Source: an uncultured delta proteobacterium (GTDB lineage Bacteria; Desulfobacterota; RBG-13-43-22). Taken from it: DNA of 64,000 nt. The first letter of the stretch is position 1; each line of letters opens with the position of its first letter. The position numbers and the translations under genes were made by a program. Under the pieces are notes generated by a model. It was not told the origin of the DNA. It ran no database searches and worked only from the letters and a program-made list of their open reading frames with translations. The stretch is taken from positions 416,001 to 480,000 of the forward strand of contig CAWBOS010000006.1 of NCBI GenBank assembly GCA_963790475.1. Direction: 5' to 3'. Below, one piece after another: positions 1 through 64,000 of the stretch.

Positions 1-1169
1 GTCAGATAATCCACAGCGGTCCGGCATAAGGTGTCCATGACTTTTTCTTTATAGATTATCCGCTCCAGATAGTCGGGATTGCCCGTTTCCAAGGCCCTTT
101 TGATATACCAGATCATCCGCAGTGTCCCGGCTGAAATGCGTATGGTTTCTTTTTGAGCCAGTCCGATAGCCACCGAGGGCATGGTAATGACCTCTTCCCG
201 GAGAAACTTGGGTTCCTGTTCAGGAATCCTTTTTTCGGGCAAGAGCCATTCTATAAACCGAGCCCCCGGTTTAATAAAAGGGAGAAGGACTGCCGCCATT
301 CCCAAATTAAAAAGGGTATGGGCATTGGCCACCTGAAAAGTCACCGAATGGGTCAACGTGGCCAGGAAAGAACCGAACCAGGGGACAAAAGGGAATAACA
401 AAATCGTACCGCCGAGTTTGGATAATAAGTGGGCCAGGGCCACCCGTTGGGCTTCCCGGCGGGACCCGATGCTGGCCAGTAAGGCGGTAAAAGAGGTCCC
501 GACATTGCTTCCCAGAAGGAGATAAATAGCGGCATTCAGGTTAATCAGACCGTAGCCGGCCAGGACCATAATGATCCCCATGACCGCCGCACTGCTATGG
601 ATCAGAAAGGTGACCGCCGCCGATACTGCAATCGCCAGCAAGGGCGATCGGCTGACAAATAACAAGGCTTCGGTGAAGGCCGGAGAATCCTGAAGAGGCT
701 TCAGGGAATCACCGATTATTTTAAGACCCAGGAATAAAAAACCGAATCCCACCAGGGCCTGACCAAAACGGTGATGGCGGTCCTTTTTGGCAAAAAAGGC
801 GATCGGGGCCCCAATGCCCACAATCAAGAGAGAGAGCTCGGTAAATTTGAGGGCAATCAACTGGGCCGTGACGGTTGTCCCGATATCGGCGCCCAGGATA
901 ACCGGCATGGTTTGCTTGAGGGTAATCACCGCGGCATTGGTCAGCCCCACCAGGATAACCGTTGTGGCGGTGCTGCTTTGGAAAAGGATGGTGATCAGAA
1001 TCCCGGCCAGGACCCCGAGGACCGGCTTTTTGGTGATGGATTCCAAAAGAGTTCGAAGCTGGCGGCCCAGGATTTTTTGCAGGCCGTCGCCCATGACCCG
1101 GATCCCGTAAAGCAGGATGCCGATGCCGCCAAAGAATCCAAAAAAAACATATAGCCAGTTGGTTTTCAC
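1..1169 (-). CDS. Na+/Pi cotransporter family protein (runs off the window start)
   Basis: Not in the ORF track. Manual translation from GTG at 1169 gives MKTNWLYVFFGFFGGIGILLYGIRVMGDGLQ...FQSSTATT...GADIGTT...HSSAA...GSNVGT...ANAHTLFN, the duplicated QSSS/GxNxGT repeats of Na/Pi cotransporters. Confidence 0.9.
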   Translation of the reverse strand, partial: MKTNWLYVFFGFFGGIGILLYGIRVMGDGLQKILGRQLRTLLESITKKPVLGVLAGILITILFQSSTATTVILVGLTNAAVITLKQTMPVILGADIGTTVTAQLIALKFTELSLLIVGIGAPIAFFAKKDRHHRFGQALVGFGFLFLGLKIIGDSLKPLQDSPAFTEALLFVSRSPLLAIAVSAAVTFLIHSSAAVMGIIMVLAGYGLINLNAAIYLLLGSNVGTSFTALLASIGSRREAQRVALAHLLSKLGGTILLFPFVPWFGSFLATLTHSVTFQVANAHTLFNLGMAAVLLPFIKPGARFIEWLLPEKRIPEQEPKFLREEVITMPSVAIGLAQKETIRISAGTLRMIWYIKRALETGNPDYLERIIYKEKVMDTLCRTAVDYL

Positions 1170-1564
1170 AATGGTTCAATTATAATGATAAGTAAAAAAA
1201 ACAATCGACTTTGGGTTAATACCTTTCGGCTTTCGCTTCCCAATAAAGCCCTTTTAACCGACTTGCCCACGGCGGCCTATAGCAATAAAATCGCGTTGTC
1301 TCTTTCTGCATTTTTAATTATTTCTTCAGCCGGTTCTACGGGGATTGACACGGTTTCCCATTTTTTTACAGACCCTTTTTATCGAGATTATATTAATCCT
1401 ATGGTCCTCCTTAAGATTTGCTTTATTTCCATGGTTTTTATTATGAAATGTATCATATCGACGGGATCGATACAAGCCATCCAGATTAAAATTTCCCTTT
1501 CTATTAATGTTTATTACCCTTTATAATACCTTCCGAATTTATCCAAAAAAGACCGGAGTTGCCA

Positions 1565-2232
1565 ATGAGACCCTGTCGATTATGCCATAATCCCGCACAA
1601 CTTGTTTTTGGGGATGTCCGACCCTTTTTTGTCTGCAATGTTTGTGGGCTAATTTTTACTGATTGCTGTATTTCTATTGAAGCGGTTGAAAAGCATTATA
1701 AGGATCAGCATAGCAATACCTTTGATTGGATGAAAGAAGCGAATAGTTTTTCGGAGTGGATTAAAAATATGGGGCTTGCCGGTCCTCTTTCGTCTTTATC
1801 GATTTTGGATTATGGTTCCGGAAGCGGGATGTTAACCGAGGCTTTAAGAAAAATCGGATTTAAGGTGGATTGTTATGAACCTATGCTTCACGGAGAATTC
1901 AACCGGGAAAGTTATTCCGAGGCCTATGATGTCATTATTCTGAATGAAGTGGTCGAACACCTGGAAGATATCAACAAAACCCTCGATATTGTCTATAGCG
2001 TTATGGGGTTAACGGGGTTGTTTTTATTAAAACCCTTTTAACGGATCAGATCATCAATGATCCGGAAAATTTCATGGAGTCGTTTAAAAACTGGTGGTAT
2101 AAAGATGACCCCACCCATATCTCTTTTTTCAGTTTTTTGACCTTCGACTACATCTGCAATAATCGGGGCCGGAATCTGGCGGTCAAAGCGATTTCTTCTA
2201 CCGATAATTGTGTGGTGTTACAAAAAATGTAG
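1565..2232 (+). pseudogene. Class I SAM-dependent methyltransferase with N-terminal Zn ribbon, frameshifted near 2008
   Basis: CRLC...CNVC, ILDYGSGSG and EVVEHL in ORF 1559..2041. The C-terminus (GVVFIKT...WWYKDDPTHISFF...QKM*) continues in another frame to TAG at 2230-2232. One base is missing, which could be a sequencing error. Confidence 0.75.
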
Positions 2233-2305
2233 TGGGCTTGAATCCTGTTGGGGTTAATCGGTAATCGTTATTGGGTCGGTGAAAGATTTAACCCATGGGT
2301 AAACA

Positions 2306-2754
2306 TCAGGGCCAGAGGAGGACGGCGCTGATACAGCCTCCTTGTTCGTGAAATACTTTTCCCCCTAAGGTCAAGGTTATTCCCACCTCGGAGCAGTATT
2401 GGAGTTTCCCGGTCCGTTCCCGGGCTAATTGTTTACCCCAAGAATATCCACCCGCCGTATAATAGTCCTCGGTCCCGGGATCGGTCTGTACTGAAAAGCC
2501 TGAGAAACGCCAGGGCATTTTAAAGTGGATGGCTACCGGTCGTTTGGTGACGGAGTTGATGAATTCGACTCGTCCCTTTTGCCAGGCCCAGAGCCAGAGG
2601 GTGCCGGAGCCGTGGTCCCCGTCGATCCTAACCGGCCGGATAAATCCCAGCAGGAAAAGAAGCGCCGCCAGAGCGATCGCAATAGAAAAATACAGGCGAT
2701 AGGCACGAGGCACGAGGCGAAAGGCAATTCCATTTTCATCTTTCGTAGTGATCA
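2306..2754 (-). CDS. Small membrane-anchored TAXI-TRAP accessory protein (DUF1850-like)
   Basis: One hydrophobic segment followed by FINSVTKRPV, similar to the DUF1850 F-x-HSV motif. Last gene of the TAXI-TRAP operon. Start uncertain because the ORF-track 5' extension runs through a repeat. Confidence 0.55.
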
Positions 2755-2757
2755 CAT

Positions 2758-2805
2758 CCCCAACCCGACCCTCCCCCCTCTGAAGGGGAGAGTGAGGGTG
2801 GGGGG
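2758..2805. repeat. Imperfect GC-rich palindromic intergenic element
   Basis: CCCCAACCCGACCCTCCCC...GGGGAGAGTGAGGGTGGGGG. A related half element (CACTCTTTTGCCGTAGGGGGAGAGTG) lies at about 6209-6234. Confidence 0.6.
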
Positions 2806-2823
2806 TCTGCAGGCCGGCCAAGA

Positions 2824-3825
2824 TCACTTCAAGACGCCTTTTTCCTTATAATAGCGCAATGAGCCCGGGTCGTAGGGAATGGTCCCATGAACGAATTTTA
2901 CGGCGTTTGTCAAGGTGTTGTCCTGGGCCGCCTTGACCGCTTTTTGCAGTTGGGGCAGGTTTTCAAAAAGGGCCTTGGTAATGGCGTAAGAATATTTTTC
3001 GGGTAAACTTTTCGGCCCCATGAAGAGGTTCCAAAAAGCCAGGGTATGGTTGTCCTTTTCGGTTCCGTAAACCTCCTTGGGTATCACCCCCGCTTCCATG
3101 ACGCCGGGGAATTTTTGGAGCATTTTTTTAACCAAGTCTCCCTTGGGATCCAGGTCCACCAATTCGATTTTGCTTCCCTTGCGGGACAAGGTGGTGGCCA
3201 GTTCGGTCACTGAACTGGTTGGGAGACCCCCGGACCAGAAATAGGCATCCAGTGTGCCCTGGGACAAAGATTCCGCTGATTCGGAAGCCCCCAAGCGTTC
3301 TTGTTTGGCCAAATCAGAGGTCTTAAGACCGGCTGCCTCCAGGACCATGAAGGCCTCGATTTCGGTTCCCGACCCGGGGGCCCCGGTGGAAACCTTTTTT
3401 CCTTTAAGGTCGGCCACGGTCTTGATGCCTGCCCCATGTGCGGCGATGATATGAAGGATGTTGGGATACATGGCCCACATGACCCGGACCTCCTTGGCCG
3501 GTTTATCCTTGAACCGGTCAATCTTTCCGGTGTAGGCTAAGTAGGCCGAATCCGGAAGGACCAATCCCAAGTAGTAGGTGTTTTTGCTCGGATCGGTGCG
3601 ACGTTGAATCAGGAGCAAGTTGTCCACTGAAGCTGCGGTCTGGATGGCGGTCGCCTCCACTCCGGCGTGTTTCGATAGGATTTCAGCGACGGTCGTGCCG
3701 TAGTAATAATACACTCCCCCGATTCCTCCGGTGGTAATCATGATTTTGGGTTTTTCCTCAGCAAAAGCGGACAGTCCGACCAATCCCAAGGTGACGGCTA
3801 AAATAATTCCAACGATTTTTTTCAT
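2824..3825 (-). CDS. TAXI family TRAP transporter solute-binding protein
   Basis: Signal peptide MKKIVGIILAVTLG, motifs TGGIGGVYY, TAASVDN and GAPGSGTE; AAGGAGG RBS upstream of ATG 3825. Confidence 0.93.
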   Translation of the reverse strand: MKKIVGIILAVTLGLVGLSAFAEEKPKIMITTGGIGGVYYYYGTTVAEILSKHAGVEATAIQTAASVDNLLLIQRRTDPSKNTYYLGLVLPDSAYLAYTGKIDRFKDKPAKEVRVMWAMYPNILHIIAAHGAGIKTVADLKGKKVSTGAPGSGTEIEAFMVLEAAGLKTSDLAKQERLGASESAESLSQGTLDAYFWSGGLPTSSVTELATTLSRKGSKIELVDLDPKGDLVKKMLQKFPGVMEAGVIPKEVYGTEKDNHTLAFWNLFMGPKSLPEKYSYAITKALFENLPQLQKAVKAAQDNTLTNAVKFVHGTIPYDPGSLRYYKEKGVLK

Positions 3826-3904
3826 CAAGCCCTCCTTATGCAATTTTTTTTGAATTTACCTATCTGCCCTGTTTTTTATGCAAGGTTTAGGTTTAATAAT
3901 CCCT

Positions 3905-6016
3905 TTAAGCAAGACTCTCCCCCTTGGATTTTTTATTAAAGAAGCCGAAGAAAATCAAGGCCAAGGCCGGGAGAATCACTATATTGACCCAGAGAAAGGG
4001 TAAGAACATGCCGACGGAAAGGATCCCCAGGGCCCAGGCCTCCCATCGGCGCAAGGTCCTCCGGGAATAGCCCACGTTGGCCGAGGCCATAGCAATGGCG
4101 CCGAGCAGCACTGCCGCCAGGCGAATAATAAAATTGGTAATCGCCTCAATTCCTGAACCGGTACGCCACATGGGGATCAGGAGAAGGGCCGTACCCTGAT
4201 AGGCCAGGATAAAAGAAAAACCAAGTAAATATTTGGGCAGGGCCACCCTGGCCGCGTAAACCCCGGTTTTTAACGGATCGGTCAAAAAGACCGAGGCCGA
4301 GGCGTAGGCCGAAAGGGCTACGGGAGGTGTGACGTCGGCCAGGATAGAATAGTACATGAGGAACATGTGGGTGGACAGCAGGGCCGCTTCGGCCGGGATG
4401 CCGTTGGCCATGGCCACCTTGAGGATGGCCGGGGCAGTCAGGGACGAGGAGACCACGTAAGTGGCCGTTGGCGGTATGCCCATGCCCAACAGCAGACTGA
4501 ATCCGGCGGCAAATAAAGTGGCCACCAGCAGGCTCTCTCCGGAAATCATGGTCAGGAGTTCGGAGAATTTATTCGGTAAACCAGTCATGACCATCAAGGT
4601 CAGGATCAGGTTGGCGCAGACCACGGCCGTGCCGATGGGGATCAGGGAGGAGAAGCCATTGGCCAGCCCTTTGAGCAGGACCCGGGGACTCTTGGGCCGG
4701 ATCGTAGGGTCCAGGTAACATAATATGACAAAAAGGAACAAGGCGCAAACCACGGCCAGACTGACCGAATAGCCCCAATAGATAAAGGCCACAATCAAAA
4801 GAATGGGTAGAAAAATATAACAATAGCGGCGGAAATATTTTCCTCCGTAATGCTCCCCGTCTTCTACGGGTTTAAGCCCTTTCTTTTTGACATAAAAATA
4901 GTTGTAGGCCAGGATGGCCACGGCATAAAGGACCATCGGCCCCAGGGCCATAATACAGATCCAGAAATAGGGGATGGACAGGATTTCCACCATGACAAAG
5001 GCCATGGAGCCCAGCACAGGCGGGGTGATCATGGCAATGGTGCCCGCGGTAGCGGATATGCCGGCGGCGGTATAGCGGTCATAGCCGGCCTTTTCATACA
5101 TGGGTTTGCTGATGGTGGAGACAAACTGGGTATCTGCCGCGCCGGAGCCGCTGAACATGCCCATAAAGACTGAGGCGATGGTGGTGACAATGCCCGGCCC
5201 ATCGGCTCTTCCGCCCGAAGCCAGGGAGGCGATGTTGGCAATGATGCGTCCCAAATTCAAAGAGCCGATGATACCCCCCAGGATGGTGAAGTAGACCAGG
5301 TATTTCATGGACACGCCGGTGATCATGCCGAAGAGACCGGCCTCGGTCTCGCTGAAAAGTTTTCCCAGCAACAGGTCAAAGTCGAAAGAGGCGTGGGCCA
5401 TAACACCGGTGAGCAGGTCGCCATGGAGATCATAAAGAAGAAAGGTGAGCACCAGACAGGGCATGATGGCCCCTGTATATCGGTAAACCTGACCAAGAAG
5501 CAGGAAGGTCAGGCCGAAACCCATAACCAGGTCCCAGGGTTCCGGCAGCATGGCCCGCTCGATAATGACATTAAAAAAGATAACCTGATAGAGGTATGGA
5601 GCCAATACCAACATAGCCCCCAGTTTGTCCACCCAGCGGCCAGAGGGGGGATAAACCGCTGGCAGGATGGCCGTCAGCCAGAAAACCGTAGCAATTATAT
5701 TGCATTTCGGGTCCAAGCCGATCCGCCAGAAGGCATACAGCGGAAAGGCGGCCATAATGGCGAAGACAAAGGCCCCGGCCCCGGCCCGCCTACGGTCCCG
5801 AAGTGAGGAAAGAAGGTACCCGGTCAGGAGAAGGAAAAAAACGTGGGTCGCGCGCTGCACCTGGGTGATGTCCAGGAAAGAGATGGATAATTTGGAAAGC
5901 GGTGTGTAAGGATGAATCACTAAATAAAGACTGTACAGACTGGCGATGATCAGGAGAGGTGTGATGAGAAGGTGATTAAGTCCGCTTTCTTGGGTAGCTT
6001 GAGGTTCATCTTGCAT
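3905..6016 (-). CDS. TRAP transporter 4TM/12TM fused permease
   Basis: Highly hydrophobic; ITPPVLGS, GMGIPPTATY and ADVTPPVAL motifs; adjacent to the TAXI gene. Likely start is MQDEPQ at 6016. Confidence 0.92.
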   Translation of the reverse strand: MQDEPQATQESGLNHLLITPLLIIASLYSLYLVIHPYTPLSKLSISFLDITQVQRATHVFFLLLTGYLLSSLRDRRRAGAGAFVFAIMAAFPLYAFWRIGLDPKCNIIATVFWLTAILPAVYPPSGRWVDKLGAMLVLAPYLYQVIFFNVIIERAMLPEPWDLVMGFGLTFLLLGQVYRYTGAIMPCLVLTFLLYDLHGDLLTGVMAHASFDFDLLLGKLFSETEAGLFGMITGVSMKYLVYFTILGGIIGSLNLGRIIANIASLASGGRADGPGIVTTIASVFMGMFSGSGAADTQFVSTISKPMYEKAGYDRYTAAGISATAGTIAMITPPVLGSMAFVMVEILSIPYFWICIMALGPMVLYAVAILAYNYFYVKKKGLKPVEDGEHYGGKYFRRYCYIFLPILLIVAFIYWGYSVSLAVVCALFLFVILCYLDPTIRPKSPRVLLKGLANGFSSLIPIGTAVVCANLILTLMVMTGLPNKFSELLTMISGESLLVATLFAAGFSLLLGMGIPPTATYVVSSSLTAPAILKVAMANGIPAEAALLSTHMFLMYYSILADVTPPVALSAYASASVFLTDPLKTGVYAARVALPKYLLGFSFILAYQGTALLLIPMWRTGSGIEAITNFIIRLAAVLLGAIAMASANVGYSRRTLRRWEAWALGILSVGMFLPFLWVNIVILPALALIFFGFFNKKSKGESLA

Positions 6017-6645
6017 ATTCGCTGTTATCCTTTCCTCTGAGAAGGAAATTCCACGAATGCAGTGGCCCTTTAATATCGCGCCAAGGGCGTCCGGCAAAAA
6101 AAAGCTTTATAACCTTTTTGATCGGCTGGCGGCTATAGTAACCTTTCCCAAAGGCTTCGTCAAAAGGAAAATCGGGAACCCATAAATTATGCAGGAGACC
6201 GTCCTCCTCACTCTTTTGCCGTAGGGGGAGAGTGTCTTGGCAATGCCCGTGAAGGAGCTGACAAAGATTCCTCTGCCCTAACCCTGATTCAACCTCGGAT
6301 CAGGGTTCCCTTCCCAATATTCGAAGAAGATTGCCTCAAAAGTTAATGATTTTTGGTTGAAATGTGGATAAAAAAAGAACAGAATGGGTATTAAATCAGC
6401 CGAGCGCAATTCCGGCGAGAAAGGTCATCTGTTCTTGGTGAAAAACACTATTCAAATGTTGACAATCTATTCCGGGACGAAATGTCTGCCCATGATTTTC
6501 GAAGGTAAAAACCGGAGCTAAAAAAGAAGGTAACTGATAATTAAATATACTACCCCCCAAAATTAAACCAAATTATTTATCTATCGAGGTGTTCTGCAAG
6601 TAGAATGGACCATTAATTTTTCCAACATAATAGGATCTAAAAAAA

Positions 6646-7839
6646 ATGATGGGTCACGATTCTCGTTTTCAGAATAACAATATATATAACGGCACCAGAG
6701 TTGCAAAGGACCATCCGGCTATAATAAAATTGGCACAGCTATTCAGTTCTATCAAGATAATGGGGCCGCCAATGAGTGATAAGTTGGTTGACCTTATTTC
6801 GCATCTTTTTAGTCCTGAAGAAGCTGAGATATGTAAAGGTTTGACTTTTTTGTATCCACGATCAGCCGGAACAATATCTCGAATATGTAAACGTGACATA
6901 GGTGAGGTATTGCCCATTCTCAAATCTATGGCCCAGCGCCGGGTTATACATGAATATCAGGACAAATTTATATTATTTCCACTTATTCCGGGAATATTTG
7001 AATATATCTTCATGACTGGCAGAAACAGTCCTTGGCATAAAAAATACGTAGAGCTTAATAATGATTTATTTGGCACGGGATATATTGGCAAATATCTAAC
7101 CCGGGAGATTAACGCCATACGCAACATACCAATTCAGCGGGTAGTAGAGCATAAAACCCATAGGGTGGACGCTGACCTTATCTCCAACATGCTGGATGCC
7201 CATAACAACTTCGCGGTCTTAAACTATTGTCCCTGTCGACATTCAAAAAAACTAATTGGTCATAATTGTAAACGCGCGACTCCGGAGGAGGGCTGTCTCC
7301 TGTTCGGGGATTATTCAAAAGATAGCGTTTCTAATGGCGATGCTCATGCGGTTAGTAAATCTGCCATGAGCGATATCGTCGCGGAACGCTGGGGAAAAAA
7401 ATTAATTTTTTTCACGGCCAATGTTGATCCAAGATTACAAAACGCTATATGCACCTGTTGTGAATGTTGCTGTCATGGTCTGGAAACGGCTAATCATTAC
7501 AGCAATAACTTTCTGGCGGCCCCACATTACATTGCACAAGTGGATGACGGGTTATGTAGTAATTGCGGGAAATGCGTATTTGTTTGTAATACCTATGCCC
7601 ATGTCATGGCGAATAAGAAGCATAATTATTTGACGGAAAAATGTGTTGGTTGTGGGCATTGCCTTGAGGCTTGTAAAAAAAACGCGATCCGATTGGTTGA
7701 AAATCCTTTGTTTAAGAAACCTACCGATAGATATTCCAAGCTTTTATTAAAAATGATGCCGTCCATTATCATGATGGGGCTGGGAATTAAAATGACAAGA
7801 TATTTTAATAGCGGCAACACAAGGAAAGTGAACAGATAA
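6646..7839 (+). CDS. 4Fe-4S dicluster domain-containing protein
   Basis: CPCRH...C...C, CTCCECCC, and ferredoxin motifs CSNCGKCVFVC and CVGCGHCLEAC. Visibly more AT-rich than its neighbours. Confidence 0.85.
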   Translation: MMGHDSRFQNNNIYNGTRVAKDHPAIIKLAQLFSSIKIMGPPMSDKLVDLISHLFSPEEAEICKGLTFLYPRSAGTISRICKRDIGEVLPILKSMAQRRVIHEYQDKFILFPLIPGIFEYIFMTGRNSPWHKKYVELNNDLFGTGYIGKYLTREINAIRNIPIQRVVEHKTHRVDADLISNMLDAHNNFAVLNYCPCRHSKKLIGHNCKRATPEEGCLLFGDYSKDSVSNGDAHAVSKSAMSDIVAERWGKKLIFFTANVDPRLQNAICTCCECCCHGLETANHYSNNFLAAPHYIAQVDDGLCSNCGKCVFVCNTYAHVMANKKHNYLTEKCVGCGHCLEACKKNAIRLVENPLFKKPTDRYSKLLLKMMPSIIMMGLGIKMTRYFNSGNTRKVNR

Positions 7840-7999
7840 AGGGAGAATATTTCCAAAGATTCGTGAGAATGCGGGTATCCCGATTTTCTTTTTGAGGAAG
7901 TCCCCGGTTTTATTTCACCTTGCCCGAATGGCCAGGAAAAAACGAACCGGGCCGGAACGCAAACCCGCTGTCCCAACCCGATTTTTTACTGAATTAGCT

Positions 8000-9151
8000 C
8001 TATAGGCATTCGTAAAGGGCATCCACCAGGATTTTCGACCGGGGGAGATCCTCCGGATTGACCTGCATCTGATTCATGACATACCCGAATCCGATTTTGG
8101 CCGCAGGATCGGCAAACCCCAGGGAACCGCCGGCACCGGCATGACCGAAGGTGTTCGGATTGGGACCATATGATGATTCGGTGTTAAGACCGAATCCCCT
8201 TGCAAAACGTCTGGGCCGACCGAGTACCAGATCGGGCCGGCTGCCTCCCACTTCTTCAATAACGGCGTTTTCTATCCCTCGTTTACTAATGACGCGGATT
8301 CCGTCTATTTCTCCACCGTTGGCCAGCATCCCATAGATTCGGGCGATTCCCCGTGCATTGGCCTGGCCGTTTGCCGCCGCGATTTCCGCTTTGCGCCAGG
8401 CAGTGGAGCTGGCGTCCTTGAACGGGCGAATGTCCGGATTCATCAGGGCGATAGGGTAGAAGTCCGGCATTTTGGGCGAGGATTCCGGGATTTTTACGGG
8501 AACCCGGGCCCGGTTTGGGCCGATCATGTAACTGGTGCGCTCCATTTCCGAATCAGGCAGGCCGATGAAAAAATCAGCATTCAAGGGACCGGCCACTTTT
8601 TCCCGGAAATAGGTCCCCAGGGTTCTCCCGCTGATCCGCCGGATGATCTCGCCCGGGAAATATCCCCAGGTCACTGCGTGGTATCCGCACCCCTTTCCGG
8701 GTTCCCATAATGGTTTCTGACCGGCCAGGAGCGACACCATCTTTTCCCAATTATATAAATCTTCGATGGCCAGCTTTTGCCTAACGCCGCACAATCCGGC
8801 CTGGTGGGACAGCAATTGGGCCACAGTCACCTTTTCTTTGCCATTGGCACCAAACTCCGGCCAGTAATCCACGACGCTGTCGGAGTAGTCCAGTTTTCCC
8901 TCATCAGCAAGGATGGCCATTGCCAGGGAACCCATTCCCTTTGTAGTCGAGTAAACGTTGACCAGTGTATTTTCCGCCCATGGTCTGCTGCATTGGGCGT
9001 CGAGCCAGCCTCCCCAGATATCGACCGCCACACGGCCTCCAACCACAACGCTGCAGGCGGCTCCCACCTCATATCCCAGCCAGTTGGCTTTAAAGGCCTC
9101 CTTTACCTTATCAAACCCCGGAGCGATATAGCCTTTGATTTCCACACGCAT
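8000..9151 (-). CDS. Serine hydrolase, beta-lactamase-related (family VIII esterase-like)
   Basis: SxxK (YSTTK), LLSHQAGL, GYHAVTWG and FGHAGAGGS motifs. Confidence 0.92.
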   Translation of the reverse strand: MRVEIKGYIAPGFDKVKEAFKANWLGYEVGAACSVVVGGRVAVDIWGGWLDAQCSRPWAENTLVNVYSTTKGMGSLAMAILADEGKLDYSDSVVDYWPEFGANGKEKVTVAQLLSHQAGLCGVRQKLAIEDLYNWEKMVSLLAGQKPLWEPGKGCGYHAVTWGYFPGEIIRRISGRTLGTYFREKVAGPLNADFFIGLPDSEMERTSYMIGPNRARVPVKIPESSPKMPDFYPIALMNPDIRPFKDASSTAWRKAEIAAANGQANARGIARIYGMLANGGEIDGIRVISKRGIENAVIEEVGGSRPDLVLGRPRRFARGFGLNTESSYGPNPNTFGHAGAGGSLGFADPAAKIGFGYVMNQMQVNPEDLPRSKILVDALYECL

Positions 9152-9280
9152 GTTTTCTCCTCTTTAATAAGAAGTTGCTTTTTTATGAGAAAAGCATAAA
9201 GCAAAGAAAAGATGGGATCAAGGAGAAAATCAGGAAAAGGCAGGGAGACCAAAGGGGACATGTGAAGAAAAGGTGACTAG

Positions 9281-10939
9281 GAGTCTGTCGGACTTAAATG
9301 TTTTATAGTCAAAATTTTATTTAAGAAGAGAAAAATCTCTTGGTTAAATCTAAGTTTTATGGTAGAATATAAAACTAATTCAATAAGTTAAATTAACATT
9401 TTTTATAATTTTATGACCACACCAAGAGAGCCACATGAACCCTCCACGATTTAAGTGTTGTGACCGTGACACCCTATACCTTTTGCCTCCCTCTATCCAC
9501 GATTGGCTTCCGGAAAATCATCTGGCCCGTTTTATTGTGGAGGTAGTAATCAAACTTGATTTAAGGCCTATTGAAAATGCGTACAATGGCCGGGGTTCCG
9601 ATGCCTATTCTCCTGCTATGATGCTGGCCTTGCTTTTTTACGGTTATGCGACCGGGGTTTTCTCCAGCCGCAAACTGGAATTGGCCACCTATGAGTCGGT
9701 AGCTTTTCGTTATATTACCGCCAACCAGCATCCGGATCATGACACCATTGCTGGTTTCCGGAAACGTTTTTTGGAGGAATTAAAGCCGCTATTCACCCAA
9801 ATCCTGATGATTGCCCAAACTATGGGTATAGTCAAGTTGGGCCAGGTGGCTTTAGACGGAACCAAAATCAAAGCCAATGCCTCCAAACATAAGGCCTTGA
9901 GTTGGGATCATGCCTGTAAACTGGAACAACAGATCCGGGCCGAGGTCGATGCGCTCTTACGTCAGGCCGAAGCAGCGGAACGAGAAGAGATTCCTGACGG
10001 GATGAACATCCCGGAGGAATTGGGTCGAAGAGAAAAACGCCTTCAGACTATTGACCTGGCCAAGCAAGAGATCGAACGTCGCGCTGCGGAGCGTTATGCC
10101 AAAGAACAAGAAATCTACGACCAGAAGAGGGCCGCCCGTAAAGCCAAAGAGCAAGAAAGTGGTAAAAAACCCAAGGGACGTAAACCTGAACCACCCGAGC
10201 CCGGTCCTAAAAAAAACGACCAAATGAATCTAACCGATGAAGACTCCCGGATTATGCCTGCTGCCGGAGGAACCTTTGAACAAGCTTACAACGCTCAAGC
10301 CGGCGTGGATCTGAATACCATGCTCATCGTAGAAAATCATGTCACTCAACAACCCAATGACAAGCAAGAAATTGAAAATACCTTGGGAAATCTGACTTCC
10401 TTACCAAACCAGTTAGGCACGGTTGACACATTAGTAGCCGACTCAGGCTATTTTAGCGAAACCAATCTGAATAAGTGTGAAGCCGAGCAGATCACCCCCT
10501 ATATTGCTGTAAATCGTGAAGAACACAATATTCCCTTAGAAGAACGTTTTGCCCGGCCTGAACCTTTACCGGAAGATGCTGATGTGCTGACCCGAATGAA
10601 GCATCGGCTAAAAACACCCGAGGGCAAAAAGATATACGCCCAGCGGAAAAGCACGGTCGAACCGGTATTTGGCATCATCAAGGCCATCATGGGCTTTCGA
10701 CAATTTTTCCTTCGAGGGTTAACAGCGGTCAGTGGTGAATGGAACTTAGTCTGCATGGCCTACAATTTAAAAAGAATGCATATCTTAGCCCATTAATAAT
10801 AATGACCGAGCAATTGCAAGGAAAAATTGTCGAAAAAAGCTTGATATCTTTATTGTTGAACTAAAAACCCCTTTGATCCTCTAAGAAAAAATCCGATCCC
10901 TTTTGTATAATAATTATGAGTTTCAAGACCGACAAACTC
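9281..10939 (+). mobile_element. Complete IS1182-family insertion sequence
   Basis: Left IR GAGTCTGTCGGACTT (9281-9295) matches the reverse complement of the right end GAGTTTGTCGGTCTT (10925-10939) at 13/15. CTAG direct repeat at 9277-9280 and 10940-10943. Confidence 0.9.
9435..10796 (+). CDS. IS1182 family DDE transposase
   Basis: LPENHLAR, SSRKLE, PDHDTIAGFRKR, ALDGTKIKANAS, ADSGY and RKSTVEPVFG motifs. Confidence 0.95.
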   Translation: MNPPRFKCCDRDTLYLLPPSIHDWLPENHLARFIVEVVIKLDLRPIENAYNGRGSDAYSPAMMLALLFYGYATGVFSSRKLELATYESVAFRYITANQHPDHDTIAGFRKRFLEELKPLFTQILMIAQTMGIVKLGQVALDGTKIKANASKHKALSWDHACKLEQQIRAEVDALLRQAEAAEREEIPDGMNIPEELGRREKRLQTIDLAKQEIERRAAERYAKEQEIYDQKRAARKAKEQESGKKPKGRKPEPPEPGPKKNDQMNLTDEDSRIMPAAGGTFEQAYNAQAGVDLNTMLIVENHVTQQPNDKQEIENTLGNLTSLPNQLGTVDTLVADSGYFSETNLNKCEAEQITPYIAVNREEHNIPLEERFARPEPLPEDADVLTRMKHRLKTPEGKKIYAQRKSTVEPVFGIIKAIMGFRQFFLRGLTAVSGEWNLVCMAYNLKRMHILAH

Positions 10940-10955
10940 CTAGGCTATTTCTAAT

Positions 10956-11408
10956 CTAATGCTTAATTAGAGTCAGGGAGAGATCATTTTTCTTTATGTC
11001 TATGTAACTTCTTTTTCGCTGCAGGAGCTCATAGAGCAAGGCCAGGAAGGGTTTATCCCCTCTGGGATAGTTGGTCTTTATCGGCCCGGCAGCCCGCATG
11101 GATTCAATATACTCTATGGGTACGGCGGTCCGGAGCAGAAACTCGTCATCCGAGAGACCTTCTCCGAATTCATGCCGCATCTCCTCCAGAGAGGGTTGGA
11201 CCGGCTTCCAATTTAATAATTCCTGGGTTCTTGGCAGATTCATGATTTTGTCTAACAGGGCCGGATCGATCCGGCCGAGCGGTTTGACCGCGTAATCCAA
11301 AACGACCTTCTGGATCACTTCATCAGAGATTGATCGGTAACGTTCTCCGGCCATAACATTCATGGTCGCCTGGGCCACGATATACTGGGAGGCCGGTGTG
11401 ACCATAAT
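10956..11408 (-). pseudogene. 5'-truncated remnant of a pyruvate carboxylase beta / oxaloacetate decarboxylase alpha-like gene
   Basis: Starts at IMVTPASQYIVAQATMNVMAGERY, equivalent to the conserved xVTPxSQ...GERY segment. The N-terminal carboxyltransferase barrel is absent. Confidence 0.7.
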
Positions 11409-11413
11409 CTGAA

Positions 11414-11517
11414 GAGGCTATTGAGAAACATTATAAAGACCAGTATGCAATACCTTTGATTGGATGAAAGAAGCGAATGGGTTTGTGGAGTGGTTAAGAA
11501 ATATGGGGCTTACCGGT
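11414..11517 (+). pseudogene. Fragment of a second copy of the methyltransferase at 1565
   Basis: Aligns with 1679-1783. A 32-nt block is identical (11447-11478 = 1713-1744) and many other differences are synonymous. Confidence 0.85.
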
Positions 11518-11572
11518 AGGCTACCGCCGTAAAATTCCAATCAATGAATTCCTCGTTCATGACAAAAATATC

Positions 11573-11607
11573 TTGACTTATAATGTTATAATGCTATAGC
11601 ATAATAA
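11573..11607 (+). promoter_or_regulatory. sigma70-type promoter/operator of the hsd operon
   Basis: TTGACT (11573), TATAAT at 11579 and 11587 (the second with an extended TG), and a perfect palindrome ATGCTATAGCAT (11591-11602), then GGAGG RBS. Confidence 0.6.
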
Positions 11608-11626
11608 TTAAAAATCGGAGGTTGTT

Positions 11627-13447
11627 ATGCTGGATAGCAAGGATATTAGCATGATTATTAAGGAACTCAGAAGTAAACTGAACTTCAGCCAGGAAGAATT
11701 AGCAGCAAAACTGGGCGTCTCCTTTGCCACGGTAAACCGTTGGGAAAACGAGAAGATAACACCTCGGGGAAAAGCCAAAGAGGCCATCATGAAGTTGATA
11801 GAAGAGTCGGGGCTCGACCAGGACACTTTGGAAACCACCGGTGATTCAGTCACCAATCATAATAAACGCCGCCGGAAATTATCCAAAGAAGATGTCCTCA
11901 GCACAAAATCCATGGAACAGATGCTCTGGAGCGCCGCCTGTTCCATTCGTGGGGAGAAGGACGCGCCGAAGTTCAAGGATTACATCCTGCCTCTCGTTTT
12001 TATCAAACGCCTATCCGATGTCTTCGAAGATGAAATCGAACGGCTGGCCGAGACTTATGGCGACCGGGAGACGGCGCTGACAATCATCGAGGCCGATCAT
12101 CAACTGGTCCGCTTTTATATCTCCCCCGAAGCGCGCTGGGTGGTGGTCAGCGGTCGGGAAAAGTTCGACTGGCCTGAAGACCGCAAGCCCAAAACATTGG
12201 GCGAACAACTCACCATGACCGTCCGAGCCATCGCCAAGGCCAATCCTTCACTGACAGGGGTCATCGACATCGTGGATTATAATGAGACCCGCAACGGGGA
12301 ACGGGAAATCAGCGATGCGGCCTTGTCCGGCGTGATCGAGACTCTGTCCGATCCACGCTACCGATTGGGACTGTATGATGTGGAGCCGGATTTCCTGGGC
12401 CGGGCCTATGAATATCTCCTTCGAAAATTTGCCGAAGGCCAGGGACAGAGCGCCGGTGAATTCTTCACGCCTACGGAAGTGGGGTGGCTGATGGCCTATA
12501 TCCTGCGTCCCCGCCAGGGTGAAGAAGTCTATGATTATGCCTGCGGCTCCGCCGGATTGCTCATCAAGTGCGAACTGGCCCTCCAGGAACGTGAAATCAA
12601 AGTTCAGCGGCCTTTGAAACTCTATGGGCAGGAACTGACTGGTTCCAGCTACGCCATCGCCCGGATGAACATGGTCGTTCACGATATGGAGGGCGAAATT
12701 GTCCGCGGCAACTCTATGACCAATCCGAAATTCAAGGATTCCGATTCCAGCCTGAAGAAATTCGACATCGTTGTGGCCAATCCCATGTGGAACCAGCCCT
12801 TTGATCCGGTTGTTTATGAGAATGACCCCTTTGATCGTTTTGAATCCCAGGGAGGCGTCACCACCGGCAAGGCCGACTTCGCCTGGCTACAGCATACCGC
12901 CGCTTCGCTGAGTACCCACGGCCGCGCCGCCATCGTCCTTGACACGGGGGCCATCACGCGGGGCAGCGGCAGTAAGAGCGAAGACCGGGAAAAGAAAATC
13001 CGTCAGTGGTTTGTAGAACGCGATTGGATTGAAGGTGTCATCCTTCTGCCCGACAACCTTTTCTACAACACCCCCTCTGCCGGAATCATCATTTTCTTTA
13101 ACAAGGCCAAACCAAAGACCCGGCAGGGAAAGATCATCCTGGTTAACGCCGGCCGGGAATTCAAGAAAGGCAGGCCAAAAAACTATATTCCTGATGAAAA
13201 CATCCGCAAGATCGCCAATGCCTTTATCAAAGGGGAAGACGCCGATAAGTTCGTCAAGGTCATCACGACGGCGGAGGCCGCGGAAAATGATTTCAACCTG
13301 TCGCCGTCGAGATATGTAGATTTGAATGAAGGGGAAATCTACCGGCCGATACCAAGTATTCTGAAAGAACTGAAGGGACTGGAAAAGAAAGTTGAAATTG
13401 TCAACAATGATTTAGAAGTGATTTTCAAAAAAATGCACTTCAGGTGA
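11627..13447 (+). CDS. hsdM: Type I R-M methyltransferase subunit with N-terminal XRE HTH fusion
   Basis: HTH SQEELAAKLGVSFATVNRWEN, then LWSAACSIRG, GEFFTP, motif I DYACGSAGLL and motif IV variant NPMW. Confidence 0.95.
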   Translation: MLDSKDISMIIKELRSKLNFSQEELAAKLGVSFATVNRWENEKITPRGKAKEAIMKLIEESGLDQDTLETTGDSVTNHNKRRRKLSKEDVLSTKSMEQMLWSAACSIRGEKDAPKFKDYILPLVFIKRLSDVFEDEIERLAETYGDRETALTIIEADHQLVRFYISPEARWVVVSGREKFDWPEDRKPKTLGEQLTMTVRAIAKANPSLTGVIDIVDYNETRNGEREISDAALSGVIETLSDPRYRLGLYDVEPDFLGRAYEYLLRKFAEGQGQSAGEFFTPTEVGWLMAYILRPRQGEEVYDYACGSAGLLIKCELALQEREIKVQRPLKLYGQELTGSSYAIARMNMVVHDMEGEIVRGNSMTNPKFKDSDSSLKKFDIVVANPMWNQPFDPVVYENDPFDRFESQGGVTTGKADFAWLQHTAASLSTHGRAAIVLDTGAITRGSGSKSEDREKKIRQWFVERDWIEGVILLPDNLFYNTPSAGIIIFFNKAKPKTRQGKIILVNAGREFKKGRPKNYIPDENIRKIANAFIKGEDADKFVKVITTAEAAENDFNLSPSRYVDLNEGEIYRPIPSILKELKGLEKKVEIVNNDLEVIFKKMHFR

Positions 13448-13466
13448 TAGAGAAAGAACTTTTTTT

Positions 13467-14744
13467 ATGAAAATACTTATGAGTATGCCATCAGATTGGT
13501 CAAAAAAAACTATTGATTCTATTTGCCTTAAGACTGAGCAATGGATTCCAAGCAAAGACAAACGGGATTCTTTCCTCTATATTGACGTCTCCTCTGTTTC
13601 AAATAGTACCTATTCAATTAAAGACACTTCCCGGGTTAAAGCAGAAACTGCACCAGGTAGAGCACGTAAGATCGTGAAATGGCAGGACACGATTTTCGCA
13701 ACAATTAGACCATCCCTCAAAAGAGTGGCATTCATAACACAAGAATACGAAGATCAGATTGCGTCAACGGCATTCTGTGTTATTAGGCCGAATCAGAAAC
13801 AAGCTACGCCATTATATGTTTATTTCTTCTTACTTTCTGACTTCTTAAATAGTGAAATTACTGGTTTACAGCATGGAGCCAGTTATCCTGCGGTTACGGA
13901 TAAAGATGTTTTGAATCAAACTATTTCCCTCCCTCCTCTTACAGAGCAGCAAAAAATAGCCGCCATTCTTTTCAAGATTCAAAAAGCGATTGAGATTCAG
14001 GAATCCATTATCGAGAAGACGCAGGAACTGAAAAAATCCACCCTGTACCATGTCTTTACACATGGCCTGCGTGGAGAACAGTTAAAAGAAACAGAGATCG
14101 GGCCAATACCGGAAAGTTGGGACGTTGTACCGATAGGGAAAGTATATGATTTTACCAAAAAACCTAAAGAGATAATATACACTAACTATGATCACTTACC
14201 TTTCATTGCAATGGATTTGATACCCATTGGCTTGCCAAATTCAGGCAAGTTCAAATTCAAGAAATCAACAGAAATTTCAAGCGGGACATATGTCGAAGAT
14301 GGCGACATTCTTTTATCGAAAATCACTCCCTGTTTTGAAAACGGGAAACAATGTATCGTTACTGGACTACCTGATGGATTTGGAATTGCGTCAACGGAAG
14401 TAATCCCGATCAAGGAGAAACCGGGAATAAGCGACAAATATTTATTATATTACCATCTCTTAAAAGATGATGTCCGTAAACTGATCGCTGGTAAAATGGA
14501 AGGTGCGACAGGACGGCAGAGGGTTCCTGTGAATCTTTTACAGAAATTTATGATCCCGTTCCCTTCGTTAACTGAGCAGCAAGAGATGGCAGAATTATTT
14601 TTGTCTATCGACCAGAAGAACGAGCTCCACACTGCTAAGAAATCCTCCCTGCAAGATCTCTTCAAAACCATGCTGAACAAACTGATGACGGGCGAGATTC
14701 GGGTGAAGGATCTGGATATGGATGTAACCGAGGTAGGTGCATGA
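13467..14744 (+). CDS. hsdS: Type I R-M specificity subunit
   Basis: Two target recognition domains separated by conserved PPLTEQQKIA / PSLTEQQEMA helices and ETEIGPIPESW. Confidence 0.95.
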   Translation: MKILMSMPSDWSKKTIDSICLKTEQWIPSKDKRDSFLYIDVSSVSNSTYSIKDTSRVKAETAPGRARKIVKWQDTIFATIRPSLKRVAFITQEYEDQIASTAFCVIRPNQKQATPLYVYFFLLSDFLNSEITGLQHGASYPAVTDKDVLNQTISLPPLTEQQKIAAILFKIQKAIEIQESIIEKTQELKKSTLYHVFTHGLRGEQLKETEIGPIPESWDVVPIGKVYDFTKKPKEIIYTNYDHLPFIAMDLIPIGLPNSGKFKFKKSTEISSGTYVEDGDILLSKITPCFENGKQCIVTGLPDGFGIASTEVIPIKEKPGISDKYLLYYHLLKDDVRKLIAGKMEGATGRQRVPVNLLQKFMIPFPSLTEQQEMAELFLSIDQKNELHTAKKSSLQDLFKTMLNKLMTGEIRVKDLDMDVTEVGA

Positions 14745-15739
14745 AAGAAGAGCCCAAAGGAGAAATCGTCATCTATCAAACTGACGATGGCAAAGCTGCC
14801 CTGGAAGTCAACCTGCGAGGAGAGACACTGTGGTTAAATCAAAGCCACATGTCCCTCCTGTTTGACAGGGACCGGTCTGTTATCACAAAGCACTTGAGCA
14901 ATATATTCAAGAGCGGGGAATTGGATAAGAAAAGCAATGTGCAAAAAATGCACGTTGCTGGTTCCGACAAACCGGTAGTTTACTATAATCTGGATGTCAT
15001 TATTTCACTTGGTTATCGTGTGAACTCAAGACGCGGCACCCAGTTCCGCATCTGGGCTTCCCAGGTCCTCAAAGATCATATCCTGAAGGGTTATTCCATC
15101 AATGAAAAGCGGCTGCGGGAGCAGAACGCCCGCCTCCTCGAATTGCAAAAGACAGTCAGCCTCTTGCAGCGAGTCATGGAAGGCCGGGAGCTGGCCCGCG
15201 ATGAAGCCACTGGGCTTCTCCAGGTGATTACGGATTACTCCTATGCCCTATCGCTCCTGGATCAGTACGATCACCAGCAGTTAAAAATCAGAGGTACCAC
15301 GAAAAAAATCCCTTTTGCCCTGACCTACGAAGCGGCGCGGAGAGCCATCGACAAACTTGGGGAGCAATCGAGGAAAAAAGGACAATCCGTGGTATTATTC
15401 GGGCGGGAAAAGGATCAATCGTTTCAAAGTTCCCTGGGCGCCATCTACCAGACCTTTGACGGCAAAGAGGTCTATCCCAGCATTGAAGAGAAGGCGGCCC
15501 ACCTCCTCTATTTCGTGATCAAGAATCATTCTTTTATCGACGGCAACAAGCGGATAGGTGCTTTCCTGTTTATCTGGTTTCTGGATGCCGGAGGCATTCT
15601 GTACGCCGAGGACGGCCGCAAGCGAATAGGCGACAATGCCCTTGTAGCTCTGACCCTCATGATTGCAGAGAGTCGGTCCGAAGACAAAGACATCATCATC
15701 AAGGTCATCGTGAACCTGATCAACAGTGATAACATATGA
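14741..15739 (+). CDS. rhuM: RhuM-family protein fused to a Fic/Doc domain
   Basis: YNLDVIISLGYRVNSRRGTQFRIWA (RhuM) plus HSFIDGNKRIG (Doc-type Fic motif). Confidence 0.9.
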   Translation: MKEEPKGEIVIYQTDDGKAALEVNLRGETLWLNQSHMSLLFDRDRSVITKHLSNIFKSGELDKKSNVQKMHVAGSDKPVVYYNLDVIISLGYRVNSRRGTQFRIWASQVLKDHILKGYSINEKRLREQNARLLELQKTVSLLQRVMEGRELARDEATGLLQVITDYSYALSLLDQYDHQQLKIRGTTKKIPFALTYEAARRAIDKLGEQSRKKGQSVVLFGREKDQSFQSSLGAIYQTFDGKEVYPSIEEKAAHLLYFVIKNHSFIDGNKRIGAFLFIWFLDAGGILYAEDGRKRIGDNALVALTLMIAESRSEDKDIIIKVIVNLINSDNI

Positions 15740-15752
15740 GCAGGACGAAATC

Positions 15753-18668
15753 ATGACCCCGACCATAGGTACCGAAAAAAAGACCGTCCAGGATCCGATC
15801 ATCAAATATGCGGAAGAGATAGACTGGAAAATCGTCCCAAAGGAGGACGCCCTTCCCCTGCGAAAAGGGGAAAGCGGAACGCTGTTCTATCGGATTCTCG
15901 AAGAAAAACTGCTGGAACTGAATGAAGGGTTAGTGAATCGGGAAAATGTGGATGAAATCATTCACCGCATGGAAGCCGTCCGGAGCAATATCGAGGGGAA
16001 TGCGGAAATTCTGTCCTGGCTCCGGGGGGAGCAGGCCATTTACGATGAAAAGGAAAAGCGGCGTCGCAACGTGACCGTCGTTGATTTCGCCCGTGCTGAT
16101 CGCAACCTTTTCCAGGTGACTGACGAATGGCAGTACACGAATGGCCGGGAAACAAACCGGGCGGACCTCATGTTTCTCATCAACGGGATTCCTGTGGTTA
16201 TTGTGGAAACCAAGGGCGCCAAAAAGGCCAACGGCATGGAAGAGGCCCTTATCCAGATTCGGCGGTATCACCGGGAGGCCCCGGAGATGCTTACTTCCCC
16301 GCAGGTCTTCGATATGACTCATCTGGTCGATTTTTTCTATGGCCCCACCTGGAATCTGAGCCGGAAGAATATCTTCAACTGGAAGGAAGAGGAAAAGGGA
16401 AATTTTGAAAAGAAGGTAAAGCGCTTTTTTGATCGGGAGCGTTTCCTTAAAATGCTGAAGGAATGGATTTTGTTCTATGTTAAAGATGACGAACTCCAGA
16501 AAACGATCCTCCGCCAGCACCAGACCCGGGCGATCGAGAAAATCGTTCAGCGCTGCGCCGATGAAAGCAAAAAAACAGGTCTGATATGGCATACCCAGGG
16601 ATCGGGCAAGACCTTCACGATGATCACAGCGGCCGAACAGATTCTGGAAGATAAGGACGTCTTCGGGAAGGCAACGGTGATCCTGATGATCGACCGCAAT
16701 GAACTGGAAGGACAACTTTCCGGTTGGGTGGAGCGGATTCTTGGGGAGATGCAATCCCAGGCCATTAGCATCGAGCAGGCCACCAGCAAGGTTCGCCTGC
16801 GGCAACTCCTCAAGGCGGACTTTCGGGGACTGATTATTTCCATGATCCATAAGTTTGACCGGATCCCCAAGAACATCTGTACCCGCCCCAACGTCATTGT
16901 CATGCTCGATGAGGCCCACCGGTCTGTCGGGGGAGACCTGGGCAACTTCCTGCTCGCCGCACTTCCGCAGGCGACACTGATCGGGTTTACGGGCACGCCC
17001 ATTGACAAAACGGCCTACGGCAAGGGGACCTTTAAAATATTCGGGAAAGAAGACGACAAAGGCTACCTGGATAAATATTCCGTTGCCGAATCCATCGAGG
17101 ACGGCACGACGCTTCCCCTCAACTATATGCTGGCCCCCAATGAAATTCGCGTACCCCGGGAGGAACTGGAAAGAGAATTTTTGGGCCTGGTCGAGGCGGA
17201 AGGGGTCAGCGATGTGGAGGAGTTGAATAAGATCCTCGACCGGGCGGTAAAACTCAAGACCTTTCTAAAGTCGGCGGAGCGTGTGGAGAAGGTAGCGGCC
17301 TTCGTTGCCCGACACTTCCGTGAAAATGTTGAGCCCCTTGGCTACAAAGCCTTTGTGGTCGGTGTGGACCGCGAGGCTTGCGCTCTCTACAAAAAAGCCC
17401 TCGACAAGCTCCTGCCAGGGGAATATTCAACGGCTATTTATACAGCCGCCCATAATGACAGCGAAAAATATCCCCTGGTCCACAAATACCAGCGGACGGT
17501 GGAAGAAGAGAAGAAGGCCAGAAAGCTGTTTCCGAAGTCCGAGGCCCTGCCGAAGATCTTCATCGTCACGGATAAACTCCTCACCGGATTTGACGCCCCC
17601 ATTCTGTATTGCCTGTACTTAGACAAACCCATGCGCGACCATGTTCTTCTTCAGGCCATCGCCCGGGTCAACCGGCCCTACGAGGAAGAAGGAGACATCA
17701 AGAAACCCTGCGGCCTGGTGGTTGATTTCGTCGGTATCTTCGAAAAACTGGAAAAAGCGCTGGCCTTCGATTCCGATGTCGTCAGCGGGGTGATTAACAA
17801 TCTGGATGTCCTATTAGCGCGCTTTGTGGAATTGATGACGGGACAGGCCCGCCCGTACCTCGAACTGACCCACGGCAAAGTCGATGATAAAATGGTCGAA
17901 AGGGCCATAGACGCCTTTGTAGATCAGGGCCAGAGAGAGGAATTTTATAAGCTTTTCAAAGAACTGGAAACGCTGTACGAGATACTGTCTCCCTCCCCCG
18001 ATCTTCGGGACTATATCGAAGACTTCGGCCTCCTCTCGATCCTCTATCAGATCGTCCGCAACGCCTTCCGAAAAAAAACGGGGTTTTACTACGACATCGC
18101 CAAAAAGACAGAACAACTGGTCCGGGAGAAGGCGACGACCTTCGGTCTGGAGACCGCAACTCCGACGGTCAAGATCGACGGGACGACCTTGAAGGCGCTG
18201 AAAGGCAGCAAAACATCAAACAACACCAAGGTGATCAATCTCATCAACAGCATCATCAAGACAGCGACGGATGAAGGCGACGACAGTCCCTATCTGAAAC
18301 CCATTGGTGAACGGGCGGAAGCCATTCAGGAGGCTTTCGATGATCGGCAGGTAACGGCGCTCGAAGCGCTGAAAAAGGTTGAGGCGCTGATCAATGAGAT
18401 TCTCGAAGCCCGGAGGGAGCAGGAAAAGACGGGTTTCGACATCAACACCTTTACGATTTACTGGCTCCTCAAAAAGGAAAAGGTGAAGTGGTTTGACAGC
18501 CTTGCCCCGATTGTCAATAACGCCTTTCTCCGCTTCCCGAATTTCAAAGACAACATTGCCGAACTGAGGCAGCTTAAAGCGGAATTATACAAGCTGATGC
18601 TCCCCGTCGTCGGCAAGGAATTGATGCTGGGCATTGTTGAAAAGCTCTTGAAACTGGATCGTAAATGA
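15753..18668 (+). CDS. hsdR: Type I R-M restriction subunit
   Basis: RADLMFLINGIPVVIVETK nuclease motif, WHTQGSGKT, DEAHRS, FTGTP, LLTGFDAP and QAIARVNR. Confidence 0.96.
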   Translation: MTPTIGTEKKTVQDPIIKYAEEIDWKIVPKEDALPLRKGESGTLFYRILEEKLLELNEGLVNRENVDEIIHRMEAVRSNIEGNAEILSWLRGEQAIYDEKEKRRRNVTVVDFARADRNLFQVTDEWQYTNGRETNRADLMFLINGIPVVIVETKGAKKANGMEEALIQIRRYHREAPEMLTSPQVFDMTHLVDFFYGPTWNLSRKNIFNWKEEEKGNFEKKVKRFFDRERFLKMLKEWILFYVKDDELQKTILRQHQTRAIEKIVQRCADESKKTGLIWHTQGSGKTFTMITAAEQILEDKDVFGKATVILMIDRNELEGQLSGWVERILGEMQSQAISIEQATSKVRLRQLLKADFRGLIISMIHKFDRIPKNICTRPNVIVMLDEAHRSVGGDLGNFLLAALPQATLIGFTGTPIDKTAYGKGTFKIFGKEDDKGYLDKYSVAESIEDGTTLPLNYMLAPNEIRVPREELEREFLGLVEAEGVSDVEELNKILDRAVKLKTFLKSAERVEKVAAFVARHFRENVEPLGYKAFVVGVDREACALYKKALDKLLPGEYSTAIYTAAHNDSEKYPLVHKYQRTVEEEKKARKLFPKSEALPKIFIVTDKLLTGFDAPILYCLYLDKPMRDHVLLQAIARVNRPYEEEGDIKKPCGLVVDFVGIFEKLEKALAFDSDVVSGVINNLDVLLARFVELMTGQARPYLELTHGKVDDKMVERAIDAFVDQGQREEFYKLFKELETLYEILSPSPDLRDYIEDFGLLSILYQIVRNAFRKKTGFYYDIAKKTEQLVREKATTFGLETATPTVKIDGTTLKALKGSKTSNNTKVINLINSIIKTATDEGDDSPYLKPIGERAEAIQEAFDDRQVTALEALKKVEALINEILEARREQEKTGFDINTFTIYWLLKKEKVKWFDSLAPIVNNAFLRFPNFKDNIAELRQLKAELYKLMLPVVGKELMLGIVEKLLKLDRK

Positions 18669-19009
18669 TGGGCACGTTGACAGGCAAAACGATAGGCTTG
18701 AGAACAAAAAAGCAATTAAAGGCCGAAATTGCCCGCTGGGCCGTTGTCATGAAAGTGAAACCGGGGCAAATTTGCATACAGAGGATGACGAAAAAGTGGG
18801 CCTCCTGCTCAAGCAAGGGACGGGTCTGTTTCAGTGCCGATCTTCTTCAGGAATCAAGAACATTCCAGGAATATGTCATCGTCCACGAACTCCTCCACCT
18901 CCAGGTGCCCAATCATGGCAAGCTCTTCAAAAGTCTTATGAATGCTTATCTGCCGGGATGGGAGATGATTTTGGAGGAAAGAAACGGAAGCAATTCGAGA
19001 AGCTTTTAA
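18665..19009 (+). CDS. Short M48/YgjP-like (DUF45) metallopeptidase domain protein
   Basis: KWASCS and YVIVHELLHL...NHGK; typical position after hsdR. Confidence 0.85.
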   Translation: MMGTLTGKTIGLRTKKQLKAEIARWAVVMKVKPGQICIQRMTKKWASCSSKGRVCFSADLLQESRTFQEYVIVHELLHLQVPNHGKLFKSLMNAYLPGWEMILEERNGSNSRSF

Positions 19010-19108
19010 ACGTGGGGAATTCTTGGGATGTAAAGTTATCTTTTTTCGGGATTCATAGAACGAGTATCCTGAAGAATCCTGTAATATTAAATCAGGGGAG
19101 GGACTGAC

Positions 19109-22006
19109 ATGGCGGTACCGGTGCACAATCCGACAGGGTCGATTTGGCGTGTTTGGGATCTTCATTTCCACACACCTTCCTCGTATGATTACAAGGAAAA
19201 GAGTGCCAAAAATGAGGATTTAATCCTTACGCTTGTGAGTGCTGGGGTATCGGTTGTTGCGATAACAGACCATCATACAATTGATGTCCAGAGGATCAGA
19301 GAGCTACAGGTTCTCGGAAAAGATCAATTGGTAGTTCTACCAGGGATAGAGGTTCGCACGGAACTTGGAGGAAAAGATAGTGTTCATTTGGTTGCTGTCT
19401 TCCCAGAGGATTGCGAAATAGATAACATTTGGGACAAACTCAGGGTCAACCATAACCTAATACAACAAATAGCAGCTCGCGGGGATGATAGCGTTTATGT
19501 TGATTTTAGGGAGTTCGCAGATGATGTCCATAAGCTAAATGGTCTGACTATCATTCATGCGGGAACTAAGACTAACAGCATCGAGGAAATAGCCAATTCA
19601 TCTGCCTTCAAAATGGCCTTAAAGACCGACTTGGCACGAGAAGCTTCAGATATATTCGAAATTGCTAATGCCAAGAATATTTCCAGTTATGTCGATATCG
19701 TCTTCCCGACCATTGGTAAGGAATTGCCATTGATCTTTTGTTCAGATTCACACCGTCTTTCCGATTACTCGGCTCCACCATGTTGGATAAAGGCTGACCC
19801 AACTTTCTATGGGTTGCGTCAAGTGCTTTATGACCCATTTGATAGGGTCCAGCTATCAAACCCTCCGGAAAGTTTGATTAGAGTTTCACAAAACAAAACA
19901 AAGTACATCAAGTCCGTTTCTTTCGTCAAAGTTGAAGGCTCGGATCTGACCGAGGCCTGGTTTGAGGATATCTCTGTGCCCCTGAACCCGGGACTTATCG
20001 CGGTCATCGGTAACAAGGGGAGCGGCAAGAGCGCCCTTGCTGAAACTATCGGTTTACTGGGAGGTTGCAGACATAGAGAGGAATTCTCGTTTCTGCACAG
20101 AGAACGTTTCCTGAACGGACGGAACCCGAAGGGTTCGCATTTCAGGGCTACGCTTAATTGGCTGGACGGAACCGCAATCGTACTTAAACTTAACGAATCG
20201 AACGATAAGCTTGAGGAACGAGTCCGGTACATCCCACAGAACTACCTTGAGACAATATGTAACGCCCTGCAGATGACAGGCGATAATGAGTTCGGCATGC
20301 AGTTGGAGCACGTCATCCTATCCCACGTCCCCCTGGCAGAACGATCCGGACATGAAACTCTTCAGTCTCTCATCGACTATCGCACGGCTGAGATTGAGGT
20401 CAGTCTCAAAATCTCGCGGCAGAAAGTGCTGGATCTAAATACCAGTATAGTTGAGATCGAACAAAAGCTTAGTCCAAATCATAAAGCCGTGTTACAGCAG
20501 GGTCTCGAATCAAAACAGAATGACCTCAGAGTGCTTAATGATGCAAGGCCAAAGCCGGTCTCGAAGCCCTCTGATGACTCTGGCATATCCATCGAGATGA
20601 AGGAGAAAATGGAAGAAGCTAAGCGCCTGGGCGACGAGGTTTCTGGTTTGGAGGACCTTGTAAGAAATAATGATCTCGACCAGATAAAGGAGAAGCAGGC
20701 GACTATTTCGTGTACAAAACTTTTGCAGGCAATTACAAACTTTGAGACTCAATACGAAGATCTACGAGCGATTTGGGAAAAAGAGGGTATTACTGCCGGG
20801 GTTGATATGGCCGATGTTGTGCAAGTCACATTGAACCGAGCTCCTCTTGATGATCGCCTCAAAGCTTCAGGTGATTCCCTAAAGGTCTTGCAGGAAGACA
20901 TGGATCTCTCGAAAGAAGGTTCCCTTGCCTTTCGACTTGTTAAGGCGACAGAAACGCTTAAGACATTGCGTGGCGAACTGACGGCCCCGGAGCAGGTATA
21001 CCAAAAGTACTTGGAAGAAGATAAGACATGGGTGGAGAAGCAGAAGCAAGTCCTCGGTGACAAGGATACCCCTCAGACTATAGAGTGGTACAAAAAGCAG
21101 ATTGAAGAGCTTCTGTTGCTGCCGAAACAGCTAAAAGAGCTTCAGGATAGGCGTGCCGAGATGGTAGGTATGGTATTCTCAAGCATTGAGAAATGGAGGA
21201 ACGTATACAAAGAGGCATATGGCCCGGTTCAGACGTATATTGATGAACATGCGCCGCTCTCTGAGAAGATTCAGTTTGAGTTCTCGGCCTCCATTACTGA
21301 TATCGGCCTAAGCAAGGCCTTCTTCGAAATCGTCCATCAGGGTCGTCGGGGGTCATTCTGCCGCGATGGAGAAGCAATTTTGAGGAAACTATTGGAGGAT
21401 GCCGATTTAAGGTCATCTGAAGGAGTCCTTTCGTTTATTGAAGAATTGCTTGATCACCTCAAGGTCGATAAGCGGCCGAGCGGGGGCGATGCTGTCTCTT
21501 TAGAAGATCAGCTCAAGGATGGTAAATCACGAATAGACATTTACAATCTCCTGTTTTCACTGGACTACTTACGGCCGACATATTCGCTTCGGTGGTCCGG
21601 CAAAGATCTGGAGCAACTCTCGCCGGGAGAGAAGGGTACCCTGCTCCTTGTTTTCTATCTGTTGATTGACAAGGACACCGGACCACTATTGATAGACCAA
21701 CCAGAGGAGAACCTTGACAATCAGACGGTTTTTGGAGTCCTGGTTCCTTGCATCAATGAAGCCCGACATCGACGGCAGATTGTGCTCGTTACGCATAACC
21801 CAAACTTAGCTATCGTATGCGATGCAGATCAGATTATTAGAGCGAGATTAGATGTGGACGGCCGCTGTCAGCTTTCTTATGATTCAGGTGCCATAGAGAA
21901 TCCCATCATGAGTGCGGCTGTGGTTGATGTTCTTGAGGGAACCAAGCCGGCTTTCGAAAAACGAGAACACAAGTATGTCGCCGCAATGCCAGACTGGAAA
22001 GTATAA
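19109..22006 (+). CDS. PHP phosphoesterase fused to a coiled-coil ABC ATPase (TrlF/Ppl-like putative defence protein)
   Basis: PHP motifs DLHFHT, ITDHH, PGIE and SDSH; Walker A GNKGSGKS, signature LSPGE, Walker B LLIDQPEENLD, H-loop VTHN. Confidence 0.88.
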   Translation: MAVPVHNPTGSIWRVWDLHFHTPSSYDYKEKSAKNEDLILTLVSAGVSVVAITDHHTIDVQRIRELQVLGKDQLVVLPGIEVRTELGGKDSVHLVAVFPEDCEIDNIWDKLRVNHNLIQQIAARGDDSVYVDFREFADDVHKLNGLTIIHAGTKTNSIEEIANSSAFKMALKTDLAREASDIFEIANAKNISSYVDIVFPTIGKELPLIFCSDSHRLSDYSAPPCWIKADPTFYGLRQVLYDPFDRVQLSNPPESLIRVSQNKTKYIKSVSFVKVEGSDLTEAWFEDISVPLNPGLIAVIGNKGSGKSALAETIGLLGGCRHREEFSFLHRERFLNGRNPKGSHFRATLNWLDGTAIVLKLNESNDKLEERVRYIPQNYLETICNALQMTGDNEFGMQLEHVILSHVPLAERSGHETLQSLIDYRTAEIEVSLKISRQKVLDLNTSIVEIEQKLSPNHKAVLQQGLESKQNDLRVLNDARPKPVSKPSDDSGISIEMKEKMEEAKRLGDEVSGLEDLVRNNDLDQIKEKQATISCTKLLQAITNFETQYEDLRAIWEKEGITAGVDMADVVQVTLNRAPLDDRLKASGDSLKVLQEDMDLSKEGSLAFRLVKATETLKTLRGELTAPEQVYQKYLEEDKTWVEKQKQVLGDKDTPQTIEWYKKQIEELLLLPKQLKELQDRRAEMVGMVFSSIEKWRNVYKEAYGPVQTYIDEHAPLSEKIQFEFSASITDIGLSKAFFEIVHQGRRGSFCRDGEAILRKLLEDADLRSSEGVLSFIEELLDHLKVDKRPSGGDAVSLEDQLKDGKSRIDIYNLLFSLDYLRPTYSLRWSGKDLEQLSPGEKGTLLLVFYLLIDKDTGPLLIDQPEENLDNQTVFGVLVPCINEARHRRQIVLVTHNPNLAIVCDADQIIRARLDVDGRCQLSYDSGAIENPIMSAAVVDVLEGTKPAFEKREHKYVAAMPDWKV

Positions 22007-22187
22007 TCAATATGTTTGGCCATAGGATTTGTGATCGTATTCAGGAATTGCGGTAGATATGGTATAATTCCCATTGTCAGCATCTTTCAAACCATCATCA
22101 CTGATCAAACTTGCATATTCCCAAGAATAAGGTGCTGGATATCAGCATCAACCACAAATCTCGATTTAATAATCGAGGAGATAAATC

Positions 22188-23417
22188 ATGAAGATTTTAC
22201 ACACCTCCGACTGGCACCTTGGCCGCGCCCTGTACGGCCGCAAGCGATACGAAGAATACGAAGCCTTTCTTGATTGGCTGGCGGCTTTCATCGAGAGCGA
22301 AGACATTGACGTGCTTCTGGTGGCCGGTGATGTTTTTGATAACAGCACGCCCAGCAACTATGCCCAGGAATTGTATTACCGTTTTCTTTGCCGTGTGGCC
22401 GCCTCGCCCAGACGCCATATTGTGGTCACGGCGGGAAATCACGACTCGCCTTCCTTTTTGAACGCCCCCCGGGAACTTCTGAAATTTCTCAACATCCATG
22501 TGGTGGGGTGTGCTTCCGCGTCACCCGAAGATGAGGTGATCGTGATTGACGGGCCGGATCATGAACCCCTGCTCATCGTCTGCGCCATCCCCTATCTCCG
22601 GGACCGCGATATCCGCACCGCCGAGGCGGGAGAGAGTCTGGAGGACAAGGAGAGGAAAATCATTGATGGGATCAGAACTCATTACCGCAGGGTGTATGAT
22701 ACGGCCGAAGAAAAACGCTTCGCGTTGGGGAAAACCGTTCCTATCATCGCCATGGGGCATCTCTATACGGCAGGCGGCCAGACGGTTGACGGCGACGGGG
22801 TGCGTGAACTGTATATCGGTTCTCTCCTGAAGGTCGGCACGGATGTGTTTCCTGAATACATTGATTACCTTGCTCTGGGCCATCTTCATATACCGCAGAC
22901 GGTGGGCGGATCGGATTTTATCCGTTATTCCGGTTCGCCACTGCCGATCGGCTTCGGGGAAGCTTCCCAGGAAAAAATCGTGATTCTTGTTGAGTTTTCA
23001 GACGAGGCGCCTAAGGTGGCCAATATTCCCATACCCAGTTTTCAGGAGTTGAAGACCCTGCGGGGAGATTGGCAGACCATTGCCCGGGACATCGATGCGT
23101 TGAAGTCCCGGGAGAGCAAGGCCTGGATTGAGATCATCTATGAAGGAGACGAGGTTGCCGGTGATTTGCGCATGCGCCTGGATGAGGCGGTCCAAGGGGG
23201 CGGACTGGAGATCCTTCGCGTCAAGAACAACCGGGTACTGGAACGCGCCCTGAGCGGCATGGCTACAGACGAAACGCTCGATGATCTCGACGTCACGGAC
23301 GTTTTCAATCGCTGTCTCGAATCGCATGAAATCCCTGAAGACCAGCGACCGGCGCTTTTGAATTCCTATCGGGAAATCATGGTCGCCATCAACGAGCAAG
23401 ATTCAATGTTCGAGTAG
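22188..23417 (+). CDS. sbcD: Exonuclease SbcCD subunit D
   Basis: HTSDWHLG, AGDVFD, GNHDS, ALGHLH and RYSGSP motifs. Confidence 0.96.
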   Translation: MKILHTSDWHLGRALYGRKRYEEYEAFLDWLAAFIESEDIDVLLVAGDVFDNSTPSNYAQELYYRFLCRVAASPRRHIVVTAGNHDSPSFLNAPRELLKFLNIHVVGCASASPEDEVIVIDGPDHEPLLIVCAIPYLRDRDIRTAEAGESLEDKERKIIDGIRTHYRRVYDTAEEKRFALGKTVPIIAMGHLYTAGGQTVDGDGVRELYIGSLLKVGTDVFPEYIDYLALGHLHIPQTVGGSDFIRYSGSPLPIGFGEASQEKIVILVEFSDEAPKVANIPIPSFQELKTLRGDWQTIARDIDALKSRESKAWIEIIYEGDEVAGDLRMRLDEAVQGGGLEILRVKNNRVLERALSGMATDETLDDLDVTDVFNRCLESHEIPEDQRPALLNSYREIMVAINEQDSMFE

Positions 23418-23428
23418 GAGAAGGCGGC

Positions 23429-26400
23429 ATGAGGATAATCGGCGTTCGATTCAAAAACCTGAATTCGCTGGTGGGAGAATGGCAGGTCGATTTCACCCAC
23501 CCGGATTATTCGGCTGAAGGCCTATTCGCCATCACCGGCCCCACCGGAGCAGGCAAGACGACCATCATGGACGCCATCTGTCTCGCCCTTTACGGCAGCA
23601 CGCCCCGTCTCGGTAAAATCACTAAAAACAGCAACGAAATCATGTCGCGCCAGAAAGGGGAATGCTTTGCGGAGGTGACCTTCGAGACCCAGAAGGGCCG
23701 TTATCGTTGCCACTGGAGCCAGCACCGAGCCCGAAAAAAGCCGGAAGGTGAGTTACAACAGGCCAGGCATGAAATAGCGGACACGGATACCGACAGGGTC
23801 CTGGAATCCAAGATAAACCAGGTTGGTGAATTCATTGAGAAGGTGACAGGAATGGATTTCGAGCGCTTCACCCGTTCGATGCTCCTTGCTCAGGGTGGAT
23901 TCGCGGTATTTCTCCAGGCCGATCCCAATGAGCGGGCGCCCATTCTTGAGCAGATTACCGGCACGGAAATCTACAGCCGGATCTCCGTGAAAGTTCACGA
24001 GCGCCGCACGGAGGAGAACAATAGACTTGAGATGCTGCAGGCCGAACTAAAAGGGATCCAGGTCTTGAACGAAGACGAAGAGAAGGGCTTGCAGGCTGGT
24101 CTGATAGAAAAGCAGCGGCAGGAAACCGAACGTACCGGGAAACTGGAGGAAATGGGAAAGGCCCTGTCCTGGATCGAGGGGATGGTTGCCTTGAAGAAAG
24201 AACTGGAAGAACTGGATAGGAAACAGCAGGAATTCGAGCTGCGCTGTCAGGTCTTTGCCCCGGAATCCAAAAAGCTGGAAAAATCCCGGAAGGCTCTCGT
24301 GCTGGAAGGGGATTATCGGGGGCTATCGGCTTTGCGGGAGTTGCAGGAAAGTGAGATAAAGGAACTCCATGGCGCAGTTGCCCGGCTGCCTGATAAGGAG
24401 AAGTCCGGCGCAGAAGCAATCGCCTTAAGACAGACAGCAGAGATTTTACTTCATAAGTCGCGAGCCAGGCAGATGTCGGAAGGGGAGGTCATCAGAAAGG
24501 TGCGTGACCTCGATGTCCGGTTGGGTGAACAGAAAAAGCAACTCGCCGAAAAAGACAAGGCCATTGGAGAAATCGAGAAACAAGGGGAAGGCTACAAGAC
24601 CGTTATTAAAAGTGATGAAGAAGGTCTGAAGAAGGCTCAGGCTGTTCTTGAAGCTATCGATGAATACCGGTCGAAACATGCCGACGATGCCGCCTTGGTG
24701 ACAAACCTCGGCGCCATTGAGAGGCGATTTGCCTTGCTTCGGGAGGTTGAGTCAAAGCGTGTAAAGGCAGGGGATGAACTTTCCGCGACAGCCGGGAAAA
24801 AGGAAATCGCCCTTGCGGACTACGCCAAGAGGGAAGCCGCTCATAAGAAATCCCATCGGGCCTTTGAAAAAAGTCAGAACGACCTGAAGACCCTGACGGA
24901 TGAAATCACGACCATCCTCCAGGGGCGCGACATCGGCCTTTGGCGTAGTGAAGCAGATGCCTTAAAAGACCGTGAACGTCTTTTAATCCTGACAGGTGAA
25001 ACTTTTGAACGGATTAACCGGACTTCAAAAGCGCTGAACACCCTGAAGACGAATTGGGAGGCATTAAACGCCGATTGCGCCAGGATCCTCAACGAGATCA
25101 AATCCTGCACCGATCAAAAAACCAGTCTGGAAAAAGATATGGCCTCCCGGGAAATGCAGGTTTCGCTCCTCAGCCGTATCCGCGACCTTGAGGAAGAAAG
25201 GAAATGTCTTGAGGACGGCCAACCCTGCCCGCTGTGCGGTGCGACCGAGCACCCCTATGCAGTGGGGAATGTCCCGGTCTTGACCGAAGCGGAGGCGGAG
25301 CTTCGGAAAACGAAGGATGAATTCAAAAAGGTGTCTAATCATCTGAACAAGCTGGAAAACGACCAGGTGAAGACAGCCACGAAAATCCAGCATACAGAAA
25401 AAGAACTGGCGGAAAAACAGGCGGCGCTGGACGCCGATGAAAAACAGTGGGCCGACGCCTTATTGAGGCTGAAAATAGAAGTTTCACAAAATGAGCGCGA
25501 AGGGAAGATTCGCGAGGAGATAGCCGGCGTGCAGGCGAAGATTGCCGGAACAACGGGTATAGTCGCCCTGTTCGAAGAGAAAAGTCGCCAGGAAAAGTCG
25601 GCACAGACGGCCCTGGAAAAAAAAAGGAAGACCTTTGACGAAGCAGGGGAGGCCTTGCAGGAGGCCAGACACCACCTGGAGATAGCCGGTCGTGATCACG
25701 AACGACTAAGCAAAGATTGCACCCTTCTGGCGGAGGAGACTGAGAAGGCCCGCATTGCCGCCCTGGCAGATGTTGAATCTTTCGGGATCAGCGGAATTTC
25801 CTTGGATAGCCTTGACGCCTTATGGCAAGACCTGACCGGGCGCAAAGATGCCTGGCAGGCCAAGGAGGCTGGAAAAGCCACCCAGGAGAAACAGATCAAT
25901 AAACTGAAAGCGGGGATCGAGAAGTATCAGGCCCTGCTGCGCAGCCTGGAAGAAGACCTGGGGGCAAGACGCCAGGATCGAGACGGTCTGAAAGAGGAGT
26001 ATGAATTTCTGAGCGCTTCCCGCCGGGAACTATTCGATGAAAAGAACACCGACCATGAGGAAAAGCGGCTGGCGGAAGAGGTGGACAAGGCGGGCAGGGT
26101 CCTGGAAGATGCCCGCGAAGACAACGGAATAATTGAAAAAGAAATCAGTGCCCTGAAAGAGAAAATCGCTTCCTGGCAAGGGAAAACGGATCATAGGGCC
26201 GTGGAACTGGCACAGGCCGAAAAGCAATGGGGGGAGAGGCTCAAAAGGACAGGGTTCGAGAATGAGGCGGAATATTTGTCGTCACGCCTGAGTGAAGAAG
26301 AGCGGGAAATCCTCGCTGAAAAAGAAAGATCCTTGATCAAGGAAAAAACGGAACTGGATGCCCGTCGGAAGGATAGATCGAAGGCCCTGGCTGCGGAGCG

Positions 26401-27100
26401 CGAGAAAAATCTGACGGAAGAATCCGCTGAAACGCTGAAGGAAAACATTCGCGCCGGTGACGCCGATCTGAAACAGATTATGGTTGATATTGGAGGAATC
26501 AAGAAGATCTTGAGTGAAGATGAAAAACAAAGGGAGAACCAAAAAGAGCGCCTAAAAAACATTGACGCTCAGAAAAGGGAATGTTCACGATGGGATAACC
26601 TGCATCAGCTCATCGGTTCTGCCGACGGGAAGAAATTCCGGAATTTTGCCCAGGGGCTGACCTTTGAGATGATGACCGCTCATGCCAACCAGCAGCTCCG
26701 GAAGATGACGGATCGCTATCTCCTCATCCGCGACACCGCCCAACCCTTGGAACTGAATGTCATCGACAACTACCAGGCAGGTGAGATCCGTTCCACCAAG
26801 AATCTCTCCGGCGGGGAAAGCTTTATCGTGAGCCTTGCCCTGGCGCTTGGCCTTTCTCAGATGGCCAGCCGGAATGTCCGGGTTGACTCCCTCTTTCTCG
26901 ATGAGGGATTCGGCACCCTTGATGAAGATGCCCTCGAAACGGCCTTGGAAACACTGGCGGGACTGCGGCAGGACGGCAAGCTTATCGGCGTTATATCCCA
27001 TGTCACGGCACTCAAGGAACGTATCGGCGCTCAAATAGAGGTAATCCCTGAGACGGGCGGCCGTAGCAGCCTGTCTGGCCCAGGATGCCGGAAGATTTGA
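23429..27100 (+). CDS. sbcC: Exonuclease SbcCD subunit C (Rad50-like)
   Basis: GPTGAGKT, long coiled coil, zinc hook CPLCG, LSGGE and FLDEGFGTLD. Confidence 0.96.
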   Translation: MRIIGVRFKNLNSLVGEWQVDFTHPDYSAEGLFAITGPTGAGKTTIMDAICLALYGSTPRLGKITKNSNEIMSRQKGECFAEVTFETQKGRYRCHWSQHRARKKPEGELQQARHEIADTDTDRVLESKINQVGEFIEKVTGMDFERFTRSMLLAQGGFAVFLQADPNERAPILEQITGTEIYSRISVKVHERRTEENNRLEMLQAELKGIQVLNEDEEKGLQAGLIEKQRQETERTGKLEEMGKALSWIEGMVALKKELEELDRKQQEFELRCQVFAPESKKLEKSRKALVLEGDYRGLSALRELQESEIKELHGAVARLPDKEKSGAEAIALRQTAEILLHKSRARQMSEGEVIRKVRDLDVRLGEQKKQLAEKDKAIGEIEKQGEGYKTVIKSDEEGLKKAQAVLEAIDEYRSKHADDAALVTNLGAIERRFALLREVESKRVKAGDELSATAGKKEIALADYAKREAAHKKSHRAFEKSQNDLKTLTDEITTILQGRDIGLWRSEADALKDRERLLILTGETFERINRTSKALNTLKTNWEALNADCARILNEIKSCTDQKTSLEKDMASREMQVSLLSRIRDLEEERKCLEDGQPCPLCGATEHPYAVGNVPVLTEAEAELRKTKDEFKKVSNHLNKLENDQVKTATKIQHTEKELAEKQAALDADEKQWADALLRLKIEVSQNEREGKIREEIAGVQAKIAGTTGIVALFEEKSRQEKSAQTALEKKRKTFDEAGEALQEARHHLEIAGRDHERLSKDCTLLAEETEKARIAALADVESFGISGISLDSLDALWQDLTGRKDAWQAKEAGKATQEKQINKLKAGIEKYQALLRSLEEDLGARRQDRDGLKEEYEFLSASRRELFDEKNTDHEEKRLAEEVDKAGRVLEDAREDNGIIEKEISALKEKIASWQGKTDHRAVELAQAEKQWGERLKRTGFENEAEYLSSRLSEEEREILAEKERSLIKEKTELDARRKDRSKALAAEREKNLTEESAETLKENIRAGDADLKQIMVDIGGIKKILSEDEKQRENQKERLKNIDAQKRECSRWDNLHQLIGSADGKKFRNFAQGLTFEMMTAHANQQLRKMTDRYLLIRDTAQPLELNVIDNYQAGEIRSTKNLSGGESFIVSLALALGLSQMASRNVRVDSLFLDEGFGTLDEDALETALETLAGLRQDGKLIGVISHVTALKERIGAQIEVIPETGGRSSLSGPGCRKI

Positions 27101-27251
27101 TTGGACTGATCCTATGAGGGCAATTCGGAGATAGAAACCTAAAGATAAATTAAGCAAGAAGGAGCCAGGACAATACTCACTGACTTCGGCCAATCTATTT
27201 GAAAAATTATAGGCCTAACAGGAACCAAAAAGAAATTTAGGAGCGATTCAT

Positions 27252-29405
27252 ATGACTGAAGATATCTACTCTTTCTGCCCTATTTGCGGCTCTCACTGTT
27301 CCTTAGTGGTTACGGTCAAAGACGGGAAGGCCGTGGATGTAAGGGGAGCCGGAGAGTTGGGATTCCAGGTGACCACCTGTTCTATCCGCAAAGGCGAGGG
27401 CCATATCCTGGGCATACTCAATGCCCCCGACCGGCTAAAATACCCGCTCAAACGGAAGGGAGCCAGGGGCGAAGGTAAATGGGAGCGGATTACCTGGGAC
27501 GAAGCTTTAGATACCATGACCAAGACGATCATGGATATCAGGGAAAAGTATGGTCCCGAGTATTTCGCCATATTGCTTGGCGAACCCAAAGGAATGGAGT
27601 TTCATTTCGCGCAGCGTTTCGGCACGGCCTATGGCACGCCGAACGTGTTCACGCCGGGATGCTACTGCGGTTGGCAGACGGGAATGGCCACTCAAATGAC
27701 TTTTGGCCCGGTGTTCCTGTGGGCCAGGCCGGAATCCAAGCCCAAAATCATTATGATCTGGGGCAGCAACCCCGCCCATGTGGGGGGGACCATGATCGGC
27801 TTAACCAGAAACGACATCATCCGCTCTGTGGCCGAAGGCTGTAAGCTGGTGATCGTGGACCCCCGTAATATAGAAATCTGGCCGGAAAAGGGCATGCGGG
27901 CCTCTGATGCGGATCACTGGCTGAAGCTCAGGCCAAACAGCGACGGCATTCTGGCCATGGGCATGATCAAAGTCATCATCGAGGAGGAACTGTACCATAA
28001 GGAGTTCGTAAGGGACTGGTGCGTCGGTTTCGAGGAACTGCGCGCGGAAATGAAGAATTTCACCCTGGAGGATGTTGAAAAATATTCCTGGATACCCAAG
28101 GAACAGGTCAGGGAGGTGGCCAGGTTATATGCCACGAACGTGCCCGGCGTCATCGGCTGGGGCAATGCCCTCGAAAACCATGGCCGGTCTCTTCAACAAT
28201 GCCGGGCCATCTCTATTTTGCGGGCCCTGACGGCCAATGTGAAAACCCCCTGGGGCGGCTATGCTGAACTCATACCGGCAAATTATGGCCCTCCGGGCAA
28301 GTTTATCTTTGGAGGGGCGGTAAAAGAGAGGGCCAGGGAATTCCCCAGATCTCCGGAGAGGGCCATCAGTGATTTCAAGCTGGGGCTCAAGAGCGCCTTC
28401 ATTCCCACTCAGATGCTGATCAAGACCCTCCTGGAAGGAAAACCCTATGTCCCTAAGGCCGCCTGGATCATTCTAAATAACCCTCTGCTCACCTTCCCCG
28501 ATTCTAAGGCAACCAAGCGCGCCTTCCTGAAGCTGGAGCATATCTTTGTCAATGAGGTATTTCATACCCCCATGACCGAGATTGCCGATCTCGTCCTGCC
28601 GGCCGCCTGGATGATGGAACATGACACCTGCTCCTTTTGGCCCGGATGGCTGGGAAAAATAAAATCGAGTCCCAAGATTGTGGCCCCACCGGGTGAAGCC
28701 TGGTCGGATATGAAGATTGTGAACGAACTGGCCAAGAGGTGCGGGTATGAAAAGTACTTCTGGGAAACGGAGGAAGGCGGTTTGGATGAATTCCTGAAAC
28801 CTTCGGGATATTCCTGGAACCAGTTCCGCGATCACGTGGGGTGCCTGGAATCAGGTTTCAACTATTCTCCGGACACCATTGTTCCCTTCCCCACCCCTTC
28901 AGGAAAAGTGGAATTATTTTCCTCCATGGCCGTGGCCATGGATTACACCGGGGTCCCGACCTTCAAAGACCTCCTGGATGTCTTTACCGATCGGTTTGAA
29001 CTGACACCGGAATACCCTTTGGTCATGACGAATTACAAAAGCGAGGTCTTCTTCCTCTCCGGATACAGAAACGTTAAAGAGCTCCTGGCGAAGTCCCCTC
29101 CCCCCACGGCCTTTATGAATACCGAAGCGGCCGCGAATCTCGGACTGCAGGACGGGGACTGGATCTGGATTGAAAGCCCGCGGGGCAGAATAAAGCACAT
29201 GCTTATGACCGAACCCTCCTTAGACCCGAGGGTGGTGAACACCGAATTCGGATGGGGCGGCACGGAAGAGTACAAGGACTGTAATATAAACGTGTTGACG
29301 GACTATCGGCCCCCCTATGACCCGGGAATGGGAACAGCGACCCTTCGCGGATATCCCTGCAAGGTTTACAAGGCCCGGAGAAAAAAAATAAGGAGAAGGA
29401 TATAA
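27252..29405 (+). CDS. Cytoplasmic bis-MGD molybdopterin oxidoreductase (acetylene-hydratase-like clade), substrate unknown
   Basis: CPICGSHC...C [4Fe-4S] motif, DRLKYPLKR, WERITWDEALD, WGSNP, ADLVLPAA and PTPSGKVE; no Tat signal. Confidence 0.88.
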   Translation: MTEDIYSFCPICGSHCSLVVTVKDGKAVDVRGAGELGFQVTTCSIRKGEGHILGILNAPDRLKYPLKRKGARGEGKWERITWDEALDTMTKTIMDIREKYGPEYFAILLGEPKGMEFHFAQRFGTAYGTPNVFTPGCYCGWQTGMATQMTFGPVFLWARPESKPKIIMIWGSNPAHVGGTMIGLTRNDIIRSVAEGCKLVIVDPRNIEIWPEKGMRASDADHWLKLRPNSDGILAMGMIKVIIEEELYHKEFVRDWCVGFEELRAEMKNFTLEDVEKYSWIPKEQVREVARLYATNVPGVIGWGNALENHGRSLQQCRAISILRALTANVKTPWGGYAELIPANYGPPGKFIFGGAVKERAREFPRSPERAISDFKLGLKSAFIPTQMLIKTLLEGKPYVPKAAWIILNNPLLTFPDSKATKRAFLKLEHIFVNEVFHTPMTEIADLVLPAAWMMEHDTCSFWPGWLGKIKSSPKIVAPPGEAWSDMKIVNELAKRCGYEKYFWETEEGGLDEFLKPSGYSWNQFRDHVGCLESGFNYSPDTIVPFPTPSGKVELFSSMAVAMDYTGVPTFKDLLDVFTDRFELTPEYPLVMTNYKSEVFFLSGYRNVKELLAKSPPPTAFMNTEAAANLGLQDGDWIWIESPRGRIKHMLMTEPSLDPRVVNTEFGWGGTEEYKDCNINVLTDYRPPYDPGMGTATLRGYPCKVYKARRKKIRRRI

Positions 29406-30448
29406 TGCAAAAGAAGTTAAAGAAAAAAGATTTTAAAAAATTCTTCGGGGACCTTAAAAAAGGTTACAAAATATTCGCTCCTACCAAAAAAGGGACCATC
29501 ACGACTTACAACTTCGGGACCTTTGACTATGTCGATGATATTAAATGGTTGAGCTTGGACAGGAATCCGATTTCCTCCCCCAAAAAACTATTCCTCCCGG
29601 ATGGGGAGGCCCTCTTCAAATTCGAGAAAATGGGCCATGATGTAATCGTTAGAGAAGGGGAGCCGGAATGGAAGGAGAAACGAGTCCTTCTGGGAGTGAG
29701 ACCCTGCGACCTCGCAGCCATGGCCAAATTCGATAAGGTCTTCAATGAGGCCTATGATGACCCTCTTTACCGGGAAAGGAGAAAGAATACCCTCATCATC
29801 GGTATGACCTGCAATGAAAAGACCGATGACTCCTGCTTCTGCACGGTGACCGAGTCCGGGCCGGATATGGATTCGGGTTATGACCTGCTCATGACCGATG
29901 TCGGTGACAGCTATTTTTTCCAATCAGGCAGCCAAGAGGGGGAACTCTTACTGAAAAAGAGCTACTTCAAGGATGTGTTACCCGAGGATGTGGAAGCGCG
30001 GGGCCAAAGGATAGCAGAACTAAAAAAGGATTTGGAATCCAGGAACAAACTCGATCTCACCAATATAAAAGAGACGCTGGGCAAAGCCTATGGCAGCCCG
30101 ATATGGGACAAATACGGGAAGCGATGTGTGACTTGCGGGGCCTGCAATATGGTCTGCCCGACCTGTCACTGTTTCACCATCCTCGATAAGGCCAATGTGG
30201 GCAAAACCGAAGGTAAGAGAGTCCGCATTTGGGATTCCTGTCACTACGAGAAATTTGCCAAAATGGCCGGAGGATTCGATATCAGGCCGGAAAAAGTATC
30301 AAGGCTCAAACACCGGCTGTACGACAAATTCTATTATCCCTTTATCACCTATGGAGAGGGGTTCTGCGTGGGTTGCGGACGATGTATCCGGCATTGTCAA
30401 AGTGAAATAGATATCCGTGAGGCCTTAAGAGAGGTGGGCAATGAGTAA
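29405..30448 (+). CDS. AsrA / sulfhydrogenase beta / FlxB-like Fe-S subunit
   Basis: GVRPCD, CFC, CVTCGACNMVCPTCHCF, RIWDSC and CVGCGRCIRHC. Confidence 0.9.
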   Translation: MQKKLKKKDFKKFFGDLKKGYKIFAPTKKGTITTYNFGTFDYVDDIKWLSLDRNPISSPKKLFLPDGEALFKFEKMGHDVIVREGEPEWKEKRVLLGVRPCDLAAMAKFDKVFNEAYDDPLYRERRKNTLIIGMTCNEKTDDSCFCTVTESGPDMDSGYDLLMTDVGDSYFFQSGSQEGELLLKKSYFKDVLPEDVEARGQRIAELKKDLESRNKLDLTNIKETLGKAYGSPIWDKYGKRCVTCGACNMVCPTCHCFTILDKANVGKTEGKRVRIWDSCHYEKFAKMAGGFDIRPEKVSRLKHRLYDKFYYPFITYGEGFCVGCGRCIRHCQSEIDIREALREVGNE

Positions 30449-31280
30449 TCCCTACATACCCCAATTGGCTTTGATCAAAGAGATTACCGAAGAAAGCGCG
30501 AACATTCGGACTTTTACCGTCTCCTTCAAGGATAAAACCTCGTTCGACCCGCAGCCGGGACAGTTCATTGAGCTCTCCCTGTTTGGTTACGGCGAATTTC
30601 CGGTGAGCATTGCCGGGGTCATCGATCCGGCGGCCGGGATCTTCCAGACAACGATCCGGCGCATGGGAGGAGTCACTGAGGGCATCGCTGATCTAAAGGT
30701 GAACTCGACGGTAGGGGTCAGGGGACCTTTCGGCAAAGGATACCCGCTGGGAAAAATGGACGGCAAGGATGTTGTCCTGGTTGCCGGTGGCCTGGGCATG
30801 GCCAGCATTAAATATTTAGTCGATTGCCTGCTGAAGAACCGTGACCGGTACGGGAGGATCATACTGCTTTACGGGGCGGCAACTCCAGGGGATATCCTGT
30901 ACAAAAACAATCCGTCACTCTATCACCCGGAAACAAAAGAAAAGCCATTGGAAGTTTTCTTCACCGTAGATAAACCGGACAGTGAGTGGAAAGGGAACGT
31001 GGGGATCGTAACCGAGCTGCTTGATAAAATAGAGCCGGCCCTGGATATCAGCAAGTCCGTGGTTGCCGCCTGCGGCCCGAGTAAGATGATGAAGGCGGTG
31101 GTTGATCGGTTTATTCTGGCCGGGTTCAAGGGAGAGCAGTTGTTGCTGTCCTTTGAGAGACGAATGCAGTGCGGGATGGGCATGTGCGGACATTGCATGA
31201 TGGGAGAAAAACGGGTTTGCCTGGATGGACCGGTCATCTCTTTCCATAATGTAAAAGATACACTGGAAAACCTGTTTTAA
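30441..31280 (+). CDS. AsrB / sulfhydrogenase gamma / FlxA-like FAD/NAD(P)-binding 2Fe-2S subunit
   Basis: PGQF, RGPFGKGY, VAGGLG, CGP and ERRMQCGMGMCGHC...CLDGPV. Confidence 0.92.
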   Translation: MSNPYIPQLALIKEITEESANIRTFTVSFKDKTSFDPQPGQFIELSLFGYGEFPVSIAGVIDPAAGIFQTTIRRMGGVTEGIADLKVNSTVGVRGPFGKGYPLGKMDGKDVVLVAGGLGMASIKYLVDCLLKNRDRYGRIILLYGAATPGDILYKNNPSLYHPETKEKPLEVFFTVDKPDSEWKGNVGIVTELLDKIEPALDISKSVVAACGPSKMMKAVVDRFILAGFKGEQLLLSFERRMQCGMGMCGHCMMGEKRVCLDGPVISFHNVKDTLENLF

Positions 31281-31400
31281 TCACCTATGAAATATTCAGC
31301 TAATAGGCCAGAGGAGGTCTTGTTTCCGGGATTGTAAAGGGAGAGGGTTTTCTGAGCGAAACGAGGCGGTGAAGGGCAGGACAATAACGTTTAATGGTTG

Positions 31401-31435
31401 AAAAAAAAGAAGGGGGATTTACTTGAAATCCCCCT
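31401..31435 (-). terminator. Rho-independent terminator
   Basis: 10-bp stem AGGGGGATTT/AAATCCCCCT with a T-tract on the minus strand, just after the stop at 31458. Confidence 0.85.
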
Positions 31436-31457
31436 CTTCTGTCATCAGGGGAAAAGA

Positions 31458-31721
31458 TTATTTCTTTTCCGCCGGAGCCGCAGGAGCTTCTTCTTTAGGA
31501 GCGGCTTTCTTTACTTTCTTTACCTTTTTCTTTTTGGCTGCTTTCTTCATCGGAGCTTTTTCTGGAGCTTTTTCTTCAGCCTTGGCTGGTTCAGCCGGAG
31601 CAGCAGCAGCAGGTTTGTCCATCGGTTTCTTTTCTTCCCTCTTCATCGGTTCAGCGGCAAAAGCCAAAGAAAAAACCAAAGAGAATGCCAAAGTCATGGT
31701 CCAAACGATTAACTTTTTCAT
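31458..31721 (-). CDS. Small secreted Lys/Ala/Glu-rich low-complexity protein
   Basis: Signal peptide ending AFA, GGGAGG RBS, own promoter and terminator. Confidence 0.8.
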   Translation of the reverse strand: MKKLIVWTMTLAFSLVFSLAFAAEPMKREEKKPMDKPAAAAPAEPAKAEEKAPEKAPMKKAAKKKKVKKVKKAAPKEEAPAAPAEKK

Positions 31722-31801
31722 AGATTTTCACCTCCCTTATCTTGTATTTTAACGATCTATCTCCAATACTTTCATGGGGAATCTTAACTAACCAGAGTTA
31801 A

Positions 31802-31818
31802 AGCAAAGATAATGCCAA
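31802..31818 (-). promoter_or_regulatory. sigma54 (-24/-12) promoter
   Basis: Minus strand TTGGCATTATCTTTGCT: GG-N10-GC with TGGCA and TTGCT flanks, about 80 nt upstream of ATG 31721. Confidence 0.75.
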
Positions 31819-32187
31819 AAGATAAATTACATGAATTAGACAAGTTACAAAATAACCAAGTTCCCTTAAAGGGCAAGATTTCCTTTTTTGGGAATTCTTA
31901 GACCTATATTGAAAATATATTGCAATTTTTGGAAAAATGGCGGGTATTTTTTCTATTCAAGTACCTGCCGATTATACATTCCTGAATACCGGGGTTGGGC
32001 AGACAATTCGTCAGGCCTTCTAAAAGGAGACGGGAAGTCAGTTTATTAGACTTAGACAAGATTTCTTAACTTTTTGGCTTCCTTTATCGATATATTTTTT
32101 TATAACATTTTTCATTTACATCATTATTATGATATAAAACAATATACCTTAGTGAAGCCTAAATCATAAGAAAGTGAGAGAGGCCAA

Positions 32188-32310
32188 ATGGATATTCCAA
32201 GATATGACACGTATTGCGGAATATATTGCGGCGCTTGCGAAGGTGTGACTGTACCGAGGGGTATTCCCGTCAGAGCACCAGCCAGGAAGAATCAAAAGTC
32301 TGATCGATGA
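32188..32310 (+). pseudogene. Truncated Cys-rich (DUF3795-like) ORF
   Basis: MDIPRYDTYCGIYCGACEG... with an RBS; stops after 40 aa. Confidence 0.45.
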
Positions 32311-32409
32311 CCTCAGATTTGAGGACCCAACATTTGAGGATTTACCCATTTATCTTCCGACCGATTTTATGAGTAATGGTACTTGGAAAACAGCAAGGGA
32401 AATTTAACG

Positions 32410-34671
32410 ATGAGCCAAGAAACCTTGAACCAAAAAATCTCTCCCTGGTGGCGGCGGTCCGTTATTCTGACTTTGCTTGTCTGCTTCGGCATTCAGGTCT
32501 GGATCGCATGCCTGGCCTATCAAGGCGCGCCTCCCATCCCCGATCGGGTGGTCAACCAAGCCGGGGAAACCCTATTTACCGGGAATGACATCCTCTCAGG
32601 ACAACAGGTATTTTTAAAGTACGGACTGATGGAAAACGGCACCATCTGGGGGCACGGGGCCTATTTGGGACCGGACTTCTCGGCGGCCTATTTACACACC
32701 CTGGGTATGGACACCGGCATGATCCTGGGCCAATCTCATTTCGGACGGGCATTGGGAGACCTTCCCCTGGGCGAACAAGGGGTGATCAAATTCTGGGTCC
32801 GGGAACTGCTTAAGGAAAACCGCTATGACCCCCGGACCGGGACCCTGGTGTTCCTGCCGGCCGAGGAGTTGTCCTTTCTGAAACAGGTGAACCGGTGGGC
32901 CGATTACTTTGTCAATCCGGCTTTGAACGGCGGTCTGAAGGCCAAGTACATCCAGGACCCGGTCGAGCTGCGTCAACTGACAGCCTATTTTGCCTGGACC
33001 GCCTGGGCTTCCGTGGCCCGCCGTCCAGGACGGTCCTATTCCTACACCAATAATTTCCCCTATGACCCCTTGGTGGGCAATACCCCGATTCCCGCGGCTT
33101 ACCTCTGGAGTGCTTTAAGCCTGATCACACTGCTGGCAGGAACGGCGGCCATTCTCTTTGCCTTTGGTAAATTCAGCTACTTAGGCTGGAAGGAGACGCC
33201 CCAGATCAATCCGGCCCTGGTGCCCGGCAAGGCCACGGCCAGCCAGCAGGCTACCATGAAGTTTTTTGTTATCGTCACTGTGCTCTTTTTGGCCCAGACG
33301 CTGATCGGCGCCGCTGTGGGCCACAACCGGGCCGAACCGGGCAGTTTCTTCGGGCTTGACCTCTACCAGGTCTTTCCCAGCAATATTTTGCGTACCTGGC
33401 ATCTGCAATTGGCCCTTTTTTGGATCGTCACCGCTTATATCGGCGGTGGGTTGCTGCTGGCCACGGCCCTGGGTGAGGGGGAGCGCCGCAGGCAGGTTTG
33501 GGGGATCAATTTTTTGTTCTGGGCCCTGGTCTTGGTGGTCGGGGGGAGTCTTTTGGGGGAGTTCCTGGGGATCCATAATCTTTTGGGAAGACTGTGGTTC
33601 TGGTTCGGCCACCAGGGCTGGGAATATCTGGACCTGGGCCGGGGCTGGCAGGTCCTGCTGGCCCTGGGATTGGTGATCTGGGTCGTTTTGCTCTGGCGTC
33701 AGATCGGCCCGGCCTTTAACGACCCAGAGCGCCGGGAGATCTCCCTCCTGTTCATGGCGGCGGCCATGTCCATCCCTTTGTTTTATCTTCCGGCCTTTTT
33801 CTTCGGCAGCACGACCAACTACACCGTGGTGGACAACTGGCGCTTCTGGATTATCCATCTCTGGGTGGAAGGCTTTATGGAACTCTTGGTGACCGTCATG
33901 GTAGCCGTGACCTTTTTCCGCATGGGCCTGGTCTCCAGGCAGACTGCCGCCCGGGTCATTTATCTGGATGCCATTCTCTTTTTGGGCAGTGGTATCATCG
34001 GCACCGGCCACCACTGGTACTGGACCGGTCAGTCTCAGATCAATCTGGCCTTTTCCGCCTTGTTTTCAGCCATGGAGGTGCTCCCCTTAACCCTGCTGAC
34101 CCTGGATGCCTGGGATTTTGTCAAGGTGACGCGAGGAGGCAACTCCATGGACCTGTCGCATAAGTGGACCTTTTATTTTTTGATGGCTGTAGGCTTCTGG
34201 AATTTTTTGGGGGCGGGCATCTTCGGTTTTCTGATCAACCTGCCCATAATCAGCTATTTTGAGGTGGGCACCATCCTGACCCCTAACCACGCCCACAGCG
34301 CCCTCATGGGGGCCTTCGGGATGGAGGCCATGGCTTTGACAGTCATGGCCTTCCGCCAGGTACTCAAAGATGAAGCCTGGGCCCGGGTGGAAAGGTTTGT
34401 CCGGGTATCCTTCTGGGGGCTGAATGTGGGTCTGGCCCTGATGGTCCTGGGAAACCTCTTTCCCGGGGGGGTGCTGCAAATGGTCGATGTCATGCAAAAC
34501 GGCTACTGGCACGCCCGGAGCCTTGACTATGTCACCCAAGATTTTGTGCGTTTTATTGAATGGTGCCGTATGCCCGGGGACCTTATCTTTATCTTCCTGG
34601 GGGTGGTACCCATGGTCTGGGCGGCTTTGCTGACTTACCGGGAAATGGTCAAGACGTCCCGGAGTTTTTAA
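32410..34671 (+). CDS. norZ: Quinol-dependent nitric oxide reductase (qNor)
   Basis: GTIWGHGAYLGPD, YTNNFPYDP, RTWHLQ, GWEYLDLGR, HLWVEGFME, GTGHH, HAHSAL and RMPGD. Confidence 0.95.
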   Translation: MSQETLNQKISPWWRRSVILTLLVCFGIQVWIACLAYQGAPPIPDRVVNQAGETLFTGNDILSGQQVFLKYGLMENGTIWGHGAYLGPDFSAAYLHTLGMDTGMILGQSHFGRALGDLPLGEQGVIKFWVRELLKENRYDPRTGTLVFLPAEELSFLKQVNRWADYFVNPALNGGLKAKYIQDPVELRQLTAYFAWTAWASVARRPGRSYSYTNNFPYDPLVGNTPIPAAYLWSALSLITLLAGTAAILFAFGKFSYLGWKETPQINPALVPGKATASQQATMKFFVIVTVLFLAQTLIGAAVGHNRAEPGSFFGLDLYQVFPSNILRTWHLQLALFWIVTAYIGGGLLLATALGEGERRRQVWGINFLFWALVLVVGGSLLGEFLGIHNLLGRLWFWFGHQGWEYLDLGRGWQVLLALGLVIWVVLLWRQIGPAFNDPERREISLLFMAAAMSIPLFYLPAFFFGSTTNYTVVDNWRFWIIHLWVEGFMELLVTVMVAVTFFRMGLVSRQTAARVIYLDAILFLGSGIIGTGHHWYWTGQSQINLAFSALFSAMEVLPLTLLTLDAWDFVKVTRGGNSMDLSHKWTFYFLMAVGFWNFLGAGIFGFLINLPIISYFEVGTILTPNHAHSALMGAFGMEAMALTVMAFRQVLKDEAWARVERFVRVSFWGLNVGLALMVLGNLFPGGVLQMVDVMQNGYWHARSLDYVTQDFVRFIEWCRMPGDLIFIFLGVVPMVWAALLTYREMVKTSRSF

Positions 34672-34744
34672 AAAAGACCCATTGGTCACGGCTACAGGCG
34701 GAGGTCAATGACCTTTTGGATAATCGAGAAAAGGAGTATGTCCT

Positions 34745-35377
34745 ATGAACGGCTCAAAAAGGATCTCAGCGCTTTTTATCGATATCGGAGGGGTCATCCT
34801 GGAAAACGGGTGGGACCGCAACAAACGGCGTCACGCCTCGGAAATTTTCGGGTTCGACTTGGAGGAGATGAACGAGCGTCATCATCTCACCTTTGACACC
34901 TACGAACAAGGCAAGCTCAGTCTTGACGAGTATTTGAACCGGACCATTTTTTACGAGAAACGCCCTTTTTCAAAAGAAGAAGTAAAGGCCTTTATGTTTA
35001 AAACCGGGGCCTACCCGCAAATGATCGACCTGTTCCGCAGTCTGAAAAAAGGTTGCGGAATAAAAATGGCCGTAGTCAGCAATGAAGGCCGGGAACTGAC
35101 CATCCAGCGCATCTCTGAATATTACCTAAATGAATTCATCGATTTTTTTATCTGTTCCTGCTTCGTTCACCTCAGAAAACCCGATGAAGAAATCTACCGC
35201 CTGGCTCTCGACGTGGCCCAGGTCAATCCAGCAGAGGTTATCTACATCGATGACCGGAAGATGTTCGTCGAAGTGGCTAAGAACCTGGGTATCAACGGGG
35301 TCCATCATACGGGCTATGTCTCAACCACCGGCCTACTGGCTGCCTACGGGCTTGTCGGAGGTGTCTCCCAACGGTAA
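34745..35377 (+). CDS. HAD family phosphatase
   Basis: FIDIGGV, SNEG, RKPD and IDDR motifs. Confidence 0.9.
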   Translation: MNGSKRISALFIDIGGVILENGWDRNKRRHASEIFGFDLEEMNERHHLTFDTYEQGKLSLDEYLNRTIFYEKRPFSKEEVKAFMFKTGAYPQMIDLFRSLKKGCGIKMAVVSNEGRELTIQRISEYYLNEFIDFFICSCFVHLRKPDEEIYRLALDVAQVNPAEVIYIDDRKMFVEVAKNLGINGVHHTGYVSTTGLLAAYGLVGGVSQR

Positions 35378-35604
35378 AGAGCTAAATTTGACTTTGGGAG
35401 CAGGTTATGAACCCCTCCGGGAAAAAAACTCTTTTTGAATTGGAAGTTGAGGCCCTGCCCCCGATTAGACTGACTCTGACGGTGGGGCCTTTCGCGCCGT
35501 TCGAACAGGAGACGCAAGAGATCTTCGAGCCATGGACCCTTTTGCCGTTTTGGTCTATTTCCATCTTCTTTTAATCAGGTTGGCTGATAAAGGCTTTATC
35601 CCCT

Positions 35605-36156
35605 ATGTCTAAGAACAGACAGGCTAATATCCAAAATATATTCACTATTGGCCACAGTATACGTCCCCTGGACCAGTTTTGGACTATCCTTAAATCCTTC
35701 GCCATAGATCTGGTAGTTGATGTTCGTACTATACCCCGGTCGAGACACAACCCCCAATTCAACCGGGAAACCCTGCCTGAAAGTCTCAAGCCGCAGGGGA
35801 TCGGGTACATCCATCAGTCCGGTCTGGGTGGTTTAAGGAAGACCTCCCCCGACTCACCGAATAAGGGCTGGCACAATGCCTTTTTCCGGGGCTTTGCCGA
35901 TTACATGCAAACCGGAGAATTTGAATCAAACCTGAAAGAACTCATCGAAACGGCCTCCAAGAAAACCCCGGTCCTCATGTGCGCCGAAACCCTGCCCTGG
36001 CGCTGCCACCGATCCCTCATTGCCGATGCTCTGCTGGTGCGTGGGATCCCGGTAATCCATATCTTAAAATTAGACGGCTCTCACCCCCACAAACTGACGT
36101 CCTTCGCCAGGGTTCAGGGAATGACAGTCACTTACCCGAAACCGGAGATGGAGTGA
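35605..36156 (+). CDS. DUF488 family protein
   Basis: TIGHS, DVRTIPRSRHNPQFN, LGGLR and MCAETLPWRCHRSLIAD. Confidence 0.9.
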   Translation: MSKNRQANIQNIFTIGHSIRPLDQFWTILKSFAIDLVVDVRTIPRSRHNPQFNRETLPESLKPQGIGYIHQSGLGGLRKTSPDSPNKGWHNAFFRGFADYMQTGEFESNLKELIETASKKTPVLMCAETLPWRCHRSLIADALLVRGIPVIHILKLDGSHPHKLTSFARVQGMTVTYPKPEME

Positions 36157-36207
36157 AAATATAGCCTTCCTCACTTAGAAATCGAGAATTCGGAAAGGCC
36201 TTTCAAA

Positions 36208-37005
36208 ATGGGTGATCAAGAAATTGGAAAGTCGAAGCCAGAGATTGTTATTCACCCGAACCGGGAGTCATTGTCGGTAGGAGTCTCATCTCAGGTGGCG
36301 CTGTTGGCGGCAGAGGCCATCTTGAAACGGAAACGTTTTTATATTGCCCTTTCAGGTGGTTCGCTGATGGAGATCATCTCCCCTCCATTAGTTACAAAAC
36401 CGTTGCGAGACGAAATCGACTGGTCGGGCTGGCATATTTTTTGGGCAGATGAGCGCTTTGTGCCGCCAACCAGTCCTGAAAGTAATTATAGCGTCGCCAA
36501 TAAACAACTATTCAGACATGTCAATATTCCTTTCAACCAGATACATCCCCTGGTCAGTACGCTCGGGGTTTCGGAAGCGGCCGAAGCTTACGAGTCCACT
36601 ATGAACAAGGTATTTCAGCCCAGGGCTGGCCGACTCCCGAGATTTGACCTGATTCTATTAGGGATCGGGGAAGACGGGCATATCGCTTCTCTTTTCCCGG
36701 GTCATCCGCTTTTGAATGAAACGAAGCGCTGGGTGGCCACTATTTTTGATGCGCCTAAACCGCCTCCGGTGCGTGTCACGCTGACCTTACCGGTGATCAA
36801 TAACGCCCGGCACATTGTCTTCGTAGCAGCCGGTGCCGGCAAGAAGGCCATATTGTCCGAAATTCTCGGACCAGGCCTTCATCGACGAAAATTGCCGGCA
36901 GAATTAGTAAACCCCAACCATGGGGATCTTCGGTGGTTTGTGGATGCCGCTTCCGTCGCAGCAGCGGATTTAGGGAAAACAAAGAATAGGGTCAGGACTC
37001 CCTGA
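36208..37005 (+). CDS. pgl: 6-phosphogluconolactonase
   Basis: ALSGGS, FWADERFVP, SNY, LGIGEDGHIASLFP and PKPPPVRVTLT. Confidence 0.94.
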   Translation: MGDQEIGKSKPEIVIHPNRESLSVGVSSQVALLAAEAILKRKRFYIALSGGSLMEIISPPLVTKPLRDEIDWSGWHIFWADERFVPPTSPESNYSVANKQLFRHVNIPFNQIHPLVSTLGVSEAAEAYESTMNKVFQPRAGRLPRFDLILLGIGEDGHIASLFPGHPLLNETKRWVATIFDAPKPPPVRVTLTLPVINNARHIVFVAAGAGKKAILSEILGPGLHRRKLPAELVNPNHGDLRWFVDAASVAAADLGKTKNRVRTP

Positions 37006-37465
37006 GGAAGGAATTCAGAGAAGGCCCCCTGACGGTGCCGGAACATATTTTTAGTGTTCGTCTGCAAATCCTGCTGAAGACAGGTCATGCTGCCCGGTCA
37101 AGGCCCCAATTTTGCCGTCCGCGGCCCGATCTCAAAAGTAATGGTTTTTTTGTGTAAAACTACAGGGAATACTTTATTTACTTTTGGGCCGTTTTCAGCA
37201 AAAATATTTTGTTATAGAAGTATGGAGAGATTTAACCGTGAGTCCAGGGGATACCCCGGGAAAGGGAAAACCGTACCCTTGACCCATCGATGAAGCAGAC
37301 CGATTGAACCCTTAGGCCGGGGGAAAAGCCCTCCGGGAGCATGATGAGACTTGCCCGAGATCCTGAACCGGGTCTGGAGTAAAAAATAACATTGGATAGT
37401 TCAGGGACCGAGTGTGCAGCGCATAGGATGGAAACCTGACAGATCATAAAAGAAAGGAAAGGGAA

Positions 37466-38584
37466 GTGAACCGACATACGATTCCATTAGGACGCATTCT
37501 GGGTATCCCTATCGGGCTGGACTATTCCTGGTTTTTGATTTTTGTGCTGATCACCTGGACGATGGCTGTTGGCTACTATCCGGCCGAATTTAAGAACTGG
37601 CCGGCAGCCCAATATTGGATTGTGGGAGCCTTGACGGCCATCATGCTGTTTGTAAGCGTATTACTCCACGAGTTGGGACACTCAGTAGTGGCCATGCGCT
37701 ACAAAATCCCGGTCCGAAGCATCACCCTCTTTATATTCGGGGGTATCTCCCAAATGGGGACCGAACCAAGCAGGGCTCTGGCTCAATTCTGGATCTCCAT
37801 CATCGGCCCCGCTGTCAGTTTCGGTTTAGCCGCCTTCTTTTTCCTGTTGCAGCCCCTCTTCATGGATGTTGTGCCGCTCCTGGCCTTGGTCAAATATCTG
37901 GTTTATATCAACCTGGTGCTGGGCCTTTTTAATCTGATTCCAGGCTTCCCCCTGGACGGCGGGGGTGTCTTTCGGGCCATTGTCTGGGGTATTACCCGCA
38001 ACCTGCGCCGGGCCACCCTCATTGCCGCCAATTTGGGGCAAATCATCGCCTATCTCTTCATCTTCTTCGGGGTCTGGCAAATGTTTGGCGGCAATTTCAT
38101 CAACGGCCTGTGGATTGCCTTCATCGGTTGGTTCCTGGAAAGTGCCGCCAAGGGACAGGTTCAGCAACTGGCGCTCCACGATATGCTTGCCGGACATAAC
38201 GTGTCGCAGGCGATGAATCGGCAATATACTGCAATCCCGGCCGATACAACCTTGCAACGCCTGGTCGACGATCACATTTTGATGAGCGGCCGAAGAAACT
38301 TCGTGGTCAAGAAGAGTAACGAATCCGTTGGGTTGTTGACCTTGCATCAAATTAAAGAGGTCCCGCGATCTGATTGGCCGACCAGGACGGCCGCCCAAGC
38401 GATGATCCCAGCCAAGCAGATGAAACGGGTGCGTCCCGATACGGAACTATGGACAGCTCTGGAAGAGATGGACCGGGAGGGAGTCAATCAACTTCCCGTA
38501 ATGGTGGATGGGGAAACTCAGGGCATGCTCAGTCGGGAGGATATCATAAGCTATCTGCGCACCTTGAAGGAATTCGGTGCTTAA
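37466..38584 (+). CDS. Site-2 (M50) intramembrane protease with tandem CBS domains
   Basis: HELGH, FNLIPGFPLDGG and two C-terminal CBS repeats. Confidence 0.93.
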   Translation: MNRHTIPLGRILGIPIGLDYSWFLIFVLITWTMAVGYYPAEFKNWPAAQYWIVGALTAIMLFVSVLLHELGHSVVAMRYKIPVRSITLFIFGGISQMGTEPSRALAQFWISIIGPAVSFGLAAFFFLLQPLFMDVVPLLALVKYLVYINLVLGLFNLIPGFPLDGGGVFRAIVWGITRNLRRATLIAANLGQIIAYLFIFFGVWQMFGGNFINGLWIAFIGWFLESAAKGQVQQLALHDMLAGHNVSQAMNRQYTAIPADTTLQRLVDDHILMSGRRNFVVKKSNESVGLLTLHQIKEVPRSDWPTRTAAQAMIPAKQMKRVRPDTELWTALEEMDREGVNQLPVMVDGETQGMLSREDIISYLRTLKEFGA

Positions 38585-38637
38585 CCTAAGTATTGCGTGT
38601 GATGACGGCTGGCACCCAAACACGAGGAAGAGATCGG

Positions 38638-39366
38638 ATGACATCACCCGACGAAGTTGTATTCTTGTTTGATGTGGACAACACCCTGTTGGATAATGAT
38701 CGTGTGCAAGATGATCTCAAGAACCATCTTGAGGATGAGTTCGGCACTGAGAGTCGGGACCGGTACTGGGCCCTATTGGAAGGATTGCGCTGCGAACTCG
38801 GCTACACGGATTACCTCGGCGCTTTACAGCGCTACCGTCTCGAAAATCTCCACGATCCGCGATTGTTGACCATGGCTTCATTTCTGGTGGATTATCCCTT
38901 TGCCGACCGACTTTACCCCGGTGCCCTCGATGCCCTTGAGGTTGTCCGCCCTTGGGGAAAGACGGTTATCTTGTCCGATGGCGACGTAGTCTTCCAGCCG
39001 CGGAAAGTCCAACGATCGGGATTATGGAAAGCGGTTGAGGGTCGGGTGCTGATCTACATCCACAAAGAGCAGATGCTGACGGATGTCGAGCGGCACTACC
39101 CGGCCCGGTCGTACATCATGATGGATGATAAGCTGCGCATTCTTATCGCAATGAAAGAGATTTGGGGGAACAGGCTGACGACGACCTTCCTTCGGCAGGG
39201 ACGATATGCCCTCGACTATAAAAATATCTCTGCTTATCCGCCGGCTGATCTGACGATTGAGCGCATCGGCGATCTGGTCAATGATGGCTTACCCGCGTTA
39301 CTCGCCGCCTTCCAGGCTGGCAGGGGCAATAGGGGAAACCATGAAACCGACACAACGACTGGATGA
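38638..39366 (+). CDS. HAD family hydrolase
   Basis: FDVDNTLLDND, LSDGDVVFQP and MDDK motifs. Confidence 0.88.
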   Translation: MTSPDEVVFLFDVDNTLLDNDRVQDDLKNHLEDEFGTESRDRYWALLEGLRCELGYTDYLGALQRYRLENLHDPRLLTMASFLVDYPFADRLYPGALDALEVVRPWGKTVILSDGDVVFQPRKVQRSGLWKAVEGRVLIYIHKEQMLTDVERHYPARSYIMMDDKLRILIAMKEIWGNRLTTTFLRQGRYALDYKNISAYPPADLTIERIGDLVNDGLPALLAAFQAGRGNRGNHETDTTTG

Positions 39367-39546
39367 TCTCGGTCAGAGCCTTTGGCTCGACAACATTACC
39401 CGTGGGCACTGACAGAGGGGAATCTCCGCCATTATATAACCGAACTTTCGGTGACGGAGCTCACCTCGAACCCCAATTTTTGATCAGGCATTGATAATGC
39501 CAAATTCTCTATCGAGGCCATCCGCCAAAAGCTGCGGGAGGGAAAA
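39341..39546 (+). pseudogene. tal: Decayed 5' remnant of a transaldolase gene
   Basis: MKPTQRLDDLGQSLWLDNITRG...LSVTELTSNP...FDQA, with several indels and truncation after about 70 codons. Confidence 0.8.
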
Positions 39547-39566
39547 ACTCAACCAGGAGGAAAACG

Positions 39567-41227
39567 ATGACGACCACGAAGGCAACATCCGAGACGCGGC
39601 TACTGACGGAGAAGCCGGCCTGGAAGGCCCTTGGGGAGCATTACCGGAAGATCCGCAATGTGCATCTGCGGTCGCTCTTCGCCGATGATCCCCGACGCGG
39701 CGAGCGTTTGGCCGCCGAAGGTGCTGGCCTTTACCTGGACTACTCGAAGAATCGCATTACCGAGGAGACGATCGGGCTCCTCCTGAATCTCGCCGAGGAG
39801 TGCGGATTGCGTCAGCACATCGAGGCCATGTTTCAGGGCCAGAAGATCAATGGCACGGAGAATCGAGCCGTTCTTCACATCGCCTTGCGTGCGCCTAAGA
39901 GCGAGCAGATTCTCGTTGACGGAGTCGATGTCGTGCCCGAGGTGCACGCCGTACTTGACAGGATGGCCGCATTCTCAGACCAGGTTCGCAGCGGCCAGTG
40001 GCAGGGATACAGCGGAAAGCCCATCCGCAACGTCATTAACATCGGCATCGGCGGCTCCGATCTTGGCCCTGTCATGGCTTACGAGGCGCTAAAGCACTAC
40101 AGCAAGCCGTGACCTGACCTTCCGTTTCGTCTCCAACGCGGACGGCACCGACTTCGAAGAGGCCACACGCGACCTTGACCCCGAAGAAACGCTTTTTATC
40201 ATCTCTTCGAAGACCTTCACGACCCTCGAAACGATGACCAATGCCCACACGGCGCGGGCATGGACGCTGAAAGCGCTGCACCATGAAGAGGCTGTTGCCA
40301 GGCACTTCGTGGCCGTCTCGACCAACGCCGAAGCGGTGGCGAAGTTCGGCATCGACACCGCGAACATGTTCGGGTTCTGGGACTGGGTCGGGGGCCGCTA
40401 CTCGATGGATTCGGCCATCGGTCTTTCGACCATGATTGCCATCGGCCCCGAGAACTTTCGCGCCATGCTCGCCGGCTTCCGCTCGATGGACGAGCACTTC
40501 CGTACCGCTCCATTCGACAAGAACCTGCCGGTGATCCTGGGGTTGCTCTCGATCTGGTATAACAACTTCTTCGGCGCACAGACGGTTGCGGTCCTGCCCT
40601 ACGCGCACTATCTCAAACGCTTCCCGGCCTACCTTCAGCAATTGACCATGGAGAGCAACGGCAAGCACGTCACCCTGGATGGCGCGGTCGTTAACTATCA
40701 GACGGGACCCATCTATTGGGGCGAGCCGGGCACCAACGGCCAGCACTCCTTCTACCAGCTCATCCACCAGGGAACCAGACTGATTCCGTGCGATTTCATC
40801 GGCTTCTGCCGGACGTTGAACCCGCTCGGTCCTCATCACGACCTGCTGATGGCCAACCTGTTTGCGCAGACGGAAGCGCTGGCCTTCGGTAAGACAGAGG
40901 ACGAGGTGAGGACCGAGGGCACTCCGGACTGGCTGGTACCGCATCGGATCTGCGAAGGCAATCGTCCGACGAATACGATTCTTGCCGAGCGGCTGACACC
41001 GGAGACCCTCGGCCAGCTGGTCGCGCTTTACGAGCACAGTGTATTCACGCAAGGGGTGGTCTGGCACATTGATTCATTCGACCAGTGGGGCGTCGAGCTT
41101 GGCAAAGTGCTGGCGAAGCGGATCTTTCCTGAGATTGGAAAGTGTCGATGAACCCCCACTCCAACATGACAGCTCGACCAATGCACTCATCCGGCGCTAC
41201 CGTCGGTTCAAAGGAGGGCAATCATGA
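39567..41227 (+). pseudogene. pgi: Glucose-6-phosphate isomerase with two +1 frameshifts (~40107, ~41134)
   Basis: [42 protein letters not shown] and DQWGVELGK. Full length once two single extra bases are removed, so it may be intact in vivo. Confidence 0.85.
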
Positions 41228-42207
41228 AGGAGAGTCCTTTGGCCGGAAAGCCGGCTGAGCCGTCCCTGCTGGTTAACGTGCCCAAACTGATCACGGCTTA
41301 TTATACCGACCTGCCTGATCCTTCGATGCCGGCGCAACGGGTTTCCTTCGGCACCTCAGGCCATCGCGGCTCGGCCTTCCAGAAGGCTTTCAACGAATGG
41401 CATATCCTGGCTATCAGTCAGGCCATTTGCCTGTATCGCGGGCAGCAGAAGATCGATGGCCCCCTGTTTCTCGGTATGGACACCCACGCGCTTTCAGTGC
41501 CGGCCCTGGCCAGCGCCCTGGAGGTGCTGGCGGCCAATGGGGTGGAAGTCATGATAGCCGGAGAAAGAAGAATATACGCCGACCCCGGTCATATCCCATG
41601 CCATTCTCTCCTATAACCGAGGCCGCCGGACCGGATTGGCCGACGGGATTGTAATTACCCCTTCGCATAATCCGCCCCATGACGGCGGCTTCAAGTATAA
41701 TCCGCCCAACGGCGGGCCGGCGGAAGGCGCCGTCACCGACTGGATCGAGGCCAAGGCCAATGCTTTTCTCGAGAGCAGCCTTCTGGGTGTGAAAAGAATC
41801 TCTTTCGAGAAGGCCCTTCGCGCCTCTACGACGCACCGTCACGACTACCTTCAAGGCCTACATTAGCGACCTCGGCCAGGTGATCGACCTGAACGCCATT
41901 CGCGAGGCGAAGATCAGCCTGGGGGTGGATCCGCTCGGCGGCGCCGGGGTCCATTACTGGGCACCCATGGCCGAGCGTTACGGGTTGAACCTCACGGTCG
42001 TCAATGAGGCCGTCGACCCGACCTTCCGTTTTATGACGGTGGATTGGGACGGTCAGATCCGCATGGACCCATCATCATCTTACGCCATGCAGCAGGCTGA
42101 TCGGCCTCAAGGATCGCTTCGATATCGCCTTCGCCTGCGACACTGACCACGACCGGCACGGGATTGTCACCCGGAGCGCTGGACTGTTACCATCCAATCA
42201 TTACCTG
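41224..42207 (+). pseudogene. pgm: Phosphoglucomutase, frameshifted and 3'-truncated
   Basis: [25 protein letters not shown]...NHYL; three +1 shifts; sequence switches to ackA after NHYL. Confidence 0.85.
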
Positions 42208-43393
42208 CATCCTGACCATCAATGGCGGCTCTTCAAGTATCAAGTTCGCGGTGTTCGAGGCCGGTGACTCGCTCCAACGGATTCTTGAGGGTGAAATTGC
42301 GCGTATTGGAATGCCGGAGGCTGCTTTGCGGGTGAAAGGCTTGAACCAGGCAGACAACCTTTTGCGACCCGTGACGGCGCAGGACCACACGACGGCGGTG
42401 AATGTACTGATGAGTTGGATTGAGGAACGTATCGGAATCGATATGTTGACTGCGATCGGGCATCGCGTGGTACATGGCGGACCCAAATACAGCGAACCAA
42501 AGAGAATCACTACCGAAATGGTTGAAGAACTGCAGCGGCTCAGTCCCTTCGATCCTGAACATCTGCCGGAGGAGATCCTGTTGACCGAGGCCTTTCATCA
42601 ACGATATCCTGATTTGCCACAAGTGGCCTGTTTCGACACGGCTTTTCACCATGATCTGCCGCGCCTGGCGCAGTTGTTGCCAATCCCACGCCGCTACGAA
42701 GCGCAGGGGGTGCGGCGGTATGGGTTTCACGGGTTGTCGTATGCGTTTCTGATGGGAGAACTGGCCCGCCTGGCCGGAACGGCAGCGGCCCAAGGTCGGG
42801 TCATCCTTGCCCACCTCGGCAATGGCGCCAGCCTGGCGGCGGTGTATGGTGGGCAAAGCATCGATACCAGCATGAGTTTCACCCCGACCGCCGGGGTGCC
42901 GATGAGCACCCGCTCCGGCGATCTCGATCCCGGACTGGTTTGGTATCTGGCCTGCACCGAAAAAATGGGCGCGAAGTAATTTAATGAGATGGTCAATTTC
43001 CGGTCAGGGCTGCTCGGCGTTTCGGAGACCAGTTCCGACATGCACGACTTGCTCGACCGTGAAACGCAGGACGTGCGGGCGGCTGAAGCAGTGGCGCTGT
43101 TTTGCTACCAGGTCAAGAAATGGATCGGTGCATTTTCGGCGGCGTTGGGCGGACTGGATACGCTGATATTCGCCGGTGGCATCGGAGAGAAGGCGCCGGC
43201 GGTCCGGACCCGGATTTGCGATGGGCTGGGGTTCCTTGGAATAGAACTCGAAGAAAAACAAAACCTGGCCAATGCGGGGGTGATCTCCGCTGCGGCCGGC
43301 CGGGTCACTGTTCGTGTCATTCATACCGACGAAGAATGGATGATCGCCAGAACGGTCTGCTGCGTTTTGGGTCTTACCATCGAAAAGGAATAG
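42206..43393 (+). pseudogene. ackA: Acetate kinase lacking its start and with an in-frame TAA
   Basis: [47 protein letters not shown]; TAA at 42977-42979, then the same frame continues with FAGGIGE and HTDEE. Confidence 0.88.
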
Positions 43394-43397
43394 GATC

Positions 43398-45873
43398 ATG
43401 AAAACAAAGGGGTCTGAAAGGAGCATTATTATGAAGCTGAAAAATGGGGGTAAGGAGAAAGTCGTTGTGGAAACGGAGAAGAGGAATAAAACGGACCAGC
43501 CGTTGTCGCCCGATCTCCTGCAAAAGATGAACGCTTATTGGCGGGCTGCGAACTACCTCTCGGTCGGGCAGATTTATCTCTACGACAATCCCTTGCTGAA
43601 ACAGCCGTTGAAACTGTCGCACGTGAAGCCCCTGGTGGTCGGGCACTGGGGCACGACGCCGGGTCAGAACTTCATCTATGTGCACCTGAACCGGGTCATC
43701 AAGAAGTATGACCTGGATATGATCTACATCGCTGGTCCCGGTCACGGCGGCCCGGCGCTGGTGGGCAATACTTACCTGGAAGGGACCTACAGTGAGGTCT
43801 ATCCGAACATCAGCCAGGATGAGGCCGGACTTAAGAAGCTGTTCAAACAGTTCTCCTTCCCCGGCGGGATTTCCAGCCATGTTTCGCCGGAGACGCCGGG
43901 GTCGATTCACGAGGGTGGCGAGCTGGGGTACTCGCTCAGCCATGCCTTCGGGGCCGCCTTCGACAATCCGGATCTGATCGTCGCCTGCATTGTCGGCGAC
44001 GGCGAAGCGGAAACCGGTCCGTTGGCAACCGCCTGGCAGTCCAACAAGTTTCTCAACCCAATCAGTGACGGAGCCGTGCTGCCGATCCTGCACCTCAATG
44101 GCTACAAGATCAGCAACCCGACCGTGCTGGCCCGCATCGAGCCTGAGGAACTGGAGCAATTCTTACGAGGCTGCGGCTGGACGCCCTACTTTGTGGAAGG
44201 CGATGAGCCGGAAAAGATGCATCAGCTCATGGCCGCTATTTTGGAAAAGGCCATCGAGGAAATCCGGCAAATCCAAAGTAAGGCACGAAACAAAAATGAC
44301 CATACCCGACCGCGGTGGCCGATGATCGTCCTCAGGTCACCCAAGGGCTGGACCGGACCGAAAGTGGTCGATGGTCTCCAGATTGAGGGCACCTTTCGAG
44401 CCCACCAGGTGCCCATCCTGGTGGATTCCGAGCATCCCGATCATCTCCAGCAGCTTGAAAGCTGGATGAAGAGCTACAAGGCGGAAGAATTATTCGATAA
44501 AAATGGCCGACTCAGGCCGGAACTGGCCGAGCTGGCGCCAAAGGGCGACCGGCGGATGGGCGCCAATCCCCAGGCCAACGGCGGCATTCTGCTGCGCGAC
44601 CTGCGCATGCCGGACTTCCACCTCCATGCGGTGAAGGTGTCTTCGCCCGGCGCCGTTGACGCTCAGGATACGCTCGTGCTGGGCAAGTTCCTGCGGGATG
44701 TAACCAAGCTGAATCAGGATCAGCGTAATTTCCGGATCTTCGGTCCCGACGAAACGCTCTCCAATCTCCTGGGCGCGGTCTTTGAAGTCACCAATCGTCA
44801 GTGGGACGCCCGGGCCGTAAAGAATGATGAATTCCTGGCGCCTGCCGGACGGGTGTTGGACTCTATGCTCAGCGAGCACCAGAGTGAGGGTTGGCTGGAA
44901 GGTTATCTGCTCACCGGCAGGCACGGGCTGTTTAACTGCTACGAGGCCTTCATTCACATCGTCGATTCGATGTTCAATCAGCACGCCAAGTGGCTGAAAG
45001 TCACCTCGCAACTGCCCTGGCGGCGGAAGATCGCTTCGCTGAACTACCTGCTCGCCTCCCACGTCTGGCAGCAGGATCACAACGGCTTCACGCACCAGGA
45101 CCCCGGCTTCCTCGACCACGTCGTCAACAAGAAGGCCGATATCGTGCGCATTTACCTTCCGCCGGACGCCAACTGTCTGTTGTCGGTCTTTGATCACTGC
45201 CTGCGCAGCCGGCATTATGTGAACGTGGTGGTTGCCGGAAAACATGCTCTGCCCCAATGGCTGACCATGGAAGCGGCGGTCGTCCATTGCACCGAAGGAC
45301 TGGGCATCTGGCCATGGGCCAGCAACGACCAAGGCGCTGAGCCGGACGTGGTCATGGCCTGTTGCGGAGATACGCCCACACTGGAGATTCTGGCCGCCGT
45401 TTCCATTCTGCGCCAGCATCTGCCCGAACTGAAAATCCGGGTAATCAATGTCGTCGATCTGATGAAACTGCAGCCCAGCTCCGAGCACCCCCATGGACTG
45501 AGCGACACAGGATTACGACTCACTCTTCACTAAAGACAAGCCGATTGTCTTCGCCTTCCATGGATACCCCTGGCTGATCCACCGGCTGACCTACCGCCGG
45601 ACCAACCGCAACCTGCACGTCCGAGGCTACAAGGAAGAGGGCACGATCACGACGGCTTTTGACATGAGGGTCCAGAATGAGTTGGACCGGTTCCACCTGG
45701 TGCAAGACGTAATCGATCGCCTGCCGCAGTTGGGTGCTAAGGGGGCTTACCTGAAGCAGATGGTTCGGGACAAGCTCGTCGAGCACAAGCAGTACATCGA
45801 CAAGCACGGCCAGGACCTGCCGGAGATTCGGAACTGGAAGTGGAACCAGGTCAACACCGACCAACCTGCATGA
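43398..45873 (+). pseudogene. xfp: Phosphoketolase (Xfp/Xpk) with a +1 frameshift near 45510
   Basis: [27 protein letters not shown] and [12 protein letters not shown]. The C-terminus FAFHGYP...RGYKEEG...WKW lies in the shifted frame. Confidence 0.88.
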
Positions 45874-45978
45874 AACCTGTCGCCAGCGAGGAGATTGTCG
45901 TTGAAGCCCTGCATCGACGGTTGCCGGTCAGTGCGGGCGTCGAGGCGGCTCGCATTGCCGAAAGAGGAGAGAGGAGAG

Positions 45979-46438
45979 ATGATGCGCATTGGCTTAGCAG
46001 CAGACCATGGTGGGTTTGAGTTGAAAGGTCAACTGACTGCGGCCCTCAAGGCCGCCGGATATGAGGTGGTGGACTTTGGCGCCCATGAGTTGGTAACCCG
46101 GAGATGACTACCCGGATTTTGTGGTGCCCCTGGCCAGGGCTGTGGTCCAGGGTGAGGTCTCCCGGGGCCTGGCCATTTGCGGCAGCGGGGTAGGCGCTTG
46201 CGTTGCGGCCAACAAGGTACCCGGCGTGCGAGCGGCCTTGATCACCGATTGCTTTTCCGCTCATCAGGGGGTGGAGGACGACGACATGAACGTTATGTGT
46301 CTGGGCGGTCGGGTCACCGGACAGGCCCTGTCCTGGGACTTGGTCCGGACGTTCTTGAGCGCCCGATTCAAGGGAGACGAACGGTTCAGGCGCCGTCTGG
46401 CAAAGGTGGCAGCGTTGGAAGGAGAGAAGAAGTCTTAA
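45979..46438 (+). pseudogene. rpiB: Ribose-5-phosphate isomerase B with a +1 frameshift near 46099
   Basis: IGLAADHGG | DDYPD, ICGSGVG, ANKVPGVRAA and RFRRRL. Confidence 0.85.
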
Positions 46439-46482
46439 AGGAGGTCAACGATGAACCTCTGCGTCTTGGAAACAATCTTTTC

Positions 46483-47901
46483 TTAATGAAGCATTCGGGC
46501 CGCAGTTATGGCCAGATCGTAAAAATAGGCCGGAAAAATGCCGCCGCCGATTATGATCATCATCATGATAACGGTCAGCAGTTTAACCGGCCAGGGCAAG
46601 ATAATCCCGGGCAGGTCTTCTTCAGCGGGAAGGAAATAGGCCGCCTTGATCACCAGGGCGTAATAATAAAGGGAGATGGCTACATTGACCATACCGATCA
46701 ATACCAGAAGAAAATAGCCCTTTTCCATGGCTGCCAGGAAAACCAGAAACTTGGCGCTGAAGCCGATGGTCGGGGGGAGTCCTCCGAGACTGAAAAAACC
46801 GAGCAGCAGGGCCATGGCCAGAAGGGGTGATCGACGGTGCAATCCCGCCAAATGGGCAATCTCCAGATCCTGGCCATGGGAGGCTACTTGGGTCAGCACC
46901 AAAAAACAGATGAAGTTCATAACCAGATAGGCCGCGGCATAAAAGATTGCTCCGGCATAACCGCTTTCGTTCAGGCTGAGGATGCCGACGAGTACGTATC
47001 CGGCATGAGCAATGGCGGAGTATCCCAATAATCTTTTCAGGTCCTTTTGAACCAGGGCGGTCAGGTTGCCCAGGGTCATGGAAGCGATGGCCAGGACAGC
47101 CAGGATGTGGACCAAAGGGGTACTGCCGCCGCCGCTCAAGGACAGCATGCGTAACAGGATGGCTATGGCCGCTACCTTGGTCGAGGTGGCGATAAAGGCC
47201 GTCACCTGGTTGGCCGCCCCCTGATAGACCCCCGGTGCCCAGAGCTGAAAAGGGAAGAGGGCCAGCTTGAAGAAAAAGCCGCTTAGAGTGAAAAGCAGGC
47301 CGATAAAGACCATAGGCGAGCCCATCTGGTCAGGCAGTATCTGCAAGAGTTGTGTTACATAGGTGGTCCCGACAGCCCCGTAGAGCAAGGCCAGACCGAA
47401 AAGCATCACCGCCGAGGTCGAGGCTCCGATCAGAAAATATTTGATGCCCGCCTCCAGATGAGGGCCGTCTCCCTTTCGCAAGGGAACCAGAAGGTAGAGG
47501 GAATATCCGGTCAGTTCCAGGGCCACATAAATGGTCAGTAACTCAACACTGCTCACCAGGATCATCATGGCCAGGGTGCAAAGGGTGAGAAGGAAATAAA
47601 ATTCCGGATGGCGTTTCTCCCCGATGCCCTTCAATTCCGAGCAGAGGCAGACGATGAGAAAGACCCCGATGGCCAGTAAGACCTTGAAAAGCTGAGAAAA
47701 GAAATCGACGCGCAAGACCTGTGAAAAAAAAGAACCTTGGCCATGTATTGCCCCCAGGCTGACCACAACACCTCCGGCCGTCAGCCAAAGGGCCAGGAGG
47801 TGGTCCCGCCCGGGGTTGGGCCGGGAGATCATGGCCACAATAAAGAACAGACCGGAGACGAGGAAAAAGTAACCTTCAGGGGCGAGGGGCATCCAGGTCA
47901 T
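46483..47901 (-). CDS. nuoN: NADH-quinone oxidoreductase subunit N
   Basis: EAGIKYF, FKLALFPF, KRLLGYSAIAHAGY; last gene of the nuo operon. Confidence 0.95.
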   Translation of the reverse strand: MTWMPLAPEGYFFLVSGLFFIVAMISRPNPGRDHLLALWLTAGGVVVSLGAIHGQGSFFSQVLRVDFFSQLFKVLLAIGVFLIVCLCSELKGIGEKRHPEFYFLLTLCTLAMMILVSSVELLTIYVALELTGYSLYLLVPLRKGDGPHLEAGIKYFLIGASTSAVMLFGLALLYGAVGTTYVTQLLQILPDQMGSPMVFIGLLFTLSGFFFKLALFPFQLWAPGVYQGAANQVTAFIATSTKVAAIAILLRMLSLSGGGSTPLVHILAVLAIASMTLGNLTALVQKDLKRLLGYSAIAHAGYVLVGILSLNESGYAGAIFYAAAYLVMNFICFLVLTQVASHGQDLEIAHLAGLHRRSPLLAMALLLGFFSLGGLPPTIGFSAKFLVFLAAMEKGYFLLVLIGMVNVAISLYYYALVIKAAYFLPAEEDLPGIILPWPVKLLTVIMMMIIIGGGIFPAYFYDLAITAARMLH

Positions 47902-49391
47902 CGCGGTAAGGTCTCCATAAAGGGCATCACTGCGGTTTGAATCAAATCGAGCATCAACGAAGGAAACAATCCGAATAAGAGCAGGGCCATCACCAGAATC
48001 ATTCGGGGAAGTCCCAAGCCGAAGGAGACATCGGGCAAATGAGCCAGGCGCTCATTACGAGGTCCATAAAAGGTCTTTTGGACCACCCGCAGCATAAAGA
48101 GGGCGCTGACCACCAGAGAGGAGATGGCCAGGATACCTCGAACCGGATAGGTTTTCAAGGAGGAAACAAAGATGGTGAATTCGGCCCAGAAATTGGCGAA
48201 TCCGGGTACCCCCATGCCGGCCAGGGCCCCGAGGATAAAATAGGCCGAGGCCTTGGGCATGATCCGGCTCATCCCCCCCAGTTCCGGAATAAGCTTGGTT
48301 CCGGTGGTGTCATGAAAATATCCGACTGATGAAAAAAGAAGGGCCGTCATGATCCCATGGGCGAACATCTGGAAGACGGCGCCGTTCAGGCCGCCCACGG
48401 TGACTGTGGATAACCCCAGCCCGACGATCCCCATGTGGGAGACACTGGAGTAGGCCACCACGTACTTGAGATCGGTCTGGGTCAGACCGACAAAAACACC
48501 ATAAACGATCCCGATGGTGGCCAGAACGGCCATCGGTTCGGCCCAATATTGCCACCCCAGGGGGCAGAGCAGGATAGCCACCCGCAAAATGCCGAAGGCC
48601 CCTAACTTCATGAGCACACCGGCGTGGATCATACTCACTGATGTGGGAGCGGCTACATGGCCCGTGGGTGACCAGGTGTGGAAAGGCCAGACCCCGGCCA
48701 GGATGCCGAAGCCCAGATAAAGAAAGGGGAAGGCTAATTTTTGTTGAAAGGGGGTAAAGGTCCCGGAGTGCATCAGGCTGATCAGATCAAAGGTGTTCAT
48801 GCCCGATTTGACGAAAAGGTAGAGCAGGGCCGGAAGGATCAGACTGCTTCCGGCCAGGAGATAGAGGAACAGCTTCATGGCCCCGTATTCCTTGCGCGTG
48901 GTGCCCCAGATCAGAATCAGGGGATACATGGGAAAGAGGGAGACATCATACCAGACAAAAAGGAAAAAAAGGTCCAGACTCATGAAGAAGCCGAATACGC
49001 CCATGACCAGCAGAAAAGAGAGGGCAAAGAATTCTTTTACCCTTTCCTCAAGTTTCCACATGGTCAGCACCCCGGTAAAGTGGACAATGCCGGTCAGGAG
49101 CAAGAGCGGCAAATTGAACCCATCGGCCCCGTTGAAGTAATGAATGCCCAGGGATTTCACCCAGAGGACTTTCTCCACAAACTGAAGGCCCCCTTGAGAG
49201 CGGTCATAGGTGATGAATAAGAGGATGGTCAGGAGGAAAGGGATCCCGGAAAAGACCGCACTGATCCAACGGATCAGTGCTTTTCGTTGAGCGGGAATAA
49301 ACAGGATGACCAACAGACCCACCAGGCAACTGAGAAGGATGGCCGTGAGAAAAGGAAATCCGGCATAGGCTATGGGTATATTGAGTTTCAT
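47898..49391 (-). CDS. nuoM: NADH-quinone oxidoreductase subunit M
   Basis: PFHTWSP, GVLMKLG, AYSSVSHMG, QMFAHG. Confidence 0.95.
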   Translation of the reverse strand: MKLNIPIAYAGFPFLTAILLSCLVGLLVILFIPAQRKALIRWISAVFSGIPFLLTILLFITYDRSQGGLQFVEKVLWVKSLGIHYFNGADGFNLPLLLLTGIVHFTGVLTMWKLEERVKEFFALSFLLVMGVFGFFMSLDLFFLFVWYDVSLFPMYPLILIWGTTRKEYGAMKLFLYLLAGSSLILPALLYLFVKSGMNTFDLISLMHSGTFTPFQQKLAFPFLYLGFGILAGVWPFHTWSPTGHVAAPTSVSMIHAGVLMKLGAFGILRVAILLCPLGWQYWAEPMAVLATIGIVYGVFVGLTQTDLKYVVAYSSVSHMGIVGLGLSTVTVGGLNGAVFQMFAHGIMTALLFSSVGYFHDTTGTKLIPELGGMSRIMPKASAYFILGALAGMGVPGFANFWAEFTIFVSSLKTYPVRGILAISSLVVSALFMLRVVQKTFYGPRNERLAHLPDVSFGLGLPRMILVMALLLFGLFPSLMLDLIQTAVMPFMETLPR

Positions 49392-49489
49392 CCCCGGGGA
49401 GCCCCCTTAAATTCTTTTTTTAATGAATTCATAATACATTCCCAGCCATCATCAACCTTGAACCTTGAACCTCGGATTTTCCCCTTCCC

Positions 49490-51355
49490 TCAGGCCAAGA
49501 AAAAATAAAGGCCCACCAAGGCCAGCACGGCGAAGGAGACAAAAATATTGTAACGGAGTCTGCCGGATTGCAGATAGGAGACCACCCGTCCACTGTTCAC
49601 CGTGAATTTACAGAACTCATCAATACCGCCGTCGATCACCTGCTGATCATTTCGGGTAAAAGGATAGGCCAAGGTCCGATAGATCACCCGGTCCAAAAAT
49701 ATTCTGTAAAAATGGTCCAGGTACCATCGCTCGGCCAGAAAATTTCGAATCCTGTCATTCCGTTCGGCAAATCCAACCTGGCTGGCCTTCTTGCGGCCGA
49801 ATTCAACCCAGGTCAGGGCCAGGGCAAGAAGGACCAAGGCCTGAGAAAGATAAGTCAGCCAATGCCCCTCTCCGGCCGGACCAGGCCGGCCCAAAAAATT
49901 TCTTAAAGACCCTTCAAAAAATCCCAGGACCACGATAATGGCCGCCAGAATAACCAGCGGCCAGGCCATGGCCCAATAAACCGGGCCACCGGGCCTTTCC
50001 CCAGAAGAGTTTTCCCGCTCTATTTTTTTAGGAAAGAGAATGATAAAGATCGCTCTGAAGGTGTAATAGGGAGTCAGGAAGACACCGGCCAGGCCGATGA
50101 TCAGCCAGAGGGGATTGTCCAGACGGGCCAGGGACTCCAGGATGGCCTCTTTGCTGAAGAAACCAGCCAGAGGGGGAATGCCGGAAAGGCTGGCCCCGGC
50201 CAGGATAAGACAGACCGTGGGGATTTTTAGACTGCGGCCGGGAAGTCGCCCGATTTCGAACATGTCGTTGGTCTCATAGTAGTGTATCCAGGCTCCGGAG
50301 CAAAGGAAGAGCAAGGACTTAAATCCGGCATGGGTGGTGAGATGAAAGATCCCGGCAAAGTATCCCCCGGCGGCCAGGGCCATAATCATATACCCTAATT
50401 GACTGATGGTCGAATAAGCCCAGACCTTTTTGATGTCCCGGTCCACCATGGCCATGGTGGAGGCCATCAGCATGGTGATGGTGCCGATGGCCAGAAAAAC
50501 AGTCATGGCCTCCGGGGAATGACTGAAAAAGGGAAAAAGCCGGGCGAAAAGGTAAACGCCGGCGGCCACCATAGTAGCTGAATGGAGCAATGCGCTGACC
50601 GGCGTTGGTCCTTCCATGGCATCGGGCAGCCAGGTCAGAAGCGGGAATTGGGCGCTTTTGCCCACAATTCCGCCAAAAATTAAAAGGGCCGAAAGGGTGA
50701 TCAGCCCTGAAGACATTCGTGCCGAGGCCTCAGGGCCGTTCATTTCCAGGATGCTGAGATTGCCCAGATGAAGCAGCACCAGGAGAAGCCCGAGAAAAAA
50801 AGCACCGTCCCCCAGGCGGGTCATGACAAAGGCCTTTTTCCCCGCCTCGGTGGCACTGAACTTCTCGTACCAGAAGCCGATCAAAAGATAGGAGGTAAGG
50901 CCGACCAGTTCCCAGAAGAAGTAGAGCTGGACCAAAGAGGCGGAAAGAGTCAGGGACATCATAGCCCCGGCAAAAAGAGATTGAAAGCCAAAGTAGGTGG
51001 AAAATCTCGGATCCCCGGACATGTATCCCAGGGAATAGACCTGGACCAGTAAACTGATTCCGGCAACCACCAAGAGCATGAGCAGGCTGGTAGGGTCCAG
51101 CAAGAAACCAAATGAAATGGAAGTGCTCCCGCTGACCAGCCACCGGGTGGTATAAAGGAGGGGATGATCCGGATGGTTCAGAAGCAAAAAAAGGGCATTG
51201 ATCAGGGAAATAGAAACCGCCCCGACAGATAATCCCCCAGAGATCCTGGGATAGGGCCGGGTCAGGATCATGATGACCGCAAAGGCCAGGAAAGGGAGCA
51301 TGACCGCCGTTGCTGCCGCCAGGAGGGTCGGGTCTTGAAAGAGGTTTTGGATCAT
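49490..51355 (-). CDS. nuoL: NADH-quinone oxidoreductase subunit L
   Basis: WELVG, GKSAQFP, WLPDAMEGPTPVSALLHSATMV. Likely start is MIQNLF at 51355. Confidence 0.95.
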   Translation of the reverse strand: MIQNLFQDPTLLAAATAVMLPFLAFAVIMILTRPYPRISGGLSVGAVSISLINALFLLLNHPDHPLLYTTRWLVSGSTSISFGFLLDPTSLLMLLVVAGISLLVQVYSLGYMSGDPRFSTYFGFQSLFAGAMMSLTLSASLVQLYFFWELVGLTSYLLIGFWYEKFSATEAGKKAFVMTRLGDGAFFLGLLLVLLHLGNLSILEMNGPEASARMSSGLITLSALLIFGGIVGKSAQFPLLTWLPDAMEGPTPVSALLHSATMVAAGVYLFARLFPFFSHSPEAMTVFLAIGTITMLMASTMAMVDRDIKKVWAYSTISQLGYMIMALAAGGYFAGIFHLTTHAGFKSLLFLCSGAWIHYYETNDMFEIGRLPGRSLKIPTVCLILAGASLSGIPPLAGFFSKEAILESLARLDNPLWLIIGLAGVFLTPYYTFRAIFIILFPKKIERENSSGERPGGPVYWAMAWPLVILAAIIVVLGFFEGSLRNFLGRPGPAGEGHWLTYLSQALVLLALALTWVEFGRKKASQVGFAERNDRIRNFLAERWYLDHFYRIFLDRVIYRTLAYPFTRNDQQVIDGGIDEFCKFTVNSGRVVSYLQSGRLRYNIFVSFAVLALVGLYFFLA

Positions 51356-51428
51356 TATGGTCTCTATAATTTCATCAAGAAGGTTTTGATTTTGAATCTT
51401 TATTTTTTCGAAATAAGTGGTCAGAAAC

Positions 51429-51496
51429 ATCACTCCGGCGAAAGCCGGAGTTCAGGATTAATCGATTTACTGGATTCCGGCTTCCGCCGGAATGAC
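51429..51496. repeat. REP-like composite palindrome between nuoK and nuoL
   Basis: ATCACTCCGGCGAAAGCCGGAGTTCAG...CTGGATTCCGGCTTCCGCCGGAATGAC: two hairpin units in inverted orientation. Confidence 0.8.
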
Positions 51497-51572
51497 TCAA
51501 AACGGATTTCTTGACTGTTAGCGATTCCGGCATTCTTAGTTGTCCCCCTTATTCTATTGATCAACTACCCGG

Positions 51573-51878
51573 CTACCATTTCAAGATATTAAAATGGTCC
51601 GGATCAACGGACCCGCTGCGCAGGTAGGCCCCGACGATCAGGGCCAACCCCACCGAGACCTCGGTGGCGGCCACACCAATGATGAACAGGACAAAGGCCT
51701 GTCCTTCCAACTGCTGCCAGCGCAAGGCCCCGGCCACAAAGAGGATGGCGGCCGCGTTCATCATGATCTCTATGCCGATCAAGGTCATGATCAGATTACG
51801 CCGGGTCAGTAAACAAACGAGACCCAGTAAAAAAATGATCGCCGCCAGGATGACCACATGATTATAAGGAACGATCAT
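51573..51878 (-). CDS. nuoK: NADH-quinone oxidoreductase subunit K
   Basis: RRNLI, IEIMMNA, GQAF, AATEVSVGLA. Confidence 0.95.
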   Translation of the reverse strand: MIVPYNHVVILAAIIFLLGLVCLLTRRNLIMTLIGIEIMMNAAAILFVAGALRWQQLEGQAFVLFIIGVAATEVSVGLALIVGAYLRSGSVDPDHFNILKW

Positions 51879-52393
51879 AGACTCTCCTCACCCGGACTTT
51901 TTCCCTTAACCCTTCCCAGTTGAATAACGGCCACCAGACCGATGAGCAGAAGAAGGGAGATCATCTCCACGGAAAGCCAGTACCTCTCGAAGACGAAGCG
52001 TCCCAGGGCCTGGGGCGTGGCCACAGCCATCTTTAGAGGGATACGGCTCCGGGGATCCAGAAAAACCAGCAGACAGGCCAAGACAAAATAGATCAGGCCC
52101 AAAAAACCAGCCGGGGCCCAGTTCCGCCACTTCAATCGGGCCTCGATGATCACCTCAGCCTTCAGCATCATAATCACAAAGAGGAACAGGACCATGATCG
52201 CGCCGGCATAGATAATTACCTCCAAAGCCGCTAAAAAGGGGGCTCCGAGGAGATAAAAAAGCATGGCGCTGCCCAGGAAGGAAAGGATCAGATAAACCAC
52301 GGCATGAACGGGATGGGGACGGGTGATGGCCAGGGCCGTGGCCGTCAGGATAACCGCCGAGACGAGATAAAAGCAAAGGGCGTAAAAGGTCAT
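51875..52393 (-). CDS. nuoJ: NADH-quinone oxidoreductase subunit J
   Basis: PVHAV, IIYAGAIMVLFLFVIM. Confidence 0.95.
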   Translation of the reverse strand: MTFYALCFYLVSAVILTATALAITRPHPVHAVVYLILSFLGSAMLFYLLGAPFLAALEVIIYAGAIMVLFLFVIMMLKAEVIIEARLKWRNWAPAGFLGLIYFVLACLLVFLDPRSRIPLKMAVATPQALGRFVFERYWLSVEMISLLLLIGLVAVIQLGRVKGKSPGEESL

Positions 52394-52968
52394 GGCCAGT
52401 TACTCCTTAAATCCACCGGTTTTTTTTCATTGATGTGCCCGCCCTTGCCCCCGGCAATAGTAATTCCGGCATGGCGATAAAAATTATAGTCATGGTTTTT
52501 TCCACCGTGATCCACCAAAAGGTCTTCCTTTTCCGCAACCAGCGTTAGGACATCATAATTGCTGAATTCGAAATAAGGGGTCAGTTGAATGGCCAGAGTA
52601 GGACACGCCTCCTCGCACAAGCCTCAGTAAATACAACGGGCGAAGTTGATCCGGAACCAGGGGGCCCAGCGCCGCCCGTCTTCCCGTTCGGCTGACTGCA
52701 TGGAGATGCAACTGACCGGGCAGACGGCCGAACATAGATAACAGGCCACACACCGTTCCTCACCGTCCGGATCCCGGGTGAGGATGATCCTGGCCCGGGT
52801 ACGAGCGGGTAGAGGCCTTTTATACTCCGGGTACTGCTCGGTGACCGGTTTTCGAAAGAGATGTTTAAAAACGGTCCAAAAACCCTTAGCCAATCCCGGT
52901 AGGGCATCAGACCATATTTTTCTCAACTGGGAAGGGCTACTTCTTTTTTTTGAATGGTTATTGATCAT
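52390..52968 (-). CDS. nuoI: NADH-quinone oxidoreductase subunit I with an in-frame UGA at codon 115 (Sec candidate or nonsense/error)
   Basis: [14 protein letters not shown] and [12 protein letters not shown]. ORFs 52624..53172 and 52390..52620 are in the same frame, separated only by TGA GGC. Confidence 0.9.
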
Positions 52969-53963
52969 CTCATACTCCCCATCCATAACATGATCCCGCC
53001 GGTTACCATAATATTGAGCAGCGCAATAGGGATGAGCACCTTCCAACCCAGGTCCATGAGTTGATCGTAACGCAGCCTGGGCAAGGTGGTCCGCATCCAG
53101 ATCATAAAAAAAACAACGGCCAGGACCTTGATCGAAAACCAGACCAGCGGCGGGAGTCCGGGGCCGTGCCAACCTCCCAAAAAGAAAACGGTCGTCAACC
53201 CCCCCAGGACGATCAGGGTCACATATTCTCCTAAAAAATAAAGACCGAAGCGCATCCCGCTGTATTCCAGATGATAGCCGGCTACCAGTTCACTTTCGGC
53301 TTCGGCCAGATCAAAGGGAATCCTTTTGCTTTCCGCCACGGCGCTGATAAAAAAAATGATCATGGCTATGGGCTGCACCAAGATGAATGGATAGGATGCT
53401 TGGGCAGCGACGATCTCCACCAGGCTGAACGACCGGGTCATCATGACCACCGGGACCAGGGAAAGCCCCAAGGAAAGTTCATAGCTGATCATCTGGGCGG
53501 CACCGCGGATACCCCCCAAAAAGCTGAATTTGGAATTGGAGGCCCAGCCCCCCAAGGCTATCCCGTAGACACTGATCGACGAGAGGGCCAGCACATAAAG
53601 GAGTCCGATGTTAAGATCGGTGACGACCATAGGAATGGGAAGACCCTTAAAGGTCATCCCTTTTCCGAAGGGGATGACCGCAAAAATGAGCAAGGCCGTG
53701 GAGGCCACCACCGCCGGGGCCAAAAGAAAGACGATGCGGTCCGCTCCTTGAGGAACCGTGTCTTCCTTGGTCAGCATTTTAATGATATCGGCCAGGGGTT
53801 GAAGAAGCCCGAACGGACCAGCCCGGTTAGGACCGTAGCGGACCTGTAGCCGTCCCAAGAGCTTCCGTTCGGCCAGAGTCAAATAGGCGGCCGACAAGAG
53901 TAAGACTACCAACACCAGACCCAGCTTGATCAAAAGGATAATGAATCCTAATATCCAGATCAT
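52965..53963 (-). CDS. nuoH: NADH-quinone oxidoreductase subunit H
   Basis: [47 protein letters not shown]. Confidence 0.96.
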
Positions 53964-56470
53964 ATCCGCCCCCTGCTTTTTTGGATTCGATCCGGGGTCA
54001 ATCGGATGGGAAAGTTGGTTATTTTTTGCCAGGCCAGTTGCTCATGACGGGGCAGGATCATGACTCCCGCTGCCAGGTGATCATTCAGATCTATGGCCAC
54101 TTCCAAGGGGCCGCCGTCGAGAGATAAAATCGCCCGATCCCCTTTCTGGAGACCTAATCGAGTTCCCTCTTCAGTCGAGATGGTGAGACGGGGTTTTTCC
54201 TCCACTTCCCGAATCGGTTCCGAATAAGTGGAAAGCTCTTCGGTGGCAAAAGTCCACTCGACCAATAGGAGTTCAATCTGATCTGGTGAACTGACTTTTT
54301 TATCCGGGGGTAAGGATTCAGTCAGGGGAAAAAGATTCTCCCGCGTCTGAGGGGAAAACAGGCGTATTTCATCTTCAGGGTGATTCAAGCCCTGGAGAGG
54401 AGAGAAGATCGGATTTTCATGGGCCAGTTCCGTCCACAGGGTATCGAGGGAAAGGTCCGACCCGGGGGATAGAAGATGTGACAATTCGGACAAAATATTC
54501 CACGCCGGCCTGGGCTCCCCTCCGGGAATATCCTGGCCGAACTGACGGGGGGGGTGCCCCCCGCCGCAGACCTGTTCAAGGGGAAGACCGCCGCGATAAA
54601 TCGCAGGAGCCCATTGGACCCGTCCTTCCTGATTGATGAAATGCCCACCGGCCTCGAAGACCGTTTGGGTGGGGAGGAAGAAATGGGCCTGTCGGACCGA
54701 GGCGGAAGGCAGGTAGTCCATGACCAGTAAACAGTCCAGTTTTTTTAAGGCCCGTTCCAAAAGGGTTCTATCCGGAAAGAACCGGAATGGATCGGCCTCA
54801 ACCAGGATCAACCCGGCGATTTCCCCTTTTTCCATCGCCTCCAGGGTCTTTGGAAAAGAACGGTCTGGGGGCGAGAGCAGGGCCGCGCCAAAAGAGTTGG
54901 CCCCAGGCAGCAAGTAGAAAAGACCGGCCCGCTGTTCCTGGGCTTGAAGCAAAAGGACCAAATCGGCGGCTAGGGTAGGGGTGGTGGGCCTGACGATGTC
55001 CGTGCCGCAGACGATGACCGGCCGATGACTTTGTTTTAGCCCATGAGCAATTTCCATAAAACGGGTGTGAATTAAAGGATCGGGGGTGTAGGTATCGGGG
55101 AGGGCCTCATAAAATCGGAGGGCTTCTGTTCCCGTCTTTTCAGCCGTTGAAGGATTGACCGCCTTTTTGAGAATAACGCTCAGGCAAAGATCCAGTTCGT
55201 CCGGTCTAACCGTCAGGGTTTCAAAGTTCAGGGGAAGAAAGACCGGGCGAGGGTCGATGACCACGATGGAGGCCCCTGCTCTAAAAGCCTGTCTTAAGGC
55301 CAGGGCCGACAGGGGGGCTTCATTGATCGGATCCGCTCCCACCACCAGAATGAAATCCGCTTGCTCGATCTCCCTCAAGGAAATGGAAATCCGGGCATCA
55401 GTCCTGGAAACCGCCCTTTGGATCGCTCTTTCTCTTAGGGGATCGATCAGATATCCAGGGTCGGGCCACCCCTGGGTCCGGCAAAGACCTTTAAGCATGG
55501 CCTGGGTCTCCAGAGAACTTCTTGACGAACCCTGACAGGCAACAGACTCTTTTCCGAATTTTTGGATCAGGCTGGAGAACTTTTTGGCTGCGGCCTGAAG
55601 GGTCTGATCCAGGGGAACTTCGTCCAATCCTATTCTGGCCCGGCGCGGTCTCTCCGGATGGTTGGCATAATCAAAGCCATATCGCCCACGGTCACAAATA
55701 AAATATCCGTTGACCTTGTTGCTGAAACCGGCTTCCTGGCGTACCACTTGCCGGTAGCGGACGCTGGTCACGACCCGGCAGCCCAGGGAGCAATGGATGC
55801 ATAGAGAAGGACCTCGCTCGAAATCCCAGCGCCGTCCTTTATAACGAGAAGGTTTATCGGTCAGGACCCCGGTGGGACAGAGATCGATGATATTGCCGGA
55901 AAAGGGGTTTTCCAGAGGTCCGTCGTTGAAGCGGCCTAAATAGGTCCGGTCGCCGATCCCCAAGGCGCCGAAATCCCGATATCCGGCAAACTCCTGATAA
56001 AAGCGACGGCAGCGATAACAGTGGATGCAGCGGTTCATTTCATGCTGGACAAAAATCCTGAGTTCCTGATCGATATAAGTCCGTTTCCGGCCGGGATAGC
56101 GCCGCATCCCATGACCGCCGGCCACGGTCAGGTCCTGGAGCAGACAATGGCCGCCTTCATCGCACACCGGGCAGTCATGAGGATGATTCATCATCAACCA
56201 TTCGATGACCGAACGGCGAAAATCGACAGCTTCATCAGCGGTGGTGGAGACCACCATGCCATCCCTGGCCTCTTCCATACAGCTCATCTTCACCCCTTTG
56301 ATCGGGCCTTCCAGGAACATTACCGCGCACATCCGGCAGGCCCCGAGGGATCCCAATGCGGGATGAAAGCAAAACCTGGGGATGATGATCCCCAACTCTT
56401 CGGCTGCTTCGATGACTTTGGTCCCTTTGGGGACATCTATGGTCAAGTTATCGATGATGATATTAGGCAT
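53960..56470 (-). CDS. nuoG: NADH-quinone oxidoreductase subunit G
   Basis: PRFCFH...GACRMC, HPHDCPVCDEGGHCLLQD, RCIHCYRC, CPTG, and the extra cluster CIHCSLGC...C. Confidence 0.95.
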   Translation of the reverse strand: MPNIIIDNLTIDVPKGTKVIEAAEELGIIIPRFCFHPALGSLGACRMCAVMFLEGPIKGVKMSCMEEARDGMVVSTTADEAVDFRRSVIEWLMMNHPHDCPVCDEGGHCLLQDLTVAGGHGMRRYPGRKRTYIDQELRIFVQHEMNRCIHCYRCRRFYQEFAGYRDFGALGIGDRTYLGRFNDGPLENPFSGNIIDLCPTGVLTDKPSRYKGRRWDFERGPSLCIHCSLGCRVVTSVRYRQVVRQEAGFSNKVNGYFICDRGRYGFDYANHPERPRRARIGLDEVPLDQTLQAAAKKFSSLIQKFGKESVACQGSSRSSLETQAMLKGLCRTQGWPDPGYLIDPLRERAIQRAVSRTDARISISLREIEQADFILVVGADPINEAPLSALALRQAFRAGASIVVIDPRPVFLPLNFETLTVRPDELDLCLSVILKKAVNPSTAEKTGTEALRFYEALPDTYTPDPLIHTRFMEIAHGLKQSHRPVIVCGTDIVRPTTPTLAADLVLLLQAQEQRAGLFYLLPGANSFGAALLSPPDRSFPKTLEAMEKGEIAGLILVEADPFRFFPDRTLLERALKKLDCLLVMDYLPSASVRQAHFFLPTQTVFEAGGHFINQEGRVQWAPAIYRGGLPLEQVCGGGHPPRQFGQDIPGGEPRPAWNILSELSHLLSPGSDLSLDTLWTELAHENPIFSPLQGLNHPEDEIRLFSPQTRENLFPLTESLPPDKKVSSPDQIELLLVEWTFATEELSTYSEPIREVEEKPRLTISTEEGTRLGLQKGDRAILSLDGGPLEVAIDLNDHLAAGVMILPRHEQLAWQKITNFPIRLTPDRIQKSRGRI

Positions 56471-56529
56471 AGTACCAGTTAGTTCACTAGATTTTGGGTT
56501 CCTTCAGCCCCTGCGACGGGCAGGAGTCT

Positions 56530-57813
56530 TCAGCCTGTTTTCATGCTGAAGGGACACTTCTTCTGGGAGATGTGCTCCTGAATCTCCTCGACAAAATCCT
56601 CCACCAAACCCGTGACCGGAGTGGCCGCCCCAGGGGCAAAGGCGCAATAGGAATACGACATAAAGCCGCTCATTTTCTTGAGAAGGGGGATGTATTCTTC
56701 TTTCCCGTCACCGGCCTCAATGCGCTGGAGCAGTTCCCGAATATAAGGCAGCCCCTCGCGACAAGGGGTGCAGAACCCGCAGGATTCCCGGGCAAAAAAC
56801 TGAATCAAATTCAATGTAGCTCCTACCAGGCAGGTTGTATGATCGAAAACCATAATGGCCCCGGTGCCGAAACGATGTCCGTGGCCCATTTTTTGAAAAG
56901 ATTCAAAATCCATTTCGATATCATGATATTTTTTTGGCAGAAAGCGGGTGGAGGCGCCGCCGGGTAAACAGGTTTTGTATTCATAACCGGGCTTCATTCC
57001 ACCGGCATGAATTTCAATGATCTCCGATAATGGGGTCCCGAAAGGCAGTTCGAAACACCCCGGTTGAAGGACCCGGCCGCTGACGCTGTAAATCTTATGG
57101 CCTACGGCGGCCTGGCTTCGGGCCAGATTCCGAAACCATTCGGCACCGTTTTTCAGAATGTGAGGCACGTAGGCCAGGGTTTCGGCGTTATTGATGATGG
57201 TGGGTTTTTCCCAGAGCCCTTCGCTGGTCAAGTGTCCTTCCAGGTTGGGATAAGGTCTTTCCCCTTCCAGGGCATGGACCAACCCCTTGGCTTCACCGCA
57301 AATGTATCTTCCCCCGCTGCGATGAATAACCAGATCGAGGCTGTAAGGGCCTCCCAGGATATTATGGCCCAGCAAACCGGCCTGTCTGGCTTCTTCAGCC
57401 GCCTTTTCCAATACCTGGGCGCAGGCTTCATAGGCCGGCCTGATAAAAACATACCCCTTTTCGGCCGAGGCCGTATAGCCAGCAATGATTAAACCTTCAA
57501 GTAGGGCATGGGGGTTGTGCTGAACCCAGAAACGGTCTTTAAAGGTTCCCGGTTCCATTTCATCGGTGTTGGCGATCACATATCGAGGGAAGGAGGCCTC
57601 TTTTCTAAGAGACCACTTTTGGCCGGTGGGAAAACCGGCTCCTCCCAGGCCTCGAAGGCCTGAGTCCGTTATAATTTGAACGATCTCCTGAGGGGAATAG
57701 CGGCCTAGGGCCATGGCCAATCCCTGATAGCCTCCCATTTTCTTATAGGCTTCCAGAAAGAAGGTCTGGTCGGCCTTTTCTTTTTGGAGAATCAAAGGGG
57801 GATGCTGCTCCAT
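56530..57813 (-). CDS. nuoF: NADH-quinone oxidoreductase subunit F (divergent nucleotide site)
   Basis: GGAGFPTG, DEMEPGTFKDR, YICGE, ESCGFCTPCREG, CAFA. Confidence 0.93.
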   Translation of the reverse strand: MEQHPPLILQKEKADQTFFLEAYKKMGGYQGLAMALGRYSPQEIVQIITDSGLRGLGGAGFPTGQKWSLRKEASFPRYVIANTDEMEPGTFKDRFWVQHNPHALLEGLIIAGYTASAEKGYVFIRPAYEACAQVLEKAAEEARQAGLLGHNILGGPYSLDLVIHRSGGRYICGEAKGLVHALEGERPYPNLEGHLTSEGLWEKPTIINNAETLAYVPHILKNGAEWFRNLARSQAAVGHKIYSVSGRVLQPGCFELPFGTPLSEIIEIHAGGMKPGYEYKTCLPGGASTRFLPKKYHDIEMDFESFQKMGHGHRFGTGAIMVFDHTTCLVGATLNLIQFFARESCGFCTPCREGLPYIRELLQRIEAGDGKEEYIPLLKKMSGFMSYSYCAFAPGAATPVTGLVEDFVEEIQEHISQKKCPFSMKTG

Positions 57814-58307
57814 CAGCGGACCTCTTCCTGTGGAGGTTTCCAGTCTCTTAATCGTTGAAGGATTTCATCTATCGATTCGGGATCCAGAGGGCCGTACAAT
57901 TTTCCATTAATCAACATGGCCGGGGCATGGTCGCAATAACCGATACAGCCCGCCGGCAGAAGGGTAAATAAGCCGTCTTCGGTCGTTCCTCCCAAGGCAA
58001 TACCGAGGCATTGACTGAGATAACTTATAACCGATTGGTGGTTGAACATCCAGCACATGAGGCCGTCACAAACATGGATCACATACTTCCCAACCGGCCG
58101 ACGGTAGATAAAATCGTAAAAAGTGGCCAGCTCCTCCAGTTCCAGAGAGGTCATCCCCAGCAAGAGGGCTCCTTCCTGAAGGGCCTCGTCACTCAAGTAC
58201 CCGTGGTGTTTTTGCAGGGCGAACATGACCTCCACGGCCAGTTCACGGGGGTGATCGGATCCCTCTATTTTGTTTCTCAAAATATTCAATGTTTCTTCAG
58301 GTAACAT
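57813..58307 (-). CDS. nuoE: NADH-quinone oxidoreductase subunit E
   Basis: ATFY, VCDGLMC, CIGYCDHAP. Confidence 0.94.
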   Translation of the reverse strand: MLPEETLNILRNKIEGSDHPRELAVEVMFALQKHHGYLSDEALQEGALLLGMTSLELEELATFYDFIYRRPVGKYVIHVCDGLMCWMFNHQSVISYLSQCLGIALGGTTEDGLFTLLPAGCIGYCDHAPAMLINGKLYGPLDPESIDEILQRLRDWKPPQEEVR

Positions 58308-58405
58308 TGCTTTATTCGCAGTATGGCATAATGCTCAATATTGAAAGCTCCAAACTCAAAGCTCAAAGAAAAAATCCAATTGGGAAATTCGTAAATCAAT
58401 AGCCC

Positions 58406-60862
58406 TCATCGATCAATATCCGGTAAAATATAGTCAATAGAACCGATGATGGAAAGCAGATCGGACACCAGACCGCCGCGGGCCATCAAGGGCATGGCTT
58501 GCAGATTGGCAAATCCGGGGGTTCGGATGCGCATCCGGTAAGCCATATTAAGACCGTCGCTGACCACATAATATCCCTGCTCCCCGCGAGGAGCCTCCAC
58601 GGCCGTATAGGCCTCCCCCCTGGGGATCTTAGGGCCCCGAGTGACATTGATAAAATGGTAAATCAGGCTTTCGATATCCTTCAGGGTATCGCTTTTCTTG
58701 GGCACCGCATAGCGATAGTCATCGGTAGTATAACGACCGCCGGGCATCTTGCGCGCGGCCTGTTCGATAATCCGCAGGCTCTGGCGCATCTCTTCGACCC
58801 GGACCTGATAACGGGCATAGCAGTCCCCCTCCTGGGCATAAGGGATATCGAAATCAAATTGCTCATAAGAGGAATAGGGGAACTGCTTGCGCAGGTCCCA
58901 TTGAAGTCCGCTGGCCCGCAAGTTCGGGCCGGTTACCCCCCATTCCATGGCCTGCTCCAGGGAAAGAGTGCCGACGCCTCGGGTACGGACCTCAAAAATG
59001 GGGTTTCGGGTGGCCAGGGCCTCATAGTCCTTGATCCGGGCTGGAAAAATTTTTATGAAATCATCTATCGGTTTCTTCCAGCCTTCCGGCAGGTCGTCGG
59101 CCACGCCTCCGATGCGAAACCAGGAGGGATGGAGACGCCCGCCGGTGATATGCTCGATAATATCCATGATCTTTTCACGGTCCCGAAAGGTATAAAAGAC
59201 CGGGCCGATGGCCCCCAGGTCCTGCAGAAAGGTGCCGAACCAGACCAGGTGATTACTCAGACGAAAAAGTTCACCCAGCATCACCCGGATGTATTGTGCC
59301 CGTTCGGGGACTTGGATTCCTGTCAGGGTCTCTACCGAATGAAGGTAGGCCAGGTTGTTGTAGACACCGGAGAGATAATCCACCCGATCGGTATAGGGGA
59401 TGAATTGATGCCAGGATTGGCGCTCACCGATCTTTTCCACCGAACGGTGGTGATAGCCGATGTCCATGTCGATATCGGAGATCCTTTCCCCTTCCAGGGC
59501 CAGGACAAAACGCATCAGGCCGTGGGTGCCCACATGATGGGGGCCCATGTTCAAGAACAGCCTTTCATCGTCGCGGTCTTTTCTTCGGATGATGATCCCG
59601 GCATCGAGGGGCTGATATTTTTGGGCATCGGCCCGCGTATAAGGAGGCATCTCAGTGGCCCGGCCGGGATAATTCTTCCGTAAAGGATGCCCTTGCCAAT
59701 CGTGGGGCAGGAGGATCCGGCAAAGGTTGGGATGGCCCTCGAATCGGATACCGAAAAGATCATAGACTTCCCGCTCATACCAGTCGGCCGAAGGCCAGAT
59801 ATCGGTGATGCTCTTGGCCTTCGGGTCTTTCCCGGTCAAAGGGACCTTCAAGCGCAGACGCCCGGCCGGTTGGAAAGAAAGCAGGTGATAGACGAGGGTA
59901 TAATCCGGATAAGCCTGTTGATCCGGAACTCGGGGCTGATTCCGGCTGATCTCTTTTCCGACCGTTCCGTCGTAAGAGTTAAAATTTCCCCGATCCCTGC
60001 GGGCCGATTCATCCACGGCCGTCAGATCATCCAGCCGCAGAAATCTGGGACTGGATTCGGTTTTTAAAAAACGCAGGACCTCTTTGATCCGTTCCTCAGC
60101 TACTTTAAAGGTCACCATATCCGAAGGGTCAAGGGTTTGATCGACCGCCTGGCCGAATCGTTCCTTTAAAACTTCTGTCAAAGAACGGTCCCGGTCGTTC
60201 AAGGTGATCCTGGGGGGCGGTGGTGTCCACATCAGATCAGACCGGCTGTCCCAAAATTGCGGCGGGGTGACGGATGTGCCTCTGATGGGGATCCCTTGAT
60301 AACCCGGCCCCCGGGAATCCCGGGCCTTGGTCTGTCCGTCGATCAGAATAGGCTTTTGAGATCCCTGCGTCCCTCCGGCCAGATGCAAGATCGGACGAGT
60401 CGGTTTTTCCTTTTCAATTTTTTTCTGCAGCAAGACCAAACCTTCCAGGACGGCTTCGGGCCGAGGAGGACAGCCGGGGATGTAGACATCCACCGGCAAT
60501 ATCTGATCGACGCCCTGGACCACGCTGTAACAATCATACATACCCCCGCAGTTGCTGCAAGACCCCATGGAAATGACCCATTTGGGCTCCGGCATCTGTT
60601 CATAGAGCCTCAAGATAATGGGGGCCACCTTTTTAAAAATAGTGCCGGAAGTGATCAGGAGATCCGATTGACGGGGGGAGCCGCGAAGGACCTCGGCCCC
60701 GAAACGGGCCATATCATAGCGGGGAGTCAGGGCCGTTGACTCCTCGATAAAGCAACAGGACAATCCGAAAAAGGAAGGCCAGAGGCTGTATTTTCGGGAC
60801 CAGTTGATCAGCAGATCCAATCGGTCCAGGGTCTTATTTTTGAGCCGATCGAAATGTTTCAA
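58406..60862 (-). CDS. nuoBCD: Fused NADH-quinone oxidoreductase subunits B/C/D
   Basis: NuoB ([19 protein letters not shown]), NuoC ([17 protein letters not shown]) and NuoD ([26 protein letters not shown]) in one frame. Start uncertain; TTG 60862 chosen. Confidence 0.92.
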
Positions 60863-61259
60863 AATGATATATCCATTCCAGTCCCTGTTTCTTCCAGATA
60901 TATACCAGACCGGCCAGCAAAAGGATGATGAAAACAGAAATTTGAAGCCACCCGGTCCATCCCAGATCGGTAAAGGCCACGGCCCAGGCCAGGATGAAGG
61001 CGGCCTCGACATCGAAGATCAGAAAGAAAACCGCCACCAGATAAAAGGGGACGGGATAAGAAAACCCTGCCGGACCGGTGGGAATGATGCCGCATTCATA
61101 GGGCCTTTTTTTTTCGGTGCTGATCTTCTTTTCCCCGAGCCAGGAAGCCAGGAAAAGAAGAAGGGCTATCAAAATCAGTATCATCAGGCCATATAGAAAA
61201 AGGGCCGTCAGACCCGGTTCCCAAGGAGATAAGATAATCATTGGGGGTATAGGTTGCAT
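60834..61259 (-). CDS. nuoA: NADH-quinone oxidoreductase subunit A
   Basis: [23 protein letters not shown]. Confidence 0.94.
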
Positions 61260-61335
61260 GAGAGATTATCCATGGTCAAAGGGTTCGATTCCGCCTTTGG
61301 CGAGATTGAATCCGCTTTCATTTCTTATCGGGACC

Positions 61336-62211
61336 TTACCGGGCAGAGGGGATTATCATGGTCTTCCAGTCTTGGGAAAATTTGTCCATTCCCTTGGTGG
61401 TCAGATCATGGGCCAGGTCATATTCCTGCCGGTTCTTGCTGAGATTCATCTCCCGGTAAGGAATGTCTTTCAGTTCTCCTTTGTTGTAGGTATAGGTTGG
61501 GTCCGGCAGGGGCAGGCCCTGTTCTCCCCAGTGCTTTAAGATATCGAAAGGGGCGGTGATGATGTCCGATCCCAGTTTGAGGGCATATAAAAAATGGTCC
61601 ATAGTCCGGACACTGGCGGTCAGCACTTCCACATGACCGTCCCCTTTTTGATACATGCGAAGGATATTGGAGATCAAATCCATGCCGTTCTCTCCCCGAT
61701 CATCCAGACGACCGATAAAAGGGGATACAAAGACATCCCCTTTTTTGGCCCCCCGGGTGGCGGCATAAACGGCCGCGGCCTGTTCCTGTGAAAAACACAA
61801 GGTCAGGTTGACCCGAAGGCCCATTCCGACCGCCGCTTCAGCGGCCTTCAACCCTTCCGGGGAGGTGGGGAATTTTATATGGGCATTAGGGATCCAGGAA
61901 AACATATCCTGTCCCTGTTTTAACATTGATTCGGCCGGGGTTTGAAGATCGGCATAGACCTCGACGGATACGGACCCCCGGGGAATCAGGCTGGAGATCT
62001 TCTGGACCACCTGCCGGTAAAACCCAAAGATTTCCTCCTGATTGAATTTCTCTCCTTTTTCCAGACGTCGGCGGGCCTCGGGATTTTTGGAGATAAGGGT
62101 CGGGTTAGTGGTTTGACCATCAAGGAATCCCAAAGTGCGGAGGATTTTCCCGGTTTCCTCGGGATCTCCCCCGTCGAGAAAAATGCGGGTTTTAAGGTTT
62201 TCCGGTTTCAT
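61336..62211 (-). CDS. tal: Transaldolase family protein
   Basis: FLDGG, GQTTNPTL, Schiff-base HIKFP, NLTLCFS, SPFIGRLDD, ASVR. Confidence 0.92.
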   Translation of the reverse strand: MKPENLKTRIFLDGGDPEETGKILRTLGFLDGQTTNPTLISKNPEARRRLEKGEKFNQEEIFGFYRQVVQKISSLIPRGSVSVEVYADLQTPAESMLKQGQDMFSWIPNAHIKFPTSPEGLKAAEAAVGMGLRVNLTLCFSQEQAAAVYAATRGAKKGDVFVSPFIGRLDDRGENGMDLISNILRMYQKGDGHVEVLTASVRTMDHFLYALKLGSDIITAPFDILKHWGEQGLPLPDPTYTYNKGELKDIPYREMNLSKNRQEYDLAHDLTTKGMDKFSQDWKTMIIPSAR

Positions 62212-64000
62212 AACAGCTCCTTCACTTTTTTGATGATCGCTTCTTTGAATATTTGCTCATAGGCCAGAAGTTCCGCCGGGGTCCCGCTCTTGGGCATGCT
62301 CCTGACGGCCAGGGAGTGAATGACTATCTCCTCTCCGTCAAAAGCGCTCCTGACCGCTTCTCCCAAACCGCCTTCGGCATGATGATCTTCCACGGTGATG
62401 ATGCACCTGGTCTCTTGGGCCGCCTCTTTCAGGGTGGCCGAGTCCAGCGGCTTGATGCTGTAAAGATCGATGATGCGCAGGAAAAGATCTTCTTTTTTTA
62501 GTTCCTCGTAGGCCTGGAGGGCCTCGAATAGGGTGATGCCGGCCGCCACGATGGTCACTTTATCCTGAGGGCTTTTTTTCAGCACTTTTGATCCGCCAAT
62601 CGGGAACCGATCACTATTGGAATAAAGGATCGGTGTAGCCATGCGGGTGGTTCGAATATACACCAGGCCATAGTGGAGGGCCGCCTCCTCCACCAATCGT
62701 TCGGTGGATACCGCGTCGCTGGGATAGAGAACCACGCTGCCCAAAATGCTTCGGAACAGGGCGATATCTTCCAAACCCATTTGGGAAGGGCCGTCTTCGC
62801 CGATGGACACCCCGGCATGGGAGCCGCAAAATTTGATATTGGCGTTCGAATACTGGCTCATCCTGATCTGGTCGAAGGCCCGGGTAAAAAAGGCGGCAAA
62901 AGTGGAAAGGAAGGGGATTTCCCCTCTTGTCGAAAGACCCAGGGCAGTGCCCACCATATTTTGTTCAGCGATGTACATTTCAAAGAACCTATCCGGATAG
63001 TCTTTCTTAAATATTTCGGCATAGGTAGAATTACTGACTTCAGCGTCAAGAACAACCATATTGGGATAGCGAGGGAAAATCCGCTTCAAGGCTTGCCCGT
63101 AAGCCTTCCGGGTAGCTATGGGGGTATCAGTCGGATAGAAGGGCTCCTCGATTTTCCGGGCAATACTTCGGGCCGGTTTCAGGTCTTCCGGTTTGGCTAT
63201 CTCCCCCACGATAGTCTTGTCCACCTCGCCCAGTTCCTTCAGGGCTTGTTCCAGTTGCTCTTTAGACAACGTTTTTCCGTGCCAGCCGTTTTTATCTTCA
63301 ATAAAAGAAACCCCTTTCCCTTTGATGGTCCTGGCAATGATCATCACCGGTTTTTCTTTGGCATCCAGGGCCTGTTTATAAGCGGAAAGAATCGGTTCGA
63401 GATCATGGCCATCGATCAGGATGGTCTCCCAGCCGAAGGAAGCAATGCGGTCTCGATAGGCTGTCAGATCATGGCCATACATGGTTTCTCCCCGTTGACC
63501 GAGACGATTGACATCGATGATGCCGATAAGATGGTTCAATTTATAGTAGGCCCCGATCTCCATGGCCTCCCATAAGGAACCTTCGGCCATCTCACTATCG
63601 CCCATGAGGACATAAGTGTGGTAAGGGAGCTTATCCAGATATTGTCCGTTAAGGGCTATTCCCAGTCCGATGGACAGCCCTTGTCCGAGAGAACCGGTGG
63701 CCGCTTCGGCGTATCTAAAACTAGAGGTGGGGTGGCCTTCCAGGGGGCTGCCGAATTTTCTTAAGGACATCAATTCCTCCTCCGTGACCTGCCCGGCTGC
63801 TGCCCAAAGGGAGTAAAAGAGGGGAGAGGCGTGGCCTTTGGAGAAAATGAGACGATCGTTATTAGGATGGTCCGGTAACCGGACGTCATAATGAAAGATG
63901 CCGCTGAACAGTAAACCGGTCATCAAATCAGTGGCCGATAATGAGGAACTGGGATGGCCCGATCCGGCCTCCGTAGTAGAAACCAGAGAATAATAGCGAA
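62208..64000 (-). CDS. tkt: Transketolase (start lies beyond the window)
   Basis: SGHPSSS, SKGHA, GSLGQG, GDSEMAEG, IAEQNM, GEDGPSQ, VEDH. Confidence 0.95.
   Translation of the reverse strand, partial: RYYSLVSTTEAGSGHPSSSLSATDLMTGLLFSGIFHYDVRLPDHPNNDRLIFSKGHASPLFYSLWAAAGQVTEEELMSLRKFGSPLEGHPTSSFRYAEAATGSLGQGLSIGLGIALNGQYLDKLPYHTYVLMGDSEMAEGSLWEAMEIGAYYKLNHLIGIIDVNRLGQRGETMYGHDLTAYRDRIASFGWETILIDGHDLEPILSAYKQALDAKEKPVMIIARTIKGKGVSFIEDKNGWHGKTLSKEQLEQALKELGEVDKTIVGEIAKPEDLKPARSIARKIEEPFYPTDTPIATRKAYGQALKRIFPRYPNMVVLDAEVSNSTYAEIFKKDYPDRFFEMYIAEQNMVGTALGLSTRGEIPFLSTFAAFFTRAFDQIRMSQYSNANIKFCGSHAGVSIGEDGPSQMGLEDIALFRSILGSVVLYPSDAVSTERLVEEAALHYGLVYIRTTRMATPILYSNSDRFPIGGSKVLKKSPQDKVTIVAAGITLFEALQAYEELKKEDLFLRIIDLYSIKPLDSATLKEAAQETRCIITVEDHHAEGGLGEAVRSAFDGEEIVIHSLAVRSMPKSGTPAELLAYEQIFKEAIIKKVKELL

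Follow-up and report, generated by a model that had tools for sequence, protein, structure and literature searches.

Does the complex I operon of this organism encode a NuoI subunit in which one cysteine ligand of an iron-sulfur cluster has been exchanged for selenocysteine (Sec)? To our knowledge, the cluster ligands of complex I are described as cysteine throughout, save the histidine ligand of N5. In the window, by which we mean the whole 64,000-nucleotide stretch of DNA that was analyzed, the nuoI gene carries an in-frame TGA, and comparison with related genes makes Sec insertion at this UGA, codon 115, highly probable. The gene, the codon and the two cluster-binding motifs lie as follows.

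52390 to 52968, minus strand: nuoI coding sequence from the open reading frame list, 192 aa plus a terminal TGA stop, with the internal UGA read through
52624 to 52626 (TGA 52626-52624), minus strand: in-frame UGA, the proposed Sec115 counted from Met1, at ligand position 2 of the second CxxCxxCxxxCP motif
52717 to 52752, minus strand: first CxxCxxCxxxCP motif by translation, Cys73/76/79/83, all cysteine
52600 to 52635, minus strand: second motif by letters and translation, Cys112/Sec115/Cys118/Cys122 with Sec as proposed, C-x-x-U-x-x-C-x-x-x-C-P

The minus-strand letters around the codon read TGT ATT TAC TGA GGC TTG TGC GAG GAG GCG TGT CCT. Under translation table 11 nuoI breaks into two ORFs; when TGA is translated as U, the frame runs on to a normal NuoI C-terminus, as had been claimed from the letters, and is closed by a second, terminal TGA at 52392-52390. 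With C placed at the UGA position for family-model scoring, the read-through protein matches the NCBIfam NuoI equivalog model NF004536 over its full length with 269.1 bits (cut-off 212) and TIGR01971 with 149.2 bits (cut-off 113.05). NuoI, known also as Nqo9, TYKY or NDUFS8, is the ferredoxin-type 2x[4Fe-4S] subunit of respiratory complex I, and the best solved relative is that of E. coli, PDB 7awt chain I (E 8.9e-61); the alignment has no gaps across the two cluster motifs and takes in the C-terminal extension of the E. coli type. Motif 2 matches C99/C102/C105/C109 of the E. coli protein column for column, with the UGA on Cys102, and letters and alignment together confirm the original prediction that UGA stands in for the motif's second cysteine.

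The gene is found between nuoH and nuoJ, its ATG sharing bases with the nuoH stop in an ATGA overlap, within an operon delimited by ORFs and Pfam or NCBIfam matches.

46483 to 61259, minus strand: complete complex I operon, nuoA-N
61259-60834, minus strand: nuoA
61012-58406, minus strand: nuoBCD, fused
58307-57813, minus strand: nuoE
57813-56530, minus strand: nuoF
56470-53960, minus strand: nuoG
53963-52965, minus strand: nuoH, PF00146
52393-51875, minus strand: nuoJ, PF00499
51878-51573, minus strand: nuoK, PF00420
51433-49490, minus strand: nuoL
49391-47898, minus strand: nuoM
47901-46483, minus strand: nuoN

The earlier reading that the other nuo ORFs carry no clear lesion holds for nuoA, the nuoBCD fusion, nuoE to nuoH and nuoJ to nuoN, each of which is open and is recognized by its Pfam or NCBIfam family. 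Elsewhere in the genome, contig C10 encodes a second NuoI, a distant paralogue. The assembly itself amounts to 6.34 Mb in 20 contigs and has real defects. One copy of selA, on contig C13, is frameshifted, and an intact copy, 99.1% identical, is found on the 3.2-kb contig C20; the remaining small contigs are 94-99.8% duplicates of larger ones, and a truncated phosphoketolase ORF occurs near the operon.

All four components of the Sec machinery whose presence had been left to be checked (selA, selB, selC and selD) are present in the genome. The tRNA-Sec is the sole tRNA with a UCA anticodon among 51, SelA is encoded by the intact copy on C20, SelB scores 390.6 bits against a cut-off of 242, and SelD is encoded by a gene that has an in-frame TGA of its own. 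Other TGA-containing selenoprotein genes number at least seven; an fdhA-like gene and five FlpD/MvhD genes each have one in-frame TGA followed by a hairpin. SelB was found above cut-off in four of the five other Sec-NuoI genomes tested and was missing above cut-off from one, the 2.2-Mb metagenome-assembled genome (MAG) that holds locus L118. A six-frame scan of the whole source genome for TGA at any cysteine of CxxCxxCxxxCP with open flanks returned only nuoI.

The pattern expected of a selenoprotein family, TGA in some members and a cysteine codon at the same column in others, had been proposed as a check on related genomes, and close homologs do form such Sec/Cys pairs. Orthologs with 83-89% identity occur in eight of 41 related genomes. 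Four of these, belonging to three genera, have TGA (G000, G009, G014 and G016), while Cys occupies the column in the other four (G003, G006, G007 and G017). Among the 80 nearest NuoI loci in species-representative genomes, two have TGA and 78 have Cys; E. coli NuoI (7awt) likewise has Cys where the gene studied here has UGA. A database protein search with the read-through NuoI listed 120 full-length matches, and the seven fetched from among them all have Cys, none being annotated with U. An IUPAC pattern scan in which only the peptide context and the TGA were fixed matched nine species-representative contigs and 32 metagenome contigs, all of them NuoI with an in-frame TGA and full-length continuation. 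Pooled with the earlier loci, these make 47 TGA loci with 36 distinct 81-mers, and the TGA is thereby seen in 10 species-level genomes, the source genome included, and in 32 metagenome contigs. In two of the TGA-form genomes, binned as Nitrospirae and Chloroflexota, the NuoI is of a different subtype, CIF-U-GFCEEACPTYAIQL.

A quick maximum-likelihood tree was built from 115 distinct NuoI genes, 35 Sec and 80 Cys, a ratio that is not a frequency, as the metagenome scan sought TGA forms only. Fragments that lack the first motif, the distant paralogues L014-L035 and rows without a FRIN-type motif were left out. Sec and Cys forms are interleaved on this tree (Sec form here meaning a gene with UGA at the column), with 12 label changes, at least four of them forced by well-supported branches; the tree is unrooted and the direction of change is not readable from it. 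Immediate Sec/Cys neighbors are L011/L008, L006/L007-L010 and L134/L047; L043 lies within a clade of 22 Sec forms, and L012 (Sec) is near L013 (Cys) in one subclade.

Two short features around the codon were found to be characteristic of the TGA forms.

52598 to 52614, minus strand: invariant 17-nt core GAGGAGGCGUGYCCUAC, +13 to +29 from the U of UGA, in TGA forms only
52627 to 52629, minus strand: codon -1, TAC, the base 5' of UGA being C in every TGA form

At +13 to +29, GAGGAGGCGTGYCCTAC is present in 35 of 35 Sec forms and in 0 of 80 Cys forms. We compared 33 Sec and 20 Cys forms in which the peptide encoded after the UGA position, starting G[LF], is identical. In the Sec forms of this same-peptide set, codons +4 to +9 are GAG, GAG, GCG, TGY, CCT and ACT with codon entropies of 0-0.5 bits; at codons +4, +5, +6, +8 and +9 the entropy is no more than 0.2 bits, whereas the Cys forms vary there, using GAA or GAG, mostly GCC, CCC, CCT or CCG, and mostly ACC. 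Flanking codons vary equally in the two sets. Codon -1 is TAC in 32 of 33 Sec forms against nine of 20 Cys forms, and the base just 5' of UGA (column 3) is C in all 30 distinct sequences. Synonymous sites elsewhere are near saturation, dS between Sec forms running from about 0.5 to more than 1. Over the whole gene in 26 Sec forms, only eight of 109 degenerate codons for conserved residues have an entropy below 0.25 bits, and six of the eight surround the UGA (-1, +4, +5, +6, +8 and +9), a clustering with a hypergeometric P of 2.8e-6, or 2.9e-4 after correction for 104 windows; no other synonymous sites of the gene are frozen as a group. A phylogenetically conservative independent-pairs test of the signature against the UGA found four pairs on supported branches, all four in agreement (sign-test p = 0.125). 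Judged from these gene comparisons, there is a constraint at the RNA level that is present only where the codon is UGA.

The coding sequence of the peptide suggests where such an element may come from. The NuoI peptide E-E-A-C-P-T is, in the genes aligned here, encoded by a partly self-complementary RNA (GAGGAGG / CCUACYC), so that any NuoI of the EEACPT type would be only a few synonymous changes away from the element. The Cys form L007 differs from the Sec element only in GCC for GCG and ACC for ACT, plus TGC for TGA. Such proximity would explain repeated switching between Sec and Cys.

The core can be drawn as part of a hairpin, which has the following parts.

52592 to 52616, minus strand: SECIS-like stem-loop, +11 to +35 from the U of UGA, in the register preferred by RNAfold
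52603 to 52607, minus strand: apical loop CGUGU, +20 to +24, G and U at loop positions 2 and 3, starting 16 nt past the UGA

In this register the pairs are G11-C35, C12-G34, A14-U32, G15-C31, G16-C29, A17-U27, G18-C26 and G19-C25, with A28 and U30 bulged. The register first proposed, GAG(G)AGG / CCU(A)CUC, is an alternative closely related to the bulged A28/U30 form that RNAfold prefers, and three variants (ACC UAC, ACC UAU and ACC UUA) keep the hairpin only in the bulged-A register. The bSECISearch consensus places the loop 16-37 nt after UGA, and bacterial SECIS stem-loops have a G, usually as GU, within loop positions 1 and 2. A CGUGU loop 16 nt past the UGA, with G and then U, had been described from the letters of this one gene; it is drawable as described, and its geometry recurs in all 35 Sec forms, where the loop is CGUGU in 30 and CGUGC in five. 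G at loop position 2 is found in 35 of 35 Sec forms and in one of 20 same-peptide Cys forms.

The hairpin had also been flagged as weak, a caveat well founded: its minimum free energy is -6.0 kcal/mol against a mean of -7.29 for dinucleotide shuffles (z = +0.58), a stability equaled or exceeded by 142 of the 200 shuffles. Conservation and covariation, both suggested as checks, gave divided answers, since the core sets Sec forms apart from Cys forms completely, yet none of the eight pairs is altered on both sides in 30 distinct sequences. Across those sequences 99.2% of cells pair, yet five of the eight pairs never vary. With no compensatory change and five pairs fixed, it is sequence invariance that speaks for the structure, and nothing besides. 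A search of Rfam with window positions 52300-52900, at E up to 10, returned four chance-level matches and no SECIS family.

The element may also be compared with those of established systems. Like bacterial genes decoded through SelB and a SECIS within the ORF, of which E. coli fdhF is the prototype, nuoI combines an in-frame UGA in place of Cys with an element immediately behind it and a full Sec machinery in the genome. Read by eye, the SECIS of the genome's own selD has a 5-nt loop, CGGGA, at +20 to +24, and the loops of its selD, fdhA and flpD elements start within +20 to +26, those of fdhA and flpD at +22 to +24; the NuoI loop, also 5 nt, starts at +20 as in selD, and shares with the others a G (then U) within the first two or three loop bases. 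Unlike these elements, which have perfect stems of 6-8 bp, the NuoI stem is far weaker: its pairs, eight at most, are interrupted, with only 3 bp between the loop and the first bulge or mismatch. It differs further in that its sequence hardly changes from lineage to lineage; SECIS elements ordinarily vary from one family to another.

These departures lend something to the idea that the UGA is read through without Sec, a near-cognate tRNA inserting Trp, Cys or Gly with the help of the conserved downstream sequence: the element is unlike a typical SECIS in being short, interrupted and no more stable than its shuffles. We nonetheless consider this very unlikely. The residue replaced is always Cys, the hallmark of Sec/Cys pairs, and Trp or Gly could not ligate a cluster. 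The only tRNA with a UCA anticodon is tRNA-Sec; the loop G-U stands at the position and distance expected for SelB; and the real stop codon is TGA in 12 of 33 of the very same genes. That last count, taken over complete Sec-form nuoI genes and including that of the source genome, means that UGA is still a stop in these organisms and has not been reassigned.

Might the UGA instead simply terminate, so that NuoI ends after 114 residues or is produced as two separate chains, with the second complex I altered or inactive? The split under table 11 would allow this, the TTG two codons past the UGA in the source genome is a possible start for a second ORF, and the paralogue on C10 supplies another NuoI. 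A split here, however, would cut through a cluster-binding motif, and most Sec forms have CTC, CTT or TTC instead of TTG, so that no restart is conserved. The full C-terminus follows, without an indel and in frame, in every Sec form whose locus reaches the gene end. Among 26 full-length Sec forms (127 usable pairs), median dN/dS values of 0.047 after the UGA and 0.03 before it show purifying selection of like strength on both sides; the downstream frame is under selection, and therefore the UGA appears to be read through. Frozen synonymous sites would moreover serve no purpose if translation ended before them. Termination is accordingly a most improbable account. Where the Sec-form loci extend far enough to include NuoH, NuoJ or NuoG, these neighbors are intact; what looked like internal stops in the three at four Sec-form loci proved to be their terminal stops.

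That the TGA is a sequencing or assembly error or the mark of a young pseudogene, one TGC to TGA change in a long-read assembly prone to error, whose frameshifted selA copy on C13, duplicate small contigs and nearby truncated phosphoketolase ORF might seem to invite such a reading, is refuted by the identical TGA in nine other species-level genomes, 32 metagenome contigs and contigs from three other studies, by selection on the frame downstream, and by a conserved element specific to TGA forms. Inspection of the reads at 52624 had been suggested; contigs of the runs X2, X3 and X8, which belong to those three studies, span 52603-52633, agree with TGA, and are identical in the codon and in the element behind it.

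Sec insertion thus remains the preferred reading, and the candidate Sec-containing NuoI of the original prediction is supported by a TGA that is real, a genome equipped with Sec machinery, Sec/Cys pairs among homologs and an element confined to TGA forms. In the mechanism we propose, SelB-GTP carrying Sec-tRNA(Sec) would bind a short mRNA element 13-31 nt past the UGA, consisting of the 17-nt core drawn as an interrupted hairpin with loop CGUGY. Sec would be delivered to the UGA at codon 115, giving the full-length 192-aa NuoI, in which Sec115 would stand at the second Cys position of ferredoxin motif 2 (E. coli Cys102). Of the two [4Fe-4S] clusters in NuoI, one would then have a selenolate in place of a thiolate ligand; the affected cluster would be N6b, which hands electrons to N2. 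We infer four points here: SelB as the reader, Sec as the residue, the binding of its selenium to iron, and the identity of the affected cluster.

The choice of cluster depends on how the two motifs share their ligands. In 2x[4Fe-4S] ferredoxin folds one cluster is bound by the first three ligands of motif 2 together with the last of motif 1, and in the geometry of clostridial ferredoxin the motif-1 cluster is in contact with an aromatic residue that precedes motif 2 by seven positions. In the paper on the E. coli structure (PMC8357420), the table of cluster environments places Phe92 near N6a, and Leu48, Cys74 and Leu116 near N6b. Taken with the ferredoxin geometry, this table would make N6b the motif-2 cluster and hence the one ligated by Sec. 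We therefore regard it as probable, though less firmly so than Sec insertion itself, that the cluster of Sec115 is N6b, adjoining N2. A printed list of N6a and N6b ligands was not found in the available portions of PMC8357420, PMC10068793, PMC7434922 and PMC6616624. As for mycobacterial complex I, the part of PMC10068793 consulted describes the clusters as Cys-ligated save for His contacts at N5 and N6b. What selenium might do to the cluster is a subject for speculation: a shift in potential, longer Fe-Se bonds and oxidative robustness can all be imagined.

Protein family PF02508, which we take to be a family of Rnf/Nqr and not of Nuo, deserves mention before known selenoproteins are considered. 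In a 2026 inventory of prokaryotic selenoproteins (PMC13188914), the entry named 'NADH:ubiquinone oxidoreductase subunit E' carries PF02508. The inventory comprises 119 families and subfamilies, and neither NuoI nor any other complex I subunit appears among these in the sections of it available to us. Those sections do list Sec in or beside the Fe-S motifs of MvhD/VhuD, HdrA, the NF005503 Fe-S protein, 2Fe-2S proteins and HgcB. Full-text literature searches likewise found no report of Sec in NuoI, a result in keeping with the earlier statement that no such protein was known; supplementary tables of selenoproteome surveys might list it. Nuo goes unmentioned in deep-Sep (PMC12013277) and in a paper on group 4 hydrogenases (PMC13582414), and a Desulfoplanes genome paper (PMC13713477) names both search subjects in unrelated passages only.

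The proposed NuoI resembles known selenoproteins with Sec at a metal or cluster ligand, or at a cluster-motif Cys, in that the Cys of its homologs holds a redox metal center and in that the hosts are selenoprotein-rich anaerobes. It is unlike the Fe-S selenoproteins named in the inventory sections just cited in having its Sec within a canonical CxxCxxCxxxCP of a main electron-transfer chain. NuoI is probably a new selenoprotein family served by a decoding mechanism that is already known. It would stand out for bringing selenium into the chain of electron carriers in complex I, and for a putative SECIS that is unusually short and invariant.

A broader interpretation, which we favor only by a little over its negation, is that nature has produced a complex I with a selenolate-held [4Fe-4S] cluster in its main wire, probably N6b next to N2, and that Sec and Cys isoforms are interchangeable among anaerobes of the Desulfobacterota and in a few MAGs whose bins are labeled Nitrospirota or Chloroflexota. 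The universally conserved EEACPT would then act as a latent minimal SECIS that a few synonymous changes can switch on, hence the recurrence of the switch, and the role of selenium would be to adjust the potential of the penultimate cluster or its robustness to oxidation.

Complex I is among the best-studied redox enzymes, and if the reading given here is true, a natural Sec/Cys pair at a single ligand would offer a ready-made experiment on the effect of a selenolate, one that would show, in an energy converter at work, how such a ligand bears on the potential at which a [4Fe-4S] cluster is reduced, on its rate of electron transfer or on its sensitivity to oxygen. Being so short and so invariant in sequence, the element may help to define minimal SelB recognition in the phylum Desulfobacterota. 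For annotation, gene callers that stop at TGA report nuoI as truncated or split, and complex I may consequently score as incomplete in such genomes. Should Sec-containing NuoI prove real, a core respiratory enzyme would join the selenoproteome, and the energy metabolism of wetland and sediment anaerobes would be tied to the supply of selenium.

The base directly 5' of the UGA was C in 30 of 30 distinct sequences of the Sec form, the nuoI variant with TGA at the second Cys codon of the motif (window 52627-52629, minus strand; column 3 of alignment A1, which holds these sequences). The codon preceding the UGA in those sequences was TAC or TTC, never TAT or TTT; among Cys forms encoding the same peptide, TAT was about as frequent as TAC at codon -1. 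The C before the UGA is possibly a context requirement for selenocysteine insertion.

Sec-form NuoI also occurs as a distinct subtype, CIF-U-GFCEEACPTYAIQL (about 55-60% identical), at loci L118 and L119, from MAGs binned as Nitrospirae and Chloroflexota, respectively. The TGA and the 17-nt core located at +13 to +29 after the UGA in Sec forms are both present unchanged in this subtype. A search of the 2.2-Mb MAG containing L118 found no SelB above the family-model cut-off (242 bits), and the contig that carries L118 has, according to its title, roughly 1-fold coverage. The TGA and core at these two loci may represent independent gain, transfer or mis-binning. Locus L011 (genome G009, Sec) and locus L008 (genome G003, Cys) form a sister pair. 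Directly upstream of nuoI, both carry sequence unlike the end of nuoH, and in L011, the member of the pair tested, the 3.5-kb locus contains no NuoH match.

Two copies of selA lie outside the window in the source assembly:

C13:443527-444625, large contig, selA split into four frame pieces
C20:712-1809, 3.2-kb contig, intact selA, 99.1% identical to the C13 copy

Ten further small contigs duplicate regions of large contigs at 94-99.8% identity, and the contamination figure of the assembly is 9.68. Because of the broken and intact selA pair and the duplicated small contigs, the assembly is a mix of strain variants, a carrier of indel errors, or both. Two ORFs inside the window:

43398-45533, plus strand, phosphoketolase ORF with XFP_N and XFP domains, ending at 90 of the 202 positions of XFP_C
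58406-61012, minus strand, nuoBCD fusion, with NuoB, NuoC and NuoD as a single 868-aa ORF

The early end of the phosphoketolase ORF, for which a frameshift or an indel in the assembly is the probable cause, likely belongs to the lesions that the original prediction reported at 39-46 kb. The annotated nuoBCD start overlaps the nuoA ORF (60834-61259) by about 180 nt, and the real start therefore probably lies further downstream.

Seven other genes of the source genome each contain one in-frame TGA, and behind each TGA lies a hairpin of 6-8 bp whose loop is of the GG type:

C10:1969676-1970587, SelD
C10:596139-596870, fdhA-like gene
C15:541426, C15:276474, C6:161481, C13:145167 and C10:34576, five FlpD/MvhD-family genes

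The genome is selenoprotein-rich.
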